Source of the DNA: Alphaproteobacteria bacterium | GTDB taxonomy: Bacteria > Pseudomonadota > Alphaproteobacteria > GCA-2746255 | Assembly (NCBI GenBank): GCA_965249135.1 | Contig: OZ252220.1 | Span: forward strand, 1,504,001-1,568,000 | DNA length: 64,000 nucleotides | Direction of reading: 5' to 3' | Part shown: piece after piece, positions 1 through 64,000 of the stretch | Layout: every line of letters begins with the position of its first letter | Position numbering within the stretch: the first letter of the stretch is position 1 | The notes under the pieces: model-generated | The model's database searches: none | The model's input: only the letters and a program-made list of their open reading frames with translations | Told to the model about the DNA's origin: nothing | Position numbers and translations under genes: made by a program

Positions 1-124
1 TGTCTGCGTCTTCGACCCCATCCGTCAGACGGTAGTCGAGTGGCGCCAGGACGTCCGCCATCCGTGCGGAGTCGTAGACGTTCATCTGACAGCCGTAAGT
101 TTTGATGAAAAGCTTCTTCGCCAA
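1..124 (-). CDS. miaB: tRNA methylthiotransferase MiaB, N-terminal part (continues beyond window start)
   Basis: Manual translation from TTG at 124: [26 protein letters not shown], the MiaB GCQMN motif. Confidence 0.9.
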
Positions 125-233
125 CCTGTCTACCCGGCTTGCAGGACCCTTCGTCCTCAAGCCCCCGACTTTCGGCATAGAATGGATAGGGGGAAGAATA
201 GCCTAAAAAGCATTGGAATTGCGTTAAAAAGCG

Positions 234-1070
234 TCATGGGCTCGCGCCTTCGAAGGCGGCCTCCTTTGGTTCGCCGGCATCGGCCAGCGGCACCTGGCCG
301 GTGATCGCCGCGGCGACACCTTCGGCGACGACCTTGCCACAGGCATCGGCCAGCTCTTTGCGCGAGCCATAGGCCTCGACCGTCACCGGGCGATGAAATT
401 GCACGACGATGGTGGCATTCCCAAGCCCTGCCATCTCCAGGAAGTGCGGCGCCAACTCCATGTCGCCGTACCACGCGTAGTACGGTCGAAACAGGCGCCC
501 CAACGGGATGCCGTCCAGATGCGTATAGGCGATCGAGACCGGCTGAATGGTCAGTGGCCGGCCATCGATCTTTTCTTCGGCAACGCTTAAGAGCGCGCTT
601 TTGAACCGGAGCACCCGGTTCCCATCGTTGCTGGTTCCTTCCGGAAAAAGGACGAGCTGATCGCCTTTCTTCAGCCGCTCATGAATGACGTCCCGATGGT
701 GCGAAGTTCGTGACGTCCGCCGTTCGATAAAGACGGTTTCCTGAAGCCGCGCGAGCCTGCCGAAGAACGGCCAGTCTTTGACTTCCGCCTTCGAGATGAG
801 CGACACGCCGGGGATCAGCGCCGAAAGCATCGTGATATCAAGATAAGAGGTATGATTCGAAACAAACAGGGTCGGCCGCTGATCCGAAATTTTTCCGATC
901 TGAATCAGACGAAAACCAAAAATCCAACAACAACTGCGATGATAGAAATAAGGAAGACGCCGCGTGTAGGAACGGTGCAAACGAAGCCCGATGGCCTGCA
1001 CGGGGATAAGCAGGAATGTCCAGCTGATGTAGATTAAGATACGAGAGACGGCGAGGAGACGAGAGCCCAT
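234..1070 (-). CDS. PlsC-family acyltransferase (lyso-ornithine lipid acyltransferase OlsA-like)
   Basis: NHTSYLD and FPEGT acyltransferase motifs; directly downstream of an olsB-like gene. Confidence 0.85.
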   Translation of the reverse strand: MGSRLLAVSRILIYISWTFLLIPVQAIGLRLHRSYTRRLPYFYHRSCCWIFGFRLIQIGKISDQRPTLFVSNHTSYLDITMLSALIPGVSLISKAEVKDWPFFGRLARLQETVFIERRTSRTSHHRDVIHERLKKGDQLVLFPEGTSNDGNRVLRFKSALLSVAEEKIDGRPLTIQPVSIAYTHLDGIPLGRLFRPYYAWYGDMELAPHFLEMAGLGNATIVVQFHRPVTVEAYGSRKELADACGKVVAEGVAAAITGQVPLADAGEPKEAAFEGASP

Positions 1071-1075
1071 TCGAC

Positions 1076-1897
1076 CTACTGCGTCGACTTTTTCACATCG
1101 AAGTGCCGGAAATACTTATCCGGAACAAGCTCGCGCTTTACGACGACACAAACGTCCGTCGTATTAAATTGCTCATCGACGACGGTACCGTCACCCACAA
1201 AACCACCGAGTCGCAAATATCCTTTGAGAAGGGTCGGAAGCGAGGCGAGCGCGCGTTTCGTGTTGACTTCACCCATCGTCTTCATGGGAACGTAGCGATC
1301 CACCAGCGCCTTGGGTCGAATGGCGGACGGCGCCAAGTGGTACTTATATAAATAGGTAAGCACCTCGGCATGTTCCTTGAGGTCCGTACCCACCAGGCTT
1401 GCACAGCCGAACAGGACATCGATATCGTAATATTCGACATAGGCGCCGATGCCGCGCCAAAGCAATTCCATCGTGGCACGGCTGCGGTAGTTCGCATCCA
1501 CACAGGAACGGCCCAACTCCAAAAGCCGGCCCGGATATTCCATCAAGCGCGAGAGGTCGTACTCACCGGCGGAATAGAAACCACCGTGATTCGCCGCCGT
1601 TTCACTGCCGATCAAACGATAGGTTCCGACGACGGCGCTTGAAAAATCATTCCCTTCGACATGATCGTGATCGATGACCAGCACATGGTCGCACGCTTCA
1701 TCGAAGCTATCGAAATCCTGTTTCCTAACCAGCATTTCCGGTGTCGGGTGGGCATTCAGTTCCTCGTAAAAAACCCGATAGCGAAGCGCCAGCGCCGCCT
1801 CGACCTCGCGCTCGTTATGGGCGAGGCGAACCTCGAGCGTCTTGCTGCGAACCTTCTGGATAGGATCGAATCGCTTGCGGCCATAAGGCGGCCGCAC
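1076..1897 (-). CDS. olsB: Ornithine N-acyltransferase OlsB-like (GNAT family)
   Basis: LRYRVFYEE, VVGTYRL, LELGRSCV, LLKGYLRLG motifs; paired with PlsC-like gene. Confidence 0.8.
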   Translation of the reverse strand: MRPPYGRKRFDPIQKVRSKTLEVRLAHNEREVEAALALRYRVFYEELNAHPTPEMLVRKQDFDSFDEACDHVLVIDHDHVEGNDFSSAVVGTYRLIGSETAANHGGFYSAGEYDLSRLMEYPGRLLELGRSCVDANYRSRATMELLWRGIGAYVEYYDIDVLFGCASLVGTDLKEHAEVLTYLYKYHLAPSAIRPKALVDRYVPMKTMGEVNTKRALASLPTLLKGYLRLGGFVGDGTVVDEQFNTTDVCVVVKRELVPDKYFRHFDVKKSTQ

Positions 1898-1975
1898 GAC
1901 CTTCGCAAATTTTGGAAGCCATCCCGGCTGTCGATTACGAAATCGTTCACGAATTTTTTTTCGGTCCCTTCAGCA

Positions 1976-2398
1976 TCAGCTTGATTTCGATTTATCGATC
2001 AGAATGCCATAGAGTTCGAGTCGGTGGCCCACAAGTTCGTAGCCATGTTCTTTTGCCACTGCTTTTTGGTGCTCTTCGATGTCCCTGCACTGAAATTCGA
2101 TGACTTTACCACTGCGCACGTCAATCAGATGGTCGTGATGCTCTTCCGGAATTTCCTCATAGCGTGCGCGCCCACTTTTGAGATCGAGCCGCTCGATAAT
2201 GCTGGCTTCTTCGAATAGCCGAATCGTCCGGTAGACGGTTGCAATGCTGATGTGCTCATCAACTTCCGAGGCGCGCCGGTAAACCTGTTCGACATCCGGA
2301 TGATCTTTCGATTCAGAAAGCACGCGAGCAACCACTCGGCGTTGCTCCGTCATTTTCAGGCCCTTCGCTTCACAAAGGAGTTCCAAGCGGGAAGACAT
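1976..2398 (-). CDS. fur: Fur-family metal-responsive regulator (Fur/Mur)
   Basis: MTEQRR, ISIATVYRT, HHDHLID motifs. Confidence 0.88.
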   Translation of the reverse strand: MSSRLELLCEAKGLKMTEQRRVVARVLSESKDHPDVEQVYRRASEVDEHISIATVYRTIRLFEEASIIERLDLKSGRARYEEIPEEHHDHLIDVRSGKVIEFQCRDIEEHQKAVAKEHGYELVGHRLELYGILIDKSKSS

Positions 2399-2493
2399 GT
2401 TCCAGTCGAGTCTCGGTTTCCGTCGTTTTAGTATAAGGGCTTGAAAGTACCCTCACAAGCCTGTCCAAGATTGGCGTAACATGGCAGTAGCGT

Positions 2494-2931
2494 TTATTTT
2501 TTACGCTTTCGTGAACGTGAGCCCAGGCCAATTTTTTCAGCGAGTTTGCTTCGCTGCTCCGCATAAGCAGGGGCGACCATCGGATAATCCGGCGGCAACC
2601 GCCAGCGCGCACGGTATTCCTCCAGTGTCATGTTGTAGGCCGTCTTGAGATGGCGCTTTAGCATTTTTAATTTTTTCCCGTCTTCCAAGCAGACGATGTG
2701 GTTCGGGGTCACGGATTTGCGAACGGGGACGGCCGGCTGTGGACGTTTTCGCTCCCGCTCATTCTTCGGCCCGGCGCCGGTAAGCGAGGTATAGACGTCA
2801 CGAATGAGCTTCGGCAAATCCGCCGGCGCCAAATGGTTGTTCGCGACGTGGGAAACGACGATGTCCGTCGTAAGCTTCAGGAGTTCGGTCTTGCTCGTGC
2901 CTTCCGCGGCATGAGGCATTCCTTCCACCAT
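2494..2931 (-). CDS. mucR: Ros/MucR zinc-finger regulator
   Basis: CLEDGKKLKMLKRHL and YPMVAPAYAEQRS signature. Confidence 0.92.
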   Translation of the reverse strand: MVEGMPHAAEGTSKTELLKLTTDIVVSHVANNHLAPADLPKLIRDVYTSLTGAGPKNERERKRPQPAVPVRKSVTPNHIVCLEDGKKLKMLKRHLKTAYNMTLEEYRARWRLPPDYPMVAPAYAEQRSKLAEKIGLGSRSRKRKK

Positions 2932-3066
2932 GGGCCCTTCTCTCCCTTCCTGATCACTTTAATATGAATCGACGCCTTCGCGGAATTTGCGATGCGTGCG
3001 CCTTGGAAATGGCGGCTTTCAGAGTGCCCGGCCATCGCGGGGCGCACGCGAACGGGCCTTTGCGCC

Positions 3067-3720
3067 TTATCCATCGGGAAGCCGGGCCTCGGGCGCTCTC
3101 AGGTAGATGGGGCGAAGGTTTGCCGCCGGCTCCCGCGTAGCGGCGAGGCGCGCGATGACCGTGGCCTGCGGGTGACCGGGGGCCTCGGACCAGCGAACCG
3201 CTTGGCCATCGAAGACGTCGCGGAGCAAGGGCGCCCCATCGCCGACGATGAGAAGGGGGCCGTCGTGGCCGAAGCCGGCACAGGCCGAAGACACCAGGAC
3301 CTCGGCTTGCGTGAATGGACGCAGCGCCTCATCGAAACCTTGGACGTAGAGGTCGCTTCGCTTCGTGTCCAAGGCGACCAGAAGCCGGCGGCCTTCCCGT
3401 TCCGAAGGGGCGACCCCGTTGGCGACCGCCTCGAAGGTCGTCACGCCCACCACCGGCAGGCCGCCGGCCAGTGCGATGCCGCGCGCCGCGGCCAGCCCGA
3501 CGCGAAGCCCGGTGAAGGAACCGGGCCCAAGCGTCGTCGCCAGACGATCAAGGCCTGCGAAGGGCACGGCCGCCTCGGCCAGCACCTCCTCGACGAGGCC
3601 GAGCAACGCCTCCGCCTGGCCGCGCTCCATTTCCAGAAGGCGCGACGAAAGGATCCGGTCATCCTCGAGAAGGGCGGCCGAGCAGGCGCGAGCGGCGGTG
3701 TCGAAGGCAAGAATCTTCAT
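3067..3720 (-). CDS. tsaB: t6A biosynthesis protein TsaB
   Basis: MKILAFDTA start; GPGSFTGLRVG motif; PIYLR near C-terminus. Confidence 0.92.
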   Translation of the reverse strand: MKILAFDTAARACSAALLEDDRILSSRLLEMERGQAEALLGLVEEVLAEAAVPFAGLDRLATTLGPGSFTGLRVGLAAARGIALAGGLPVVGVTTFEAVANGVAPSEREGRRLLVALDTKRSDLYVQGFDEALRPFTQAEVLVSSACAGFGHDGPLLIVGDGAPLLRDVFDGQAVRWSEAPGHPQATVIARLAATREPAANLRPIYLRAPEARLPDG

Positions 3721-3828
3721 CGCCCGGTCCAAAAGGTTGCCAAGGATAAGGTGGCGGGCGAAATTCTAGCCCAAGATGGACCGAAGGCTTGTAAAAACCG
3801 CACCGATCCCGGAAAGCTTGTGCAAGCG

Positions 3829-4407
3829 ATGGACGATCGGCCCAAGACACCCTTGATTGAAATCACGGCGCGCGATGGCGTGGCATTGTCCCTTGCCTAT
3901 GCCGCGGCGGCAAATTTCACCGGCAAGCCGATCTATGCTCACGCGCGCTGCTATCTGCATCCGGACGCGGCTTTGCTGCTTCACGACGCCGTAGCCATTG
4001 CCGAACGCTTCGGCCATCGTCTCAAGATCTTCGACGGCTTCCGCCCGGCGGAGGCGCAACAAATCCTATGGGATGCCTGTCCGAATCCGGAATTCCTGGC
4101 TGATCCGAAGAAGGGCTCGCCCCACTCCCGGGGGGTCGCGATCGACCTCACGCTTGCCGATCGGACAGGCAAGGAACTCGACATGGGCACGCCGTTCGAT
4201 GCCTTCACGCCGCTTTCGCACCACGGCAATGGAGAAATTGCCCTTGATGCGAGTCGCAATCGGCTCTTTCTTTTGGGGCTGATGACGGACGCCGGCTGGG
4301 ATTTCTACCGGAACGAATGGTGGCATTATCAGTTGTTCGATGCGAAGCGTTACCCACTTCTTCACGACGCCGATCTCGGTCTTGGCATGCTAGGCTTAAG
4401 AACATGA
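3829..4407 (+). CDS. ddpX: D-alanyl-D-alanine dipeptidase (M15D, VanX/DdpX family)
   Basis: DGFRP, SPHSRGVAIDLTL, MGTPFD, EWWHY motifs; start re-assigned to ATG 3829 within ORF 2992-4407. Confidence 0.88.
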   Translation: MDDRPKTPLIEITARDGVALSLAYAAAANFTGKPIYAHARCYLHPDAALLLHDAVAIAERFGHRLKIFDGFRPAEAQQILWDACPNPEFLADPKKGSPHSRGVAIDLTLADRTGKELDMGTPFDAFTPLSHHGNGEIALDASRNRLFLLGLMTDAGWDFYRNEWWHYQLFDAKRYPLLHDADLGLGMLGLRT

Positions 4408-5450
4408 CGCTCGGCACCCGCCTCCTTCGACGTTGCCGCCGACTTAGCCTCTTGCTGGCAAGCCTCTATGGGTGCTTTTTTGCCGGCGCTGCCTTTGCCG
4501 CTGATTCGGCCGTCGTGTTCATCTATCACCGATTCGGAGAAGGCACCTACCCCTCGACGAACATCACGATCGAGCAGTTCGAAGCGCATCTTCAGGAACT
4601 GAAAAACGGTGACTACGCCGTGTTTCCCTTGCCCCAGATCATCGCGGCACTTCGTGAAGGAAAGGAACTTCCAGAACGCGCGGTTGCCATCACCATCGAT
4701 GACGCGTTCTTTTCCGTCTACACAGCGGCCTGGCCGAGGCTAAAGGCGGCTGGGCTTCCGCTTACCATTTTCATCGCCACCGAAGCCATCGACGGCGGCG
4801 GGAAAAGTTACATGACCTGGGACCAGGTGCGGGAGTTGATGCAGCAAGGGGTCACGATCGGAAGCCAGACGGAAACCCATCTCCACATGCCGCTTGCCGA
4901 TACCGAAACGATTCGGGCGGACCTCGTCCGTTCGAACGCGCGCTTTCTCAATGAGCTGGGAATCGTGCCGAAACTTTTCGCCTACCCTTACGGTGAGGCG
5001 AGCCTTGACGTGCAGGATGCCGTGCGGGCGGCGGGCTTCACGGTTGCCTTCGGTCAACATTCCGGCGTCCTGCATGGCAAAGAGGACTTCTTCTACCTGC
5101 CGCGGTTTGCCTTCAACGAAGCCTTCGGGAATATCGAACGGGTCCGTCTTGCCGCCAACGCGCTGCCACTGCCGGTGAAAGACCTGACACCGCGCGACAT
5201 ACTGCTTCAAAAAGACGACAATCCGCCGAATTTCGGTTTTACCGTCGAAGGAGAAATTCCCGATCTCGACCGGTTGAACTGCTATGCATCGAATCAAGGG
5301 ATCGGCCAGCTCGAGCGGCTTGGTGAGCGCCGCTTTGAGGTTCGCTTGGCCGAGCCCTTTCCGAAAGGCCGCGCCCGGATCAACTGCACGTTGCACACAC
5401 GGGACGGGCATTGGCGATGGTATGGCCGCCAGTTCTATATTGTGGAATAA
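4404..5450 (+). CDS. Exported polysaccharide deacetylase (CE4/NodB domain)
   Basis: Signal-like N-terminus; YHRF, ITIDD, FAYPYG motifs. Confidence 0.85.
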   Translation: MTLGTRLLRRCRRLSLLLASLYGCFFAGAAFAADSAVVFIYHRFGEGTYPSTNITIEQFEAHLQELKNGDYAVFPLPQIIAALREGKELPERAVAITIDDAFFSVYTAAWPRLKAAGLPLTIFIATEAIDGGGKSYMTWDQVRELMQQGVTIGSQTETHLHMPLADTETIRADLVRSNARFLNELGIVPKLFAYPYGEASLDVQDAVRAAGFTVAFGQHSGVLHGKEDFFYLPRFAFNEAFGNIERVRLAANALPLPVKDLTPRDILLQKDDNPPNFGFTVEGEIPDLDRLNCYASNQGIGQLERLGERRFEVRLAEPFPKGRARINCTLHTRDGHWRWYGRQFYIVE

Positions 5451-5468
5451 GGAAGAGGAAAAGCGGAG

Positions 5469-6452
5469 CTAAACGCCGTTCTTCGAAAGCGACGCATAGA
5501 CATCGCCCTTGAGTTTCGCCCGGTCGAAGTGACGCAGCTTGTTCGATCGGATGAGAGAGCGAAGCGTCTGGACGTAAGCCTGCCCACGCTCGGAATAGCG
5601 TTCAAGCGTGTCGGCAAGCGTGTAGCCGTTCAGAGGCGCGGCACGGCGGCGCAACGTTTCGCGCTTGTTGCGGAGATCCCGATAGGCCCGGTGCGTGTTT
5701 AGATTGCGCGCATAGGCCCGGACGGAGCCGGCGAGTTCGCGGAAGCTTCGAACCGCGTAACGCGCGTCCGCGTCGCGTTTCAGCGGCACCAGACCCCGAT
5801 GGAAGCTAAGCGTCCACTGGCCGAAGATGGCGTTGCCTTCCTGGGCGAAACGGGACGTCCCCCAGCCGCTTTCCTCGGCGGCCTGGGCAAGGGCGAGCGA
5901 GGGTGGGATCACATCGACCCGGCGAAGCAGCTCAGGCAAATCCCCTTCCGCTACGCGGTAATAGGCATAAAGGCCCCGAAGCCAGTCCGAATCCTGGGTG
6001 GTGAGCCGGAAGCCGTCCTTCTTCGCCTTGTAGATCTCCAGCACCCGTTTGCGCTGTTCGGTGATCGTCTCGTTCACATGCAGGACAAGGGGTAACACCG
6101 TCTGCAGAAAGAGGCGCTTGCGTTCGCGCACGGCCGGAACTTCCTCGAGGTCGTTGGGCAGCGCCGCCAGAAAGACCCGCGGTACGATGCCTTCCCGGCG
6201 CACCCGGTCCAGACGGTAGCCCTGGCTGCCGAATGCGGCGGCGACCGTCTCGGCGTCGACGAGCTTGAGCGAGGCGATCGGGCGCTCAAAGGGCGCGCGT
6301 TCGAGAAGCGGGGTTACCGGCAGGCTTGTCTGGCCGAAGGCGACGCTTCCCATGAGGCCGCCGATGGCAAGGAAAAGGGCGCCAAGGGCGAAGCGTTCGT
6401 AACCGATGCGCTGCCCGAGACCGCCGAAGGCCTTCCTGTCGATCCACTGCAT
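5469..6452 (-). CDS. Bax-like glucosaminidase-domain (GH73) protein
   Basis: SLALAQAAEESGWGTSRFA, GNAIFG, NLNTH, YSERG motifs; start ATG 6452 uncertain. Confidence 0.82.
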   Translation of the reverse strand: MQWIDRKAFGGLGQRIGYERFALGALFLAIGGLMGSVAFGQTSLPVTPLLERAPFERPIASLKLVDAETVAAAFGSQGYRLDRVRREGIVPRVFLAALPNDLEEVPAVRERKRLFLQTVLPLVLHVNETITEQRKRVLEIYKAKKDGFRLTTQDSDWLRGLYAYYRVAEGDLPELLRRVDVIPPSLALAQAAEESGWGTSRFAQEGNAIFGQWTLSFHRGLVPLKRDADARYAVRSFRELAGSVRAYARNLNTHRAYRDLRNKRETLRRRAAPLNGYTLADTLERYSERGQAYVQTLRSLIRSNKLRHFDRAKLKGDVYASLSKNGV

Positions 6453-6641
6453 ATAGTAGCAAAACCTATTTAGCCTACTAGATATAGCAATAGATCGCCA
6501 CGCCCCGTCAAGCCAAAAATGGCTGCGTTCGGCCAGTCTGCGGACCCGGTGGCGGAGCTGCCGGAGGGAACGGTATGGAGCCGGCCGGTTACGGCCGGGG
6601 AATGGATACCTCAATGGACGGATTCTCCCTGAAACATCGCC

Positions 6642-7205
6642 TTACGAAACGGCGCGTACTTCCTGAACTTCCGGGATGTAGTGCTTGAGCAGGTTCTCGA
6701 TCCCGCTCTTCAGCGTCGCCGTCGAGCTCGGGCAGCCGGAGCAGGATCCCTGGAGTTCGAGGAAGACGACCCCTGCTTCATAGCCCTGGAAGACGACGTC
6801 GCCGCCATCCTGGGCGACGGCCGGGCGGACCTTGGTTTCTAGGAGTTCCCGGATTTGGACGACAATTTCATCTTCATCTTCGCCATCGCCCACCTTCGCC
6901 GGCGCTTCCTCGGAAGCACCCTTAGTGAGGACCGGCTCGCCAAGGGTGAAGTGCTCCATGATGGCGCCCAGGATCTCCGGCTTGATCACTTGCCAGTCTC
7001 GCTCTTCCGTCTTGCGCACGGTAATAAAGTCAGCGCCCAGGAACACGCCGACCACGCCCGGAATGCCGAACAGTCGCATCGCCAGTGGCGAACGCACCGC
7101 CGCTTCGGACGATGCGAAATCGACCGTTCCTTCTTCCATGACCGTCTGACCGGGTAAGAACTTTAAAGACGCCGGGTTTGGCGTCTGCTCGGTCTGAATA
7201 AACAA
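6642..7205 (-). CDS. NifU/NfuA-type Fe-S cluster scaffold
   Basis: MFIQTEQTPNP start, VRPAVAQDGGD, GSCSGCPSS. Confidence 0.92.
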   Translation of the reverse strand: MFIQTEQTPNPASLKFLPGQTVMEEGTVDFASSEAAVRSPLAMRLFGIPGVVGVFLGADFITVRKTEERDWQVIKPEILGAIMEHFTLGEPVLTKGASEEAPAKVGDGEDEDEIVVQIRELLETKVRPAVAQDGGDVVFQGYEAGVVFLELQGSCSGCPSSTATLKSGIENLLKHYIPEVQEVRAVS

Positions 7206-7351
7206 CGCGGAACCTCCTTGGCGAATCCAAGCCGCAGTTTAGCCGTTTCCTCGTTTGATACAAATTTAGAAAAAGAAATCTAAAATTCAAGCTTTCTTTA
7301 GATATTTCTTAAGGTTACCGGCCTAACCGTCGAGAAATTCACCGTTATTTA

Positions 7352-7378
7352 GGGGATTATATACGAAAGTCACATTTT
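7352..7378 (+). repeat. Left terminal inverted repeat GGGGATTATATACGAAAGTCACATTTT
   Basis: Exact reverse complement of 10991-11017. Confidence 0.95.
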
Positions 7379-7382
7379 GGCG

Positions 7383-7422
7383 TTGACATTACTGGGCCGT
7401 TCCTTTACAGTAAAGTCACATT
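7383..7422 (+). promoter_or_regulatory. Putative sigma70 promoter of the transposase operon, followed by a copy of the inner IR motif
   Basis: TTGACA(7383)-17 nt-TACAGT(7406); AAAGTCACATT at 7412-7422 repeats IR bases 7366-7376. Confidence 0.6.
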
Positions 7423-7437
7423 ACAAGAGGACGGATC

Positions 7438-8403
7438 ATGAGCAAGAAAGCACCGGGAAAGAGCCACCGCAAGGGGATGACTCTCATAGAATTGACAGAG
7501 ATGTTCCCGGACGATGCGGCGGCGGAAAGGTGGTTTGCCAAGCACCGCTGGCCGGACGGCCCTTATTGCCCGCACTGCGGCTCCTTTAACGTCCAGTCCA
7601 ATGTCAAGCATCATTCAATGACGCACCGGTGCCGCGATTGCGCGGACAAGAAGATGTTTTCACTCAAGACGGGAACGCTAATGGAGGGTTCCAAGCTGGG
7701 ATACCGGGTTTGGGCGGTCGCCATTTATCTTCTCACGACGAACCTCAAAAGCGTGTCCAGCATGAAGCTGCACCGCGATCTCGGCGTCACGCAAAAGAGC
7801 ACGTGGCACTTGGCGCACCGGCTGCGCAAATCCTTCGAGGCGGGCGGCGGTCTGTTTGCCGGTCCCGTAGAGGTTGACGAGACCTATGTAGGCGGAAAGC
7901 GCCGCAATATGCCCAAGACCAAGCGGGCAAAGCTCCAAGGGCGCGGAGCCGTTGGGAAAGTTGCCGTCGCGGGTGCGAAGGACCGGGTGACGAAGCGTGT
8001 AAGCGCGGCGGTTGTTTCTGCTGCTGACAATGAGACATTACAAGGCTTCGTGCGGGAGCGTGTGGCTGGTGGCGCGGTGGTCTATACGGACGATCACGCG
8101 GCCTATCGCGGCATGGCCGGTTTCGCGCATGAGGCAGTAAAGCACTCGGTCGGGGAGTATGTCCGTGGCATGGCGCATACAAACGGCATCGAGTCCTTCT
8201 GGTCGATGCTGAAACGGGCTCACAAAGGCACATTCCACCAGATCAGCCCGAAGCACCTTAACCGCTACGTCGGCGAATTCGCGGGCCGTCACAATGTCCG
8301 CGAGGCCGACACGGTTGATCAAATGCAAACTGTGGCACATGGTTTGGCGGGAAAGAGGCTTCGATACCGGGACTTGGTGGCGGGGGTAAACGGCGAATGT
8401 TGA
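7438..8403 (+). CDS. IS1595-family DDE transposase
   Basis: CPHC...CRDC Zn ribbon, VEVDETYVGG, VYTDD, HTNGIESFWSMLKR, SPKHLNRY. Confidence 0.93.
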   Translation: MSKKAPGKSHRKGMTLIELTEMFPDDAAAERWFAKHRWPDGPYCPHCGSFNVQSNVKHHSMTHRCRDCADKKMFSLKTGTLMEGSKLGYRVWAVAIYLLTTNLKSVSSMKLHRDLGVTQKSTWHLAHRLRKSFEAGGGLFAGPVEVDETYVGGKRRNMPKTKRAKLQGRGAVGKVAVAGAKDRVTKRVSAAVVSAADNETLQGFVRERVAGGAVVYTDDHAAYRGMAGFAHEAVKHSVGEYVRGMAHTNGIESFWSMLKRAHKGTFHQISPKHLNRYVGEFAGRHNVREADTVDQMQTVAHGLAGKRLRYRDLVAGVNGEC

Positions 8404-9323
8404 CATCTTTGGAGGTCTGTGCGGGCGGCGGCGGAACAGCCCTCGGACTTGAACAAGCGGGATTCGATCACGTTGCATTAATGGACAGCGATTCGCATTC
8501 GTGTGCAACACTCCGGCAAAACCGGCCTTATTGGAACGTGATCCAAGCCGATATAAACCGGTTCGATTCGTCTTATTGGCGCGGTGTCGATCTTGTAAGC
8601 GGAGGCCTGCCATGCCCGCCATTTTCGATAGCTGGGAAGCAGCTAGGGTCCGATGATAACCGCGATCTGTTCCCGGCGATGCTCCGCATTGTCGAAAACG
8701 CCCATCCGCGCGCTGTCCTGATTGAAAACGTCAGGGGCATTATGTCGGCCCGCTTCGACTCTTACAGGGCACAATTGGACGGCGCGTTTGACCATCTGGG
8801 TTTCGACGTATATTGGACTGCGTTCAATGCGGCGGAATTCGGAGTTCCGCAGAACCGCTTGCGGATTTTCATCGTCGCCTTGCGGCGTGGCGAAACGGCA
8901 CCGTTGAAGTGGCCAATACCGTCCGATGGCCTGACACCGACAGTTGGTGAAACGGTGGGAGATTTAATGGCGGAACGCGGTTGGCGCGGCGCTGGGCAAT
9001 GGGTAAAGAAGGCAGCCGCGCCCGCGCCCACCATAGTTGGCGGTTCACACAAGCACGGCGGTCCAGATTTAGGGCCGACACGTGCCCGCCAGGAATGGGC
9101 AAAGCTTGGTGTTGATGGATTGGGCCTCGCAAATGAAGCACCTGCGCCCAAGTTTAGAGGATTGCCGCGCCTGACAGTTCCCATGGTGGCAAGGCTGCAA
9201 AGTTTTCCTGATGATTGGGCATTCGCGGGGGTCAAGACCAACCGCTACCGGCAAATCGGTAATGCATTGCCCGTCCGGCTTGCGATGGCCGTCGGCAAGG
9301 CCGTGCGAAAATGCCTCGCATAG
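8397..9323 (+). CDS. DNA cytosine-5 methyltransferase, M.NgoMIV/M.NaeI-like (predicted GCCGGC)
   Basis: Motifs CAGGGG, GLPCPPFS, ENVRG, QNRLR, RQIGNA; TRD APTIVGGSHKHGGPDLGPTRA resembles recalled NgoMIV/NaeI MTases (specificity is inference). Confidence 0.9.
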   Translation: MLTSLEVCAGGGGTALGLEQAGFDHVALMDSDSHSCATLRQNRPYWNVIQADINRFDSSYWRGVDLVSGGLPCPPFSIAGKQLGSDDNRDLFPAMLRIVENAHPRAVLIENVRGIMSARFDSYRAQLDGAFDHLGFDVYWTAFNAAEFGVPQNRLRIFIVALRRGETAPLKWPIPSDGLTPTVGETVGDLMAERGWRGAGQWVKKAAAPAPTIVGGSHKHGGPDLGPTRARQEWAKLGVDGLGLANEAPAPKFRGLPRLTVPMVARLQSFPDDWAFAGVKTNRYRQIGNALPVRLAMAVGKAVRKCLA

Positions 9324-9880
9324 GATCGAAAGAGAAAATCCGGCGTTTCCTGCTGGCGAATATTGGCCGGGTGATCGAATCCCACGAGTTGCAAGAAGCG
9401 GCGGACGGTGCCGTACAGTACAGCCGCCGTTTGAGAGAACTGCGTGATGAGGAGAGCTGGCCAATTCTGTCTCACAACGACTTGGCGGAGTTAAAACCAG
9501 GCCAGTACATGCTGAAAGAGGCACCAACGGACAAACGGGATATCGGTTTCGTCCGTGGCATTTCCGCGAAGCTCCGGGCTGAAGTGCTCGACCGGAACGG
9601 CTTCACCTGCCAAATGTGCGGGCTGACACCGGGCGGCATTGATCCGGCGACCAGGCGCAAGGTGCGGCTTCATATCGGCCACATTGTTGATAAAAGCCAT
9701 GGCGGAAAAGACGAACTGTCAAATCTCCGGGCTTTGTGCTCATCCTGCAATCAAGGCGCTAAGAACATCACGTCCGAAAAGCCAAGCACAATCTGGCTGC
9801 TATCTCAAATCAGGCGGGTCGGGAGAGACGAACAACGAGCCGTGTATGATTGGCTCAAACAGAAATTCAGCGATGGATAA
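9311..9880 (+). CDS. HNH endonuclease with N-terminal helical/wHTH-like region (candidate cognate restriction or nicking enzyme)
   Basis: CQMCG...HIGHIVDKSHGG...NLRALCSSCN Zn-HNH motif; overlaps MTase stop. Confidence 0.85.
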   Translation: MPRIGSKEKIRRFLLANIGRVIESHELQEAADGAVQYSRRLRELRDEESWPILSHNDLAELKPGQYMLKEAPTDKRDIGFVRGISAKLRAEVLDRNGFTCQMCGLTPGGIDPATRRKVRLHIGHIVDKSHGGKDELSNLRALCSSCNQGAKNITSEKPSTIWLLSQIRRVGRDEQRAVYDWLKQKFSDG

Positions 9881-10448
9881 GATTTCAGCAGAACGGCGCA
9901 GCGCGAACATGCGCGCAATCCGCAACAAGGATATGTCACCAGAGATCACGGTCCGCCGGGTAACACACGGCCTGGGGTTCCGTTACAGGCTTCACCGGCG
10001 CGATCTCCCTGGCTGCCCTGACCTGGTATTCTCAAGCCGGCGGAAAGTGATATTTGTGCATGGCTGTTTCTGGCATCAACACGCCTCCAAGGCGTGCAAG
10101 ATTGCCCGGATGCCAAAGTCTAACCAGAACTATTGGACAGCGAAGCTGAAAAGGAATGTGGCCCGGGATTCGGAAAACCAATCGCGTCTGCGTAAAATGG
10201 GCTGGGAAGTGGCTGTGATTTGGGAATGTGAAACGAAAGAACTAAAGGCGCTGAGAAAGAAGATCAGTAAGTTCTTGTTTAGGAAACCGCTAATTCCTTT
10301 GAACCTAGACAAACCGGTGGTCAAGGTTAAGCCCTACAGCTATCAGCCTTCAAAGGCCGAGATTGAATCCGATATAAGCATTCCGGTTACGCCGGATGAA
10401 CTGGCGCACAGCATCATGCAGTGTGTAAAAGTGAAGGAAACCGGCTAA
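9873..10448 (+). CDS. vsr: Very-short-patch repair endonuclease Vsr with C-terminal extension
   Basis: RSANMRAIR, PEITVRR, LPGCPDLVF, FVHGCFWHQH, GWEVAVIWEC; start ATG 9873. Confidence 0.9.
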   Translation: MDKISAERRSANMRAIRNKDMSPEITVRRVTHGLGFRYRLHRRDLPGCPDLVFSSRRKVIFVHGCFWHQHASKACKIARMPKSNQNYWTAKLKRNVARDSENQSRLRKMGWEVAVIWECETKELKALRKKISKFLFRKPLIPLNLDKPVVKVKPYSYQPSKAEIESDISIPVTPDELAHSIMQCVKVKETG

Positions 10449-10472
10449 TTAAGTCTATGAAGAAGAGGCACG

Positions 10473-10943
10473 ATGATGGCGATTGCTGAAACCCTGACCG
10501 CTCTCAAGTCCGTTCTTGACGTCGCAAACAACCTTAAATCCCTCAGTGAAGCGGCGTCCGCGGGAACGGCTCCGGGCGATCTCGCAAAGACGCTCAATGG
10601 GGAGATTCTCGAATTGCAGAGACAAGTCTACGCCGCCAACGAGAGCGCATTGGCTGCCCAAAAGGCGGAGGCGGGACTGACTCAGCGTATAAGCGAGATG
10701 GAAGAAATAATTGCTGGCCAGGAAAGCTGGACGGAGGAGAAGGCGCGCTATGAACTTCATAGGACTGGAGGTTCGGTCACAGTCTACCGTTTGAGAAAGG
10801 AACATATAAACGCCTCTGAACCCGCGCATTGCATTTGCCCAAACTGCTATACGCAAGGCCAGAAATCTATCCTTCAGCTTACCAATGTGGCGAATACGTT
10901 GTATCAACTGAACTGCCAGAGATGTGGCGAAATCGTGACTTAA
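10473..10943 (+). CDS. Hypothetical coiled-coil protein with C-terminal Zn ribbon (element cargo)
   Basis: Purine-rich RBS; CPNC...CQRC; inside element IRs. Confidence 0.65.
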   Translation: MMAIAETLTALKSVLDVANNLKSLSEAASAGTAPGDLAKTLNGEILELQRQVYAANESALAAQKAEAGLTQRISEMEEIIAGQESWTEEKARYELHRTGGSVTVYRLRKEHINASEPAHCICPNCYTQGQKSILQLTNVANTLYQLNCQRCGEIVT

Positions 10944-10990
10944 ATGACACCTTTTCTGTTGCAGATGCACCGGCCATCCTCTTTATCTGT

Positions 10991-11017
10991 AAAATGTGAC
11001 TTTCGTATATAATCCCC
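10991..11017 (-). repeat. Right terminal inverted repeat of IS1595-family element
   Basis: AAAATGTGACTTTCGTATATAATCCCC, exact inverse of 7352-7378. Confidence 0.95.
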
Positions 11018-11022
11018 ATTAT

Positions 11023-11517
11023 TTAAGTTAGCGAACGAAGCTGTTCGTCGGTCAAATCGCCGGGCACGATCGTGATCGGGATCCGAATCTTGCCTGCCAT
11101 CTTGTTAACCAGATTGCTGATGATCGGTCCCGGCCCCTCCGGGCCTGAGGACGCGGCGAGCACGAGAATGGAAATGCTCGGCTCTTCCTCGATGACCTTC
11201 ACCAGCTCATCGCTGCGCGTTCCTTCCCGAACGAAGAGGACCGGTACCTTGCCGGTCAGTTCGTTCACTTCTTCCGAGAGCTGCTGGAGATGCTTCTCGG
11301 CTTCCGCGCGTGCCTCGTCGCGCATGAGCTCGCCAACCGTCATCCAGTGTTGGAAGTCGGCCGGCTCCAGCACGTAAAGAAGCGAGACGTAGCCCCCCGC
11401 GTTGCGGGCACGGTAGCAGGCAAAGCGAAGGGCCGTGCGCATCTCCTCCGTCGGATCGACGACGACGAGAAAACAGCGGCCGGATGGCTCCTTTTCGCTT
11501 TTCTTCTCTGGCGGCAT
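11023..11517 (-). CDS. Universal stress protein (Usp family)
   Basis: FLVVVD, ALRFAC, ISILVLAA, GPGPII, PITIVPG typical of alphaproteobacterial Usp. Confidence 0.85.
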   Translation of the reverse strand: MPPEKKSEKEPSGRCFLVVVDPTEEMRTALRFACYRARNAGGYVSLLYVLEPADFQHWMTVGELMRDEARAEAEKHLQQLSEEVNELTGKVPVLFVREGTRSDELVKVIEEEPSISILVLAASSGPEGPGPIISNLVNKMAGKIRIPITIVPGDLTDEQLRSLT

Positions 11518-11552
11518 GCGACCTCGAGACCATGAAATGGGGGGGGTAAGGG

Positions 11553-12317
11553 TCAGACCCGGCGGAAGAAGACCCCGGCCAACCATCCTGCCACCAGGGC
11601 GAGGAAAATAGCAACGATCCCATATTGCGCCGCATGGGCATGGGCAAAGTTGAAAATCGCCGCCTCAAGGCCCGTCTTCTGGACAATGAGTGGAGTCGTC
11701 TGGACGCTGACGACCCGCTTTTCCTTTACCAACAGCACCTTGACGGTGTAAACGCCGACCGGCACCGTCGCCGGAAAGAACAGGCGAGTCTGGAACAGGC
11801 TGTTGCTCATGAAGGCAATCTCTCCGGTCTTAACTCCATAGAGCTGCTGGGCCTGTTTGCCGCGGATCAGCGCCTCGCGAAAGAGGCCGATCGTTTCTTT
11901 CGGCGCCTTCTGTGCCGCTCTCAGCCGCAAGTTCTCCGCGCCGATCTCGTTACGGACGCGCATCTCATGGGGCACGATCTCGTCGACCGGCCGGTTCGAG
12001 GCGGCGGCGTAATAGGCCGGCACATCCCGAAAGCGCATTCGGCTGCGGTTCATCCAAATGCCGGCGACCGATTCCTTTTGCCGCACGATAAGGTCCTGCG
12101 CCGGCCCGCGAACGATGACGACGATGTCCCCTTCCCCTTCCGTCGCCCCAAAGAGCAGGACCTCCGCACCGGTGAAGCTGGTCGTGATCTCAATCAAATG
12201 GTCGGAGAGATCCGCCACCAGCGGTTCCGCCCGAGCCGATGGCGACCCAAGCCAAAAGAGCCCGATGACGCCAATCAAGGGAAGGAAAAGCCGGTGAAGG
12301 AAATCGGGTCCGTTCAT
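11553..12317 (-). CDS. TIGR02186-family membrane protein
   Basis: LVADLS..IEITTSFTGAEVLLFG, GIWMN; downstream of TauE-family gene as usual. Confidence 0.8.
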   Translation of the reverse strand: MNGPDFLHRLFLPLIGVIGLFWLGSPSARAEPLVADLSDHLIEITTSFTGAEVLLFGATEGEGDIVVIVRGPAQDLIVRQKESVAGIWMNRSRMRFRDVPAYYAAASNRPVDEIVPHEMRVRNEIGAENLRLRAAQKAPKETIGLFREALIRGKQAQQLYGVKTGEIAFMSNSLFQTRLFFPATVPVGVYTVKVLLVKEKRVVSVQTTPLIVQKTGLEAAIFNFAHAHAAQYGIVAIFLALVAGWLAGVFFRRV

Positions 12318-13231
12318 GGCATCACCAAGCTTAAGGAGAAGACGTCCGCCGGCGTTGCCACCAATCCCCAAAGCATCCGCGCGCAGACGAAAAGGACCAA
12401 CAGGGCAAGCAGGCTTCTCAGTTCGTCGCTCTGCAGCTTGCCGCCGAAGCGCGTGCCAAGCTGGGCGCCGATCACGCCGCCAGTCAGAAGCAGGAGCGCA
12501 AGCAGAACGTCCACCGTCTGATTGTGCAACGCCTGCAGGAACGTCACGTTCGCCATGACGAAGATGATCTGGAAAAGCGAGGTGCCGACGACGACGGTGG
12601 TCGGCATGCCGATGAAATAGATCATCACCGGTATCAGGATGAAGCCGCCGCCGACCCCCATGATGGCGGCGAGCACACCGACGAAAACCCCGACCCCGAG
12701 CGGCAAGAGCGCGCTGATGTAGAGCTTCGAGCGGTGAAACCGCATCTTGAAGGGAAGCCCATGCACCCAGCGATGCTGGTGCAGCTTTCGTCGCGGCGAG
12801 ATGTGCCGGCGGCGGCGGAAGACGCTACGGGTGCTTTCCGCAAACATGAGGCTGCCGATCACGCCCAGGAAAACGACGTAAGCCAGCGCGATGACGAGAT
12901 CGATCTGGCCCAGACTCCGGAGGTAGGAAAACAGCCACACGCCGACGGTGGAGCCGAGTAGACCTCCGATGACGAGCACGATCCCCATCTTCAAGTCGAC
13001 GTTCTGCCGTCGCCAATGGGCGAGCGCGCCGGAGACGGAGGCGGCGACGATCTGGTTTGCCTCCGTGGCCACGGCGACCGCCGGCGGAATGCCGATGAAA
13101 ATGAGGAATGGCGTCATCAGGAAGCCGCCGCCGACCCCGAACAGGCCCGACAGGAAGCCGACAAGCCCCCCAAGTCCGAGAAGAAGAAAGACATCTACCG
13201 AAATCTCGGCAATGGGGAGGTAAATCTGCAT
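12314..13231 (-). CDS. TauE/SafE sulfite-exporter family membrane protein
   Basis: MQIYLPIAE start; duplicated GVGGGF motifs. Confidence 0.88.
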   Translation of the reverse strand: MQIYLPIAEISVDVFLLLGLGGLVGFLSGLFGVGGGFLMTPFLIFIGIPPAVAVATEANQIVAASVSGALAHWRRQNVDLKMGIVLVIGGLLGSTVGVWLFSYLRSLGQIDLVIALAYVVFLGVIGSLMFAESTRSVFRRRRHISPRRKLHQHRWVHGLPFKMRFHRSKLYISALLPLGVGVFVGVLAAIMGVGGGFILIPVMIYFIGMPTTVVVGTSLFQIIFVMANVTFLQALHNQTVDVLLALLLLTGGVIGAQLGTRFGGKLQSDELRSLLALLVLFVCARMLWGLVATPADVFSLSLVMP

Positions 13232-13353
13232 TTGGCCTATGTTTTACGGTCGCTTAGACCGTTATGCAGAGATAGGCCGAGCGCCACCGCAAGGGCAAGC
13301 CCAAATCGCATTCTCGCAAGAAAAAGAGAGTAAGAAGTGCCGCGCTTAAAAAA

Positions 13354-14352
13354 TCAGTAGTACACGAGTCCCATGAGGTCGCGAATCTCGGCCAAGTGCT
13401 TCTCGGCAATGGCGGTGGCACGCTCCGTGCCTTCCTTCAAGATCGCATCGACCAAGGCGGTGTCCTCTTTAAGCTCCGTCATCGTCTCGCCGATCGGCCC
13501 CAGCACCTCGACGGCAAGCTCGGTCAACGCTTCCTTGAAGGCCGAGAACTGGGCGCCGGCGAAACGCGCCAGCACGGCGTTCCGATCCTCTCCCGCCAGG
13601 GCCGCATAAATGCCGACGAGATTCGCCGCCTCCGGCCTTCCCTCGAGGCCCTTCGGCGCATCCGGCAAGGGATCCGGATCCGTTTTCGCCTTGCGGATTT
13701 TCCGGGCGATGGTGTCGCGATCGTCCGTAAGGTTGATCCGGGAATTGTCGGAAGAGTCGGATTTGCTCATCTTCGCCGTTCCGTCGCGAAGGCTCATGAC
13801 CCGGGTCGCCTCGCCGAAGATCTGCGGCTCCGGCAAGGGAAAATACTCGATGCCATAGTGGCGGTTGAAGGCGCCGGCGATGTCGCGGCAAAGCTCGAGA
13901 TGCTGCTTCTGGTCTTCGCCGACCGGCACATGGGTCGCCTTATAAAGCAACACATCCGCCGCCATCAGCACCGGATAGGCATAAAGCCCAAGGCCCGCCT
14001 TTTCCTGATGCGGGCCTGCCTTGTCCTTGAACTGGGTCATCCGGTTGAGCCAGCCAAGCGGCGTCAGACAGCCGAGCAGCCAGGCGAGCTCGGCATGGCC
14101 GCAAACGGCGCTCTGGTTGAAGATGATGCAGCGCTTCGCATCGATCCCGGCCGCGATGAAGGCGGCCGTCACTTCCCGGGTATGGGCGGCAAGTGCGGCG
14201 GGTTCCTGTGGCGTCGTCAGCGCATGCAGATCGACGATGCAATAAATGCACTCGAAACGCTCCTGCAGGCCGCCCCAGTTTCTGAGCGCGCCCAGGTAAT
14301 TACCGAGATGCAGATTCCCGGTCGGCTGCACGCCGGAAAAGATGCGTTCCAT
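13354..14352 (-). CDS. trpS: Tryptophanyl-tRNA synthetase
   Basis: [23 protein letters not shown]. Confidence 0.96.
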
Positions 14353-14397
14353 GTCTTGAGCTCCCGCGGAGCCCTTTCGGGCGGGCGAAGTCTCCCC

Positions 14398-15963
14398 TCA
14401 AGCCTCCGTCTGGTCAAGCGCGCTTTTCCGGAAAAGCGCGCGCAGATCCTCCTTCTCGAACGCCCCAAGAAGACGCGCGAAAAGAAAATAGACCCCGGTA
14501 CCGCCGCCGACGAGAACCAGCAAGGCGATCCAGCGTTCGACTTCGCCGCCCATGAGTGGTGCTTCCAGCAGTTGTGCCGCCCAAAACGCAAGCCCGCCCA
14601 TGGCCAGCGAGGCAAGCGCCATGCGCGGCAGTCGTCTTTTCAACCGTGCATCCAGGACCAGATCGTGCCTGCGCCACAATCCGAGCGCCAGCAGGCTCGC
14701 GTTGAACCAGGAAGCGATCGCCGTGGCAAACGCGATGCCCACATGGGCGAAGGGAATCATCAACGCGATGCTCAAGACGATGTTAAGCGCGACGGCAACG
14801 CCTGCGATTTTCACCGGCGTCGTCGTATCTTTTCGGGCGAAGAACGCGGGCGCCAGGACCTTGACGAGCACATAGGCCGGCAGACCCACCGCATAGGCCG
14901 TCAGCGCCAAAGCCGAGGCTTCGGTTTCCGCGTCACCGAACGCACCCCGTTCGAACAGCACGCGGATGATCGGCTCGCTTAAAAGAAACAAGGCAACCGT
15001 CGCCGGAAGCGTCAGAAAGAGGGTGGCCTCGATCGCCCGGTTCTGGCTTGCGTTCGCAGCCTCGCTATCGCCGGCGCGAATCTGGCGCGACAGCAGCGGC
15101 AAAAGCGCCGTGCCGACGGCGATCCCAACGACACCGAGCGGCAGCTGGTTCAACCGGTCCGCATAGTAAAGGTAGGAAATCGCGCCGGCAGGCAAGAGAG
15201 AAGCAAGGATAACGTCGACGAACAGGTTGATCTGAACAATCCCGGCACCGACCGCACCGGGGGCTAGCAGACCGAGGAAGCGTTTCACGGCCGGCGTCAA
15301 TCGGGGCCGACGCAGGCGAAGCCGAAAATCGGCCTTTTTGAGCGCGATCACCAACCACAGGAATTGCCCAACGCCGGCGATGGCAACCCCGATCGCAAGC
15401 GCATGCCCCGGCGTCGCCGTAAAGTTCGCTAAGATCAGCAGGCTTCCGATCAACATCAAGTTGAGCAGGATCGGCGTTGCCGCAACGGCCGCAAAACGGC
15501 CAAGCGAATTCAGCACGCCGCCCATGAGTGAGACGAGCGAGATAAACAGAAGGTAAGGAAAGGTTATCCGCGTAAATTGGGTGGCAAAATCGTAGCGCTC
15601 GGGATCGTCCACGAAGCCGGGCGCAAGCAGATACAAAAGCCAAGGCATCGTAATCTCTGCGATCGCGACGAAGACGGCAAGCGTGATGAAAAGCACGGCA
15701 AGCACCTCTTCTGCGAAGCGTTTTGCATCGTCTTGGCCTTCTTTTTCGAGAAAACCGGCGAACATCGGAACGAAGGCTGCGTTGAAAGCCCCTTCCGCAA
15801 ACAGTCTCCGGAAGAAATTCGGCAATTTGAACGCGACGAAGAAGGCGTCGGCCACAACGCCTGCGCCCAGAATCGCCGCGAGCAAGATGTCGCGGATGAA
15901 GCCGAGCACGCGGCTTGTCAGTGTGTAGCCACCGACGGTGGCAATCGATCGAAGAAGCGCCAT
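14398..15963 (-). CDS. murJ: Lipid II flippase MurJ
   Basis: SRVLGFIRD, PNFFRRLFAEGAF, YADRLNQLPLG. Confidence 0.95.
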   Translation of the reverse strand: MALLRSIATVGGYTLTSRVLGFIRDILLAAILGAGVVADAFFVAFKLPNFFRRLFAEGAFNAAFVPMFAGFLEKEGQDDAKRFAEEVLAVLFITLAVFVAIAEITMPWLLYLLAPGFVDDPERYDFATQFTRITFPYLLFISLVSLMGGVLNSLGRFAAVAATPILLNLMLIGSLLILANFTATPGHALAIGVAIAGVGQFLWLVIALKKADFRLRLRRPRLTPAVKRFLGLLAPGAVGAGIVQINLFVDVILASLLPAGAISYLYYADRLNQLPLGVVGIAVGTALLPLLSRQIRAGDSEAANASQNRAIEATLFLTLPATVALFLLSEPIIRVLFERGAFGDAETEASALALTAYAVGLPAYVLVKVLAPAFFARKDTTTPVKIAGVAVALNIVLSIALMIPFAHVGIAFATAIASWFNASLLALGLWRRHDLVLDARLKRRLPRMALASLAMGGLAFWAAQLLEAPLMGGEVERWIALLVLVGGGTGVYFLFARLLGAFEKEDLRALFRKSALDQTEA

Positions 15964-16028
15964 GATCTTGATATGTATCGGATTTTTTGACGCGTTGGAA
16001 GGCGAAGCGACGCCACCAAGCCGGACGC

Positions 16029-18785
16029 CTATTCGTCGGACGCTGCCCTTGCCTCCAAAGGCTGGCTTTGCTGCCCCTCGACGGCATCGAGCAGGCGGGC
16101 CTTTATCTCCTTCAGCTTCACCTCGTGCTCGAGCTTCATGCCGAAGATGTCCTTCACATAGAAGACATCGACGGCGCGTTCACCATAGGTCGTGACATGC
16201 GCGCTTCCGATCTGCAGATTGAGGTCGCTTAATGCACGCGTGACGTCGTAGAGGAAGCCGGGGCGATCACGCCCATTTACTTCGATGACCGTGAAGCTGT
16301 GGCTGGCCTTGTTGTCGATCAGGACACGCGGTGCGACCGTGAAGATCTGGGTACGGCTTGGCAGCCTCGCGTGCCGGGCAAGTTCCTTGACGGGCAGGAT
16401 TCGGCCGGCCAGGGTTTCCTCGATCAGCCTTGCGAGCGTCTTGGTGAGGTTCGGTTTTTCGAACGCCCTGCCGGTGACGGCTTGCAGCCAGAAGGTATCG
16501 AGCGCCATGCCGTTCTTCATGGTGGAGATCTTGGCATCCACGATGTTCGCACCCGCCAGTGAAAGCGCGCCCGCCAGCCGTGAGAAAAGTCCGGGATGAT
16601 CGGCTGTATAAATCGTCACTTCCGTTACGTCGCGCGCCGCATCCACATGTGTCTTTACGGAAAGCGGAACCGCGTTTTCATCCGCCTCGTGCATGAGTCG
16701 CGCCTGGCGCGCCAGCGTCTCGGCCGGGTAGGCCAACCAATAGGCTGCAAAGCCGCGCTCGCGGAAGCCGGCGAAGGTTTCGTCCGTCCAATCGCTAAGC
16801 ATGGCCCGCAACGCTTCGAGGGCGGCCTCGACACGCGCTTCCGTCACCTGCGTCATCAAGCCGCCCGACATGACCTCTTCGGCCCGGAAGTAGAGCGCAC
16901 GAAGCAGCGATGCCTTCCACGCGTTCCAGACGTCCGGACCGACGGCGCGGATATCGGAGACGGTGAGCAGCAGGAGAAGCCGCAACCGTTCCGGCGACTG
17001 CACGGCGTCCACGAATGCCTGGATCGCCTCCGGGTCGTTCGTGTCCCGCTGGAAGGCGGTGCCGCTCATCAGGAGGTGGTAACGCACGAGCCAGACGACG
17101 GTTTCCGTTTCCTCTTCCGTCAGGCGCAGCCGGCGACAGATACGGGCGGCAATCTCGGCCCCGACGATGGAATGATCGCCCGGCCGGCCTTTCGCGATGT
17201 CGTGGAAAAGAACGGCGAGGTAAAGGGCGCGTCTGGAGAGGACCTTGTGCACGATCTCGGAGGAAAGCGGCATGGCTTCGCACAATCGACCTTCTTCGAT
17301 TCCGTGTAACGTGCCGATCGCAAAGAGGGAATGCTCGTCCACCGTATGGACGTGGTACATGTTGTATTGCATCTGGGCGACGATCCGCCCGAACTCCGGA
17401 AGCAAGCGGCCAAGCACGCCAGCCTCGTTCATTCGCCGAAGCGCGCGTTCCGGATCCTTCTTCGAAGTGAGGATTTCCAGAAAGAGGCGCGAGGCCTCCT
17501 TGCTGTCCCGCAAGCCATGATCGATTCTTTTCAGGTTTTGCGTGATCAGGCGGAGCGCGTAGGGGTGCACGTCGAGCTCTTTTTCCTGCGCGACGTGAAA
17601 CAGCTTGATGAGACGCAGTGTATCGGCTTCGAAGGCATCGTCTTTTTCCACGTTGATCCGATTGCCCTCGACGACGAATCCCTCGATGCGCGATAGCGCC
17701 ATCCAGGGAAGGCGGAAGCGCGGGCGGCGTTTTTGTTGTGCCTCCAAACAGGCGCAGAAGATCCGCGTAAGATCGCCGACGTCTTTCGCCACAAGAAAGT
17801 AATGCTTCATGAAGCGCTCGACGCCGCGCGCATGCCCGCGATCCACATAGCCCATCCGGCGGCTGATCTCGGGCTGGACGTCGAAGGTGAGCCGTTCCTC
17901 CGGCCGGCCGGCAAGGTAGTGAAGGTGATAGCGCACGTTCCAAAGAAACCGGAGCGCGCGATCGAAGCGGGTGGCCTCATGCGCCGTCAACACACCAAGC
18001 GGCACCAAGGCGGCCGGGTCGTCGACCTGGTAGGCGGCCTTGGCAATCCAGAAAAGGGTGTGCAGATCGCGCAACCCCCCTTTGCCGTCCTTGATGTTCG
18101 GCTCCAGCACGTAACGGGAATCGCCTAACCGTTGGTGGCGTGCATCGCGTTCGGCGAGTTTCGCGTCGATAAATTCCGTCGTCGTCGGAACCAACACGTC
18201 GCGGAAGAAGCGCATGCGCATGCGCTCGTAAAGTGTCTCATTGCCAGCGATGAAGCGGGATTCAAGGAGCGCCGTGCGGATCGTTACGTCCGCCTTCGCC
18301 AGGCGGATGCAATCGTCGGTGGAGCGCACGGCGTGGCCGACCTTCAGGCCCAGATCCCAAAGCATGTAGAGCAGGTATTCGATGACCTGCTCGCCGAAGG
18401 GGGTCTGCTTGTAGGGAAAGACGAACAGCAAATCGAGGTCCGACTGGGGCGCCAACTCGCCGCGCCCATAGCCGCCGACGGCGACGACGGCGAGGTGCTC
18501 GGCGACCGTCGGGTTGGAGACCCGGAAGAGGTGGCCCGTCGTGAAGGCGTAAAGCGCCTTCAGCAGGGCATCGAAGCCCTGGCTGGCCTCCTGGGCGATA
18601 TCGAAGCCATTTGTTCCGGATTCGAAACGACTCTGCAATTCCGCGCGCATTTCGGCGAGCTGGCGCCGCAATTCGGCGAGCAGGCGGGAGCGAAGCCTTT
18701 CCTGGTTCGCGTCTTCCCGATAAAGCGCCGCGAGGGCCGCCTCAAGGGCATCGGCTTCCAGGGCTGGTTCGGTCGTCTTTTCCAT
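16029..18785 (-). CDS. glnD: PII uridylyltransferase/uridylyl-removing enzyme
   Basis: AVGGYGRGELAPQSDLD, EPNIKDGKGGLRD, HDIAKG, C-terminal ACT domains (DHPGLF, DRPGFL). Confidence 0.95.
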   Translation of the reverse strand: MEKTTEPALEADALEAALAALYREDANQERLRSRLLAELRRQLAEMRAELQSRFESGTNGFDIAQEASQGFDALLKALYAFTTGHLFRVSNPTVAEHLAVVAVGGYGRGELAPQSDLDLLFVFPYKQTPFGEQVIEYLLYMLWDLGLKVGHAVRSTDDCIRLAKADVTIRTALLESRFIAGNETLYERMRMRFFRDVLVPTTTEFIDAKLAERDARHQRLGDSRYVLEPNIKDGKGGLRDLHTLFWIAKAAYQVDDPAALVPLGVLTAHEATRFDRALRFLWNVRYHLHYLAGRPEERLTFDVQPEISRRMGYVDRGHARGVERFMKHYFLVAKDVGDLTRIFCACLEAQQKRRPRFRLPWMALSRIEGFVVEGNRINVEKDDAFEADTLRLIKLFHVAQEKELDVHPYALRLITQNLKRIDHGLRDSKEASRLFLEILTSKKDPERALRRMNEAGVLGRLLPEFGRIVAQMQYNMYHVHTVDEHSLFAIGTLHGIEEGRLCEAMPLSSEIVHKVLSRRALYLAVLFHDIAKGRPGDHSIVGAEIAARICRRLRLTEEETETVVWLVRYHLLMSGTAFQRDTNDPEAIQAFVDAVQSPERLRLLLLLTVSDIRAVGPDVWNAWKASLLRALYFRAEEVMSGGLMTQVTEARVEAALEALRAMLSDWTDETFAGFRERGFAAYWLAYPAETLARQARLMHEADENAVPLSVKTHVDAARDVTEVTIYTADHPGLFSRLAGALSLAGANIVDAKISTMKNGMALDTFWLQAVTGRAFEKPNLTKTLARLIEETLAGRILPVKELARHARLPSRTQIFTVAPRVLIDNKASHSFTVIEVNGRDRPGFLYDVTRALSDLNLQIGSAHVTTYGERAVDVFYVKDIFGMKLEHEVKLKEIKARLLDAVEGQQSQPLEARAASDE

Positions 18786-18870
18786 GCGTCTCGTCCATCG
18801 GTCTTGCGGCATTCAATGGCCAGAAATGCAAAGAATGCCTGAAGAATAGGAAGGATAGGAAGGAAACGTC

Positions 18871-21519
18871 CTATTCGTCGAGCGCCGTCTTCAGGCGGTA
18901 GAGGAGCTCGAGCGCCGCCTTCGGCGTCAGCTCATCGGGGCGTGTCTCGCGAAGCAGGGCCTCGACGGGCGAGGCCTGCGAAGGCGGGGCCGGCGTTCCC
19001 TCAGTCCGGAAAAGCGGCAGATCGTCCGCCAGCCGCGAGAGCGTGCTCTTTCCCTCGCCCGCTTCGAGGGTCGAAAGAATTTCCTCGGCGCGCCGGACGA
19101 CCGCCACCGGCAGGCCGGCGAGCCGACCCACATGGATCCCGTAGGAACGATCCGCAGCCCCGCTCGTTACTTCGTGCAGGAAGACGATTTCGTCCTGCCA
19201 CTCTTTGATCCGCATCGTGTGACAGGAAAGCTTCGCAAGCTTCGCGGCAAGGGCCGTGAGTTCGTGGTAGTGGGTGGCGAAAAGGGTGCGCGCATGGTTC
19301 ACCTCATGGAGGTGTTCGATCGACGCCCAGGCGATCGAAAGCCCATCGTAAGTTGCCGTGCCGCGTCCGATTTCATCCAGAATGACCAAGGAACGCGGCC
19401 CCGCCTGATGGAGAATCACCGCCGTTTCGACCATCTCCACCATGAAGGTCGAGCGCCCCCGGGCCAGATCGTCCGCCGCCCCCACCCGGCTGAACAATCG
19501 ATCGACGACGCCGATGCGGACCGCCGTCGCCGGTACAAAGGATCCCATCTGGGCAAGGATGGCGATCAGCGCGTTCTAACGAAGGAAGGTGCTCTTGCCC
19601 GCCATGTTCGGCCCGGTGACCAGCCACAGATGTTGGTCTTCGCCAAGGTCGCAATCGTTCGCGACGAAGGCGGCTTCGTGATCGCGCGCAAGCGCCTGTT
19701 CGACGACCGGATGACGGCCGCCCGTAATTTCGAAGGCGAGACTTTCTTCGACAAGCGGACGAACGTAGCGGCGCGTGACGGCAAGTTCTGCAAGGGCCGA
19801 GGCAACATCGCACTCGGCCAATGCGGCAGCCGTGGTGGCAATGCCGTCGGCGCGACGCCCGACGTCCGCGACGAGGGATTCGAAGAGCGCGCCCTCCAAC
19901 GCCAAGGCCCGCTCGGCGGCCTGGCGGATGCGGTTCTCCAGTTCCGAGAGCTCGACCGTCGTGAAGCGGCCAGCGGATGCCATCGTCTGTCGATGGAGAA
20001 AGCCGCTCTCCGGCAAGGACAGCTTCGTCGCATGGGCCGTCGTCGCCTCGATGTAGTAGCCCAGCAGGTTGTTGTGACGGATCTTCAGGGAGGCAATCCC
20101 GGTTTCCTTCCGATAGCGGCTCTCGAGATTGGCGATCAGGCGGCGGCTTTCGTCGCGGAGCATCAGGGTTTCATCGAGTTCCGGCGAATAGCCGGGCGCG
20201 ATGAAGCCGCCCTCGCGCGTAAGCGTCGGCAGTTCCGCCCTCAAGGCCCGCGTAAGCTCGTCGACGAGATCGCCATGGGCACCAAGGCCGGCGAGTTGAT
20301 CGGCAACGCCGTCCGGCAGGATGCCGAGGCCTTCGTCGGAAAGGGCGTCGCGCAGGTCCTGGGTCAAGGCCAGCGCATCGCGAACGCCCGCCAAATCCCT
20401 CGGACTTCCGCGCCCAAGCGTCAGTCGCGAGAGCGCACGTTCGAGGTCCGGCGAACCCTTCAGGATCGTGCGCATGCGCTCGCGGCATTTCGGGTTCTCG
20501 AAGAAGAATTGGACCATGTCGAGGCGGCGGGTGATGGCCGCCACTTCCGTGAGCGGCGAAGAAAGACGAAGTGCTAGAAGCCTGGCCCCCGCGCCCGTCA
20601 CCGTCGCATCGATCGTATTCAGCAAAGAACCCTTTCTGCTTCCCGTCTGGCTCCGGGCAAGCTCGAGGTTGCGCCGCGTCGCCACGTCGATCTCAAGCAT
20701 GACGTTCGAGCGAAGTCGCCTGGGCGGCGCCAATCGCGGCAGATGTCCCTTCTGGGTCAGCTCGATATAGTCGATGAGGGCGCCGCAGGCGGCGGCCTCG
20801 GCCCGCAAAAAATTGCCGGAGCCCTCCAGCGCCCGCGCCCCAAAGACGACTTCAAGCCGGCGCTTCGCACTCGCGCTGTCGAAACGCGCCGATGGCAATG
20901 GAGAAAGCTCGGCCCGGGAATCGCGCAACGCGTCTTCGAGCCCGGACCGATCGAACAGGTGATCGGAAAGCAGCACCTCGCCTGGGTCGATCCGGGCGAG
21001 CACGGTCGGAAGCCGTTTCATCGTCGTCGCCTGCACATGAAAATCACCGGTCGACATGTCGAGCCAGGCGACGGCGAGTTCGTTCTCGGCTTCCGCAAGA
21101 GCGGCGAGGAAGTTGTGGTCCCGCACATCCAGCAGGGCGTCTTCCGTCAACGTGCCTTGCGTCACCAGCCGGATGACGTCCCGGCGAACGAGTGTCTTCG
21201 AGCCGCGCTTCTTGGCTTCGCCCGGGTCCTCGACCTGCTCGCAGACGGCGACCTTGAAGCCCTTCCGGATCAGTCTGGAGAGGTAATTGTCCGCCGCATG
21301 CACGGGCACCCCGCACATCGGGATGTCGTCGCCCCGATGCTTGCCCCGTTTCGTGAGCGTGATATCAAGGGCCTCCGACGCCTTCACGGCATCGTCGAAG
21401 AAGAGTTCGTAGAAATCGCCCATCCGGTAGAAGAGGAGGTAGTCCGGATGGGCCTCCTTGATGGTCAGGTACTGGGCGACCATCGGGGTCACCGAAGGGG
21501 CGGATTTCGATTGGCCCAT
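18871..21519 (-). pseudogene. mutS: MutS interrupted by one in-frame TAG at 19576-19578 (nonsense allele or sequencing error)
   Basis: [19 protein letters not shown]; [12 protein letters not shown]-[TAG][16 protein letters not shown] in one frame; [22 protein letters not shown] downstream. Confidence 0.85.
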
Positions 21520-21805
21520 AGGCGAAGGGGGTTCCTCCCACTCCCAATTGCCCGGCGGCTTTCACGCCAGGAACAGGTGGCAAAGAAATCGAATCTAACA
21601 CATACCCCAAGGTACCGGCCACGCCACCGCAGGCGGCGGCGGGCCCGAGCAAAGGCCTTGTTTTGCGCCGAAATCACCCCTGCTGCCCGGGGGACCGTCT
21701 TGCCGGTTGGCTTTGACGGCACCCGCCCACATCCCTACGATCACGGGAATCCGTCGGCGTTCAAGCGGGAAAGGGCCAGCGGAGATAAGGATTGCGCGAG
21801 CGAAG

Positions 21806-24067
21806 ATGGCAGACGACACGAACAAGGTAACCGACCAGGAAGCGCTACTTTTCCATTCGAGCGGCCGGCCCGGCAAGATCGAGATCAAGCCGACGAAACC
21901 GCTGACGACCCAGCGGGACCTGTCGCTTGCCTATTCGCCAGGCGTCGCCGTGCCGTGCGAGCGGATCGCCGAAGACCCCTCGCTTATCTACGACTACACG
22001 GCGAAAGGGAATCTCGTCGCCGTCATCTCGAACGGTAGCGCCGTGCTTGGCCTCGGCAACCTTGGCGCGAGCGCCTCGAAACCGGTTATGGAGGGCAAGG
22101 CGGTTCTTTTCAAACGCTTCGCCGACGTCGACAGCATCGACCTCGAGGTCGACACCCAAGACGTGGACGAATTCGTCAATTGCGTCCGCTTTCTTAGCCC
22201 CAGCTTCGGCGGCATCAACCTCGAAGACATTCGCGCGCCGGAATGCTTTGTCATCGAGCAGCGTCTGCGCGAGTTGATGGACATTCCGGTTTTCCACGAC
22301 GACCAGCACGGGACGGCGATCATTTCCTCCGCCGGGCTTTTGAACGCACTGAACCTGACGGGGCGCCGGATCGAAGACATCAAGATGGTCGTGAACGGAG
22401 CGGGCGCGGCCGGTATCGCCTGTCTCGAACTGGTGAAGGCGATGGGCGCGCGCCCAGAAAACATCATCCTGTGCGATACGAAGGGCGTCATCTATCGCGA
22501 GCGTGAAGCGGGCATGAACCAGTGGAAATCCGCCCATGCCGTCGACACGGAGGCGCGCACGCTGACGGACGCGATGAAGGGTGCCGACGTTTTCTTTGGC
22601 CTTTCCGTCAAGGGCGCCGTCGACGCTAACATGGTCGCCAGCATGGCCGATAAACCAATCCTCTTCGTGATGGCGAACCCGGACCCGGAGATCTCGCCGG
22701 AGGAAATCAATGCCATCCGGGACGATGCCATCGTCGCCACCGGGCGTTCGGACTATCCGAACCAGGTGAACAACGTTTTGGGTTTCCCCTACATCTTCCG
22801 TGGCGCGCTGGATGTCCGCGCCTCGACGATCAACGACGAGATGAAGATCGCCGCGGCACGGGCGCTAGCCAGCCTGGCCCGCGAGGACGTTCCCGACGAG
22901 GTCACCGCGGCCTATGCCGGCCAGCGCCTACAATACGGGCCCGACTACATCATCCCGGCGCCTTTCGACCCGCGCCTCATCTCGGCCGTGCCGGTCGCCG
23001 TCGCCGAAGCCGCGATGGAATCCGGCGTCGCCCGCAAGCCGATCATCGACATGGACGGCTACCGCCGGGAGCTTGCCTCGCGCCTCGACCCGACGACGGC
23101 GAGCCTCCAGCTCATCTTCGAGCGCGTCCGGCACAACCCCCGCCGCATCGTCTTCGCCGAAGGCGAGGAAGAAAAAGTGATCCGGGCCGCCATCGCGTTT
23201 CGCAGCGCCGGCTACGGCACGCCGGTCCTCATCGGCCGCGACCATCTGATCACGGAAGCGATGGAGCAGCTTGGTTTTAACGATACGGACTCCCTTGAGA
23301 TCCACAACGCCCGCCTCAGCAAGCACAACAAGCGCTATACGGAATACGTCTATGAGCGGTTGCAACGGGACGGCGTGCTCTACCGCGACTGCCAGCGGAT
23401 GGTAAACCAGGACCGCAACGTGTTTGCCGCCTGCATGGTCGCCCTTGGCGAGGCGGACGCGATGGTGACCGGGCTCACCCGGAGCTACACCGTCTCCTAT
23501 AAGGAGATCATGCGCGTGCTGGATTCGAAGCCGGACACACCGGTGTTCGGACTTTCCGTCGTCGTCGCACCCCACCGCACCGTCTTCCTTGCCGACACGA
23601 CCGTTCATGAAACTCCGACAGCGGAAATGCTTGCGGACATCGCCGTCCAGGCGGCGAAAAGCGCACGGGTGTGGGGGCATGAACCGCGGGTCGCCATGAT
23701 CTCGTTCATGAATTTCGGAAACCGCAAGGCAGATGGGGCAAACCGGGTGCGCGATGCGATTCGCGCGCTTGACCGGCGCAACGTCGATTTCGAGTATGAC
23801 GGGGAAATGGCCCCGGACGTAGCCCTTAACCCGGAACTCAGGAAGCTCTATCCCTTCTGCAATCTTTCCGATTCGGCAAACGTGCTTGTCATGCCGGATC
23901 TTGCGAGCGCCAACATCGCGTCGAAACTGGTTCAGGAACTTGGCGAAGTCACGGTGATCGGCCCGATCCTGTCAGGATTGTCGAAGCCCGCGCAGATCGC
24001 CCACATGGGAGCGACGGTTTCCGATATCGTGAACCTGGCGGCGTTGGCCGCCCACGCCGCCGAATAA
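21806..24067 (+). CDS. maeB: NADP-dependent malic enzyme with phosphotransacetylase-like domain
   Basis: LSLAYSPGVA, KPVMEGK, FHDDQHGT, GAGAAG, ATGRSD, IVFAEGE. Confidence 0.94.
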   Translation: MADDTNKVTDQEALLFHSSGRPGKIEIKPTKPLTTQRDLSLAYSPGVAVPCERIAEDPSLIYDYTAKGNLVAVISNGSAVLGLGNLGASASKPVMEGKAVLFKRFADVDSIDLEVDTQDVDEFVNCVRFLSPSFGGINLEDIRAPECFVIEQRLRELMDIPVFHDDQHGTAIISSAGLLNALNLTGRRIEDIKMVVNGAGAAGIACLELVKAMGARPENIILCDTKGVIYREREAGMNQWKSAHAVDTEARTLTDAMKGADVFFGLSVKGAVDANMVASMADKPILFVMANPDPEISPEEINAIRDDAIVATGRSDYPNQVNNVLGFPYIFRGALDVRASTINDEMKIAAARALASLAREDVPDEVTAAYAGQRLQYGPDYIIPAPFDPRLISAVPVAVAEAAMESGVARKPIIDMDGYRRELASRLDPTTASLQLIFERVRHNPRRIVFAEGEEEKVIRAAIAFRSAGYGTPVLIGRDHLITEAMEQLGFNDTDSLEIHNARLSKHNKRYTEYVYERLQRDGVLYRDCQRMVNQDRNVFAACMVALGEADAMVTGLTRSYTVSYKEIMRVLDSKPDTPVFGLSVVVAPHRTVFLADTTVHETPTAEMLADIAVQAAKSARVWGHEPRVAMISFMNFGNRKADGANRVRDAIRALDRRNVDFEYDGEMAPDVALNPELRKLYPFCNLSDSANVLVMPDLASANIASKLVQELGEVTVIGPILSGLSKPAQIAHMGATVSDIVNLAALAAHAAE

Positions 24068-24146
24068 ACGGGGGCTGAACCACCACCTTCGCCTCACCGT
24101 CTCAGGCACGGTTTTAAGCCGAGCCATATATAGTAAGAGGACCCGA

Positions 24147-25556
24147 ATGCCCGAGCGTGGTCAGCCCCGAACCATTCCCAAGCGTTGGTTCCTCCTGTGG
24201 GCGGCCGTCGTGGCACCCGGCGTCGGCGTGCTGGCGCTGCTGGTCCTGTTTAGCCAGGCCACGCTGTGGCCGGCGATCCTTGGCGGGACGCTGGGCGCCG
24301 TCGCGCTTTTCTTCATCGTTCGCGCCTATCTCGCCGATTTCGATGCGGTCATCGCCTATATCGGCGATCTGGCCCGGGGCGGAAAGCCGCCGACGCCGGA
24401 AGTTCGCGGGCATAGCGCATCGGATGAAATTCTTTCCGTGATCGAGGCGCTCAACCGATCGCAGATCCGGCGAACGGCGGAACTTGAAACGCTCGCCGAA
24501 GCAAACGTCACCATCCTCGACAGCATCCCCGATCCGTTACTTCTGCTCGACGGCGCGCGGCGGATCCGTCAGGCGAACCGGGCGGCGCGCGCGTTGGTGA
24601 CGGCAAATCCAATCGGTCAGGATCTCGCCGCCGTCATTCGCGATCCGGTGCTTCTCGAGGAAGTCGACGTCGCACTCGAAACCCGGTCGGATCGCGAGGC
24701 CCAGTTCACGTTTCCCTATCCCCGCCCGCAGCACTTCCTGGTTCGCATCATCCCGCTTGCGAAACCAGCCAAGGATGGCACGGCATTGATCGTCAGCCTC
24801 CACGATCTTACGGCGGTGAAGCAGTTGGAACAGACGCGCGTCGACTTCATCGCGAATGTGAGCCACGAACTCCGCACGCCGCTTTCCACGCTCGTCGGTT
24901 TCATCGAGACCCTCCAGGGGCCCGCAAAGGATGACCCGAAAGCGCGCGCGCACTTCTTGGAAATCATGGATGGTCAGACGAAACGGATGGTGCGGTTGGT
25001 CGAAGACCTGCTCTCCCTTTCCCGGATCGAGCTTAGCGAACATCTCTTGCCCCCCGGCACGGTTCCGATCGGCGATGTGCTGAAGACGTTACGTGACATG
25101 CTTGCGCTCGAGGCGAAATCCCAAGGCATGACGATCGAGCTCGAATTGGCGGCAGACCTGCCGGAGATCCCCGGCGACCGGGACGAGCTGACCCAGCTCT
25201 TTCAGAACCTCATCGACAACGCCATCAAATATGGCGGCGCCGACACGGTGATCCGGATCGCGGCAAGAAAGGTGGCGCGTCCAACTGTGAGCGGCCTTCC
25301 CGGACCGGTCCTTAGCGTGGCGGTGCGGGACGAAGGCGAGGGGATCGCGCCGGAGCATCTCTCGCGGCTGACGGAGCGTTTCTACCGCATCGACCGGGCG
25401 CGTTCGCGGGAGCTTGGAGGCACCGGGCTGGGCCTGGCCATCGTGAAACACATCGTGAACCGCCACCGGGGCAGGCTAACGATCGAAAGCACCCTTGGAA
25501 CGGGCAGCATCTTCACGGTCTTCCTGCCTTTGGAGGCGGAAGCGGTACAGTCCTAA
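24147..25556 (+). CDS. phoR: Phosphate regulon sensor kinase PhoR (last codons supplied by the IS end)
   Basis: TM segments, PAS, DFIANVSHELRTPL, NAIKYG, GGTGLGL; upstream of pst operon. Confidence 0.9.
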   Translation: MPERGQPRTIPKRWFLLWAAVVAPGVGVLALLVLFSQATLWPAILGGTLGAVALFFIVRAYLADFDAVIAYIGDLARGGKPPTPEVRGHSASDEILSVIEALNRSQIRRTAELETLAEANVTILDSIPDPLLLLDGARRIRQANRAARALVTANPIGQDLAAVIRDPVLLEEVDVALETRSDREAQFTFPYPRPQHFLVRIIPLAKPAKDGTALIVSLHDLTAVKQLEQTRVDFIANVSHELRTPLSTLVGFIETLQGPAKDDPKARAHFLEIMDGQTKRMVRLVEDLLSLSRIELSEHLLPPGTVPIGDVLKTLRDMLALEAKSQGMTIELELAADLPEIPGDRDELTQLFQNLIDNAIKYGGADTVIRIAARKVARPTVSGLPGPVLSVAVRDEGEGIAPEHLSRLTERFYRIDRARSRELGGTGLGLAIVKHIVNRHRGRLTIESTLGTGSIFTVFLPLEAEAVQS

Positions 25557-25637
25557 TTTGGGATGAAGTGTCCTAAATACGTGCATGGAGTGTCCAAAAT
25601 TAACCGAACACTAACCCAGCCGAGGCATTAATGAATT

Positions 25638-25919
25638 ATGGAATCCAAGACTGATATGCGCGCCGATCTAGAGCGGGTTCTAGCCTGGGCCAACGAAAAG
25701 CTTGCTGCGGGACAGGAGCCCCCGTGGGCTTGGTATCAGTACATGAAGCTGCGCGAGACGCTTGAGGCCATCTTGGCGGGGATGGATGCCGTTACCACGG
25801 AGGGTTCACCTCAATCGGCTGAACATTTGGAAAAGCATCTCCGGCTAGTGGCAGATACCGATCCGCAAGATAGCGCTCCACGCCGTCCCGCTGGGCTGCC
25901 GACACGGCTGCCCATGTGA
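25638..25919 (+). CDS. Hypothetical small protein (cargo), overlapping the nuclease-like ORF in antisense
   Basis: GAGG upstream; helical N-terminus WANEKLAAGQEPPWAWYQYMKL. Confidence 0.5.
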   Translation: MESKTDMRADLERVLAWANEKLAAGQEPPWAWYQYMKLRETLEAILAGMDAVTTEGSPQSAEHLEKHLRLVADTDPQDSAPRRPAGLPTRLPM

Positions 25920-26142
25920 CGTGAAGGACTCCCCGCTTTGCATAAGCAAGAATTTTTGGATCGGCACGGTGTTGGGCCAACCGGCCGGCAACATCTCCCT
26001 GTCCCAAACGAACGACGCGGTCAGGATCGCCTTCATGCCAGATGATGTAAACACCAGCCGTTTTCATATTTAGATTCAGGCGCTCAAACAAACACCAGTG
26101 GCCGTCATCGCCACATTTTATCCATTTAACTGTCAGCATCAT
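25792..26142 (-). CDS. Small GIY-YIG-like nuclease (cargo)
   Basis: GVYIIW...VRLGQG.V..RL.QH...VERYL pattern resembles the GIY-YIG fold; second motif degenerate. Confidence 0.6.
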   Translation of the reverse strand: MMLTVKWIKCGDDGHWCLFERLNLNMKTAGVYIIWHEGDPDRVVRLGQGDVAGRLAQHRADPKILAYAKRGVLHVTWAAVSAAQRDGVERYLADRYLPLAGDAFPNVQPIEVNPPW

Positions 26143-26947
26143 TCGATTCCTTCATTCCCGTAGTTGACGGCTGCCCCTTCTCGCCGTCCCGATAGACAAG
26201 CTCAAAGCTGTTTTCCAGAATACCGAGCCAGAGCTTGCGTTCGGACTTCGGCCATGTGTCGCCGGACTTGGGGAGCCGATTAATAAGCCCCCGAATAATG
26301 GGGTCTAAACTGAACTCATTGCCACCCCCGCCATTGTCGTGCGCGCCGGTCCCACTACCTTTATTATGGTTATCGGCTGGTGGCGTAACATGCCCCCCGC
26401 TTTTAGTGCCAGGCTGGACCAGTCGGTCCTTTCCGTTTTCATAAAAATTGGCTTCAGCGGCAGATCGTTCCAGTGTTTGCCGTGCGCGGGCCTTTTGCTT
26501 TTCAGCAACGCCAAAAGTCACCAAAGCGCGTTCTAGTTTTGCCGCTGGCGGGATTTGTTGACCACGCCAGTTTTCATAAACGCGCTTAAACAACGGGACA
26601 TTGAGGAACGCTTGAACTTTTGCTGCCCGCGCGTGGTGTTCATCAAGCGCTTTGGGCGCGAGATCCGATAGTCGGACGCCGGACGATTTGCCTGACTCGA
26701 TCAAACCAAACAGCCGCGTCGCCGACATGCGGGACCGATAACCGCTGCTCTTGGAACTGAGGTCAGTCCACGCCGCCACCTGATCATCGGTGCAATCGTC
26801 TGCCCCAGCGTTATTTGATATGGCACGGACAATCTTGAGGCATTCGCCCAAGTCAAAATATGGAAATTGAATAGACGATCGTTCGTAGTTGGAACCATCG
26901 CCCTGGTTGCCCTGTGCCGCTGCGTTGGCTTCCTCGTCACCATTCAT
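26126..26947 (-). CDS. Hypothetical ~273-aa protein with possible winged-helix domains (cargo)
   Basis: Own promoter and SD (AGAAAGGA); FPYFDL...SATRLFGLIE region, Gly/Asn-rich linker, C-terminal WPKSERKLWL domain; overlaps start of the nuclease-like ORF. Confidence 0.7.
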   Translation of the reverse strand: MNGDEEANAAAQGNQGDGSNYERSSIQFPYFDLGECLKIVRAISNNAGADDCTDDQVAAWTDLSSKSSGYRSRMSATRLFGLIESGKSSGVRLSDLAPKALDEHHARAAKVQAFLNVPLFKRVYENWRGQQIPPAAKLERALVTFGVAEKQKARARQTLERSAAEANFYENGKDRLVQPGTKSGGHVTPPADNHNKGSGTGAHDNGGGGNEFSLDPIIRGLINRLPKSGDTWPKSERKLWLGILENSFELVYRDGEKGQPSTTGMKESNDADS

Positions 26948-26986
26948 GTGAACCACCCAATCCTTTCTTTTGGATTCAACGGGCAC

Positions 26987-27015
26987 ATTATGAGCGCGAC
27001 TGTCTGCGTCGTCAA
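26987..27015 (-). promoter_or_regulatory. sigma70 promoter for cargo operon
   Basis: TTGACG-17 nt-CATAAT on minus strand. Confidence 0.7.
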
Positions 27016-27035
27016 GCAATATTTTGGATTCGAGG

Positions 27036-27064
27036 TTGACAGATGGATTCGCGGCAGACATAAT
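27036..27064 (+). promoter_or_regulatory. sigma70 promoter for the mini-ORF/tRNA-like transcript
   Basis: TTGACA-17 nt-CATAAT on plus strand. Confidence 0.75.
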
Positions 27065-27092
27065 AGGCTCGCAACAACCGAGGAGACCTGCC

Positions 27093-27176
27093 ATGAGGAG
27101 GGTCGAGAGCCTCTGGCGACGTAGCCGACCAAAGGGGGCGAGGAAAAAGACAGGGGCCGTGCCTCTACCCCGCTAA
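27093..27176 (+). CDS. Putative 27-aa basic mini-ORF MRRVESLWRRSRPKGARKKTGAVPLPR
   Basis: GAGGAG SD 7 nt before ATG, just downstream of the promoter; begins ATG AGG AGG. Confidence 0.4.
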   Translation: MRRVESLWRRSRPKGARKKTGAVPLPR

Positions 27177-27212
27177 AGGTCTGGAACGGCCCCTTAATCG
27201 GCACTAACTGGG

Positions 27213-27283
27213 CCCCGGTTCGTCTAGTGGCAGGACCCCCTCTTTACAGGTCGGAGACCTACGTTCAAATCGTAGACCAGGGA
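27213..27283 (+). tRNA. Degenerate tRNA-Val(TAC)-like cloverleaf (pseudo-tRNA or tRNA mimic)
   Basis: Acceptor CCCCGGT/ACCAGGG (6/7), D arm GTCT-AGTGGCA-GGAC, anticodon stem CCCTC/GTCGG (3/5) with loop TTTACAG, perfect T arm CTACG-TTCAAAT-CGTAG; no encoded CCA. Confidence 0.65.
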
Positions 27284-27284
27284 C

Positions 27285-27291
27285 TTTTTTT
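27285..27291 (+). terminator. T7 tract just after the tRNA-like structure (possible intrinsic termination point)
   Basis: TTTTTTT one base after the discriminator. Confidence 0.4.
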
Positions 27292-27446
27292 AAACCGGGA
27301 ACCGATGGCTGTTGTAGCAGCCACCGGCCCTTGATCAAAAACCCAGGGATTTGGCCCCTGAGCCGTGACCGAGGAATATATAGCAGATTCAGAGCTGTAT
27401 TTCCACAATGGCATGGGCCTATCCCGAGCAAATAGGGATTGGTCCC

Positions 27447-28322
27447 ATGAACATTCTACCGCTTGATAGGCAAATCCAAGCCGTTAGCGCCCTTACCGAG
27501 GGGTGTTCCATCCGCGCGGCCGAACGCCTTACAGGCGTCCACCGGGACACAATCATGCGCCTTGGGGTCCGAGTCGGGGAAGGGTGCCAGCACCTCCATG
27601 ACCGGCAGATGCAGGGGCTTCATGTCCCCATCATCGAATTGGACGAGATTTGGGCCTATGTCGGCATGAAACAACGGAAGGCTGGCCCGCACCCAGAGAT
27701 GGGCGACCAGTACACCTGCACAGCCCTAGACGCGACGAACAAGGCAATCATCTCCTACCTCACAGGCAAGCGGGACGCGCCGAATACTCACGCCTTTGCT
27801 TACGATCTTGCCAGCCGCATTACGAACCGGCCCGAAGTCACGTCCGATGGCTTTGGGCCTTATGTAGAAGCCGTCCTTGGCGCGTTTGGGTATGACGGGG
27901 TGGATTTTGGCCAGATCGTCAAGCACTACGAGGGCGAGCGAGGGCAACAGGCTTCCCGAAAATACTCCCCCGGCCGAATTGTAAGCGTACAGAAAACCGT
28001 AGTATCCGGCACGCCACGTCGCCTTTCGACCTCCCTCGTTGAACGGTCGAATCTAACCCTTCGGATGCAGCAACGGCGGTTCACTCGACTGACCAATGGG
28101 TTCAGCAAGAAGCTCCAAAACCACAAGGCAGCGGTCAGCCTTTTCGTGGCTCACTACAACTTTTGCCGGGTCCACAGTACCATCCAGATCACGCCAGCCA
28201 TGGCTCTTGGGGTCACAGACCACATCTGGACCATCGGCGAATTGATCGAAGCGGCGACCGGACCCGAGCCACAAGGTCACACGGCTGGACGGTTCCGGGT
28301 GATTGATGGCGGATTGTCCTAA
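27447..28322 (+). CDS. IS1-family single-ORF DDE transposase
   Basis: HTH EGCSIRAAERLTGVHRDTI, ELDEIWAYVG, TSDGF, STSLVERSNLTLR, RRFTRLTNGFSKK, TPAMA. Confidence 0.9.
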   Translation: MNILPLDRQIQAVSALTEGCSIRAAERLTGVHRDTIMRLGVRVGEGCQHLHDRQMQGLHVPIIELDEIWAYVGMKQRKAGPHPEMGDQYTCTALDATNKAIISYLTGKRDAPNTHAFAYDLASRITNRPEVTSDGFGPYVEAVLGAFGYDGVDFGQIVKHYEGERGQQASRKYSPGRIVSVQKTVVSGTPRRLSTSLVERSNLTLRMQQRRFTRLTNGFSKKLQNHKAAVSLFVAHYNFCRVHSTIQITPAMALGVTDHIWTIGELIEAATGPEPQGHTAGRFRVIDGGLS

Positions 28323-28366
28323 GTTCATGCGGCGACTGTCCTAATTCAGCCAGTACCGCGGAAGCG

Positions 28367-28384
28367 GCGTCATAAATCCGTCAT
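28367..28384 (+). promoter_or_regulatory. Pho box upstream of pstS
   Basis: GCGTCAT-AAAT-CCGTCAT, two half-sites 11 bp apart. Confidence 0.8.
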
Positions 28385-28410
28385 AGAACTCCGCTACCCC
28401 TTTCTGGGTC

Positions 28411-29448
28411 ATGGGGAGGAAACTGCTTCTCGCTGCCGCTATTGCCGCCGTCGGTCTGGGTTCGGCCTTTGCGTCCGACACCCGCAACCAGATCCGCATC
28501 GTCGGGTCTTCGACCGTCTTCCCGTTTTCCACCGCGGCTGCCGAAGAATTCGGACAAATGACGAACTTCAAGACGCCGGTCGTCGAGAACACCGGTTCCG
28601 GCGGCGGTCTGAAGCTGTTCTGCTCAGGAATCGGGCTCGCTCATCCCGACATCACGAATGCCTCGCGTCGGATCAAGGATTCGGAAGTGGCGAGGTGCGC
28701 GAAGAACGGCGTCGGCAACATCACGGAAGTCAAGATCGGGTTCGACGGCATCGTGCTCGCAAATTCGAAGAAGGCAAAACGCTTCGCACTTACCCGGAAG
28801 GCGATCTGGCTGGCGCTCGCAAAAGACGTTCCGGACGCTTCCGGCAAGTTGGTACCCAATCCCAACACGACCTGGAAGGATGTGGACGCAAGCCTTCCCG
28901 ACAGGAAAATCGAAGTGCTGGGCCCGCCGCCGACGTCTGGCACGCGGGATGCCTTCGTCGAGCTTGCGATGGAAAGCGGCTGCAAGACGTTTCCGAGCAT
29001 CTTGGCGATGAAGAAGACGGACAAGATGAAGTACAAGGCCATCTGCCACTCGATCCGCGAGGATGGGGCCTTCATCGATGCCGGCGAAAACGACAATCTG
29101 ATCGTCCAGAAACTTAAATCGAACCCGGCCGCCCTTGGCGTCTTTGGGTTCAGCTTCCTCGATCAGAACCGGGACAAGGTCCAGGGCAGCCTCGTGGACA
29201 AGGCCGAGCCCAGCTTCGACAACATTTCAAGCGGGAAATATCCGGTCTCGCGTTCCCTATACTTCTACGTGAAGAACGCCCATGTCGGCATCGTGCCGGG
29301 GATTGCGGAATACATCGACGCCTTCACGAGCGAGACCGCCTGGGGACCTTACGGCTATTTGGCCGATCGGGGGCTTATTCCGCTGCCCGTGGAAGAGCGG
29401 GAGAAAGTCCGCAGCGGGGCGATGAGCCTGACACCCTATGCCAAGTAA
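28411..29448 (+). CDS. pstS: Phosphate ABC transporter substrate-binding protein
   Basis: Signal peptide; IVGSSTVFPF, TGSGGG, GPPPTSGTRDAF, YPVSRSLY. Confidence 0.93.
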   Translation: MGRKLLLAAAIAAVGLGSAFASDTRNQIRIVGSSTVFPFSTAAAEEFGQMTNFKTPVVENTGSGGGLKLFCSGIGLAHPDITNASRRIKDSEVARCAKNGVGNITEVKIGFDGIVLANSKKAKRFALTRKAIWLALAKDVPDASGKLVPNPNTTWKDVDASLPDRKIEVLGPPPTSGTRDAFVELAMESGCKTFPSILAMKKTDKMKYKAICHSIREDGAFIDAGENDNLIVQKLKSNPAALGVFGFSFLDQNRDKVQGSLVDKAEPSFDNISSGKYPVSRSLYFYVKNAHVGIVPGIAEYIDAFTSETAWGPYGYLADRGLIPLPVEEREKVRSGAMSLTPYAK

Positions 29449-29483
29449 TCCCGACTGGGCGATGAAAGCGCCGCTTAACGATC

Positions 29484-29519
29484 GCCGGAATTTAAGCCGG
29501 AATTTGAGCCGGAATCTGA
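29484..29519. repeat. Three tandem 12-bp repeats GCCGGAAT(T/C)T(A/G)A between pstS and pstC
   Basis: gccggaatttaa gccggaatttga gccggaatctga. Confidence 0.85.
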
Positions 29520-29523
29520 GAAC

Positions 29524-30900
29524 GTGATGGCTAGTTATTTATTCGTGATCGGCCTGCTCGCCCTCTCGTCTGCCGCCTTCGCGGTGGGGCGGCGGCGAGC
29601 CATGGCCATCGGCGCAGAGCAGCGCCTCCATTCCCGCCCGGCTCACCATGGGCTTTACGTCGCCCTTTGGTGCGTCGTTCCGGCGATCGTCCTTCTCACT
29701 CTGGGACTGCTTTTCGAAAGAACCCTGATTGGGGTCCTGCTCGCCACAACCACGGATCAAACGATCATCGACCAATTCGGCGGGCGCACCCTCTTCGTCG
29801 AAAAAGTCTGTTGGATCGTGGAAAGCGGCCTTACCAACCAGACAACGGAAACGCCCTTGCGTCTTGCGGCGCTCCACTATGCGGAGCTTAAGCAGATCGG
29901 TCAGGCGGGCCTTTTCGTGGTGGCGCTCACAGCCGCGCTCGGCGGGCTCGCCTGGGGACGGCGTGTCCTTAGCCCAACCTTTCGGGCCCGCAACCGGGTC
30001 GAAGGGTTCTTCCAGTTCGTGCTCATCGCGGGCTCGACGATCTCGGTCCTGACGACGATCGGCATCGTCCTTTCGATGCTGTTCGAAGCGATCCGCTTCT
30101 TTCAGCTCATCCCCTTCCACGAATTCCTGTTCGGGCTTCAATGGAGCCCGCAGACGGCGATCCGCGCGGACCAGGTCGGCCAGACCGGCGCCTTCGGCGC
30201 GATCCCGGTCTTCGCCGGCACGCTGTTGATCACCTTTCTTGCCATGCTGGTTGCCGTTCCGATCGGCATCTTCTCGGCCGTCTACACCGCGGAATACGCA
30301 CCGGCAAAGGTGCGGGCGACGGTGAAACCGGTCCTGGAAATCCTGGCCGGCGTGCCGACGGTCGTCTACGGCTTCTTTGCCGCCCTTACGGTGGCGCCGA
30401 TGGTACGGGACGGCGGTGGCATGCTTGGGCTCGACGTCGCCTCGGAAAGCGCGCTTGCCGCAGGCCTGGTGATGGGGATCATGATCATCCCCTTCATCTC
30501 GTCCCTTTCGGACGACGTGATTAACGCCGTCCCCCAAAGCCTGCGCGACGGTTCCTATGCGATCGGGGCGACGCAATCGGAAACGATCCGGAAAGTCGTC
30601 CTGCCGGCCGCCCTTCCCGGAATCGTGGGCGCCTTCCTGCTGGCCGTCTCACGCGCCATCGGCGAGACGATGATCGTCGTCATGGCGGCGGGCCTTGCGG
30701 CGAACTTGACTGCGAATCCCTTCGAGGCGGTGACGACGGTCACCGTCCAGATCGTGACGCTGCTGGTTGGCGATCAGGAATTCGACAGCGCGAAGACGCT
30801 GGCCGCCTTCGCCTTGGGCATCGCGCTCTTCACGATCACGCTTTTCCTGAATGTGATTGCTATCCGCGTCGTCGACAAATATCGGGAAAAATATGACTGA
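29524..30900 (+). CDS. pstC: Phosphate ABC transporter permease PstC
   Basis: KPVLEILAGVPTVVYG, SRAIGETMIV; operon position. Confidence 0.93.
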   Translation: MMASYLFVIGLLALSSAAFAVGRRRAMAIGAEQRLHSRPAHHGLYVALWCVVPAIVLLTLGLLFERTLIGVLLATTTDQTIIDQFGGRTLFVEKVCWIVESGLTNQTTETPLRLAALHYAELKQIGQAGLFVVALTAALGGLAWGRRVLSPTFRARNRVEGFFQFVLIAGSTISVLTTIGIVLSMLFEAIRFFQLIPFHEFLFGLQWSPQTAIRADQVGQTGAFGAIPVFAGTLLITFLAMLVAVPIGIFSAVYTAEYAPAKVRATVKPVLEILAGVPTVVYGFFAALTVAPMVRDGGGMLGLDVASESALAAGLVMGIMIIPFISSLSDDVINAVPQSLRDGSYAIGATQSETIRKVVLPAALPGIVGAFLLAVSRAIGETMIVVMAAGLAANLTANPFEAVTTVTVQIVTLLVGDQEFDSAKTLAAFALGIALFTITLFLNVIAIRVVDKYREKYD

Positions 30901-32185
30901 TACCGCAAACGCAACGAAGGAAAGGGTAATTTCCGCACACAGTCTTCGCCGGGCAAGGGCGGAGAAGCGGTTTCGCATTTACTGCGTCACCGCCGTCTCG
31001 ACCGCCATTGCGTTTCTTATCTTCTTGCTGGCCAGCGTTACATTAAGCGGATACACGGCAATCGTTCAGACGCACATTCGTCTCGACATCACTTATGACG
31101 AGGCCGTGTTTGAGCGCGATGGCAGCCGGTCGACCGCTGCCCTCATGCGGGCGGACTACGGCGTCCTCATCCGCCAAAGCCTGATGGCGAAGTTCCCGAA
31201 CGTGGAAGGCCGCAAGAATTTACGTCGCCTGTTTGCGTTGGTGAGTGAGAAGGCACGCTTCGAGCTACGCAAGGCAGTTACGGAAAACCCCGACCTCATC
31301 GGCAGCACCGGGTCGATCTGGCTCTCGGCATCGGGAGATGTCGACATGCTGATGAAAGGCTACATGCGGCGCGACGTAGCGGAAGGCGAACGACGCCTCG
31401 ACAACGAACAAATCGGCTGGATCGATTTACTCGCCTCGGAAGACTCGATCGAGAAAAAGTTCAACACCGCCTTCTTTACGCACGCGGATTCGCGCTCTCC
31501 GGAAATCGCCGGCGTGTGGGGCGCCGTCGTCGGCTCCTTCTATACGATGATCGTCACCTTACTGTTCGCCTTTCCGATCGGCCTCATGACCGGCATCTAC
31601 CTGGAGGAATTCGCAACGAAGAACCGCTGGGCGCGGCTGGTCGAGGTCAACATCAACAATCTGGCGGCCGTACCGTCGATCGTGTTTGGACTTCTCGGCC
31701 TTGCCGTCTTCCTGAACCTCGGCGGCCTGCCGCGCTCTGCACCCTTGGTGGGCGGGATCACGCTGGCGCTGATGACCTTGCCGACGATCATCATCGCGAC
31801 CCGGGCCTCGCTCCTTTCCATCCCGCCTTCCATCCGCGAGGCGGCGCGTGGCGTGGGCGCATCGGAAACCCAGGTCGTGCTGCATCACGTCGTGCCCCTG
31901 GCCATCCCCGGGATCCTGACCGGCACGATCATCGGGATGGCCCGCGCGCTCGGCGAGACGGCGCCGCTTTTGATGATCGGGATGGTGGCCTTCATCGCGG
32001 ACGTTCCGCAGAGCATCACGGACCCCTCGACCGCGCTGCCGGTCCAGATTTTCCTCTGGGCGGACAGCCCCGAGCGAGCCTTCGTCGAGCGCACGGCGGC
32101 GGCCACGCTGGTCCTGCTGGCCTTCCTGATCACCATGAACGGGCTTGCCATCTACTTGCGCAAACGATTCGAGCGCCGCTGGTAG
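30893..32185 (+). CDS. pstA: Phosphate ABC transporter permease PstA
   Basis: INNLAAVPSIVFGLLG, RALGETAPL. Confidence 0.93.
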   Translation: MTDTANATKERVISAHSLRRARAEKRFRIYCVTAVSTAIAFLIFLLASVTLSGYTAIVQTHIRLDITYDEAVFERDGSRSTAALMRADYGVLIRQSLMAKFPNVEGRKNLRRLFALVSEKARFELRKAVTENPDLIGSTGSIWLSASGDVDMLMKGYMRRDVAEGERRLDNEQIGWIDLLASEDSIEKKFNTAFFTHADSRSPEIAGVWGAVVGSFYTMIVTLLFAFPIGLMTGIYLEEFATKNRWARLVEVNINNLAAVPSIVFGLLGLAVFLNLGGLPRSAPLVGGITLALMTLPTIIIATRASLLSIPPSIREAARGVGASETQVVLHHVVPLAIPGILTGTIIGMARALGETAPLLMIGMVAFIADVPQSITDPSTALPVQIFLWADSPERAFVERTAAATLVLLAFLITMNGLAIYLRKRFERRW

Positions 32186-32200
32186 GAGAAATCGGCTAAA

Positions 32201-33097
32201 ATGGAAGCGATGGAACGTCAAATCGACGAAAAGAACCAAGAGACCCTGGACACGCGCGCGGCGCGGAAACCGGTAAACACGGTTTCCATGCCCGCCACGG
32301 CAAAGGGAGCAACGCCGTCACCAACGGAAGCTGGCGCATCGCCTCCGAAGATGTCGACGCGAAACCTCAACGTCTTCTACGATGACAAACAGGCATTGAC
32401 GAATGTCGATCTCGACATCCGAAAAAACGAGGTCACCGCCCTTATCGGCCCGTCGGGCTGCGGGAAGTCGACCTTCTTGCGTTGCCTAAACCGGATGAAC
32501 GATACGATCGAGGGCTGCCGCGTGACGGGAGCAGTGGCGCTCGATGGTCGGGATATTTATGAAAAGAGCCTCGACGTCGTCGAGTTGCGCGCCGAAATCG
32601 GGATGGTCTTTCAAAAGCCGAACCCGTTCCCGAAATCGATTTACGAGAACGTCGCCTATGGCCCACGCATCCACGGACTTGTAAAAAACCGGGCCGAGCT
32701 TGACGAGATCGTCATGACGAGCCTCGAGCGGGCGGGCCTGCTGAAAGAGGTGCAGGACCGCCTTCAGGAGCCGGGCACCAGCCTTTCCGGCGGTCAGCAG
32801 CAGCGCCTCTGCATCGCCCGTGCGATCGCGGTGAGCCCGGAAGTGATCCTGATGGACGAGCCCTGTTCGTCGCTGGACCCTATCGCCACGGCCCGCATCG
32901 AGGAGTTGATGGACGAGCTTCGCCAGAAATACACGATCGTCATCGTCACCCACGCGATGCAGCAGGCCGCGCGAGTCTCGCAACATACCGCCTTTTTCCA
33001 TCTTGGTGAGGTCGTCGAAGTTGGCGACACCGCGATGATCTTTACGAGCCCCAAGGATGAACGGACCCAAGGTTACATCACCGGCCGCTTCGGTTGA
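32201..33097 (+). CDS. pstB: Phosphate ABC transporter ATPase
   Basis: [30 protein letters not shown]. Confidence 0.95.
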
Positions 33098-33126
33098 TCG
33101 GCGGGGAGAGGAAAGGGAGAAGTCCC

Positions 33127-33858
33127 ATGGCTTCGGAACATATTGTTAAATCCTACGACAACGAACTGAACCGTCTGAACCGGACGATCGTCGAAATGGG
33201 CGGCCTGGCGGAATCCCAACTAGCGGCCGCCATTCATGCATTCAGCGAGCAAGACGACGTGCTTTCCGCCAGCGTCATTGAAGAAGACGATAAGGTGGAC
33301 GAGCTCAATTTCGACGTTGACCAGTTCGCCGTCCAGTTGCTCGCGCTTCGCCAGCCGATGGCGGAGGACCTTCGCAGCATCGTCGGCGCCTTGAAAATTT
33401 CAAGTGACCTGGAACGGATCGCCGATTATGCCGTGAACATCGCCAAGCGTGTCATCGTGATGAACGAATACCCACCTGCCAAGCTTGCCGCCGGCATTCC
33501 GCGCATGGCGGGCCTCGTCCAGCCCATGATCAAGGACGTGCTGGACGCCTATGTGGCGCGTGATTCGAAAAAGGCCATGGAAGTCTGGAATCGCGACATC
33601 GAAGTCGACGACATGTATATGAGTCTGTTCCGTGAATTCCTGACCTATATGATGGAGGATTCACGGAACATCACGCCTTGCACGCATCTTCTTTTCATGG
33701 CGAAGAACATCGAGCGCATCGGCGACCACGTGACGAACATCGCAGAAACGATCTATTTCCTCGTTCACGGCAAGCGGATGCGGGAGCATCGGCCGACGAT
33801 CGACGAGGGAAATTCCATTGTTACGCCGCTCGCCGCTCGTAGTAAACTGGAGGGATGA
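33127..33858 (+). CDS. phoU: Phosphate signalling protein PhoU
   Basis: EHIVKSYD, RQPMAEDLR, LERIAD, IERIGDHVTNIAE. Confidence 0.94.
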   Translation: MASEHIVKSYDNELNRLNRTIVEMGGLAESQLAAAIHAFSEQDDVLSASVIEEDDKVDELNFDVDQFAVQLLALRQPMAEDLRSIVGALKISSDLERIADYAVNIAKRVIVMNEYPPAKLAAGIPRMAGLVQPMIKDVLDAYVARDSKKAMEVWNRDIEVDDMYMSLFREFLTYMMEDSRNITPCTHLLFMAKNIERIGDHVTNIAETIYFLVHGKRMREHRPTIDEGNSIVTPLAARSKLEG

Positions 33859-34553
33859 AACCACTTCTCCTCATCGTCGAGGACGAAGAAACCCTGGTCA
33901 CCTTGCTTCGCTACAACCTCGAAGGGGAAGGCTATCGGGTGGCCGTGGCGAAGAATGGCGAAGACGCCCTTCTGCTTGCCAAGGAAGAAACCCCCGACCT
34001 CATCCTGTTGGATTGGATGCTGCCGCTGCTTTCCGGTATCGAAGTTTGCCGCCGGCTCCGGCGCGGCAGCGCGACACGGCACATCCCCATCCTCATGCTG
34101 ACGGCAAAGGGCGAAGAAGCGGACAAGATTCGCGGCCTGGATACCGGTGCCGACGACTACGTGACGAAGCCCTTCAGTCCGACCGAGTTGGTGGCCCGGG
34201 TCCGCGCTCTTCTGCGCCGTTCGCGACCGGCTCTTGGCGAAGAGAAGCTTGAAATCGGCAATCTGACGATGGACCTCGCCAGCCATCGCGTCCGCCGGGG
34301 GGATCGCGAGATCGTGCTCGCACCGACGGAATTCCGGCTGCTCCGCCACTTCCTGGAACACCCCGGCCGCGTGTTCGACCGCGAGCAACTCCTAAACGCC
34401 GTCTGGGGCCAGGACGTCTATATCGAGCTTCGCACCGTCGATGTCCACATCCGTCGCCTGCGCCGCGCGCTCAACGCCGATAGCGAGACGGACTTCATCC
34501 GAACCGTGCGCGGCGCCGGCTACGCGCTCGAGGAAGAACGCGTCACTCAATAA
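33855..34553 (+). CDS. phoB: Response regulator PhoB
   Basis: LLDWMLP, GADDYVTKPFS, RTVDVHIRRLR. Confidence 0.94.
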   Translation: MKPLLLIVEDEETLVTLLRYNLEGEGYRVAVAKNGEDALLLAKEETPDLILLDWMLPLLSGIEVCRRLRRGSATRHIPILMLTAKGEEADKIRGLDTGADDYVTKPFSPTELVARVRALLRRSRPALGEEKLEIGNLTMDLASHRVRRGDREIVLAPTEFRLLRHFLEHPGRVFDREQLLNAVWGQDVYIELRTVDVHIRRLRRALNADSETDFIRTVRGAGYALEEERVTQ

Positions 34554-35662
34554 ATCGCAGATTCCGGCGGTACGGCTGGAAGGTTCAAGGCCCGGCCCAC
34601 CGCCTTATGGGTAATCCGGCCCTTGTGCACGTTCAACCCATGGAGCAGGTGCGCATCCTCGGCCATCGCCACCCGATAGCCCTTGTCCGCCAAGTCCAGC
34701 ACGAAGGGAAGCGTCGCATTGTTCAGCCCAAGGGCGGAGGTCCGGGCGACGGCGCCCGGCATGTTCGTGACACAGTAATGAACGACGCCATCGACGATAT
34801 AGGTGGGCTTTGCATGATTCGTCGGCCGGCTCGTCTCGAAGCAGCCCCCCTGATCGATCGCCACGTCGACCAGGACGGAGCCCCGGCGCATGTGCTTCAC
34901 CATCGTCTCCGTGACGAGCTTTGGCGCCGAGGCGCCTGCCACGAGGACGGCGCCGATCACGAGGTCCGCATCCAGCACGTAAGTCTCGATCGAATCGACC
35001 GTCGAGAAAATCGTGTTCAACTGCCCCCCGAAACGAAAATCCAGGTCGTAAAGACGGGGCAGCGACTTGTCGATGACGGTGACATAGGCGTCCATGCCCA
35101 TCGACATGCGGGCGGCGTTCGTGCCGACGACCCCGCCGCCCAGGATCACCACCTTGGCCGGCGGCACCCCCGGCACGCCGCCGAGCAGAAGGCCGACGCC
35201 GCCCTGTTCCTTCTCCAAGCAGTGGGCGCCGACCTGAATCGCCATCCGCCCGGCCACCTCGCTCATGGGAGCGAGCAACGGCAGTCCGCCCATCGCATCC
35301 GTCACCGTTTCATAGGCAATCGCGATGGCGCCGGTTTCCATCAGGGACCGGGCCGCCACCGGTTCCGCCGCCAGGTGCAGATAGGTAAAAAGGATCTGGC
35401 CCTCGCGAAGGAGGGGAAATTCCTCCGGTTGCGGCTCCTTCACCTTGACGATCATTTCCGCCTCGCGGAAGACCTCTCCGGCGTCCGCCACGACCTTCGC
35501 GCCGACGTTCTTGTAGGCAGTGGCGTCGAAGCCGCTTCCTACGCCTGCGTTCGCCTCCACAATCACCTCGTGCCCGTGGTGGACAAGCTCGCGAACGCTT
35601 GCCGGCACGAGGCCGACGCGATGCTCCTGGATTTTAATTTCCTTCGGAACGCCGATCCGCAC
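34547..35662 (-). CDS. ald: Alanine dehydrogenase
   Basis: [36 protein letters not shown]. Confidence 0.95.
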
Positions 35663-35679
35663 GGTCCGTCTCCCTTAAA

Positions 35680-36981
35680 TCAACGCCATCCTATCGCCGA
35701 TCCAGGCCTGCGCCGAATCCAAAGCAGCAAGAAAAGGCCGGGAAGCGCTGCCGCCGTGGTCAGCAGGAAGAAGGTGATCCAGTCCGTCTGATCCGCGAGC
35801 CAACCACCCGGTGCCGAAAGCAGCGTGCGGCCGAAGGACATCAACGATGAAAGAAGCGCATACTGGGTCGCCGTGTAGGCGACGTGACAAAGGGACGAGA
35901 GATAGGCGACGAAGGCCGCCGTTCCCATCCCACCGGCGAGATTTTCGAATCCGATCGTGACAAAGAGAAGACCCAGGTCGCTGCCCATGGCGGCCTGAAC
36001 CGCGAACATCGCGTTCGAGGCCATCTGCAGGATGCCGGCGATCAGCAAACTCTCGAGGATGCCATAGCGGGCCACCAGCCCGCCGCCAATAAGCGCGCCA
36101 AGAAGCGTCGCACCCAGGCCGAAGAGTTTGCTGACATTGGCGATCTCGATCTTCGTGAAGCCGATTTCTAGATAGAAAGGGTTCGCCATGACGCCGGCGA
36201 TCGCATCTCCGAACTTGTAGAAGACGACGAAAGCCAAAATCACCACCCATTGGGGCCGGGCCAGGAAATCCGTGAAAGGCGCGACAACGGCTTCCCGGAA
36301 CCAGTGAAGAACCCTTTGAAAACCCTCATCTTTTATGGGCGCTCCCTTGGGTTCGCCGGGCTCCGGCGAAAGAAGAATCGTGACCATGCCAACCACCACG
36401 AAGCCCGCCATGCCAAGGTAGGCCGCCTCCCAATCGAAATAGGAGGCGAGGTAGAGCGCGCCGGCGCCGGCCACCAGAAGACCGACGCGATAGCCAAAGA
36501 CGAGCGTCGCAGCACCCGCCCCGTAAAGCCGTTCCTCGAGGATCTCGACCCGATAGGCATCGATCACGATGTCCTGACTCGCCGAACAAAAGGCGACGAC
36601 CAGCGCCCAGATCGCCGTCGTCACGGGTGCCCTTGCCGGGTCCGTGTAGCCCAAGCCGATGAGCGCAAGGATCAGGCAAAGCTGGGTAAGTACGACCCAG
36701 CCCCGGCGCCGGCCGAGCGTGCGCGTGAAGAACGGCACGGGCAGCTTGTCGATCAGCGGCGCCCACAAAAACTTGAAGGCGTAAGGCAGGCCGACGAGCG
36801 CGAAGATCCCGATCGCCGTCTTCGTCACTCCGCTTTCCGTGAGACGCACGGCAAGGGTTGAAGCGGTAAGAAGAAGGGGAAGGCCGCTGACGAATCCTAA
36901 AAAGAGGAGCCGGATGACCCGTGGATCCCGATAGACTTCCACCGCCTCGAACAACCGATTGTGCAAGCAAGGTCTCCTCAA
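35680..36981 (-). CDS. ampG: AmpG-family muropeptide MFS permease
   Basis: SGLPL, KFLWAPLID, SASQDIVIDAYR, ATQYALLSS; start uncertain. Confidence 0.88.
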   Translation of the reverse strand: MRRPCLHNRLFEAVEVYRDPRVIRLLFLGFVSGLPLLLTASTLAVRLTESGVTKTAIGIFALVGLPYAFKFLWAPLIDKLPVPFFTRTLGRRRGWVVLTQLCLILALIGLGYTDPARAPVTTAIWALVVAFCSASQDIVIDAYRVEILEERLYGAGAATLVFGYRVGLLVAGAGALYLASYFDWEAAYLGMAGFVVVGMVTILLSPEPGEPKGAPIKDEGFQRVLHWFREAVVAPFTDFLARPQWVVILAFVVFYKFGDAIAGVMANPFYLEIGFTKIEIANVSKLFGLGATLLGALIGGGLVARYGILESLLIAGILQMASNAMFAVQAAMGSDLGLLFVTIGFENLAGGMGTAAFVAYLSSLCHVAYTATQYALLSSLMSFGRTLLSAPGGWLADQTDWITFFLLTTAAALPGLFLLLWIRRRPGSAIGWR

Positions 36982-37000
36982 GCCTTCGGGGGTTGGAGGG

Positions 37001-38008
37001 TCAACCGAGCACGCCCAATCCCATCCGCTCGGCGATCAATTGATCGAGCGAGGCTTCCGGACGCGCACCGAAATGGCCGATAACCTCGGCCGCACAGATG
37101 CCGCCGATCCGCCCGCAGACGGCGAGCCCATGCCCCCGGCTAAGCCCGAAAAGAAAGCCCGCCGCGAACAGATCGCCGGCGCCGGTGGTGTCCACCACGC
37201 GATTGATCGGTTCCGCATCGATCACGTGCACCTCCTCGCCGGCGACGATGACGGAGCCCTTCTCGCTTCGGGTCAGCGCCGCCACCTCGCAACGCTCGCG
37301 GATCTGCTGCAGGGCCTGATCGAAGCTTTTCACCTGATAGAGGGAAAGGATCTCGATCTCGTTCGCGAACAAGATGTCGACATGCGCCTCGACGAGGTCC
37401 TGGAAGGATTGCCGGTGGCGTTCGACACAAAAGGGATCCGAAAGCGTCAGCGCCACCTTGTTGCCGGCCTCGTGGGCGATTTCGGAGGCCAGCACGAACG
37501 CCTCCTTCGCCGGCGGTTCGTCCCAGAGATAGCCCTCGAGGTAGGTGAGCTTCGCGCGCCGCACGAAGCCATGGTCGATGTCGCCGGGCCCAAGGCCCAC
37601 GGACGCGCCGAGATAGGTTTCCATCGTCCGCTGGGCGTCCGGTGTCACGAAGATGAGGCAGCGGGCCGTTGGCGGGCCGGCGATCGCCGACGGGGTTGGA
37701 AACTCGACATCGGCGGCGGAAATGTCATGGTGGAAGATCCCGCCGAGCTGATCGTTCCGGACCTTGCCGATATAGCCCGCCGTCCCGCCCAGCTGTGCGA
37801 ATCCGACCATCGTGTTCGCGGCCGAACCGCCGGAGATCTCGACGGCAGGTCCCATGCCCTCGTAAAGGAACTCGGCGCGCGCCGCATCGATCAGCGTCAT
37901 CACGCCTTTCGCGAGCTCGAGATCGACGAGATCTTTTTCTTCCGCATGGCTGATCACGTCGACGATGGCATTGCCGATGCCGACGACGTCGAGCGGAGCT
38001 TCTCCCAT
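37001..38008 (-). CDS. PfkB-family (adenosine) kinase
   Basis: GIGNAIVD, GGSAANT, DTTGAGDLFAAG. Confidence 0.88.
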   Translation of the reverse strand: MGEAPLDVVGIGNAIVDVISHAEEKDLVDLELAKGVMTLIDAARAEFLYEGMGPAVEISGGSAANTMVGFAQLGGTAGYIGKVRNDQLGGIFHHDISAADVEFPTPSAIAGPPTARCLIFVTPDAQRTMETYLGASVGLGPGDIDHGFVRRAKLTYLEGYLWDEPPAKEAFVLASEIAHEAGNKVALTLSDPFCVERHRQSFQDLVEAHVDILFANEIEILSLYQVKSFDQALQQIRERCEVAALTRSEKGSVIVAGEEVHVIDAEPINRVVDTTGAGDLFAAGFLFGLSRGHGLAVCGRIGGICAAEVIGHFGARPEASLDQLIAERMGLGVLG

Positions 38009-38148
38009 GCGTCTTTCCCCCGCCTTCCTAACGCGTCTGCCTAACGCGTCGGACCTTATCCTCCCGTTTGCGCCACGACAAGGCGCCCTTGCCGGGGAAA
38101 GGAGCGGCCGGTAAAGGTAGAGTTCGACGTAAACGCGCGAGATCGCCC

Positions 38149-38814
38149 ATGGCTCATGCCTTCTTCCGAACCCTTCGCCAACTTGCCGACCCGGCCTTTC
38201 GTGGTCTTCTCGTTCGCGGCATCGGGCTTGCCATCGGAGCGATGGTGTGTCTCTGGATCCTCGCCTGGATTCTCTTTCGTACGACGACGGTTTTCGAGAC
38301 CGGCTGGCTCGAGGGGCTTTTCGACATCGGCGGGTTCGCAGCCGCCTTCTTGCTGACGGTGCTGCTGTTTCCTGGCTTCGTCACGTTAAGCTTGAGCTTC
38401 TTTCTGGAGGACGTGCTTGCGGCGATCGAACGGCGCGATTATCCGAACCTGCCGCCGCCGAGACGCCAGGGTTTCATCGAGATACTGTTCACGACGGCAA
38501 AGTTCACCGGCATCCTGATCCTTCTCAACCTGCTCGTGCTGCCGGTTTATCTCCTGCCGATTCTCGGAGCCGTGCCGTATCTTGCGATCAACGGCTATCT
38601 CTTGGGGCGTGAATATATGGAACTGGTTCAGGCCCGGCGTCTTGCAGCCAGCGAAGCAAAGGCCTTCCGGGCTCGGCATTGGGGAAGTATTTTCAGCGCC
38701 GGCATGACGATCGCGGTCTTCTCCACCATCCCCGGCCTCAACCTGGCCGCGCCGGCCCTTGGGCCGGCGCTTGCGCTGCACCTCTTCGAGCGCCTTCGGG
38801 AGAAGACGGCATGA
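38149..38814 (+). CDS. EI24/CysZ-like membrane protein
   Basis: Several TM helices; NGYLLGREY motif. Confidence 0.75.
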   Translation: MAHAFFRTLRQLADPAFRGLLVRGIGLAIGAMVCLWILAWILFRTTTVFETGWLEGLFDIGGFAAAFLLTVLLFPGFVTLSLSFFLEDVLAAIERRDYPNLPPPRRQGFIEILFTTAKFTGILILLNLLVLPVYLLPILGAVPYLAINGYLLGREYMELVQARRLAASEAKAFRARHWGSIFSAGMTIAVFSTIPGLNLAAPALGPALALHLFERLREKTA

Positions 38815-39215
38815 GGCGCCGCCTTGCCGCGCTGCGTTGCCGCACTTGGCGCCTCGCCTGGTTGCTGCCGGTGGCCGTTCTGGGATGCGAAGGGGTGATG
38901 CTGCCCAAAGGCGATTTCGAGCGCGCGGCGGCGCCCACCGCCATCGCCTCGCGAGCGACCCCGACGGAACTCGTCGGCCTTAATAAGGAAAATGTGCAGG
39001 ACCTGCTTGGCGAGCCGCAACTCATCCGTCGCGACGGCCCGGCGGAGGTATGGCAGTACACGGCGAACGCCTGCATCCTGGATCTTTTTCTTTACGAAGT
39101 CGGTGAGAAGCATCGCGTCGAATATATGGAGCTGCGTACCCAACCGGGCGAAGCCTTTCCAAAAGAACGCTGTTACGAGCAACTTCGCCAAGCAAAGAAA
39201 AAATCGCCTGCCTAG
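38811..39215 (+). CDS. Hypothetical lipoprotein
   Basis: Lipobox-like VLGC; LLGEP..RRDGPAEVWQY....CILDLFLY. Confidence 0.65.
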   Translation: MRRRLAALRCRTWRLAWLLPVAVLGCEGVMLPKGDFERAAAPTAIASRATPTELVGLNKENVQDLLGEPQLIRRDGPAEVWQYTANACILDLFLYEVGEKHRVEYMELRTQPGEAFPKERCYEQLRQAKKKSPA

Positions 39216-39217
39216 AA

Positions 39218-39853
39218 TCAGGCGATCGTCTTCGCCTCATATCCACAAAACTTGCGAACGATGCAGTTCGGGCAATCGGGCTTCCGCGCCTTGCACACGT
39301 AGCGCCCATGCAGGATGAGCCAGTGATGGGCATGACCACGGTATTTTTTTGGAACATGCTTCAACAAGGCTTCCTCGACGGCAAGCGGTGTCTTCCCGAG
39401 CGCAAGTCCCGTCCGGTTGCTAAGACGAAAGATGTGCGTATCGACGGCAATCGTCGGCTCGCCGAAAGCGATGTTCAAAACAACGTTTGCCGTTTTTCTC
39501 CCAACGCCCGGCAGGCTTTCCAGTGCGGCGCGATCCTTCGGCACTTTGCCATCGAAGCGTTCGATTAGCATCTTGCTTAGACGCAGGATGTTCCTTGCCT
39601 TCGTGTTGAAGAGGCCGATCGTGCGAATGGATGCGCGAAGTTTCCTTTCCCCCAGCTTCACCATCTTCTCCGGCGAATCGACGCGGGCAAAGAGCGGCCG
39701 GGTTGCCTTGTTCACACCGACATCCGTGGCCTGGGCGGAAAGGACGACGGCGACGAGCAGGGTGTAGGGATTGGTGTATTCGAGTTCGCCCTTCGGCTTC
39801 GGATTCGCCTTGGCCAGGGCCACAAAAAACTTCTCGACCTTCGCGTTAACCAT
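39218..39853 (-). CDS. nth: Endonuclease III
   Basis: LSAQATD, LPGVGRKTA HhH, AVDTH, CKARKPDCPNC Fe-S motif. Confidence 0.95.
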   Translation of the reverse strand: MVNAKVEKFFVALAKANPKPKGELEYTNPYTLLVAVVLSAQATDVGVNKATRPLFARVDSPEKMVKLGERKLRASIRTIGLFNTKARNILRLSKMLIERFDGKVPKDRAALESLPGVGRKTANVVLNIAFGEPTIAVDTHIFRLSNRTGLALGKTPLAVEEALLKHVPKKYRGHAHHWLILHGRYVCKARKPDCPNCIVRKFCGYEAKTIA

Positions 39854-39933
39854 GCCGCGAGCCTATCGGCTTATGGAAGGTACGAAAAGCCGTTTGGCTT
39901 TGGCTTGACCTGAAATCTCGCTAAACTATCGGG

Positions 39934-40458
39934 ATGGAGGAAACGAACGTTGAAAGTGACGAGGTCGAGGCAAAGCCCGTCCTCTTCTATGCCGAGATGC
40001 GCCCTCACCGAAGCTTGAGTCCGATGGGGTTCTGGATTCTCATGGCCGCCATCGGCGGCGTAAGCTTCGTCACCGGCATGGCGTTCCTTCTGGCGGGCGC
40101 GTGGCCGGTCTTTGGCTTCTTTGGGCTCGACTTTCTGCTCGTCTATGTTTTCTTCCGCTTGAACTACAGGGAAGCTCGCGCCTTCGAGACGCTGACATTG
40201 ACGGAAACGGAACTGCTGTTTCGCAAGGTGAGCCCGAAAGGAAAAGTCCGCTCTCACCGGTTCGAGCCCTACTGGCTGCGCGTCAAGATCGATGCGCCCT
40301 CTCAAACGCAAAGCCGGCTGACGCTTTCCTCCCACGGAAAGGCGGTCGAGATCGGCGCCTTCCTCACGGCGGATGAGAAGGTCGATCTGGCTCATGAAAT
40401 TCGCGAAGCACTTCGTCACCAACGCGAGCGCATCGAACCGGCCGCAGGCCTAGTCTAA
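39934..40458 (+). CDS. DUF2244-family membrane protein
   Basis: PHRSL, GAWPVFGFFGLD, IGAFL; divergent from nth as commonly seen. Confidence 0.8.
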   Translation: MEETNVESDEVEAKPVLFYAEMRPHRSLSPMGFWILMAAIGGVSFVTGMAFLLAGAWPVFGFFGLDFLLVYVFFRLNYREARAFETLTLTETELLFRKVSPKGKVRSHRFEPYWLRVKIDAPSQTQSRLTLSSHGKAVEIGAFLTADEKVDLAHEIREALRHQRERIEPAAGLV

Positions 40459-41205
40459 GCCCAGCACGTCTTCCATGCCGTAACGGCCGGGGGGCTGATC
40501 CAGCACCCAGCGCGCCGCGTGCACGGCGCCGCGGGCAAACACGCGGCGCGAGGTCGCCTCGTGCGTAAGTTCTAGCCGCTCGCCCTCGCCGGCGAAGATG
40601 ACGGTGTGCTCACCGACGAGATCGCCCGCCCGGATCGCCGCCATCGCAATCCTGTCCTTCTTGCGCCCACCGGCTTCGGCCGCCGCCCGAAGTGCCAACG
40701 CCGTTCCGGAAGGGGCATCCACCTTGTGGCGGTGATGCATTTCGGAAACGGCGACGTCGTACGTGTCGTCGAGGACGCCGGCCGCCTGCCGAGTCAGCGC
40801 GAATAGCAGGTTGACGGCGAGGCTCATGTTCGGCGCCTGGACGATGGCAACCGAGCCCGCCGCCTCATTAATTGCCTTTTCCTCTGCCGGCCCAAGCCCG
40901 GTCGTTCCGATGACAAGCGGGGTCTTCGTCTCGGTGGCAAGTTTGACATGGGCGGCCGTTCCCGCCGGCAGCGTGAAGTCGATTGCGACCTCCGAGGCTT
41001 CGAAGAGGGCGGCGATGTCGTGGGTGACGGCGACGCCAAGGGGCGAAAGGTCGGCCAACGTGCCTGCGTCTTTGCCGATCGCGTCCGAGCCGGCCACGTC
41101 GGCGGCGGCGGCAAGGGCAAGGCCTTCCCCTTCCGCAACTTCGCGAACGAGCATCCGGCCCATTCGGCCGGCCGCACCCAGAACGCCGATCTTGATCGTC
41201 GCCAT
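40450..41205 (-). CDS. dapB: 4-hydroxy-tetrahydrodipicolinate reductase
   Basis: GAAGRMG, IDFT, GTTG, EMHHRHKVDAPSGTA. Confidence 0.94.
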   Translation of the reverse strand: MATIKIGVLGAAGRMGRMLVREVAEGEGLALAAAADVAGSDAIGKDAGTLADLSPLGVAVTHDIAALFEASEVAIDFTLPAGTAAHVKLATETKTPLVIGTTGLGPAEEKAINEAAGSVAIVQAPNMSLAVNLLFALTRQAAGVLDDTYDVAVSEMHHRHKVDAPSGTALALRAAAEAGGRKKDRIAMAAIRAGDLVGEHTVIFAGEGERLELTHEATSRRVFARGAVHAARWVLDQPPGRYGMEDVLGLD

Positions 41206-41285
41206 TGCCGTTTCTCTTAAGCTTCGCCGGGATTTAAGCACAAGGCCTTGGGAAGGCGGAGGAAATTTTCGGAAAGGAGGAAGCC

Positions 41286-42416
41286 TTAGTCGCGAAGATC
41301 GTCCCAGAGTTCCTTCACCTTGTCGAGGAACCCTTCCGATGCGGGAGACATCTTCTTTGGATTGCCGGATTTTTCAAATTCACGCAGCAATTCCTGCTGG
41401 CGTTTCGTGAGGTTGACCGGCGTCTCGATGGCGGCGTCGATATACATGTCGCCCCGCCCACCCCCACGAAGTTTGGCCATCCCCTTGGCCTTCAGGCGGA
41501 ATTGCCGGCCCGTCTGGGCACCGGAGGGGATGGTGACACGGGCCCGCGTGCCATCGATCGTCGGCACCTCGATCGTCCCGCCAAGGGCTGCCGTCGTCAT
41601 CGGGATCGGCGCCTGGCAGTAAAGGTGGAGGCCTTGGCGCCGGAAGAAGCGGTGCGGCTGGATCGAAATGAAAAGGTAAAGATCGCCGACCGGTCCGCCA
41701 CGCAAGCCCGCCTCGCCCTCGCCGGCAAGCCGGATGCGCATGCCATCCTCGACGCCGGCCGGGATCGTCACGGAGAGCTTCTTCTCCTTCTGTACCCGAC
41801 CCAATCCATTGCAGGCCGTGCAGGGATCCTCGATGACACGGCCCACGCCATGGCAGGTTGGGCAGGTGCGCTCGATCGTGAAGAAGCCCTGCTGGGCGCG
41901 AACCTTGCCGGCCCCGTGGCAGGTCGTACAGGCCACCGGGCCCGCGCCGGCTGCCGCGCCGCTTCCTTTGCAGGTCGTACACGCCACAAGGGTGGGCACG
42001 CGGATCTCCGCCTGCTTGCCGCGGAAGGCTTCTTCGAGGGCGACTTCGAGATTGTAGCGAAGGTCGGAACCGCGCCCGGCACCTTGGCCCGCTTCCCCCC
42101 TGAAGCCAAAATCGCCGAACATCTCATCGAAGATGTCGGCGAAGCCGGTGAAGTCCCCGGCCCCCGGCCGGCCCGCGTGGGGGCCACCGGCCTCGAACGC
42201 GGCATGGCCGAAACGGTCGTAAGCCGCACGCTTCTGTTCGTCCTTCAGGACGTCGTAGGCTTCGTTGACATCTTTGAATTTTTGCTCGGCGGATTTGTCA
42301 TCCGGGTTGCGATCCGGATGATAGTTCATCGCCAGTTTGCGGTAGGCCTTCTTGATGTCCTCCGCGCCGGCGTTTTGCTGGACGCCCAGAGCTTCGTAGT
42401 AGTCACGTTTGGCCAT
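41286..42416 (-). CDS. dnaJ: Chaperone DnaJ
   Basis: HPD J-domain; four CxxCxGxG repeats. Confidence 0.96.
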
Positions 42417-42481
42417 GCGATGGACTCCGGAAGTGAGAAAGGCTTGTCCCGCTCGGGACAAGGCCATTCAATGACGACGAA

Positions 42482-44410
42482 TCACTCTTCTTTTTTTTCT
42501 TCGTTTTCTTTGTTTTCGTCGTCGACCTCCTCGAAGTCAGCATCCACGACGGAACCCTCCTCGGCGCCTTCCGTTGCCTCCGGCGCTTCTGTGGCTTCCG
42601 CCTCCTGGCTCGCCTTGTACATGGCCTCGCCAAGTTTCATGGCGGACTGGGCAAGTTTTTCAACGGCCGAACGGATCGCCTGGGTATCCTCTGCGTCTTT
42701 TACGTCGTGAAGCGCCTGCAGATCCGTTTCGATCTGGCCGCGTTCGGCCTCCGGGACCTTGTCGCCATGCTCCTCAAGGTTCTTTTCCGTCGAATAAAGC
42801 AGGACTTCCGCCTGGTTCCGCGCTTCGACGAGTTCGCGCCGCTTCTTGTCCTCATCGGCGTGGCTCTCGGCATCCTGGACCATCTGATCGATTTCCTCTT
42901 CCGACAGTCCGCTGGAGGCCTGGATATGGATCGCCTGTTCCTTGCCGGTCGCCTTGTCTGTCGCAGACACGTTGACGATGCCGTTCGCATCGATGTCGAA
43001 GCGAACCTCGATTTGCGGCAAGCCCCGCGGCGAAGGCGGAATCCCCACCAGGTCGAACTGGCCCAAGAGCTTGTTATCCGAGGCCATTTCGCGTTCGCCT
43101 TGGAACACGCGGATCGTCACCGCCGTCTGATTGTCTTCGGCGGTCGAGAAAATCTGGCTCTTGCGTGTCGGGATCGTCGTGTTGCGATCGATGAGGCGCG
43201 TAAAGACGCCGCCCAAGGTCTCGATGCCAAGGGAAAGGGGGGTGACGTCAAGCAGCAGCACGTCCTTCACGTCGCCTCGTAACACGCCCGCCTGAATGGC
43301 AGCACCAATGGCGACGACTTCGTCCGGGTTGACCCCCTTGTGGGGGTCGCGGCCGAAAATCTGCTTCGCGATCTCGACGATCTTCGGCATCCGCGTCATG
43401 CCCCCGACGAGAATGACCTCGTCGATGTCGGATGCCTTGAGGCCGGCATCCTTCAACGCCGCCTTGCAAGGACCGACCGTGCGCTGGATCAGAGGATCGA
43501 CGAGCGCTTCGAGTTTGGCGCGCGTGAGTTTGATATTCAGATGCTTCGGGCCCGCCTGATCGGCCGTGATGAAGGGAAGGTTCACTTCCGTCTGCATCGC
43601 GCTTGAAAGTTCAATCTTCGCCTTCTCGGCCGCTTCTTTCAGGCGCTGAAGCGCCAAGCGGTCCGAGCGGATATCGATGCCGGATTCCTTTTTGAATTCA
43701 TCCGACAGGTAATCGATCACGCATTTATCGAAGTCCTCGCCGCCGAGAAAGGTGTCACCATTCGTCGACTTCACTTCGAAGACACCTTCGCCGATTTCCA
43801 ATACGGAAATATCGAACGTGCCGCCACCCAGATCATAAACGGCGATCGTGCCAGCCTCCTTTTTCTCGAGCCCATAGGCCAGCGCGGCTGCCGTCGGTTC
43901 GTTGATGATGCGCAGCACCTCGAGCCCAGCGATCTTGCCGGCGTCCTTCGTCGCCTGACGTTGGGAATCGTTGAAGTAGGCGGGCGCCGTGATCACGGCC
44001 TGGTCGACTTCTTCGCCGAGATAGGCTTCCGCCGTCTCCTTCATCTTTTGCAGAATGAAGGCGCTGATCTGGCTTGGGCTGTATTTCTCGTCCCGTGCCT
44101 CGACCCAGGCATCGCCACTGTCGGCGCGGATGATTTCGTAGGGAACCATCTCCTTGTCTTTCTGGGTCGTCGGGTCGTCATAGGGACGTCCGATCAGACG
44201 CTTGATCGCAAAGAGCGTGTTGCGGGGGTTCGTGACGCCTTGACGTTTCGCCGATTGGCCGATCAGGCGTTCGCCCTCGTCCGTGAAGGCCGCCATGGAA
44301 GGCGTCGTGCGGGTGCCCTCCGCGTTCTCGATGACCTTCGCGTTCTTGCCTTCCATGACCGCGACACAGGAATTCGTCGTACCTAGATCGATTCCGATGA
44401 CTTTACCCAT
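42482..44410 (-). CDS. dnaK: Chaperone DnaK
   Basis: [35 protein letters not shown]. Confidence 0.97.
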
Positions 44411-44537
44411 GGTCTCATTTCTCCCTCGGCTGGCCCAGAAGGCCACAAATGGCACCCTCCAAACCCCCATTCCGACCAGTGATATGCAGCGTCAGGATCG
44501 AGAAATCCTTAACGTTTTCGGGGATTCGCTGGGGGAT

Positions 44538-44566
44538 ATATATGTCCTGATCAAGGCGACGACAAC
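44538..44566 (-). promoter_or_regulatory. Putative RpoH-type promoter upstream of dnaK
   Basis: GTTG-N18-CATATAT on minus strand, resembling the alphaproteobacterial sigma32 consensus. Confidence 0.45.
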
Positions 44567-44595
44567 CGGGGGACGGTGCTTTTTTAGAATACCGT

Positions 44596-44627
44596 ATCCG
44601 GGTGGCACGAAATCCGGGTGGCACGAA
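44596..44627. repeat. Perfect 16-bp tandem duplication ATCCGGGTGGCACGAA x2
   Basis: Seen directly in the grpE-dnaK intergenic region. Confidence 0.85.
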
Positions 44628-44639
44628 AGGTGAACGCCT

Positions 44640-45278
44640 TCAGGCCTCCGTATCCACGTGGGGCCCCTTTTCTCTTCCGTTTCCGTCCGCCGCCGCCTTC
44701 GCCACGCCGACCATGGCCGGGCGGAGCAGCCGGTCGTTCAGGGTGTAGCCGATCTGCATGACCTCGACGACGGTGCCGGGCGGGGCGTTCGCCGTCTCGA
44801 CCTCGAACATCGCCTGATGGAGGTCGTGATTGAACTTCTCGCCCATCGGATCGACCTTCTGGATGTTGTAACGATCCAGCGTGGCGAGCAGCTCTTTTTC
44901 CGTCATCAAGAGGCCTTCGATCAGAGATTTCATGCCTTCGTCCGACACGCTTCCCACATCCGGCGCGTTCTCGATAGCCCGACGGAGGTTGTCCGCGACA
45001 CCGACAATCGCGCGGGCAAAATCGGCAATCGCAAATTTGCGCGTCTGGTTCTGCTCGCGCTCGGTACGGGCCCGCAGATTTTCCATGTCGGCGAGCGTGC
45101 GCAGCAACTGATCTTTTGCTTCCGCCAACTCGCGCTCGGGATCGGGCTCAGCCGTTTCTTCGCCCGACCCTTGCTGGGTTGCGGCTTCCTGTCCGTCAAG
45201 CTCGGTTTCGTCTTCGCCTGCTTGCGCTTCCGGCATTTCGTCTTCTGCCGGCTTTTCGTCTTCGTCCGGTTTCGTCAT
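44640..45278 (-). CDS. grpE: Nucleotide exchange factor GrpE
   Basis: ADMENLRAR, FNHDLHQA, GYTLNDRLLRPAMV. Confidence 0.94.
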   Translation of the reverse strand: MTKPDEDEKPAEDEMPEAQAGEDETELDGQEAATQQGSGEETAEPDPERELAEAKDQLLRTLADMENLRARTEREQNQTRKFAIADFARAIVGVADNLRRAIENAPDVGSVSDEGMKSLIEGLLMTEKELLATLDRYNIQKVDPMGEKFNHDLHQAMFEVETANAPPGTVVEVMQIGYTLNDRLLRPAMVGVAKAAADGNGREKGPHVDTEA

Positions 45279-45300
45279 ATCGCCAAGATGAATTTTTAGG

Positions 45301-46356
45301 TTATCCGATAAAGCGCCCGATCAATTGAGCAGTGTAATCTACCATCGGAATGATTCGCGCGTAATTAATTCGCGTCGGTCCGACGACACCGATGGCGCCA
45401 ACGATCTGCTGGCGGCTGTTGCGGAAGGGGGAGACGATCATCGCGCAGCCGGAAAGACCAAAGAGTTCGCTTTCCGCGCCGATGAAGATCTGAACGCCTT
45501 GCGCCTTTTCCGAAAGCGAGAGAAGGCGGTTCAACATTTCCTTCCGCTCAAGCGCTTCGAAGAGCGAGCGGATGCGTTCGATTTCCTCGATCGCCGTGAC
45601 ATCCTCGAGAAGGTGCGCCTGACCATGAACGATGAGGGAGGTAGCCCCATCGCCCCCCGACCAGGTCGCAAGCCCTTCGGCGACGACCCGGGAAGTGAGT
45701 TCGTCCAACTGGGTGCGGTGCGCATGAATCTCGTTCAGGATTTCCGCATGCGCCTCCTGAAGTGTGTGCCCGACGAGCCGCGCGGTCAGGTAGTTCGTCG
45801 CCTCGACAAGCGCCGAGGGCGGCAACCCTAGGGGCAATTCGATGATGCGGTTCTCGACGATTTCGTCTTCCGTCACGATCACGACAAGGGCCCGCCTGGG
45901 CCCGACCTGAACGAATTCGATATGTTTCAGCGCGCGTTCCGTCTTCGGCGCAACCACCAGACTTGCGCAGGCGGAAAGACCGGAGAGCGCATGGGAAGCT
46001 TCTTCCAGGAGTTCCTGCATGCTGTGTCCCTCTGGCGTGCATTGGCGTTCGATGTTGCGACGCTCGGGCTCGCTTAAGTCCCCGATCTCGAGAATGCCGC
46101 TGACGAAAAGGCGCAGGCCCGCCTCCGTCGGCAGGCGGCCGGCGGAGGTATGAGGCGAATAAAGCAACCCGGCCGTCTCGAGGTCCGCCATCACGTTGCG
46201 GACCGTGGCCGGGGAAAGGGGGGCACTCAACATCTGGGTGAGCATCGCCGAACCCACCGGTGAGCCCGTCTTCACATAGGCGTCCACGATGCAGCTGAAG
46301 ATTTCCCGGCTACGTTCGTTAAGCTCGACGAACGCTAGATTGCTCTTCTCGGTCAT
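45301..46356 (-). CDS. hrcA: Heat-inducible repressor HrcA
   Basis: SPATVRNVMADLE, SPHTSAGRLPT, GVVGPTRINY. Confidence 0.94.
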   Translation of the reverse strand: MTEKSNLAFVELNERSREIFSCIVDAYVKTGSPVGSAMLTQMLSAPLSPATVRNVMADLETAGLLYSPHTSAGRLPTEAGLRLFVSGILEIGDLSEPERRNIERQCTPEGHSMQELLEEASHALSGLSACASLVVAPKTERALKHIEFVQVGPRRALVVIVTEDEIVENRIIELPLGLPPSALVEATNYLTARLVGHTLQEAHAEILNEIHAHRTQLDELTSRVVAEGLATWSGGDGATSLIVHGQAHLLEDVTAIEEIERIRSLFEALERKEMLNRLLSLSEKAQGVQIFIGAESELFGLSGCAMIVSPFRNSRQQIVGAIGVVGPTRINYARIIPMVDYTAQLIGRFIG

Positions 46357-46387
46357 GTCTGAAAATGACTGTTTTCCCAAGTCTCTA

Positions 46388-46416
46388 ATCTAGGTATCCG
46401 TCCAGGGACCGTCAAC
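46388..46416 (-). promoter_or_regulatory. Putative RpoH-type promoter upstream of hrcA-grpE
   Basis: GTTG-N18-CCTAGAT on minus strand. Confidence 0.5.
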
Positions 46417-46518
46417 GCGCCACCGCCTCCGGCCCAAGGCTGGACTTCGCCTTCGCTTGCGGGCTAGCTTGGCGACGAGGCACCTCAATTTTCCGAAACT
46501 TCATGGAAAGGACGGCCC

Positions 46519-47238
46519 ATGCGACCTTCCGGCCGCGCGCCCGACGCGCTTCGGGCCGTCCATCTGGAGACCGGCGCAGCCAAGCATGCGGAAGGGTCCT
46601 GCCTCGCGCATTTCGGCGATACCCAGGTCCTGTGTACGGCATCCGTCGAGGAAAGGGTGCCGTTCTTTCTGCGCAATCAGGGGACGGGCTGGATCACCGC
46701 CGAATATGGAATGCTGCCACGTTCCACCAACACCCGGACGGATCGCGAGGCCGTGCGCGGCAAACAATCCGGACGAACCCATGAAATTCAGCGGCTGATC
46801 GGCCGCAGTCTTCGCGCGGTGACGGATTTGACCCTACTTGGTGAACGACAGATCCGGATCGACTGCGACGTTCTACAGGCCGACGGCGGCACGCGAACGG
46901 CAGCCATCACCGGCGCGTACGTTGCCCTTTATCAGGCCTTGGACCTTCTCTTAAAGAACGACGCGTTCCCAACGCTCCCCATCAAGGATCAGGTCGCCGC
47001 CATCTCGTGTGGAATCTGGCAAGGGACGACCATCCTCGATCTCGACTATGCGGAAGACAGCGCGGCGGAGACGGACGCGAATTTCGTACTTACCGGTTCC
47101 GGTGCAATCGTCGAAATCCAGGGGACGGCGGAAGAGGCGCCGTTTGGGAAGGATCAGTTCCTGAAACTGCTGGAGCTTGCCGAAAAGGGGACCGCCGAAC
47201 TCGTCGGACACCAGCGACGAGCTCTTGGCATCGCTTAA
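46519..47238 (+). CDS. rph: Ribonuclease PH
   Basis: [37 protein letters not shown]. Confidence 0.96.
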
Positions 47239-47241
47239 GCG

Positions 47242-47841
47242 ATGGCCCGGCGATACACCGAGAAGAAACTGGTGCTCGCCAGTCACAATCCCGGCAAGGT
47301 GCGGGAGATTGCCGAGCTTCTCGAGCCGTTCGACGTCTGCGTCCTTTCCGCAGACGACCTCGAGTTGGAAGAGCCGGCGGAGACGGGCGCCACCTTTGCC
47401 CAGAATGCGCAACTGAAGGCGGCGGCGGCGGCCGAGGCCACCGGTCTTCCGGCCTTGGCGGACGATTCCGGCCTCGTCGTGCCGGCGCTGGGCGGGCGGC
47501 CCGGCATCCGTTCGGCGCGCTGGGCAGGCCCCGGCAGGGACTTCAAGGATGCGATGCGCCGCGTCCACGAGATGCTGGAAGGCCACCCGGACAATCGCGC
47601 CCATTTCGTCTGCGCGCTCGCCCTTTGCTGGCCGGATGCCCATTGCGAATGCTTCGAAGGCATTGTCGAGGGCAGGCTTGCCTGGCCGCCGCGGGGCAAG
47701 AGGGGGTTCGGCTACGATCCCATGTTCGTGCCCGAGGGCCATGCGATCACCTTCGGGGAGATGGCGCCCGAGGAAAAACACAAGATCAGTCACCGGGCGA
47801 ACGCCTTTCGGAAACTCATCGAAGCCTGTTTCGTTCGTTAA
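47242..47841 (+). CDS. rdgB: dITP/XTP pyrophosphatase (HAM1 family)
   Basis: [25 protein letters not shown]. Confidence 0.93.
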
Positions 47842-47850
47842 GGGAAACCG

Positions 47851-49068
47851 ATGTCGCTCAAAACTGCCGACGCGATGAAGGAAGCAAGCCCTAATCTCAC
47901 GGAAACGGGGCTTGCCCTTTACGTGCACTGGCCGTTCTGCCTTTCGAAATGTCCCTATTGCGATTTCAACAGTCATGTGCGCGAGGCGATCGAACCGATA
48001 CGCTGGGAGCGCGCGCTTCTTACGTCCCTCGACCAAGCGGCCAAGGAGACGCCGGGGCGAACGCTTACCAGTCTCTTCTTCGGCGGCGGCACGCCCTCGC
48101 TCATGGCCCCATCGACGGTCGCCCGTCTCGTCAAGCGGGCCAAGACCCACTGGCAAGTAGGCGACGATCTTGAAGTCACGCTGGAGGCGAACCCGACATC
48201 TGCGGAAGAAAGTCGCTTCGAAGCCTTCGCCGAGGCCGGCGTCAACCGGCTTTCGTTGGGCGTACAGGCGTTGCGCGAGGATGCCCTTCGCTTCTTGGGC
48301 CGCGAACACAGCGTGGGTGAGGCGCTTTCGGCGCTGGAAATGGCGAAGGTGACCTTCGCCCGGGTCTCCTTCGACCTTCTCTACGCGCTCCCCGACCAGA
48401 CCCTTGCGGACTGGCGCAGCGAGCTCGAGGAGGCGCTCACGCTGGCGGATGGCCATCTGTCGCTCTACCAGCTCACCATCGAGCCCGGCACCGCCTTCTT
48501 CCAACAGGAGAAGCAGGGCGCCTTCGCCGTCCCGGCCGCGGCATCCGCCGCGCAGCTTTTTGAGACGACCCAAGCCATGGTCGAGCAGGCGGGGTTCGCG
48601 GCTTACGAAATTTCCAACCACGCAAAGCCGGGCGAAGAATGTCGCCACAACCTCGCCTATTGGCGGGGCTGCGAATATATCGGGATCGGTCCCGGGGCGC
48701 ATGGGCGCGTGGGCGGCCGGTCGCACCGGGAAGCGCGCCGAAGCCGGCAGGAAATCCGGCTGCCGGAACGCTGGCTTGCCGCCGTCGAGGACCGGGGCCA
48801 CGGCCTGGAGACGGACGCACCGCTTGATGCAAACGACCGGCTTGCGGAGCTTGTGATGATGGGGCTTCGCCTTCGCGACGGGATCTCGCGCGCCAATTTC
48901 CGCAGCAAAATGGGTTTGGAAATCGAGGCGGCCTTTCCGTCCGCCGCACTCACGGCCTTGCGCGAAGGCGGGTTTCTTGTTCTGGACGAACGCGGCTTGC
49001 GCACCAGCGCGAAGGGGCGGCTCAGGCTCGACGCGATCCTGCCGCGACTCTTAGGAAAGCTAGCTTAA
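47851..49068 (+). CDS. hemW: Radical SAM heme chaperone HemW
   Basis: YVHWPFCLSKCPYCDFNS, GGGTPS, YEISN, HNLAYW. Confidence 0.92.
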   Translation: MSLKTADAMKEASPNLTETGLALYVHWPFCLSKCPYCDFNSHVREAIEPIRWERALLTSLDQAAKETPGRTLTSLFFGGGTPSLMAPSTVARLVKRAKTHWQVGDDLEVTLEANPTSAEESRFEAFAEAGVNRLSLGVQALREDALRFLGREHSVGEALSALEMAKVTFARVSFDLLYALPDQTLADWRSELEEALTLADGHLSLYQLTIEPGTAFFQQEKQGAFAVPAAASAAQLFETTQAMVEQAGFAAYEISNHAKPGEECRHNLAYWRGCEYIGIGPGAHGRVGGRSHREARRSRQEIRLPERWLAAVEDRGHGLETDAPLDANDRLAELVMMGLRLRDGISRANFRSKMGLEIEAAFPSAALTALREGGFLVLDERGLRTSAKGRLRLDAILPRLLGKLA

Positions 49069-50519
49069 CCGCCGCTGAAATTTGCAGGCGCCGGGCTTAC
49101 GACCTTGGGCCCGCGACGTAAGACCTCAAGGACGGCAAGCCCTCGTTCCACCAAGCCATCCCTACGAAAGCGGAAGACGCCATCCACGCCGGCAAACCCG
49201 CCACGAACGGTGAGTGAGAAGTCATCCAACGTCGCACCCGTGCCGACGAGGTCGGCCGCCAGCGCGGTCGCGTCATAGGCAAGGCTCGCAAGACGTAGCG
49301 GCTTTGCCTTAAAGCGTTCCTTGTAGCGACGGACGAAGCGGTCCCACTCCTTCGGCTCCGACGTCGCGTACCATCCGCCGAGAAGCGCCGGTTCCGTTCC
49401 GATCGTCGGATCGTCCCATTGGCCGGTGCCAAGGAAACGAACCCGTTTCGGATCGATGTCGTAATAGGAAAGTAAGGGCGCGATGCTTTTCAACCGATCG
49501 CCGCCCTCGGGCAGCAGGATGGCATCGAAATCGACGTCTCCCAGCGTATCCTGTCCTTTGAGTCCTTCCAGTTCCAACTTCGAAATCTCGTCGGTCAAGG
49601 TCTCGAGTTCGGCCCGGTGTTCCTCCAGGGCTTGCTTGCGCAAGTCATAGTCGGCAAGCTTGCGAACGATTTCCGAGAGCTTCTCCGTGTTCATCGCGGA
49701 AGCCCTATCGTAGAAGACAACCCGCGTAACGACGCCTTCGCTTTTACCGACGGCCTGTTTCAGTGCCTCGACCACCGTATAGCCATAGGCATCCTGCGGT
49801 GCCAGAACGGCGAAGCGCAGAAGACCCTGGTTTTGCGCGAAGGCAACGACCCGTTCGACCTGGGTGCGCGGCAGAAAGCCCATGATGTAAATCCCGCGGC
49901 CGGTCACGCTGCGGTCGGTCGAAAAGGCGACGACCCGGATATTGCGCGCGCGGGCCTCACCGGCGATCGCCGAGACGGACGTGGAAAGCAGCGGGCCTAG
50001 GATCAGGGAAATGTCGCTGTCATAGGCCGCCGCGGCGGCGGCGGCGGCGCCGGACGGCGTGCCTTTCGTGTCGAAAGGAAGCAGGGCGAATTTCTGGCCG
50101 GCCAAATCAAAAAGCGCCAGTTGGGCGGCGCGCAACATGGACTTCCCAAGGGTTGCATTCGGTCCTGAGAGCGGCAGGAGAATGGCGATGCGCTTTCGCT
50201 TCGAGCCCTCCGGCATCCTTGCGACGCGGCGTTCGACCCCTTCCCGCGGGACCGTGCGATTGAGCGAGGCGATGGCCGTCGTCGTTTCACGCAGCGAGGC
50301 GTCCTTACCGCGGGTTCGATCGTATTCGCTGGGAATGGGAAGCGGCGCTTCCTTAACCGGCGTCGAGGGCGAGCTTTTGGGAGGCGGTGCCTCTTGCATT
50401 CGCGGCGAGCCCTTCGATACGCTGGAGCACCCAACCAACAGGCAAAGCGGAAGAGCCAAACATGCCCAAGCCAACGGGCGCAACCAGCAAGAAAAAGGGG
50501 CGGCGGCAAGAAGGCGCAC
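49065..50519 (-). CDS. Penicillin-binding protein activator (LpoA/LppC-like lipoprotein)
   Basis: Lipobox LVGC, IAILLPLSG, LAYDA, GVDGVFRF; divergent from rsmI; start uncertain. Confidence 0.8.
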   Translation of the reverse strand: MRLLAAAPFSCWLRPLAWACLALPLCLLVGCSSVSKGSPRMQEAPPPKSSPSTPVKEAPLPIPSEYDRTRGKDASLRETTTAIASLNRTVPREGVERRVARMPEGSKRKRIAILLPLSGPNATLGKSMLRAAQLALFDLAGQKFALLPFDTKGTPSGAAAAAAAAYDSDISLILGPLLSTSVSAIAGEARARNIRVVAFSTDRSVTGRGIYIMGFLPRTQVERVVAFAQNQGLLRFAVLAPQDAYGYTVVEALKQAVGKSEGVVTRVVFYDRASAMNTEKLSEIVRKLADYDLRKQALEEHRAELETLTDEISKLELEGLKGQDTLGDVDFDAILLPEGGDRLKSIAPLLSYYDIDPKRVRFLGTGQWDDPTIGTEPALLGGWYATSEPKEWDRFVRRYKERFKAKPLRLASLAYDATALAADLVGTGATLDDFSLTVRGGFAGVDGVFRFRRDGLVERGLAVLEVLRRGPKVVSPAPANFSGG

Positions 50520-51424
50520 GGAAGACCTCCGAAAAGCGTCTGAAGCGAACCGCCAAGGCTAGCGGTTGGCCCCCCGGAAGTAAACGGGGGGGCCTCGTTT
50601 TGGTCGCGACCCCTATCGGAAACTTAGGCGACATCACCGTTCGGGCCATCGAGGCCCTGCGCCAAGCCGATGTCATCGTGTGTGAGGATTCGCGCGTCAC
50701 CCGAAAGCTGCTCGGCAAATACGGCATCGGCGGGCGGCTCTCCGTCTATCACGAGCACAACGCAAAAACCGCGCGCCCGCGCCTGCTCAGAAGGCTTAAG
50801 GCGGGGGAAACGCTCGCCCTTGTCTCGGATGCAGGCACACCGTTGATTTCGGATCCGGGCTATAAGCTGGTCCGTGCCGCCATCGAGGCCGATATTGCGC
50901 TTACCTTCCTTCCCGGGCCCTCTGCGCTGATCGCCGCCCTCGTCCTTTCCGGCCTTCCGCCGGACCGTTTCTTCTTCGGCGGCTTCCTGCCCGCCAAGGC
51001 GGCAGCGAAGCGGCGCGAGATCGAACGGCTTGCCCCGCTGCCGGCGACGCTCGTCTTCTTCGAATCAACGAAACGCCTGGCCAGCACCTTGCGCGCCCTG
51101 GCCTGCCAGCTTGGCGCGCGGGAGGCGGCGGTCGTTCGGGAGGCAACCAAGCTTCATGAGGAAGTGCGCCGCGGATCACTGGCGAACCTTGCCGAATCTT
51201 ACGAGGCGGCGGGCGCACCGAAAGGCGAGGTCGTGCTCGTCATCGGCCCGCCTCTAGAGGCCGAGGCCGGCGTTCCGGATGCCGAATGCCTTGGGCTGTT
51301 GCGCCAGGCGTTGGGGAGTAAGAGTCTCCGCGACGCCACGGACGAGGTCGCCGCAAAAACCGGCCGTAAACGCCGCGAGGTCTATGCGCTTGCCCTCGAA
51401 CTCAGCAAGGAAACAAGGGGTTGA
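50462..51424 (+). CDS. rsmI: 16S rRNA C1402 2'-O-methyltransferase
   Basis: VATPIGNLGDIT, CEDSRVT, SDAGTPLISDPG; start uncertain. Confidence 0.92.
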   Translation: MPKPTGATSKKKGRRQEGARKTSEKRLKRTAKASGWPPGSKRGGLVLVATPIGNLGDITVRAIEALRQADVIVCEDSRVTRKLLGKYGIGGRLSVYHEHNAKTARPRLLRRLKAGETLALVSDAGTPLISDPGYKLVRAAIEADIALTFLPGPSALIAALVLSGLPPDRFFFGGFLPAKAAAKRREIERLAPLPATLVFFESTKRLASTLRALACQLGAREAAVVREATKLHEEVRRGSLANLAESYEAAGAPKGEVVLVIGPPLEAEAGVPDAECLGLLRQALGSKSLRDATDEVAAKTGRKRREVYALALELSKETRG

Positions 51425-51816
51425 CGGGAAAAGCGGCAAGAGCGGGACGGGGAAGAAAAGCGGAGCGTTACGGGCGCTTCGCGGAAAATGTGTGCGCCTG
51501 CATCCTCTGGTGCAAGGGCTACCGGATTGTGGCGCGACGCCACCGCACGCCGGTCGGCGAGCTTGACGTCATTGCGCGCCGCGGACCGGCCCTTGTTTTC
51601 GTCGAGATCAAGGCGCGTGAAAATACAGATGCCGCGAGCGAGGCGTTCACCACGAGGCAGCAAACCCGAATCCTGCGCGCCGCGGAACATTTCCTGAGTG
51701 CGCGGCCGGAATTTGCGAACGCCGAGATCCGTTTCGATGCGATGCTGGTTGGCCATCGCACCTTGCCGCGTCACGTGAAGGATGCTTGGCGAAAGGGATT
51801 CGATGGCATTAGATAG
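51421..51816 (+). CDS. YraN/UPF0102 nuclease-like protein
   Basis: GELDVIA, LVFVEIKAR, RFDA. Confidence 0.88.
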   Translation: MTGKAARAGRGRKAERYGRFAENVCACILWCKGYRIVARRHRTPVGELDVIARRGPALVFVEIKARENTDAASEAFTTRQQTRILRAAEHFLSARPEFANAEIRFDAMLVGHRTLPRHVKDAWRKGFDGIR

Positions 51817-51823
51817 GCCGGGC

Positions 51824-52447
51824 ATGACTCTTTCGTTTCTTTGCCGCCTTCGTTTTGCATCTTTGCTCGTGCTCATCTCATGGGCCGTCGGCCTTTCGGG
51901 ATGTTCCGTCGCCGGGGTTGCGATCGGCGCCGGTGCCGGCACGGCCGTCGCCGCCTCGGAGGAACGCGGACTGGGTGGAGCGATCAGCGACACGGCCATT
52001 CAAACGAAAATTAACTACGCATTGCTGGACAAGGATTTGAGTCTGTTTCGCCGCGTCAGCACCAGCGTTCACGAAGGCCGCGTTCTTTTGATGGGAATCG
52101 TTCCAAACGAGGATGCCATGACGAGCGCCGTCAAAATAACCTGGCAGGTGGAAGGCGTGCGCGAGGTGATCAACGAAATACGCATCGCGCCGGACGCGGA
52201 GATCGCGGACGACGTACGCGACAGCTGGATCACCGCAAAACTTCGCACGCGGATCATGTTCGACAAGGAAATCAAGGCGATCAATTATTCGATCGAAACG
52301 ATTGATCGGGTGATTTACCTTCTGGGCATCGCCCAGGATGCGGAAGAGCTTGATCGCGTCATCCGGACCGCCCGCGACATCGAATACGTGGAGAAAATCG
52401 TAAGCCACGTGCTGCTGAAGGGCGACTCCAGGCGGAAGGCGACGTAA
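51824..52447 (+). CDS. Dual BON-domain lipoprotein
   Basis: Lipobox LSGC; two BON repeats (DTAIQTKI, DSWITAKLR). Confidence 0.85.
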   Translation: MTLSFLCRLRFASLLVLISWAVGLSGCSVAGVAIGAGAGTAVAASEERGLGGAISDTAIQTKINYALLDKDLSLFRRVSTSVHEGRVLLMGIVPNEDAMTSAVKITWQVEGVREVINEIRIAPDAEIADDVRDSWITAKLRTRIMFDKEIKAINYSIETIDRVIYLLGIAQDAEELDRVIRTARDIEYVEKIVSHVLLKGDSRRKAT

Positions 52448-52522
52448 GCTCCGCTTGGGCTGGCGCCGCCTTCCATTCTTTCCTATCCTTCCCTTCCCTC
52501 AAACAAACCCGAGCGACCAGCC

Positions 52523-53491
52523 ATGAGCCTTGCCGTCGCCATCCAGATGGACCCCATGGAGAGGATCGACATCGAAGCGGACAGCACCTTCGCGCTGGCG
52601 ATCGAGGCCAAGCGGCGTGGGCACGCCCTTTTTCATTACCTGCCCCAGGACCTCACCTTCCGCCATGGACGGGTGCTCGCCAAGGCGCATCCGATGAGCG
52701 TGCGCCAAGAAAAGGGAAACCACTTCACGTTCGGTGCGAGGCAGTCGATCGACCTTGCCGCCGTCGACGTCGTGCTGATGCGTCAGGACCCGCCTTTCGA
52801 CATGGCCTACATCACGGCAACGCATCTGCTCGAACATTTGATGGAAACAACCTTAATCGTGAATGATCCGGTTGAGGTGCGAAACGCGCCGGAGAAATTG
52901 TTCGTTACGCACTTTGCCAAACTGATGCCGCCCACGCTGATTACGTCGGATCGCGAGGAAATTCTTTCGTTCCGAAAAGAGTACGGCGACATCGTGCTGA
53001 AGCCGCTGTTCGGAAATGGCGGGCGCGGCGTGTTTCACGTATCGCCGGAAGACGAAAACCTGAACGCGCTGCTTGAACTGTTCACCGACCTTTACCTCGA
53101 GCCGATTGTCGTTCAGCGTTACCTTCCGGAAGTACGCGACGGGGACAAACGAATCATTCTCGTCGAAGGTAAGGCCGTGGGCGCGATCAACCGCATACCG
53201 CCGCCCGGTGAGGCGCGTTCAAATCTGCATGTCGGTGGCAAAGCAAAAAAGACGACGCTAAATGCTCACGACCATCTCATCTGCGAATCGATTGGCGAGT
53301 CGTTAAGGGAACGAGGCCTCATCTTCGTAGGCATCGACGTCATTGGGAAATGTATCACGGAGATCAATGTAACTTCGCCGACCGGCATTTGTGAAATCGA
53401 TCGCTTCGATAACATTTGCGTCGAAGAAAAAATCTGGGACGCGATCGAGGTGCGTCACGCCGCCATGCGCGGCGATGGGCGAATGGAATGA
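52523..53491 (+). CDS. gshB: Glutathione synthetase
   Basis: QMDP, MRQDPPFD, RNAPEK, EINVTSPTG. Confidence 0.95.
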   Translation: MSLAVAIQMDPMERIDIEADSTFALAIEAKRRGHALFHYLPQDLTFRHGRVLAKAHPMSVRQEKGNHFTFGARQSIDLAAVDVVLMRQDPPFDMAYITATHLLEHLMETTLIVNDPVEVRNAPEKLFVTHFAKLMPPTLITSDREEILSFRKEYGDIVLKPLFGNGGRGVFHVSPEDENLNALLELFTDLYLEPIVVQRYLPEVRDGDKRIILVEGKAVGAINRIPPPGEARSNLHVGGKAKKTTLNAHDHLICESIGESLRERGLIFVGIDVIGKCITEINVTSPTGICEIDRFDNICVEEKIWDAIEVRHAAMRGDGRME

Positions 53492-53515
53492 GTAAAGGCA
53501 TGGGAGGAAAGGTGA

Positions 53516-55060
53516 ATGGTCGCGCGGATTGCCACCGTCGCGTTCACCGGCATTGACGTAAAGGAAGTCGATGTCCAGGTGCGGGTCGCGAACGGCCTGC
53601 CAGCCTTCACGATCGTGGGCCTGGCGGACAAGGCGGTGGCCGAATCCCGGGAACGCGTGCGGGCCGCCCTTGAATCGATGGGGCTTTCGCTTCCCTCCAA
53701 ACGGATCACCGTGAACCTGGCGCCGGCCGATTTGCTGAAGGAGGGGAGCCACTTCGACCTGCCCATCGCGCTCGCACTTCTTGCCGCGATGGGCGTGCTG
53801 GCGACAGACGAGATCGCCGAGTATTTCGCCATGGGCGAGCTTTCCCTCGATGGGGGCTTAAGCGCCGTCTCCGGCGTGCTGCCGGCGACGATCGAGGCTT
53901 CCGCGAAGGGGCGCGGCTTCATCTGTCCGGAAGTTTGCGGGCCGGAAGCGGCCTGGGCGGAAGGGGTCGAGGTGCTGGCGGCGCCCAACCTGCTTGCGCT
54001 CGTCAACCACTTCAAGGGCAGCCAGGTCCTCACCCAGCCGGTGCCGGAGCTGGCCGAGGAGGTGGAGGGCTATCTCGATTTGGCGGACGTGAAGGGCCAG
54101 GAAACCGCGAAGCGGGCGCTCGAAATCACCGCCGCCGGCGGCCACAATCTTCTCATGATCGGTCCACCGGGAGCCGGGAAATCCCTGCTAGCCCAACGGC
54201 TTCCCGGTCTGCTGCCGGCGCTGGATGCGCGCGAGGCGCTTGAGGTCAGCATGATCCGGAGCGTCGCCGGCAAGCTCAAAGGAAAGCGTCTTTCGAAGCG
54301 CCGTCCCTTCCGGGACCCCCACCATTCCGCCTCCTTGCCGGCACTCGTCGGCGGCGGCGCGAAGGCAAGGCCCGGCGAGGTGTCGCTCGCCCATCACGGG
54401 GTCCTGTTCCTGGACGAGCTTCCGGAATTCTCCCGCCAGACCCTGGAGGCGCTTCGCCAGCCCCTCGAGGCGGGCCGGGTAAGCATCGCGCGCGCCAATG
54501 CGCATGTGACCTATCCGGCCCGGGTCCAGCTGGTGGCGGCGATGAACCCCTGCCGCTGCGGCTATTTCGGGGACCCGACCCAGGATTGTGGGCGGGCGCC
54601 GAAATGCGCGGTCGACTATCAGGCGAAGATCTCGGGGCCCTTGTTCGACCGCATCGACCTTCACGTCGACGTAGCCGCCGTAGCACCGGACGATCTTACC
54701 TTGGCGTCTGCTACGGAAACTTCCCAAGTCGTGCGCGCCCGCGTCATTGCCGCCCGGGCCTTGCAGGCGGACCGCTACGCGCGGCTGGCGCCGAAGGCGA
54801 GCCTTCGCGTGAACGCGGAAGCCGATGGCGAGCTTCTGGAAGAAGTAGCGCATCCCGGTGCTGAAGGCCAGGCGCTGCTTAGCGAGGCGGTGGAGAAAAT
54901 GAAGCTCACGGCGCGCGGTTATCACCGGATCCTGCGTGTCGCCCGCACGCTCGCCGATCTCGAAGGAAGCGAGCGCGTGAACCGTCTGCACGTGGCCGAG
55001 GCGCTCACCTTCCGGCGCGTCGTGCCGGGAAGAAGCCCGCTTCGCGTTACGGCAGGCTGA
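53516..55060 (+). CDS. comM: YifB/ComM Mg-chelatase-like AAA+ ATPase
   Basis: TVNLAPAD, GPPGAGKS, PFRDPHHS, LFLDELPEF, AMNPCRCG. Confidence 0.9.
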   Translation: MVARIATVAFTGIDVKEVDVQVRVANGLPAFTIVGLADKAVAESRERVRAALESMGLSLPSKRITVNLAPADLLKEGSHFDLPIALALLAAMGVLATDEIAEYFAMGELSLDGGLSAVSGVLPATIEASAKGRGFICPEVCGPEAAWAEGVEVLAAPNLLALVNHFKGSQVLTQPVPELAEEVEGYLDLADVKGQETAKRALEITAAGGHNLLMIGPPGAGKSLLAQRLPGLLPALDAREALEVSMIRSVAGKLKGKRLSKRRPFRDPHHSASLPALVGGGAKARPGEVSLAHHGVLFLDELPEFSRQTLEALRQPLEAGRVSIARANAHVTYPARVQLVAAMNPCRCGYFGDPTQDCGRAPKCAVDYQAKISGPLFDRIDLHVDVAAVAPDDLTLASATETSQVVRARVIAARALQADRYARLAPKASLRVNAEADGELLEEVAHPGAEGQALLSEAVEKMKLTARGYHRILRVARTLADLEGSERVNRLHVAEALTFRRVVPGRSPLRVTAG

Positions 55061-55406
55061 TCATCCGCCCCAGTTTCGCGCCGGCGAAAATATGGACGTG
55101 AAAGTGCGGCACTTCCTGGTGCGCGTTCGCTCCGTGATTGGCAAGGATGCGGTAGCCGTCCGCTTCCGTGCCAAGCTCGCGCGCGATACGACCGACGGCG
55201 CGGAAAAAGCCGGCGATCTCGTCTGCGCTAGCATTGGAAGAAAAATCCGCTAGCGAGACGTATTCGCCCTTCGGAATGACCAGCACATGGACCGGCGCCT
55301 GGGGGTTGATGTCGCGAAAGGCCAGCACGCGCTCGTCCTCAAAGACCTTGTCGCAAGGGATCTCACCACGAAGGATCTTGGCAAACACGTTTTCCGGATC
55401 GTACAT
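55047..55406 (-). CDS. Histidine triad nucleotide-binding protein
   Basis: QEVPHFHVH HIT motif. Confidence 0.92.
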   Translation of the reverse strand: MYDPENVFAKILRGEIPCDKVFEDERVLAFRDINPQAPVHVLVIPKGEYVSLADFSSNASADEIAGFFRAVGRIARELGTEADGYRILANHGANAHQEVPHFHVHIFAGAKLGRMISLP

Positions 55407-55433
55407 GGCTTTCCCTCCTTGCCCCCTTCGGCC

Positions 55434-55766
55434 TCAGTTTTTCCGCGCCTTCTTCTCTTCGATGCCCGAAATCCCTTCCCGGCGTCGAAGTTCCTCGAAG
55501 ACATCCTTGAGTTTCACCTCTTTTGCCGCCAGCAACGCAAGCAGGTGATAGAGGAGGTCCGCGCTTTCGTGGACGAGTTCGGCGCGCTCGCCCTTCATGG
55601 CGGCATCGATCGTTTCCGCCGTCTCTTCGCTCAGTTTTTCGGCGATTTTTTCGACGCCGGCCTCGAAGAGTTCTGCCGTGTAGGAGGTGTTCGGATCGCC
55701 CCCTTTGCGGCTTTCGATCACCGCGAAAAGTCGGGAAAGGACCGCTTCTTTCTCAGCATCCGTCAT
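55434..55766 (-). CDS. hisE: Phosphoribosyl-ATP diphosphatase
   Basis: SYTAELF, KLSEE, ESADLLYH. Confidence 0.92.
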   Translation of the reverse strand: MTDAEKEAVLSRLFAVIESRKGGDPNTSYTAELFEAGVEKIAEKLSEETAETIDAAMKGERAELVHESADLLYHLLALLAAKEVKLKDVFEELRRREGISGIEEKKARKN

Positions 55767-55831
55767 GAAAGAACCCTTCGGGCCTTAGAGGTTGGAAACA
55801 ACATTTTCCCTAGCAGATATGGCGTGGGCTG

Positions 55832-56602
55832 TCATGGCAGTCGCACCTGGCGGACCGGAATCCCGGCCGCCGCCAGATGCGCCTTCGCATTGCGAACCGA
55901 ATACTCGCCGAAATGAAAGACGGACGCCGCCAGCAGACCCCAGGCGTGGCCGTCGCGAACCCCTTCGACGAAATGGTCGAGATTGCCGACGCCCCCTGAG
56001 GCAATGATGGGAATTTGGATCGCATCCGCGACTTGGCGCGTGAGCGCGATCTCGAAGCCCTGGCGCGTGCCGTCCCGGTCCATCGAGGTGAGCAGAATCT
56101 CGCCAGCACCCGCATCCGCCATCCGCCTTGCCCATTCGACGGCATCGATCCCGGTGGCCTTTCTTCCGCCATGGGTGAAAATCTCGTAACGGCCGGAAGG
56201 GGCGCGCTTCGCATCCACCGCGACGACGATGCATTGGGTGCCGAAGCGCATCGCCGCTTTTGAGACGAATTCCGGCTTGGCGACGGCGGCGGTGTTGATG
56301 GAGACCTTATCGGCGCCGGCGAGCAGCAACCGGCGGATGTCGTCCGTCGTCCGGACCCCGCCGCCCACCGTAAGCGGCATGAAGCAACGCTCCGCCGTGC
56401 CGGCGACGACGTCATAGATCGTTTCGCGGTTCTCGTTCGAGGCGGTGATATCGAGAAAGCAAAGTTCGTCCGCCTCTTCGCGATCGTAGATCGCCGCCTG
56501 TTCGACCGGATCGCCTGCATCCTTCAAATCGACGAAGTTGACGCCCTTGACGACGCGGCCGTCCTTGACGTCGAGACAGGGGATGATGCGCGCCTTAAGC
56601 AT
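55832..56602 (-). CDS. hisF: IGP synthase cyclase subunit
   Basis: [25 protein letters not shown]. Confidence 0.96.
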
Positions 56603-57329
56603 CCAAGCCGCTCGCGATTCGAAGGCAGGCCTTGGGATCGAGCGCGCCATCGTAGAGGGCGCGGCCCAGGATGACACCGGCGATCCCGCTTGGCTCAAGC
56701 GCCTTCAGCGCGCGCACATCCTCAAGCGAGGCGACGCCTCCCGATGCGATCACCGGGATCTCAAGCACTTCGGCAAGCGCTTTCGTCGCCTCAAGGTTCG
56801 GCCCCCGCATCGTGCCGTCGCGCTGAATGTCCGTATAGATGATCGCCGAAACGCGCGCGTCCTCGTAACGGCGCGCAAGATCGAGTGCTTCCACCTCGGT
56901 CGCTTCCGTCCAGCCTTTTGTCGCCACGCGCCCCTGCCAGGCGTCGATCCCGACGGCGACTTGGCCGGGGAAACGGTTCGCCGCCTCAAGGGCGAGGGCC
57001 GGTTGCTCAAGCGCGATCGTGCCGAGGACGACACGGGCGACGCCGGCTTCGAGCCAGCCTTCGATCGCTCTCAAGTCCCGGATCCCGCCCCCCAGTTGTA
57101 TGGGCAGGCCCACCGCCTTCAGGATCTTACGCACGGCTTTCTTGTTCACCGACTTGCCCGCCACCGCCCCGTCGAGATCGACGACATGGAGCCACGGAAA
57201 GCCGGTGGCTTCGAAACTCATGGCCTGGGCCGCCGGGTCATCGTTGAAGCGCATGACCTTTTCCATGTCGCCCTGCCACAGGCGTACGCAGGCGCCATCT
57301 TTTAAGTCGATCGCCGGGTAGAGGATCAT
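56595..57329 (-). CDS. hisA: ProFAR isomerase
   Basis: [26 protein letters not shown]. Confidence 0.95.
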
Positions 57330-57332
57330 CGC

Positions 57333-57977
57333 CTAAGGCCGCCAGCAAAGGAAGTTGGCCAGCAGGCGAAGGCCTACCCGCTGGCTCTTCTCCGGGTGAA
57401 ACTGGGTGCCGGCCAGATTGTCCCGTCCCACGGCGGCGGTGATCGGACCGCCATAATCGACGCTTGCCAGCAGATCGTTCCCATGGGCCGGCTTAAGCGT
57501 GAAGCTGTGCACGAAATAGGCATGCGCGCCTTCCGGGATCCCCTTGAAGAGGGGGTGGTCCGGCGCCTCGAAGGCAAGCTCGTTCCAGCCCATATGGGGC
57601 ACCTTCAGTCCCTTCTCTCTTGGCTTCACCGGCACGGCTTCGCCTTCGATCCAGCCGAAACCCGGATAGACCCCATGCTCATGGCTGCGGTCCGCCATCA
57701 GCTGCATGCCGACGCAGATACCGAGAAAGGGGCGTCGCTTGGCGAGGGCGACTTCACGCAACGCGTCCTCCATGCCCTCTAGCCGGCCAAGCCCCTGCCG
57801 GCAGTCCGCGAAGGCGCCGACGCCCGGAAGGACGACGTGGCTTGCGCGTGTGACCGCGTCCGCCTTCGAGGTGACCTCGATGGTGAGGTCCAACGCTTCC
57901 TCGCGGGCCGCCGCCTCGAGAGCCTTCGCCACCGAACGCAGATTGCCGGAGCCATAGTCGATGATGGCAACGCTCAT
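57333..57977 (-). CDS. hisH: IGP synthase glutaminase subunit
   Basis: DYGSGNL, PGVGAF, GICVGMQ, QFHPEKS. Confidence 0.96.
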
Positions 57978-58345
57978 AAGGCGTGATCGTAATAACGGCG
58001 CACCGCCGCTTCGCGGCTTTCTCCGCTTACCAGGTCCGTGAATGCGTAGCCCCTGGATTTAAGGGAATGCCGCCGCCAGTCGTTCGCGAGGAAACCGACG
58101 ATGAGCAGGTAGCCAAGAAGGACACCCGCGCGCGCAAACGCATCGACGCCGAGCGCCGCGAGCCCGCCATCCAAGGCGAGTTCGGTGGCAATCAATGCGA
58201 TGCCGATAAACCACATCCGGTTCCAAAACGCCCAGAAGCCGGTGAAGAAGAAGGCCGGCCACGCGAAGGCTTCCTTCACGAAGACGGTCTCTGCTTCGCC
58301 TCCCTCATGGGCGGGCACGAACCGATGGACCGTATAGATTGCCAT
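57974..58345 (-). CDS. DUF2628-like membrane protein
   Basis: [17 protein letters not shown]; between hisB and hisH as usual. Confidence 0.75.
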
Positions 58346-58370
58346 CGCCAATCAACCTTGCTTACGTAAT

Positions 58371-58970
58371 TTAAAGTGAACCGCCGAGGACGCCCTTCGT
58401 GGACGGTACCTCGTCCGATTGTCGAGGGTCGATGGCAATCGCCATACGCAGCGCGCGCGCGACCCCCTTAAAACACGACTCAATAATATGGTGCGTGTTT
58501 TCTCCATAGAGGTTCTCGATATGAAGCGTGATGCCGGCGGCTTGCGCGAACGCCTGAAACCATTCCTTGAAAAGCTCCACGTCCATCTCGCCCAATTTCG
58601 AGTGATCGAGTTTCACCTTCCAAATCAGATAGGGCCGCATGGAGGCGTCCAAAACTACACGGGTCAGTGTCTCGTCCATCGGGATGGTGGCGGCGCCGTA
58701 ACGGACGATGCCGCGGCGTTCGCCAAGGGCTTCGCCTACCGCCTGACCGATCGCAATGCCGGTATCTTCCGTCGTGTGATGTCCGTCGATGCGCAAATCG
58801 CCTTCGGCCCGTATTTTCAGATCGATCAGGCTGTGGCGGGAAAGCTGCTCCAGCATGTGATCGAGGAAGCCGATGCCGGTCGCCACGTCGTAGGTTCCCG
58901 TGCCGTCCAGGTCGATTTCGACCTGGATCCGCGTCTCCTTCGTTTTGCGCTCGACGCATGCTTGCCGCAT
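58371..58970 (-). CDS. hisB: Imidazoleglycerol-phosphate dehydratase
   Basis: [32 protein letters not shown]. Confidence 0.96.
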
Positions 58971-59067
58971 GGCCCGCGTCCTCTCATGGGTCCGATTCGC
59001 GCCGTTCTACCAAGATCCAGGAGAAACCGCCAGCCTTCCCGCCTTAAAGCCTTGGGCCACGGTGATC

Positions 59068-59095
59068 CTTGACCTGGGTTGCCGATTCCCCACAT
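59068..59095 (+). promoter_or_regulatory. Putative RpoH-type promoter upstream of hslVU
   Basis: CTTG-N17-CCCACAT. Confidence 0.5.
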
Positions 59096-59149
59096 CCTTG
59101 AGAGACGCCACCCCGCCCACCCCAACCCTTTGCCCTACGCCAAGGAACG

Positions 59150-59698
59150 ATGGCCGAAAGCGACGCGAAGACCTGGCACGGGACGACCATCCTCTGCGTA
59201 CAGAAGGACGGCAAAACCGTCATCGCCGGCGACGGCCAGGTGAGCCTCGGCGATACCGTCGTCAAGACGACCGCCAAGAAGGTCCGCCGTCTCGCCGACG
59301 GCTCGGTGATCGCCGGCTTCGCGGGTGCGACGGCGGATGCGTTTACCCTTTTCGAGCGGCTCGAGTCGCGCCTCGAGCAGCACCCCGGCCAGCTGACCCG
59401 GGCGGCCGTCGAAATGGCGAAGGACTGGCGGACGGACCGTTACTTGCGGCGACTCGAGGCGATGATGGCGGTGGCCGACAAGGACGTGGCACTTGTGCTT
59501 TCCGGTACCGGCGACGTGCTGGAGACCGACGACGGGTTGATCGGCATCGGCTCCGGCGGCAATTACGCGCTCGCCGCGGCGCGGGCGCTGATGGAGGTCT
59601 CGAAGATGGACGCCGAGGCGATCGCAAGGGCCGCGATGGAAATCGCCGCCGGGATCTGCGTCTACACGAACACCGAACTCACCATCGAGACGATTTAG
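59150..59698 (+). CDS. hslV: ATP-dependent protease subunit HslV
   Basis: [30 protein letters not shown]. Confidence 0.96.
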
Positions 59699-59701
59699 GC
59701 G

Positions 59702-61024
59702 ATGAACGCCGGGCGTGCCTTCTTCTCTCCCCGCGAGATCGTCTCCGAGCTTGACCGTTACATTGTCGGGCAGAACGATGCGAAGCGCGCCGTCGCGATT
59801 GCGCTTCGCAACCGCTGGCGCCGCCAGCAATTGCCAGAGGCGTTGCGTGAAGAGGTGTTGCCGAAAAATATTCTGATGATTGGCCCGACCGGCTGCGGCA
59901 AGACGGAAATCGCACGGCGCCTTGCGCGCCTTGCCCAGGCCCCCTTCCTGAAAGTGGAAGCGACGAAATTCACGGAAATTGGGTATGTCGGGCGCGACGT
60001 CGAGCAGATCATTCGCGACCTTCTCGAGACCGCCATCCTGATGACGCGCGAGAGGATGCGCCGCGACGTGGAGGCGAAGGCGGAAGAGCATGCGGAAGAA
60101 CGCCTGCTTAGCTCGCTCGTCGGCGAGGACGCCTCCGTCGAGACCCGCGAAAAGTTCCGGCGCATGCTGCGCTCCGGCGAGCTCGACAACCGCGAGATCG
60201 AAATCGAACTCATGGATCACGGTAGCGCCTCGATGCCGACCATCGAGGTCCCCGGCATGCCGGGCGCTCAGATGGGAATGCTGAATTTAGGCGATATCTT
60301 CGGCAAGGCCTTCGCCGGCGCACGCAAACCCAAGCGCGTGACGATCCCCCAGGCGACGGAAGCCCTTCTCGCCGAGGAAAGCGACAAGCTTCTGGATCAG
60401 GATCGCGTGCTTCGGGACGCGATTTCGGAGACGGAACAGAACGGCATCGTCTTCCTGGATGAAATCGACAAGATCACGGCACGGTCCGACATTCGCGGCG
60501 CGGAAGTAAGCCGCGAGGGCGTGCAGCGCGATCTGTTGCCGTTAATCGAGGGCACGACGGTCGCCACGAAGCACGGGGTCGTGAAGACGGACCATATTCT
60601 TTTCGTAGCGTCGGGCGCGTTTCACTTGGCGAAGCCGGCCGATCTTCTGCCGGAATTGCAGGGAAGGCTTCCCATCCGGGTCGAGTTGAAGGCGCTCACG
60701 AAAGAGGATTTCGTGCGCATCCTCACCGAGCCGGAGGCAAGCCTGGTTACGCAATACCGCGCCCTGCTCGCGACGGAGGAAGTGACGCTCGACTTCACGG
60801 AGGATGCAGTCGCCGAGATCGCCGAGATCGCATCGGAGGTAAACCGGAACGTCGAGAACATCGGCGCACGGCGGCTGCATACGATCATGGAACGGCTGCT
60901 GGAAGAAATCAGCTTCACGGCCACCGACCGGGCAAACGAGGAGATCCGGATCGATGCGGACTATGTCCGCGAGCAGGTAGCCGACCTTGCGAAGGACGCC
61001 GATCTTTCGAAGTTCATTCTTTAA
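59702..61024 (+). CDS. hslU: ATP-dependent protease ATPase HslU
   Basis: [31 protein letters not shown]. Confidence 0.96.
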
Positions 61025-61033
61025 GCGCCGGCC

Positions 61034-61393
61034 TTACTTTTCCTCATCCCGAAGGATGTGAAGCAGACGATCGATCACGGCCTCGGGCAGGTGGCGGATG
61101 CGGCGCGCCAGCCGGTTGGCAAGCTCGGTCGCCTTCGGGTTGAGGCCTGAGGTGTCGACCCTCACCCGGGGGTCCGAAAGGCGGATGAGGGTCTCGAGTT
61201 CCTCCTGTTCTTCCCAACCAAGATCGAAATAGGTGACGATCTGGAGGACCAGCATCCGTCTCGGCCGGCCGCGTTTGCCGTGCTCAAGCGCGGAAAGATA
61301 GGCCGCCGAGATCTGAAGGTCCTCGGCCAAGCGCTTCAGCGTCAACTCGCGCGCGCCGCGAAGCTTGCGCATCTTTGCGCCGAAGGGGGTCAT
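61034..61393 (-). CDS. XRE-family HTH protein
   Basis: MTPFG, ISAAYLSALEHGKRG. Confidence 0.85.
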   Translation of the reverse strand: MTPFGAKMRKLRGARELTLKRLAEDLQISAAYLSALEHGKRGRPRRMLVLQIVTYFDLGWEEQEELETLIRLSDPRVRVDTSGLNPKATELANRLARRIRHLPEAVIDRLLHILRDEEK

Positions 61394-61953
61394 CGACCCG
61401 GCCGCTCCCTTCGAAGACGGACATAAAGCGCACCGCCACCGCCGTCGCGCGCGCGTGCTTCCGAATGGTCGAGCACGATGCCTGCGAGCGGCGTTTCACC
61501 CAACCATCTGGGCACGTTCCTGCGAAGGACGCCGCCGCCTTCCTTGTCTTCCCCCTTGCCGGTGATGACGAGGACCGTTCGTTTGCCCTGCCGGTAGGCG
61601 CGCGGAAGGGTGGCGTTAAGCGTTCGGTGGGCCTGGTCTTGAGTCATGCCGTGAAGGTCGAGCGTCGCATCGATGACGAGTTGGCCGCGTTTCAGTTTTT
61701 GAGCCGAGCGCCGGTCGTGGCCGGTTCCCTTCGCCGCTTCCCTGGCGGGGACGTCCTTAACGCCCGTGCGCGGCGGCGTTTGTTTCTTCGGGGCCGCCTT
61801 CTTCTTCGCGGAGGCGGGCTTCTTCTTTGCGGACTTCTTCACGGATGGCGGTTTTGCGACGCGCTTCTTCGCGCCAAGGGGACGCGTGCCGACCTTCACG
61901 GAACGCCAAAGTTCGTCTTCCGCCGCACCTTCCTTCTTCGAAGAGCCCGTCAT
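61390..61953 (-). CDS. Smr-domain protein
   Basis: LDLHGMT, VITGKG, GGGGALYV. Confidence 0.9.
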   Translation of the reverse strand: MTGSSKKEGAAEDELWRSVKVGTRPLGAKKRVAKPPSVKKSAKKKPASAKKKAAPKKQTPPRTGVKDVPAREAAKGTGHDRRSAQKLKRGQLVIDATLDLHGMTQDQAHRTLNATLPRAYRQGKRTVLVITGKGEDKEGGGVLRRNVPRWLGETPLAGIVLDHSEARARDGGGGALYVRLRRERPGR

Positions 61954-61954
61954 C

Positions 61955-62638
61955 CTATTCGCTCTCGCTTACATAGATCCGAAGCTCCCTCGGGCCATGG
62001 GCGCCAAGCTGCATTTGCTGTTCGATGTCGGCAGTCCGCGAGGGGCCGGTCACGAACATGGCGGCAGACGGAAGGTTTGGTGTTTCCTCTCTTAAATGCG
62101 TGAAGGCCTCCTCCATCGTGCCGAAGAGGCGGGATAAGGGAAGGAGCACGACATGAAGATCGACAAGCAGGTGGATCGACATCGGGCTTTCGGGGGTTGC
62201 TGCGAGAAGGAGGCTTCCGGTTTCCGCGACGCCTGCCGAAGCGATGGCAAGGCTTACCCGATCCATCCCGCCGGCACGCCCCTTGCGAAGCGTAATCCCG
62301 GCCGCCTCCCAGGGAAGGGCGGCAAGCAAAGGATCGGCGGCGGCAAGCAAACTTTGATCGAGACCCCGCTCGCGAAGCAAAGGAGAAAGCCGTTCCGGCA
62401 AAAGACCCGCAGAAGCGATGCGTTCGGTTTCCGCCTTCGCCTCCGTCGCCATGCGAATGAAAAGCGAAACCCTTTCTTCGCCCGCGCACCTCGCCCTAGC
62501 AGGCAGCGGGTGGACGGGGGGATCCGAAAGACGCGCGTTCACCTCGGCCCGCATGGCTTTGATGCTTTCCTTTGAGGCGGCGCTTCGCTCGAGGCGGTCT
62601 CTAAGGCTGTCCAGGATGGTGGTCCTTGCGTCCGTCAT
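61955..62638 (-). CDS. lutC: Lactate utilisation protein LutC (LUD domain)
   Basis: GVAETGS, FVTGPSRTADIE, GAHGP; start ATG 62638. Confidence 0.85.
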   Translation of the reverse strand: MTDARTTILDSLRDRLERSAASKESIKAMRAEVNARLSDPPVHPLPARARCAGEERVSLFIRMATEAKAETERIASAGLLPERLSPLLRERGLDQSLLAAADPLLAALPWEAAGITLRKGRAGGMDRVSLAIASAGVAETGSLLLAATPESPMSIHLLVDLHVVLLPLSRLFGTMEEAFTHLREETPNLPSAAMFVTGPSRTADIEQQMQLGAHGPRELRIYVSESE

Positions 62639-64000
62639 TCTTTCTTTCCTTCGCGTTCCCGCCAGGCCGCCTGAAAGGTCGTCCCTTCCGGTGCCGGGAA
62701 GCGCCTCCCCCAGCCGCCGGCCTTGGGCCACACACCGATCCAGCCCCGCCTTCGGCCGATCCGCAAAAGGCGGACGAGAAGGGAGCTCAAACGATGGTAA
62801 AGGGCGGGGCGCTTGGCTACGAATGCCCAAAGCACAAGGGAAAGGCGCGCCGGAGAAGGTGTTTTTCGCGCGCCAAACTGGCGCTCGCGAAGACGGCGCA
62901 GCAGGCTCACCAGCGGGATCCGCATCGGGCAGACCTCCTCGCAACGTCCGCAAAAGGTGGACGCGTTGGGAAGGGGCGCCGCCTGGTCCAAGCCTTCGAG
63001 CAGTGGTGTCAGCACGGCCCCCATCGGGCCCGTATAGACCGAACCGTAGGCGTGGCCCCCCGTCACCCCGTAGACGGGGCAGTGATTGAGACAGGCGCCG
63101 CAACGAATGCAGCGGAGCATTTCTTCGAATTCGCTCTTCAAAAGGGTGCTGCGCCCGTTGTCGAGCAGCAGCACGTGGAAGGCCTCCGGCCCGTCCACCT
63201 CTCCTGGCTTTCTCGGGCCCGAAACGAAACTCGTATAGGCCGCCGCCTCCTGTCCGGTCGCAGCCCGGCTTAAGAGTCGCAAGATAACGCACGCATCGCG
63301 AAGGGTGGGAACCACCTTCTCGATGCTGGCGATAACGATATGAACACGGGGAAGGGCGCGCGAGAGATCGATGTTCCCTTCGTTCGAAAGCAGAACGACG
63401 CTTCCCGTCTCGGCAATCAGCAAATTCGCGCCGGTGATGCCGACGTCCGCCGAAAGAAAACGCTCTCGCATGATTTGTCTTGCTTCGTCGACGAGCTCGC
63501 GCGGCGACAGCAGCGAACGGTCGGACGGAAAATCCTCATGGCTTTGCCGGAACGTATCGGCGATTTGACTGCGCTTTAAATGAATGGCGGGTGCGATGAT
63601 GTGACTCGGCGGTTCATGGCGAAGCTGAATGATGTATTCGCCAAGGTCCGTCTCAATGGGCTCGATGCCGTGCTTGCTGAGAAAATCATTGATCGCGATC
63701 TCCTCAGCGATCATGGACTTTCCCTTGACCACCGTCTTCGCGTGCGCCTCCTTGCAGATCGAAAGGATTGTCTCGCGTGCCTCATCGCTCGTCCGGCACC
63801 AATGGACGTTTCCTCCCTTTGCCTCGACTTCGTGCTCGAAACGCTCGAGATAGAAATCGAGAAGGCGCAGCGTGTGATCCTTAATAGTGACGGCGTAGCC
63901 TTGCAAATCCTCGAATTCGGGCAGGCGCGCGACCGCGCGGGCGCGCTTTTCCTGAAAGCCGCGTTTCAGATTGCCAAGCGCTTCCTGAAGCTCGGCATCT
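62635..64000 (-). CDS. lutB: Lactate utilisation Fe-S protein LutB/LldF (N-terminus outside window)
   Basis: ETDLGEYIIQL, PSHIIAPA, NEGN, CIRCGACLNHCP, FCGRCEEVCP. Confidence 0.9.
   Translation of the reverse strand, partial: DAELQEALGNLKRGFQEKRARAVARLPEFEDLQGYAVTIKDHTLRLLDFYLERFEHEVEAKGGNVHWCRTSDEARETILSICKEAHAKTVVKGKSMIAEEIAINDFLSKHGIEPIETDLGEYIIQLRHEPPSHIIAPAIHLKRSQIADTFRQSHEDFPSDRSLLSPRELVDEARQIMRERFLSADVGITGANLLIAETGSVVLLSNEGNIDLSRALPRVHIVIASIEKVVPTLRDACVILRLLSRAATGQEAAAYTSFVSGPRKPGEVDGPEAFHVLLLDNGRSTLLKSEFEEMLRCIRCGACLNHCPVYGVTGGHAYGSVYTGPMGAVLTPLLEGLDQAAPLPNASTFCGRCEEVCPMRIPLVSLLRRLRERQFGARKTPSPARLSLVLWAFVAKRPALYHRLSSLLVRLLRIGRRRGWIGVWPKAGGWGRRFPAPEGTTFQAAWREREGKKE

Follow-up and report, generated by a model that had tools for sequence, protein, structure and literature searches.

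Insertion sequences of the IS1 family have ends of the consensus GGnnnTG. RNAs encoded by IS elements, such as IS10 RNA-OUT, IS200/IS605 omega RNA, and IS110 bridge RNA, control or guide transposition, while the tRNA-like domain of tmRNA, viral TLS, and YrlA are modules of tRNA-like processing or mimicry. Transporter IS (tIS) of the IS1595/IS1 superfamily were reportedly treated by Siguier, Gagnevin and Chandler in 2009. In the parts of two papers that concern them, tIS are a described class of IS elements carrying passenger genes (PMC7986276, PMC3129680). The window analysed here is a stretch of 64,000 nucleotides from an Alphaproteobacteria bacterium (contig OZ252220.1). Positions 25544-28357 of it are one IS1-family element, 2,814 bp long and present as a single copy in its 2.12-Mb genome. 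The reading favoured here, with a little better than even confidence, is a transporter insertion sequence (an IS that bears cargo) from a distinct clade of the IS1 family, with control by its protein A and RNA processing proposed.

The element is bordered by an exact 8-bp target duplication, GCGGAAGC, at 25536-25543 on the left and 28358-28365 on the right, as the sequence-only reading had reported. As GG follows both copies, a duplication of up to 10 bp is also a valid reading. The left flank was matched in all five other same-genus genomes, where both flanks adjoin each other at an uninterrupted site with a single copy of the target; three aligned junctions have one unbroken target copy. It is a real, recently inserted IS1-family mobile element with extra cargo. 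Its one insertion took place at the 3' end of a gene for a PhoR-like kinase, with a PstS-like gene downstream. The genome has two further copies, 98% identical, of a 244-bp stretch from the A-B gene junction, which had been missed before.

An IS1-family DDE transposase of 291 aa is coded on the plus strand at 27447-28322, with an alternative start at 27408. It had been called intact, and so it proved: the ORF is open and keeps residues D66, D134, and E199, each with at least 95% conservation across 53 homologues. The left terminal inverted repeat (GGTACAG..., 25544-25565, plus strand) is of the same end type as in a related element, L183, and the right one (28336-28357, minus strand, GGTACTG... 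when read inward) was recognized by repeat search and comparison with L183. The two ends, GGTACAG... and ...CAGTACC, are imperfect inverted repeats (20 nt, 75% complementary). The earlier claim of an IS1-family element with passenger DNA was right. Five subterminal GTCC(T/A)AA repeats, overlooked in that reading, all have the same direction: three on the left (25550-25598, plus strand, at 25550-25556, 25570-25576, and 25592-25598), which are kept in L183, and two GTCCTAA copies on the right (28316-28344, plus strand, at 28316-28322 and 28338-28344). The transposase of L183 is 61% identical. This element has the same GGTAC(T/A)G ends, bears GTCCTAA repeats (three at the left, two at the right), and is flanked by an 8-bp duplication of its own, GGGCGGTC. 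As cargo it carries a DUF6471 protein and a 279-aa ORF, quite unlike the cargo of the element studied here. Since L183 keeps the repeats without an A gene, they go with the transposase, and they are likely candidates for transposase binding sites. The mobile backbone consists of the DDE transposase and asymmetric ends with same-direction GTCC(T/A)AA repeats. No promoter-like sites were found between 27292 and 27446, upstream of the transposase.

The cargo comprises two independent, recurrent modules: gene A with a divergent RNA gene, and gene B with gene C. Counts of their association vary with the bait protein used, and metagenome contigs are in many cases short; read with this limit, 53 of the 80 A loci have a transposase at a distance of up to 2.5 kb (IS1-like in 36, IS1595 in 18), and 47 of the 72 with at least 1.5 kb on both sides have an IS1-like or IS1595 transposase. 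The IS1-like gene is divergent from and upstream of A in 32 of the 80 loci. Seventeen of these 32 elements have an A-transposase spacer shorter than 230 nt and no leader, so neither A nor the transposase needs the RNA. B-C adjoins an IS1-like or IS1595 transposase in 24 of 80 loci (8 of the 18 with long flanks). Neither a winged-helix/tRNA-like RNA pair nor a GIY-YIG pair was found described as recurrent IS cargo in the literature searched.

Gene A (26126-26947, minus strand) encodes a protein of 273 aa with a winged-helix N-terminal region, a Gly-rich linker, and a two-helix C-terminal domain. Its start is common to relatives, of which 242 were found, and its predicted structure has a pLDDT of 80.5. 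Residues 31-105 resemble MarR-type winged helices (Z 9-10) and residues 20-186 resemble BrxA and 3bhw (Z 8); as modelled, A is a winged-helix protein of DNA-binding type. The two-gene operon described earlier is upheld, as A and B overlap by 17 nt, and so are the back-to-back near-consensus promoters. That of the A-B operon (26987-27015, minus strand, TTGACG-17-CATAAT) agrees with the consensus at 10 of 12 positions and that of the RNA unit (27036-27064, plus strand, TTGACA-17-CATAAT), with its -35 box conserved in the alignment, at 11 of 12. The divergent region has three promoter-like sites versus 1.3 +/- 1.0 in shuffles. Repeated TGGATTC motifs at 27021-27057, with a further copy near 26961, overlap the divergent promoters, and related loci have TATCCA-type or palindromic repeats at the equivalent position. 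A probably regulates these promoters, and the motifs are a candidate operator with a putative binding role.

The RNA unit encodes a mini-ORF of 27 codons (MRRVES..., 27093-27176, plus strand) with a Shine-Dalgarno sequence and a stop within the P2 loop. The structured leader (27107-27202, plus strand; model R1, 46.6 bits) contains hairpin P1 (27109-27114 with 27134-27139), then a purine tract, hairpin P2 (27152-27163 with 27183-27194), and a loop-to-tail pseudoknot of GCCGA (27124-27128) with UCGGC (27198-27202). In all 19 leader loci an ATG sits 13-17 nt ahead of P1, and 10 of them have the stop within the P2 loop; the peptide sequence varies and is not conserved. In the leader alignment, 91.2% of cells are paired, with compensatory change in 16 of 25 pairs, and none of 500 shuffles was as high, so the leader structure is real. 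Taken as a whole, the 225-nt unit has a fold just slightly better than that of its shuffles (z -1.70). Cells of P1, P2, and the pseudoknot hold more A-C (20) than G-U (11). The hairpins may act on either strand; on the minus strand, P2 and its pyrimidine run would make a terminator. The leader model matched 16 of the 80 A loci versus one of 80 metagenome B loci, the latter weakly. In 16 of the 80 A loci, in the window, and in L185 and L186, the leader plus tRNA or tRNA-like gene stands divergent to A or to an A-like gene. Under strict filters, a search of 150 other genomes from the class gave no leader match, which indicates a rare element and not a widespread system.

The tRNA-like element (27213-27284, plus strand) has the anticodon-like UAC and two anticodon-stem mismatches, and is followed by a terminator-like T7 tract (27285-27291, plus strand), present in this copy only and absent there in aligned relatives. 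The tRNA-like RNA and the T7 end noted earlier are both there: ARAGORN calls tRNA-Val(tac) for the former, and its Rfam tRNA match has 39.8 bits (gathering score 29). No other Rfam family matched at E up to 1, save for BjrC68, an sRNA family, on the minus strand and at chance level (16.6 bits versus a gathering score of 39, E 0.8). Across 16 relatives, in an alignment not fitted to a model, 13 of 16 pairs have compensatory changes; these maintain the acceptor, D, and T arms, and a consensus anticodon stem is absent. Between the tRNA-like element and the transposase are hairpins P3 and P4 and a TGACC...ATATA block (27293-27400, plus strand) with invariant alignment columns; 11 loci share this P3/P4 stretch as conserved block b3. 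In 17 of 19 leader matches, a tRNA or tRNA-like body starts within 13 nt after the leader. Bodies of the window's kind (class 1) lie directly upstream of a transposase, with conserved P3 and P4 between, in 14 of 16 loci. The leader of L006, L017, L018, and L021 is followed by a canonical long-arm tRNA (class 2; 61.5 and 49.7 bits, CCA encoded), which reads away from the IS1-like transposase or has none there and in the last three has its own intrinsic terminator. Class 2 tRNAs are 80-82% like tRNA-Ser(UGA) or tRNA-Tyr(GUA) of the window's genome, and some relatives have a long-arm tRNA with the ochre-reading anticodon UUA.

Gene B (25792-26142, minus strand) codes for 116 aa and has 444 relatives; its conserved pattern is GVY..RIG..R54..E89..N113. 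Its structure matches the UvrC N-terminal domain (TM-score 0.65 by target length, rmsd 2.6, probability 1.0), and a Pfam search gave no match, GIY-YIG included. By its predicted fold B is a GIY-YIG, nuclease-like protein, in agreement with the earlier description. Gene C (25638-25919, plus strand, 93 aa), overlooked before, is convergent with B and overlaps its 3' end by 128 nt. It is present in 77 of 80 metagenome B loci, its ORF measures 87-101 aa across 60 sequences, and its codon-position entropies outside the overlap are 0.83, 0.66, and 1.49. Judged from these alignments, C is coding and a constant partner of B. Two weak PADLOC matches of C to PDC-M05B were read as chance.

The sequence-only reading had seen an RNA-protein module here, for defence or toxin-antitoxin function. 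The pairing exists, but the RNA pairs with A and not with the nuclease. That B acts as a toxin or in defence, with the tRNA-like RNA as its antitoxin or cofactor in the manner of type III systems, is highly improbable and already contradicted by co-occurrence, as B homologues are found without the RNA: B has a nuclease fold and shares one mobile element with the RNA around divergent promoters, but relatives of B occur in none of the 80 A loci, the leader in B loci is limited to the one weak match, and ARAGORN calls tRNAs near 6 of 80 B loci, with the tRNA-like kind only at L125. Moreover, the constant neighbour of B is C, the RNA lies on the other strand and has no tandem repeats, which speaks against a type III-like antitoxin, and neither A nor B matched a PADLOC family. 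TnsA in Tn7 cuts the strand left by the DDE enzyme, and by analogy B with C could be a transposition accessory cutting the second strand, giving cut-and-paste instead of replicative transposition. We regard this as unlikely. In 10 loci B-C directly follows an IS1-like transposase, on its strand and with a median gap of 25 nt, and in 15-16 it sits next to an IS1595 transposase, but B is absent from most of the transposase clade (0 of 28 class-sample loci and 0 of the 80 A loci), is just 116 aa without an evident DNA-targeting domain, and has no transposase within 2.5 kb in 10 of 18 long-flank loci.

In the transporter IS reading, A would bind the repeats overlapping both -35 boxes and set the level of its own operon and the RNA. 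Along the RNA gene come a promoter, the Shine-Dalgarno sequence with the AUG mini-ORF, P1/P2 with pseudoknot, and the tRNA-like body; its RNA, placed ahead of the transposase, is probably a leader that undergoes processing or a tRNA-like unit. Transcription of the transposase in this copy would come only from read-through of the leader, tRNA-like element, and T7 tract. Cleavage at the tRNA-like body, of the RNase P and RNase Z type, would split the leader from the transposase mRNA, and such processing would hold the transposase low. In the same reading, B-C is probably a nuclease gene plus a partner that controls it, a module of addiction-like or conflict type that hitch-hikes on IS1 and IS1595 elements. 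A leader serving as transposase UTR does not suit every relative, because L006, L017, L018, and L021 have canonical tRNAs without such a transposase layout, and the T7 tract of the window also argues for a self-contained RNA. It is conceivable, with a rather low probability, that A and the leader-tRNA gene are autonomous cargo unrelated to transposition: a winged-helix repressor would gate a dedicated tRNA or tRNA mimic, which alters translation or acts in phage-host or element-host conflict, and IS1/IS1595 would merely carry them. The leader is kept ahead of two dissimilar kinds of tRNA body, of which class 2 is canonical and has its own terminator in three loci, the window copy ends in T7, and the A-RNA module occurs with either transposase family in varied arrangements and in L004 with no transposase beside it. 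On the other hand, class 1 bodies, the window's included, lack a consensus anticodon stem and most have C at T-loop position 55, which makes decoding doubtful; 14 of 16 class 1 bodies adjoin a transposase with P3 and P4, and no defence family was matched.

Compared with the IS1 family (ISfinder classification, single-ORF members), the transposase has an N-terminal HTH and matches Pfam DDE_Tnp_IS1 above the gathering score, its plasmid homologues are annotated as IS1 family transposases, and the 8-bp duplication and GGnnnTG-type ends agree. The element differs in its size of 2.8 kb versus about 0.8 kb, one transposase ORF without an insA/insB' frameshift, subterminal repeats in the same direction at both ends, cargo, and a long structured leader; the transposase scores 55.9 against the NCBIfam IS1 equivalog cut-off of 100. 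As in IS10, IS200/IS605, and IS110, a conserved, covarying non-coding RNA lies beside the transposase gene, but this one holds a tRNA-like body and a mini-ORF predicted to be translated, the window copy has no complementarity to target or element ends beyond chance, the enzyme is a DDE transposase, and the RNA is tied to A at least as tightly as to the transposase. With tmRNA, viral TLS, and YrlA it shares maintained acceptor, T, and D arms without the anticodon arm and an upstream pseudoknotted domain; unlike them, it is placed inside an IS, divergent from a winged-helix gene. B resembles the GIY-YIG nucleases UvrC (N-terminal domain), I-TevI, and R.Eco29kI in fold and in the order of GVY, Arg, Glu, and Asn, but differs in the missing Pfam match, an invariant Arg45 for the second motif tyrosine, a short Cys/His-bearing N-terminal hairpin, its length of only 116 aa, and an obligate convergent partner gene. 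Passengers in IS1 had been presented as exceptional; the cargo is real, but this was overstated, as transporter IS are already described in the relevant parts of PMC7986276 and PMC3129680. Like tIS of the IS1595/IS1 superfamily, the element has its passengers inside one pair of IS ends, L183 with the same ends carries different cargo, and A and B-C also ride with IS1595 transposases; what sets it apart is the cargo itself: a gene pair of GIY-YIG type, and a winged-helix protein alongside a gene for a tRNA-like RNA.

The element (25544-28357) begins with GGTACAG and ends with CAGTACC, is flanked on each side by GCGGAAGC, and has a terminal inverted repeat of 20 nt that is 75% complementary. At its full length of 2,814 bp, it is present in a single copy in its own genome, a single contig of 2.12 Mb. 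The left flank was found in all five other genomes of the same genus, with the right flank adjoining it there. In the three aligned junctions (genomes G401, G402, and G113), a single unbroken site stands where the window has duplication, element, and duplication. As the flanks are joined in one uninterrupted site in these genomes, the element did insert here and duplicated 8 bp of its target; the target duplication and the GGTAC/GTACC ends recognized in the sequence-only reading are confirmed. No empty-site joint was present in contigs spanning both junctions from four DNA runs of one sample. The element sits among the terminal codons of a gene for a PhoR-like kinase (TIGR02966, 307 bits), with a PstS-family gene 53 nt further on, and the kinase is changed in its final residues only, from ..EAEAAS to ..EAEAVQS (25520-25560 and 28358-28411). 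The phoR and PstS-like genes are now 2.8 kb apart and the transposase reads toward pstS; given this direction and this spacer, expression of the phosphate regulon may be altered.

A 244-bp piece of the element (26085-26328), coding for the C-terminus of protein A and the start of protein B, has two further copies in the genome, with 98% identity. Both copies lie within a repeat of more than 2 kb, 46.7 kb apart, at about positions 1,012,250 (L003) and 1,059,000 (L002) of G000:C1. The repeats contain a 119-aa ORF with the C-terminal domain of A and a decayed start of B. A tyrosine-recombinase-like C-terminal fragment is also present in L002, so the pair may bound an island as direct repeats.

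The transposase gene (27447-28322, + strand) encodes 291 aa, and its relatives align from the same Met. The product scored 31.3 bits against Pfam DDE_Tnp_IS1 (PF03400, gathering score 24.1) and 55.9 bits against the NCBIfam IS1 equivalog NF033558, below the cut-off of 100, which makes it a distant member of the IS1 family. Homologues on plasmids, 40-42% identical to it, carry the annotation IS1 family transposase. Residues D66, D134, and E199, assigned as the catalytic triad by position and not by structure, each reach a conservation of 95% or more in 53 homologues, and the window copy has all three. Among 401 genomes sampled from the class, 44 have a member of the family, the window's own genome included; nothing claimed here depends on an unpublished genome that was flagged in this survey. 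Unlike classical IS1, with two ORFs and a programmed -1 frameshift, there is one ORF of 291-304 aa here; single-ORF members of IS1 exist. The 8-bp target duplication, within the IS1 range of 8-9 bp, and the terminal inverted repeats are as in the IS1 family.

Five GTCC(T/A)AA repeats lie near the element ends and share one direction on the top strand; the left end has three of them and the right end two. Locus L183, with a transposase 61% identical, has the end sequence and repeat layout of the window and its own 8-bp duplication, GGGCGGTC, but its cargo is different and consists of a DUF6471 protein and a 279-aa ORF. The repeats therefore belong to the transposase backbone, whereas the left arm serves as a cargo bay. 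Insertion sequences that carry passenger genes (transporter IS, tIS) are a class described in passages of PMC7986276 and PMC3129680. The element is such a transporter IS, as a single pair of ends encloses genes A and B, ORF C, and an RNA unit; with one transposase gene and one duplication, it is not a compound transposon.

The 273-aa form of protein A has a start shared with 26 relatives, and 242 relatives were found at E ≤1e-3, all without a name. Searches of Pfam, NCBIfam, PHROGs, and PADLOC gave no credible family for A (two weak Pfam matches, E 0.15-0.2), it had no match among 72,556 plasmid records, and neither A nor B gave a meaningful result in profile searches of PDB sequences. No longer fused forms of A were found, which is weak evidence. 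Matches of A in the ESM Atlas were limited to unnamed clusters, one auto-named Mrr-like N-terminal domain, and a DUF5343 lead at 0.87. The AlphaFold model (pLDDT 80.5) is confident at residues 21-180 and has a disordered Gly-rich linker and a two-helix C-terminal domain; residues 31-105 of the model form a winged helix, with VIA-align Z of 9-10 to MarR-type regulators. The whole N-terminal region was also compared with the two-domain helical DNA-binding fold of BrxA (BrxA/DUF1819); it aligned with BrxA 7zge_A (Z 8.0, 149 aligned, rmsd 3.6) and with 3bhw_B (Z 8.1), and a Z of about 8 is in a range that the tool gives as common for unrelated models.

In a survey of 80 genome loci with an A relative, an IS1-like (36) or IS1595 (18) transposase, the latter assigned by PF12762 plus PF12760, was within 2.5 kb of A in 53 loci, and in 47 of the 72 with long flanks; these counts, as all co-occurrence counts here, depend on which protein served as bait and on how long the contigs are. 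In 32 of the 80, the IS1-like gene stands immediately upstream of A in divergent orientation, as in the window. In 22 of the 80 loci, a gene just downstream of A and convergent with it encodes a basic protein of some 130 aa (...GGIARAKKLTPAERKEIAQRAAQARW..., e.g., L050:5962-6357); this protein has no Pfam family and is not in the window.

The RNA unit is divergent from A. Its promoter (27036-27064, + strand, 11 of 12 consensus positions) is followed by a Shine-Dalgarno sequence and AUG, hairpin P1 with an invariant GCCGA in the loop, a purine-rich tract, hairpin P2, and AAUCGGC; after 10 nt come a tRNA-like element and then a T7 tract, the latter in the window copy only. R1, a covariance model of the leader built from nine relatives, matched 19 places in 99 sources, which are the window, 16 of the 80 A loci, and loci L185 and L186. 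A distant A-like gene is at the same place in L186, though tblastn had scored A absent. One weak match was obtained in a second set of 99 sources, 80 metagenome B loci among them, and none in 150 other genomes of the class, where strict filters were used and few candidates were scored. The sole match among B loci (L128:3778-3878, 26.9 bits, E 0.0013) is 120 nt upstream of B, and an IS1595 transposase is in the same locus.

On the model-made alignment, with P1 and P2 fitted to R1, 91.2% of leader cells are paired, compared with 79.9% in shuffles, and compensatory changes are present in 16 of 25 pairs (10/12 in P2, 5/8 in P1, and 1/5 in the pseudoknot). The pseudoknot, which is outside the R1 model, is 97.9% paired. 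The covariation score was reached by none of 500 shuffles, and slid controls drop to 27-52% paired. The sole helix recovered by RNAalifold on plain MAFFT alignments was the long-range GCCGA/UCGGC pairing; P1 and P2 needed the model-based alignment. The RNA is structurally conserved and linked to A. Conservation of the mini-ORF at the peptide level was rejected, with lengths from 4 to more than 85 codons and differing frames. A guide RNA was rejected as well: for the RNA at this one locus (27071-27446), the longest matches to the empty target or IS ends were 6-7 nt, no better than in shuffles.

A tRNA or tRNA-like body is located at most 13 nt behind the leader in 17 of 19 cases; locus L004 has, by eye, acceptor and T arms only, and the body is lost in L039, where the leader precedes an IS1595-family transposase in a window-like layout (L039:3763-4756). 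The window body, with 39.8 bits against Rfam RF00005 tRNA (gathering threshold 29), belongs to class 1 of two classes of body, which has 16 sequences including the window, with L182, L188, and L125 added. Compensatory changes were seen in 13 of 16 predicted pairs of the class 1 acceptor, D, and T stems, in an alignment that was not model-fitted. The 16 relatives have no consensus anticodon stem, and the window stem has two non-standard pairs. A loop of the CUUACAR type is conserved in the class, and T-loop position 55 is C in most members, with the T loop TCCGAAT in 11 of 14 among the class 1 sequences listed. The intact anticodon stem and canonical T loop that mark a decoder tRNA across relatives are thus lacking in class 1. 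Its body is closer to tRNA-Glu than to the host tRNA-Val(UAC). P3 and P4 hairpins and a TGACC...ATATA block are conserved at class 1 loci and join the body to the transposase start. The element in L182 is without A and without the P1-P2 leader, and about 10 nt ahead of its tRNA-like element stands the 3' part of a tRNA, with T arm, acceptor strand, and CCA (L182:1205-1260). In two other loci, ARAGORN predicted a 93-nt tRNA-Ala(tgc) (L157:1487-1579 and L158:2929-3021), immediately followed by a transposase C-terminal fragment and B.

Class 2 (L006:4591-4690, L017:4535-4620, L018:4556-4644, and L021:4533-4621, each preceded by the leader) consists of canonical tRNAs with a long variable arm, up to 61.5 bits, anticodon UUA (ochre), and encoded CCA. 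They are 80-82% alike to tRNA-Ser(UGA) or tRNA-Tyr(GUA) of the window's genome, and in L017, L018, and L021 the tRNA is followed by its own intrinsic terminator. They are predicted to be natural suppressor-type tRNAs on mobile DNA. A stop codon in the P2 loop matching the ochre anticodon was considered and rejected, UAA being present in only two of the four loci. Beyond the leader-tRNA unit of L021, an IS1595 transposase gene (L021:3374-4345) is convergent with the tRNA.

The 116-aa protein B has 444 relatives. In Foldseek, its model (pLDDT 78) matched the N-terminal GIY-YIG domain of UvrC with probability 1.0, rmsd 2.6, and E 3e-3; the TM-score is 0.65 on target length and 0.53 on query length, and by this model B has the GIY-YIG alpha/beta fold. 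The motif order is GVY, RIG, R54, E89, and N113, and the position of the YIG tyrosine is an invariant Arg45 (Arg for the second motif tyrosine). No Pfam family was found for B at E ≤1, a weak DUF2267 match aside. ORF C (25638-25919, + strand, 93 aa) is convergent with B and overlaps its 3' end, an arrangement present in 77 of 80 metagenome B loci, with ORF lengths of 87-101 aa (n=60). Codon-position variation outside the overlap is 0.83, 0.66, and 1.49 for the first, second, and third positions; the third is about twice as variable, so the frame of C is coding. For A, B, and C, no NCBIfam or PHROGs family was found apart from a single weak PHROGs match of C (E 0.094), and the ESM Atlas had no usable match for C. 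The complex prediction for B and C, run without controls, scored 0.00 and gives no verdict either way. Of 80 B-C loci, 24 have a transposase no more than 2.5 kb away, IS1-like in 8 and IS1595 in 16, and so do 8 of the 18 with long flanks; in ten loci the pair is directly behind an IS1-like transposase on the same strand.

B is present in none of the 80 A loci and A in one of 87 B loci. B is not the regular partner of A, and the cargo consists of two modules recurring independently with IS1-like and IS1595 transposases. The sequence-only reading had proposed that nuclease and RNA form one toxin-antitoxin or defence module; this is contradicted by these counts and by the single weak leader match in B loci. 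PADLOC (PADLOC-DB 2.0), suggested there as a check of the defence idea, had no match for the transposase or B, as for A, and none credible for C; one of 24 B relatives gave a weak SspB match and one of 20 C relatives a weak PDC-M05B match. Such a module is very improbable. We lean toward a composite explanation, with a tIS in which A regulates divergent promoters, the transposase transcript is read through and processed, and B-C is a nuclease with its partner. A would be a DNA-binding regulator of both promoters; TGGATTC repeats overlap both -35 boxes in the window, and relatives have TATCCA-type or palindromic repeats in the same place. The window transposase would be expressed by read-through of the leader, tRNA-like body, and T7 tract, since no other promoter-like site is ahead of the gene, and the transcript would be cut at the tRNA-like body by tRNA-processing enzymes. 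B and C may represent a nuclease and its controlling partner.

Several findings speak against this composite explanation. Of the 32 pairs of A and a divergent transposase, 17 have a spacer shorter than 230 nt and no leader, A-C cells exceed G-U cells in the leader helices (20 vs 11), and folding of the whole RNA unit has only a slight advantage over shuffles (z -1.70). P2 with the pyrimidine run could be a minus-strand terminator. Alternatively, A and the leader-tRNA gene might form a self-standing cargo system whose regulator gates a tRNA or tRNA mimic, a real but minor possibility, favored by the T7 tract and by the loci of class 2. It is unlikely, in our judgment, that A and the divergent leader-tRNA gene represent an undescribed mobile RNA-protein system, in which a repressor would gate a tRNA or its mimic via a pseudoknotted, uORF-bearing leader, sometimes with an ochre-reading long-arm tRNA. 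Such a system would spread on IS1 and IS1595 elements and would reprogram translation, act in phage conflict, or provide an RNA cofactor for DDE transposition.

The element is of a known kind, an IS with passengers. For its cargo, that is, a covarying leader with tRNA-like RNA in fixed geometry with a predicted winged-helix gene, and the B-C pair, no description was found in the literature searched, Rfam, Pfam, NCBIfam, PHROGs, or PADLOC; that scope does not extend to ISfinder or to the IS1595 paper of Siguier et al. (2009, reportedly the primary paper on transporter IS), so a prior name of the element or its passenger ORFs is possible. No paper was found on ISMhu11, and no title among those listed for ISNwi1/IS1595 or for tRNA-like leaders of IS transposases dealt with the subject. 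A and the B-C pair, without a family name, represent hundreds of genes that lack annotation in metagenomes from soil and water, and their function, once known, would be either self-control of these elements or a selectable trait that they carry. The relatives with an ochre anticodon would be a natural mobile, regulated suppressor tRNA. In type III toxin-antitoxin systems, the antitoxin is an RNA of tandem repeats, encoded upstream of an endoribonuclease toxin and in the same orientation, whereas the RNA unit here has no repeats and is encoded on the other strand, the fold predicted for the nuclease is GIY-YIG, and RNA and nuclease do not co-occur. Structured RNAs encoded by IS elements, such as omega and bridge RNAs, have recently been recognized as working parts of transposition machines. 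Unlike these, the RNA of the present element belongs to a DDE-type IS clade and has a pseudoknotted, covarying leader fused to a tRNA-like body, divergent from the gene of a predicted winged-helix protein.

What the first reader, a model, noticed from the sequence alone, without database searches (positions are those of the whole stretch)
27213..27291. Hidden tRNA-Val(TAC)-like cloverleaf inside the IS, with intact D/T elbow but broken anticodon stem
Seen: a 71-nt cloverleaf with a perfect T arm, D-loop GG, 6/7 acceptor pairs and only 3/5 anticodon-stem pairs (C-C and U-U mismatches), no CCA, followed by T7. It lies inside the element, not at a boundary, so it is not an integration-site remnant. 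Inference: either a decaying phage-type tRNA or a tRNA mimic (decoy for an anticodon nuclease, RNase P processing signal, or RNA antitoxin) that keeps the elbow but may not decode.
Basis: partly seen in the sequence, partly recalled or inferred. Interest (0 to 1): 0.75.

Follow-up and report, generated by a model that had tools for sequence, protein, structure and literature searches.

The report
Transposon-borne tRNA-like gene matching transposase codons
A small tRNA-shaped RNA gene sits in front of the transposase gene of a jumping-DNA element, and its anticodon matches a strictly conserved cluster of rare valine codons inside that transposase, which suggests the element tunes the synthesis of its own enzyme with a private tRNA.

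Summary
The cloverleaf at 27213-27284 exists as described (ARAGORN tRNA-Val(tac); Rfam tRNA 39.8 bits). It is neither a chance fold nor a lone decaying tRNA. It belongs to a conserved family of tRNA-like elements lying about 210-245 nt upstream of a single-ORF IS1-family transposase. The family was found in 29 of 80 genome loci and 22 of 80 metagenome loci. Its acceptor and T stems covary strongly, the UAC triplet is near-invariant, and position 28:42 is a conserved mismatch.

The window's element is a 2.8-kb passenger-carrying IS (25546-28357). It has a 10-bp target duplication and sits between phoR and pstS; a same-genus genome has the empty site.

New here: transposases that carry the tRNA-like use GTA (Val) almost only in one central segment, 151 of 197 Val codons there against 18 of 543 elsewhere. 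Relatives without the tRNA-like mostly lack this cluster.

Best reading, at about 50%: an element-encoded UAC decoder in the transposase leader controls translation through the GUA cluster. The window's copy is the weakest member. No expression data were available.

The parts
25546..28357 (.). Whole mobile element: a 2.8-kb IS1-family insertion sequence with passenger genes, inserted between phoR and pstS
   Evidence: The same-genus genome G002 has phoR directly abutting the pstS upstream region. GC is 50-59% inside the element against 60-67% in the flanks. It is single-copy in the genome.
25536..25545 (.). Left copy of the 10-bp target-site duplication GCGGAAGCGG
   Evidence: Read. The flanks align to the single empty site in G002.
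28358..28367 (.). Right copy of the 10-bp target-site duplication GCGGAAGCGG
25546..25598 (.). Left end: imperfect terminal inverted repeat plus direct GTCCTAA-type repeats at 25550, 25570 and 25592 (the last reads GTCCAAA)
   Evidence: (I2). GTCCTAA 7-mers spaced 20-22 nt apart flank the transposase at similar distances in most of the 80 related loci.
28338..28357 (.). Right end: GTCCTAA motif and terminal inverted repeat
   Evidence: (I2).
26126..27094 (-). Passenger ORF, 322 aa as listed (more likely starts at M50, 26947). Function unknown. It is divergent from the leader.
   Evidence: Homologues lie in the same divergent position in 9 of 80 related loci. No Pfam, NCBIfam, PADLOC or PHROG match. 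The protein atlas gives only hypothetical-protein clusters, one auto-named Mrr-N-like. It has 0 GTA among 16 Val codons.
25792..26142 (-). Passenger ORF of 116 aa, function unknown. It overlaps a 93-aa ORF on the + strand (25638-25919).
   Evidence: A homologue lies downstream of the transposase in L051. No significant family match.
27036..27064 (+). Promoter-like site TTGACA-17-CATAAT (11 of 12) that would drive leader, tRNA-like and transposase as one transcript
   Evidence: Comparable sites (at least 9 of 12) occur upstream of the leader in 11 of 30 family loci against 6.8% of shuffles, many with the -10 ending near -380. Inferred only; no transcript data.
27093..27176 (+). Short leader ORF (27 codons, MRRVESL...) preceded by GAGGAG
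   Evidence: The start ATG-NNN-AGG-AGR with an upstream GGAG recurs in most family loci. The rest of the peptide changes frame between loci.
27152..27194 (+). GC-rich hairpin H2 upstream of the tRNA-like, followed by the conserved UAAUCGGC
   Evidence: I17: 12-nt arms, 92% complementary. Conserved with covarying arms in the alignment. The strand on which it acts is not resolved.
27213..27284 (+). The tRNA-like element (UAC anticodon loop). This is the finding.
27285..27291 (+). T7 run directly after the tRNA-like. It is specific to this copy.
   Evidence: Not present in homologues. Not called a terminator by the scan.
27295..27331 (+). Conserved hairpin H3 downstream of the tRNA-like
   Evidence: The stems covary among loci.
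27344..27446 (+). Duplicated box (CAGGGAUUUGGCCCCUG at 27344-27360; AGGGAUUGGUCCC at 27434-27446, abutting the ATG) with a complementary segment at 27414-27425. This may be a switch that sequesters the start codon.
   Evidence: Read. The two boxes change together between loci. The switch itself is an inference.
27447..28322 (+). IS1-family transposase, single ORF of 291 aa (an upstream in-frame ATG at 27408 gives 304 aa)
   Evidence: Pfam DDE_Tnp_IS1 31.3 bits against a cut-off of 24.1. 7414 relatives had E <= 0.001 among 8000 scored. The conserved D66, D134 and E199 are present.
27981..28004 (+). GTA (Val) codon cluster in the transposase: codons 179, 181, 185 and 186. One more GTA lies at codon 140 (27864-27866).
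   Evidence: The same columns read GTA in 28 of 28, 27 of 28 and 29 of 29 Val-bearing family members.

Best explanation
The cloverleaf is one member of a conserved family of tRNA-like genes carried inside a subgroup of single-ORF IS1-family insertion sequences.

Where it sits: in the long (about 370 nt), highly structured leader between the element's promoter and the transposase start codon. It is therefore most likely made as part of the transposase transcript. It would then be released by the ordinary tRNA-processing enzymes, which need only the acceptor/T-arm helix and the elbow that the family keeps.

What it resembles: its body looks like tRNA-Glu/Gln, but its anticodon is UAC.

Proposed action: it works through that anticodon on a cluster of otherwise avoided GUA (Val) codons in the middle of the transposase ORF. 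It would be a private decoder, probably accepting valine because UAC plus A73 are valine identity elements (recalled knowledge). In this way it would set how fast, or whether, ribosomes pass a built-in rare-codon bottleneck. That ties transposase output to the element's own leader RNA.

Shown here: the structure, its covariation, its position, its distribution, and the co-occurrence of codon cluster and anticodon.

Inferred: co-transcription, processing, charging, and the effect on translation.

The window's copy has lost pairs in the anticodon and acceptor stems and lacks CCA, so it is probably a weakened member beside an intact transposase gene.
For: (1) Real, selected structure. On 30 aligned members, 91.5% of cells pair, against 70.4% in shuffles (0 of 500 shuffles reach the observed value). 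15 of 21 pairs show double changes. The acceptor stem shows double changes at 7 of 7 pairs and is 94.8% paired. The T stem is 98.7% paired and the D stem 100%.

(2) Fixed position. ARAGORN at default settings finds a same-strand tRNA-244 nt upstream of the transposase in 20 of 80 genome loci. The family model finds at least 62 bits in 29 of those 80, of which 28 were training sequences and L045 was not. In a fresh set of 80 metagenome loci, none used for training, 22 score at least 66 bits at the same offset.

(3) The anticodon is the conserved part. UAC occurs in 29 of 30, U lies 5' of it in 25 of 30, a purine lies 3' in 26 of 30, and A73 occurs in 26 of 30. CCA is encoded in 14 of 30.

(4) Codon match.
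- In the 30 transposase genes with the tRNA-like, GTA makes up 151 of 197 Val codons in alignment columns 160-197 and 22 of 27 at column 344. Elsewhere it makes up 18 of 543.
- Three columns read GTA in 28 of 28, 27 of 28 and 29 of 29 Val-bearing sequences, while neighbouring codons vary freely at third positions.
- The baseline in host long ORFs is 7.2% GTA. The passenger ORFs have 0 of 30.

(5) Co-occurrence.
- Set 1 has 79 genes. With a tRNA-like and core GTA: 46. With neither: 23. GTA only: 9. tRNA-like only: 1.
- Replicate set 2 has 61 evaluable loci of 80. The same four classes count 38, 15, 7 and 1. Fisher p = 3e-8, not corrected for relatedness.
- Lineages nested among carriers that lack the tRNA-like also lack GTA: L013, L049/L052/L062 and L059/L063/L074.
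- L132 carries a tRNA-Trp(CCA)-like gene in the same slot and has no GTA at the core columns.
- Four plasmid relatives at about 40% identity have neither feature.

(6) Distant clades (Myxococcota, Verrucomicrobiota, Planctomycetota, Fibrobacterota) carry differently built tRNA-likes with the same YUACA loop and a single conserved GTA at column 163.

(7) Body origin. The family model scores host tRNA-Gln(ctg) at 59.8 bits and tRNA-Glu(ttc) at 59.1 bits, the best of all host tRNAs. Host tRNA-Val(tac) is not among the 18 matches listed, the weakest of which scores 29 bits. The D arm is identical in type to that of host tRNA-Glu.

(8) One promoter-like site lies upstream of the leader, and no terminator was called before the transposase.
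Against: - No expression, processing or charging data exist; no RNA run was listed.
- Under the fixed pairing register, 17 of 30 members have 8-nt anticodon loops.
- 21 of 30 have C in place of the near-universal U55.
- 20 of 27 have a 28:42 mismatch.
- 4 of 30 have a pyrimidine at position 37.
- In some distant members the UAC sits one base out of canonical register, so ARAGORN reads 'tta'. All of these features are odd for an efficient decoder.
- The host already has a canonical tRNA-Val(UAC), so GUA can be read without the element's tRNA.
- The phylogenetically independent test is underpowered. Of 8 contrasts, the codon trait follows in about 4, opposes in 0 and is unchanged in about 4; median sign-test p = 0.125.
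- Exceptions exist. L143, L145 and L148 have four core GTA codons but no tRNA-like within 800 nt upstream. L030 lost the tRNA-like yet keeps 2 core GTA. L083 has a tRNA-like on the opposite strand and no core GTA.
- The 'variant' tRNA-likes were recognised partly through a YTAC motif, which builds UAC into that class.
- In the window itself the cloverleaf is weak: -8.8 kcal/mol against an MFE of -19.5, z = 0.28.
Confidence: 0.5

Rival explanations
1. A purely cis-acting structural module. The tRNA shape is kept only so that RNase P and 3' processing enzymes cut the leader. That cut would separate the transposase mRNA from upstream or read-through transcription and set its stability. The loop motif YUACA would be a protein- or RNA-contact site, and the GTA cluster would have an unrelated cause, for example a generic translational pause site.
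For: - The acceptor and T stems are the best-kept helices and the anticodon stem is the worst, at 72.8% paired.
- Non-tRNA features are common: C55 in 21 of 30 and 8-nt loops in 17 of 30.
- The register of UAC within the loop shifts among clades.
- Stable hairpins flank the tRNA-like on both sides, as expected for protecting processed ends.
- Clades without the tRNA-like have other rare codons (ATA AGA) at the same place, so a pause site may exist regardless.
Against: - Processing needs no particular anticodon, yet UAC is kept in 29 of 30.
- The codon complementary to UAC is the one enriched, at fixed positions, and mostly in carriers.
- The L132 case fits an anticodon-codon link: a Trp-type tRNA in the slot and no GTA.
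Confidence: 0.22
2. Negative regulator acting by faulty decoding. The element's tRNA-like, with its 8-nt or otherwise odd anticodon loop, competes with host tRNA-Val at the GUA-GUA-x-GUA run. It causes +1 slippage or abortive decoding. Because GUA followed by a purine reads UAG or UAA in the +1 frame, this would truncate the protein after the DNA-binding half and before the catalytic E. The truncated product would inhibit transposition, giving copy-number control.
For: - 17 of 30 loops are 8 nt long.
- GTA is followed by a purine in 171 of 191 cases, against 61% for all codons.
- The tandem GTA GTA always contains TAG in the +1 frame.
- All 6 genomes examined hold a single full-length copy.
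- Frameshift-based control is the rule in classical IS1 (review PMC5009743, passages read).
Against: - 13 of 30 loops are 7 nt long.
- The purine enrichment is partly a by-product of the tandem GTA.
- Quadruplet reading gives an immediate stop only in the tandem context, not at column 163 (GTA AAA).
- No truncated product or downstream stimulator has been shown.
Confidence: 0.13
3. In this window the element is simply a dead relic. The family may be functional elsewhere, but this copy has decayed and does nothing.
For: - It has the lowest family-model score of the 31 full-length matches of at least 62 bits: 62.2 bits against 66-91.
- 17 pairs form, against 19-20 typical, and the cloverleaf is worth -8.8 kcal/mol.
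- C1-G72 replaces the family's U1-A72, and there is no CCA.
- One of the three core GTA columns has become ATT.
- A T7 run follows the tRNA-like that homologues lack.
Against: - The transposase ORF is intact with all invariant residues.
- The target duplication is perfect.
- UAC, the elbow nucleotides and four clustered GTA codons are retained.
- L009 shares the same one-base deletion in the anticodon stem yet pairs perfectly.
Confidence: 0.12
4. One reading: a decoy for an anticodon nuclease, an RNA antitoxin, or a decaying phage-type tRNA.
For: tRNA shape with a defective anticodon stem. Neighbouring ORFs of unknown function.
Against: - No defence, toxin or phage family matched the neighbours at a significant level.
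- The constant partner across more than 50 loci is the transposase, while the passengers vary.
- The element is an IS with a target duplication, not a prophage.
Confidence: 0.03

Closest known systems
Canonical bacterial elongator tRNA, in particular tRNA-Val(UAC) and tRNA-Glu/Gln
   Same: Cloverleaf with G18 G19, T arm, A73 and a UAC anticodon. It passes the Rfam tRNA gathering score. Its D arm and overall body are closest to host tRNA-Glu/Gln.
   Different: - It scores 34-53 bits, against 55-72 for real tRNAs in the same loci.
- It has a conserved 28:42 mismatch, 8-nt loops in 17 of 30 and C55 in 21 of 30.
- It lies inside an IS, in front of the transposase.
- It is unrelated in sequence to the host's own tRNA-Val(UAC).
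bldA tRNA-Leu(UAA) and TTA-codon control in Streptomyces (recalled knowledge, not read here)
   Same: It works in a similar way. A codon avoided in a GC-rich genome is placed in particular genes and depends on one dedicated tRNA, which gives control at the level of translation.
   Different: bldA is a chromosomal, canonical tRNA acting in trans on many genes. Here the tRNA-like and its target codons sit on the same mobile element, probably on the same transcript, and the codons are clustered at fixed positions.
tRNA genes carried by phages and other mobile elements
   Same: A mobile element supplies a tRNA that matches its own codon usage.
   Different: To my knowledge this has not been described for insertion sequences. 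Searches found nothing relevant. Here there is a single tRNA-like element inside an mRNA leader, and the match is to a position-specific cluster rather than to overall codon usage. [quoted passage not shown]
Classical IS1 (InsA / InsAB' made by -1 frameshifting) and Ty1/Ty3 (+1 frameshifting governed by scarce tRNAs)
   Same: Transposase output is set during translation elongation. The transposase is in the same family as IS1. The Ty elements depend on tRNA supply (review PMC5009743, passages only).
   Different: Here the ORF is single with no frameshift site. The element appears to bring the tRNA itself, and it is 2.8 kb long with passenger genes.
tRNA-like structures of plant RNA viruses (valine-accepting type) and tRNA-mRNA co-transcripts processed by RNase P (recalled knowledge)
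   Same: A tRNA-shaped module embedded in a longer RNA. Valine-type identity elements are present (A35, C36, A73).
   Different: The viral structures are 3'-terminal pseudoknotted mimics. This one is an internal, ordinary cloverleaf in a 5' leader, and it is linked to complementary codons downstream.

Membership tests
Canonical tRNA (Rfam RF00005) | Score at or above the curated gathering threshold | tested here: met
   39.8 bits against 29 with permissive filters. The whole-window scan with fast filters missed it.
Canonical tRNA (Rfam RF00005) | Four regular helices: 7-bp acceptor stem and 5-bp anticodon stem | tested here: not met
   The window has 6 of 7 acceptor pairs and 3 of 5 anticodon pairs. 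In the family the anticodon stem is 72.8% paired, with 28:42 unpaired in 20 of 27.
Canonical tRNA (Rfam RF00005) | 7-nt anticodon loop with U33 and purine 37; T loop with U54-U55-C56 | tested here: inconclusive
   The window meets both (loop UUUACAG, T loop UUCAAAU). Across the family, 17 of 30 have 8-nt loops and 21 of 30 have C55.
Canonical tRNA (Rfam RF00005) | Expressed, processed, CCA-ended and aminoacylated | not testable with these tools
   No RNA-type sequencing run was listed. CCA is not encoded in the window but is encoded in 14 of 30 homologues.
IS-borne UAC tRNA-like family (defined here, model R1) | Same-strand cloverleaf 210-245 nt upstream of a single-ORF IS1-family transposase, with covarying stems | tested here: met
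   The window scores 62.2 bits with the cloverleaf starting at -234 from the transposase ATG. The window was one of the 30 training sequences, so its own score is partly circular. Out-of-training support comes from L045 and 22 of 80 metagenome loci.
IS-borne UAC tRNA-like family (defined here, model R1) | UAC triplet in the anticodon loop, paired with a GTA cluster at transposase columns 188-196 | tested here: met
   The window has a UAC loop. GTA occurs at codons 179, 181, 185 and 186; the first core column reads ATT.
IS1 family insertion sequence | DDE transposase of the IS1 type | tested here: met
   Pfam PF03400 scores 31.3 bits against 24.1. NCBIfam transpos_IS1 scores 55.9 bits, below its equivalog cut-off of 100, so this is a distant subgroup. 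Database relatives are named 'IS1 family transposase'.
IS1 family insertion sequence | Terminal inverted repeats and a short target-site duplication | tested here: met
   A 10-bp direct repeat GCGGAAGCGG flanks the insert and a relative has the empty site. The terminal repeats are imperfect, about 11 of 16 (I2, and by eye).
IS1 family insertion sequence | Two ORFs joined by -1 frameshifting (the classical IS1 arrangement) | tested here: not met
   A single 291-aa ORF in the window and in most relatives.
tRNA integration-site remnant (att site of an integrative element) | A partial tRNA copy at the element boundary, duplicating a host tRNA | tested here: not met
   It is a complete cloverleaf lying internally, more than 1 kb from either end. 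It is not similar to any host tRNA beyond general tRNA features; the best identity is 50 of 72.

The most novel reading that the evidence does not exclude
An insertion sequence encodes its own aberrant tRNA. The tRNA has a tRNA-Glu/Gln-type body, a UAC anticodon and often an 8-nt loop. The element has also written a dedicated GUA-GUA-x-GUA 'landing site' into its transposase gene. The tRNA-like would then decide the fate of ribosomes at that site. They could read through to full-length transposase, or undergo +1 slippage or abortive decoding into the UAG/UAA stops that GUA-purine creates in the +1 frame. The second outcome would yield a truncated DNA-binding inhibitor. This would be a self-contained, tRNA-based copy-number control and cis-preference device for a transposon. 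It would also be the first case of a mobile element using a private tRNA to recode its own gene.
Probability: 0.15. Interest if true: 0.92.

Novelty: new variant of a known kind. Interest (0 to 1): 0.8.

Why it matters
Insertion sequences are thought of as minimal: ends plus a transposase. Their self-restraint is known to rest on frameshifting, antisense RNAs or inhibitor proteins. Here a widespread IS1-family subgroup carries a conserved tRNA-like gene in the transposase leader, and the transposase holds a matching, position-specific cluster of a codon the hosts avoid. The subgroup has thousands of database relatives and occurs in Alphaproteobacteria, Myxococcota, Verrucomicrobiota, Planctomycetota and other lineages.

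If the link is functional, three things follow:
- It adds a new layer, a private tRNA, to transposon regulation.
- It is a natural example of codon-tRNA pairing used as a genetic switch on a mobile element.
- It explains a class of odd 'tRNA-Val', 'tRNA-Cys' or undetermined calls that annotation pipelines will make next to IS1-family genes (ARAGORN labels).

It is directly testable with synonymous recoding and compensatory anticodon swaps. It also gives a clean system for asking how non-canonical tRNAs (8-nt loops, C55) behave on the ribosome.

Tried and rejected
- Host tRNA duplicate: rejected. The best global identity to any of the 47 host tRNAs is 50 of 72, and the host Val tRNAs are unrelated.
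- Other copies in the genome: none. Five other genomes each hold one full-length copy.
- Other Rfam families: nothing near threshold. The only hit of note is a weak antisense match to BjrC68 (16.6 bits against 39; E 0.14) over hairpin H2, which did not recur in 12 related loci at the gathering threshold.
- Strand of the flanking hairpins. Reverse strands fold somewhat better (H3: reverse lower in 21 of 28; post-tRNA region: 24 of 28). However, the + strand is T-poor at 13-19%, which by itself favours G-U pairs on the reverse strand. Left unresolved.
- Kissing interaction between the anticodon loop and the H3 loop. It is possible in the window and in L009 by eye, but not in loci with the CGCUAA-type loop. 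Dropped.
- Family model R1 on 151 genomes of the class. It was uninformative for distribution because real tRNA-Gln/Glu score 55-66 bits. Used only to show which host tRNAs the family resembles.
- Sequencing runs: no RNA holder was listed. Two runs of unknown kind from one study hold the stretch; read laying was not used.
- Passenger proteins: no family found in Pfam, NCBIfam, PADLOC or PHROGs. The atlas gave only hypothetical clusters.
- Leader ORF as a conserved peptide: rejected beyond its first 4-5 residues, because frames differ between loci.
- Literature. The searches were: 'tRNA-like + IS1 family + transposase' (0 papers); 'tRNA-like + insertion sequence + transposase + leader' (6, none relevant by title or abstract); 'ISMhu11' (0); 'insertion sequence/transposase/rare codon/own tRNA' (21 papers, 12 listed, none relevant); 'IS1 family + passenger gene' (2, not relevant). 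Only PMC5009743 was opened, and only as passages. Supplements were not consulted. Subscription-journal papers are not covered, so 'not in print' is not proven.
Full report
**1. The observation**

Window 27213-27284 (+) reads CCCCGGU-UC-GUCU-AGUGGCA-GGAC-C-CCCUC-UUUACAG-GUCGG-AGAC-CUACG-UUCAAAU-CGUAG-ACCAGGG-A, followed by C and T7.
- 6 of 7 acceptor pairs
- GG in the D loop
- 3 of 5 anticodon-stem pairs, with C.C and U.U mismatches
- a perfect T arm
- no CCA
- T7 at 27285-27291

ARAGORN calls it tRNA-Val(tac), its only call in the window. Rfam's tRNA model gives 39.8 bits against a gathering score of 29 (E 6.9e-07) when 701 nt are searched with permissive filters. The whole-window scan with fast filters lists nothing.

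On thermodynamics alone the copy is unimpressive. The MFE fold is not the cloverleaf, the z-score is 0.28, and 113 of 200 shuffles fold at least as well.

**2. Context**

The flanking host genes are a PAS/HisKA histidine kinase (phoR-like, 24147-25556) and pstS-pstC-pstA-pstB (28411-33097). Four features lie between them:
- a 93-aa ORF on the + strand, overlapping a 116-aa ORF on the - strand
- a 322-aa ORF on the - strand
- the tRNA-like
- a 291-aa IS1-family transposase at 27447-28322 (Pfam DDE_Tnp_IS1 31.3 bits against 24.1; NCBIfam transpos_IS1 55.9 bits, below its equivalog cut-off of 100)

A same-genus genome (G002) has the kinase gene directly abutting the pstS upstream region. Aligning it with both window junctions shows an insertion of 25546-28357, flanked by the 10-bp direct repeat GCGGAAGCGG at 25536-25545 and 28358-28367. 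The termini form an imperfect inverted repeat (I2) and carry GTCCTAA motifs.

In most of 80 related loci the same 7-mer occurs in clusters spaced 20-22 nt apart. These lie 1.3-2.4 kb upstream and 0.9-3.3 kb downstream of the transposase start. The family therefore consists of IS elements with passenger genes. The element is single-copy in this 2.12-Mb genome and in five other genomes tested (5 of 5).

**3. A conserved family**

The transposase has a very large family: 7414 proteins had E <= 0.001 among 8000 scored. I fetched 80 loci from species-representative genomes.

- ARAGORN at default settings finds a same-strand tRNA-244 nt upstream of the transposase in 20 of the 80. The calls are labelled Val(tac), Cys(aca), Arg(acg) or undetermined, because the loop length varies.
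- BLAST homology between loci typically runs from about -360 to the transposase stop codon. The alignment of the upstream region shows a rich conserved leader.
- On 30 aligned tRNA-likes the cloverleaf is strongly supported. 91.5% of cells pair against 70.4% in shuffles (0 of 500 shuffles reach this). 15 of 21 pairs have changes on both sides. The acceptor stem shows 7 of 7 such pairs and is 94.8% paired. The T stem is 98.7% paired and the D stem 100%. Sliding the partners by one column drops pairing to 52-60%.
- The anticodon stem is the weak helix, at 72.8% paired. Position 28:42 is unpaired in 20 of 27, so a mismatch there is a family trait rather than local decay.
- The covariance model R1 finds at least 62 bits in 29 of the 80 loci, plus the window and L009. 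Of those 29, 28 were training rows and L045 was not.
- Three verrucomicrobial loci give weaker matches further upstream or on the other strand.
- In 80 metagenome loci never used for training, 22 score at least 66 bits at the same offset.
- The window scores 62.2 bits, the lowest of these full-length matches.

**4. Anatomy of the family**

- UAC is present in 29 of 30 members; L039 has UGC.
- The base 5' of UAC is U in 25 of 30. The base 3' is a purine in 26 of 30.
- The discriminator is A in 26 of 30. CCA follows it in 14 of 30.
- The T loop has C at position 55 in 21 of 30.
- Under a fixed pairing register, 17 of 30 loops have 8 nt and 13 have 7 nt.
- With R1 the best-scoring host tRNAs are Gln(ctg) at 59.8 bits and Glu(ttc) at 59.1 bits. 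Host Val(tac) is not among the 18 matches listed, the weakest of which scores 29 bits.
- The D arm (UCGUCUAG.GG..AGGAC) is that of host tRNA-Glu. The family's U1-A72 is that of host tRNA-Gln.

I infer that the family derives from a Glu/Gln-type tRNA whose anticodon became UAC.

Other architectures with the same YUACA loop exist:
- D-arm-less forms in L022, L026 and L153
- forms with a long variable arm in L027, L038, L040, L050, L151, L177, L200 and L205
- 67-93-nt forms in Myxococcota, Planctomycetota, Fibrobacterota, Desulfobaccales and Verrucomicrobiota

**5. The codon link (new in this stage)**

Because the anticodon is the most conserved part, I counted its cognate codon.
- Transposase genes with the tRNA-like use GTA for 186 of 746 Val codons. 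Those without use it for 89 of 1013.
- The window's gene uses it for 5 of 21. Five host genes in the window use it for 8 of 163.
- Host long ORFs have 7.2% GTA.

The GTA codons are position-specific. In the 30 carrier genes they make up 151 of 197 Val codons in alignment columns 160-197, 22 of 27 at column 344, and only 18 of 543 elsewhere. Three columns, forming the motif Y-S-P-(G/A)-x-GTA-GTA-nnn-GTA, read GTA in 28 of 28, 27 of 28 and 29 of 29 Val-bearing sequences. About 25 other Val columns have 0 or 1 GTA, and the codons just before the motif vary freely at third positions.

In the length-variable stretch just upstream, Val residues at non-conserved positions are also mostly GTA: 4 of 5, 8 of 10, 3 of 3, 4 of 8 and 8 of 8. 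This suggests the codon itself is what is selected. The passenger ORFs contain no GTA (0 of 30 Val codons).

In the window the cluster is at codons 179, 181, 185 and 186 (27981-28004). The first core column has become ATT.

**6. Co-occurrence**

Set 1 (79 alignable genes):

| tRNA-like | core GTA (cols 163/188/189/191) | genes |
|---|---|---|
| yes | yes | 46 |
| no | no | 23 |
| no | yes | 9 |
| yes | no | 1 |

- Lineages nested among carriers that lack the tRNA-like also lack GTA. L013 reads GTC GTC GTC. L049, L052 and L062 have 0-1 GTA in the whole gene. L059, L063 and L074 are similar.
- L030 appears to have lost the tRNA-like recently and keeps 2 of the 3.
- The tree-based test of independent contrasts never goes the wrong way but is underpowered. 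Of 8 contrasts on supported branches, about 4 go the same way, 0 go the opposite way, and about 4 show no difference. Median p is 0.125.

Replicate set 2 (61 evaluable of 80; 18 were dropped for under 450 nt upstream or under 250 codons, and L134 for a short ORF). Classification was automated: R1 at least 39 bits, or a T arm plus a YTAC motif.

| tRNA-like | core GTA | loci |
|---|---|---|
| yes | yes | 38 |
| no | no | 15 |
| no | yes | 7 |
| yes | no | 1 |

Fisher p is 3e-8, not corrected for relatedness. Inspection of the discordant loci showed the following:
- L153 and L188 have variant UAC tRNA-likes that the filters missed.
- The single locus with a tRNA-like but no GTA (L132) carries a regular-looking tRNA-Trp(CCA) in the same slot.
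- L143, L145 and L148 are true exceptions. They have four core GTA codons, and an XRE-like gene lies upstream in place of the leader.
- L197 and L209 have one GTA each.

Four plasmid-borne relatives at about 40% identity (Hoeflea, Mesorhizobium loti, Acidiphilium, Methylocapsa) have short promoters, no tRNA-like and no cluster.

In distant clades the tRNA-like co-occurs with a single conserved GTA at column 163. All 9 loci in which the filter found a same-strand T arm plus YUAC show it.

**7. Mechanism**

*Shown:* a selected cloverleaf at a fixed place in the leader, a conserved UAC, and a matching, position-specific and otherwise avoided codon in the adjacent gene.

*Inferred:*
- Co-transcription. 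There is one promoter-like site, TTGACA-17-CATAAT at 27036-27064, and no terminator was called. Similar sites occur in 11 of 30 loci against 6.8% of shuffles.
- Release by RNase P and 3' processing.
- Charging. UAC plus A73 are valine identity elements by recalled knowledge. In clades without the tRNA-like the same columns hold Val or Ile, so valine is the expected residue.
- An effect on ribosome transit through the cluster.

The cluster lies between the second D and the E of the catalytic triad (D66, D134, E199). That is after the DNA-binding half of the protein has emerged from the ribosome, so a regulated pause there could also favour action in cis. This last point is my inference.

Clades without the tRNA-like often have other rare codons (ATA AGA) at the same place, which fits a pause site as the underlying feature.

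The odd traits of the family (8-nt loops, C55, the 28:42 mismatch) keep open the opposite sign of action. On that reading, a poor decoder provokes +1 slippage into the UAG/UAA that GUA-purine creates. GTA is followed by a purine in 171 of 191 cases against 61% overall.

**8. The window's copy**

Compared with the family, this copy has:
- C1-G72 instead of U1-A72
- a C4.A69 mismatch
- a one-base deletion in the 3' strand of the anticodon stem, shared with L009, plus two substitutions that leave 3 of 5 pairs
- A57 in the T loop
- no CCA
- a T7 run after the cloverleaf

Its cloverleaf is worth -8.8 kcal/mol, against -15 to -27 for members that align in register. The transposase ORF, the target duplication and most of the GTA cluster are intact. 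I read it as a weakened but recognisable member.

**9. Comparison and novelty**

- It is not a member of the ordinary working tRNA set, and it is not an att-site remnant.
- In the way it may work, it resembles dedicated-tRNA/rare-codon control (bldA-type, recalled). It also resembles tRNAs carried by phages and elongation-level control of transposases (IS1, Ty; PMC5009743, passages read).
- I found no description of an IS-borne tRNA-like or of the codon cluster in five literature searches. These do not cover subscription journals. Rfam has no family for the leader.
- I rate it a new variant of a known kind, with high interest. The main uncertainty is the lack of any expression or biochemical data.

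Noticed in passing
window 27075-27446, and L010-L057 about -380 to -1 from the transposase start: The whole leader of about 370 nt is conserved and structured. In order it holds: a promoter; an SD plus a short ORF starting ATG-NNN-AGG-AGR (two rare Arg codons); hairpin H1 with a conserved GCCGACCGG that is complementary to UAAUCGGC after hairpin H2; the tRNA-like; hairpin H3; and an ATATAGC box at about -75. No Rfam family covers it.
   Followed up: partly
window 27344-27360, 27414-27425 and 27434-27446: A box (GGGAUUUGGCCCC) occurs twice, once about 100 nt upstream of the start codon and once abutting it. A complementary segment lies between the two. The two boxes change together between loci. 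This looks like an alternative-pairing switch that hides or exposes the transposase start. No Shine-Dalgarno sequence is evident before the ATG.
   Followed up: no
window 27310-27316, and the H3 loops of related loci: The apical loop of hairpin H3 comes in two classes, CGCUAA-type and UUGGCG/UUGGAAG-type. These are roughly reverse complements of each other, as if the hairpin tip had been flipped between lineages.
   Followed up: no
L028, L029, L033, L047, L056, L152, L155, L159 (transposase alignment columns 188-189): Clades without the UAC tRNA-like often carry ATA AGA, two other very rare codons, where the alphaproteobacterial clade has GTA GTA. No matching tRNA-like was found upstream of them.
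   Followed up: partly
L132 about 551-624: One metagenome locus has a regular-looking tRNA-Trp(CCA) in the slot where the UAC tRNA-like normally sits. Its transposase has no GTA at the core columns.
   Followed up: partly
L054 (-463 to -283) and L073 (-583 to -494, opposite strand): Myxococcal relatives carry one or two long-arm tRNA-likes that ARAGORN calls 'tRNA-Stop(tta)', because the UUUACA motif sits one base out of register in a 7-nt loop. One L054 copy has the loop CUUUAAA.
   Followed up: no
window 25530-25560 and 28358-28410: The insertion replaced the last few codons of the phoR-like kinase, whose stop codon now lies inside the element's left end. It also moved pstS 2.8 kb away from the kinase gene. 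Effects on Pho regulation are unknown.
   Followed up: no
window 26126-27094 (-), and L014, L023, L031, L035, L036, L037, L068, L072, L084: The 322-aa passenger protein recurs, divergently oriented, next to the leader in 9 of 80 related elements. It has no known family. A back-to-back promoter pair is predicted at 26987-27064.
   Followed up: partly
L143, L145, L148, and plasmid loci L126, L127, L129: Other subgroups of this transposase family have an XRE/HTH-type gene directly upstream instead of the structured leader. This suggests alternative regulatory solutions, protein against RNA.
   Followed up: no
G000:C1:1316907-1316986 (outside the window): ARAGORN lists an 80-nt tRNA-Ala(cgc) with the anticodon at position 32, in addition to a normal 76-nt Ala(cgc). 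It may be another aberrant tRNA call in this genome.
   Followed up: no
L009 (G022:C67) about 3001-3884: The closest relative found among the related genomes searched has a well-paired tRNA-like with CCA, but its transposase is split into two overlapping ORFs, by a frameshift or an assembly error.
   Followed up: no
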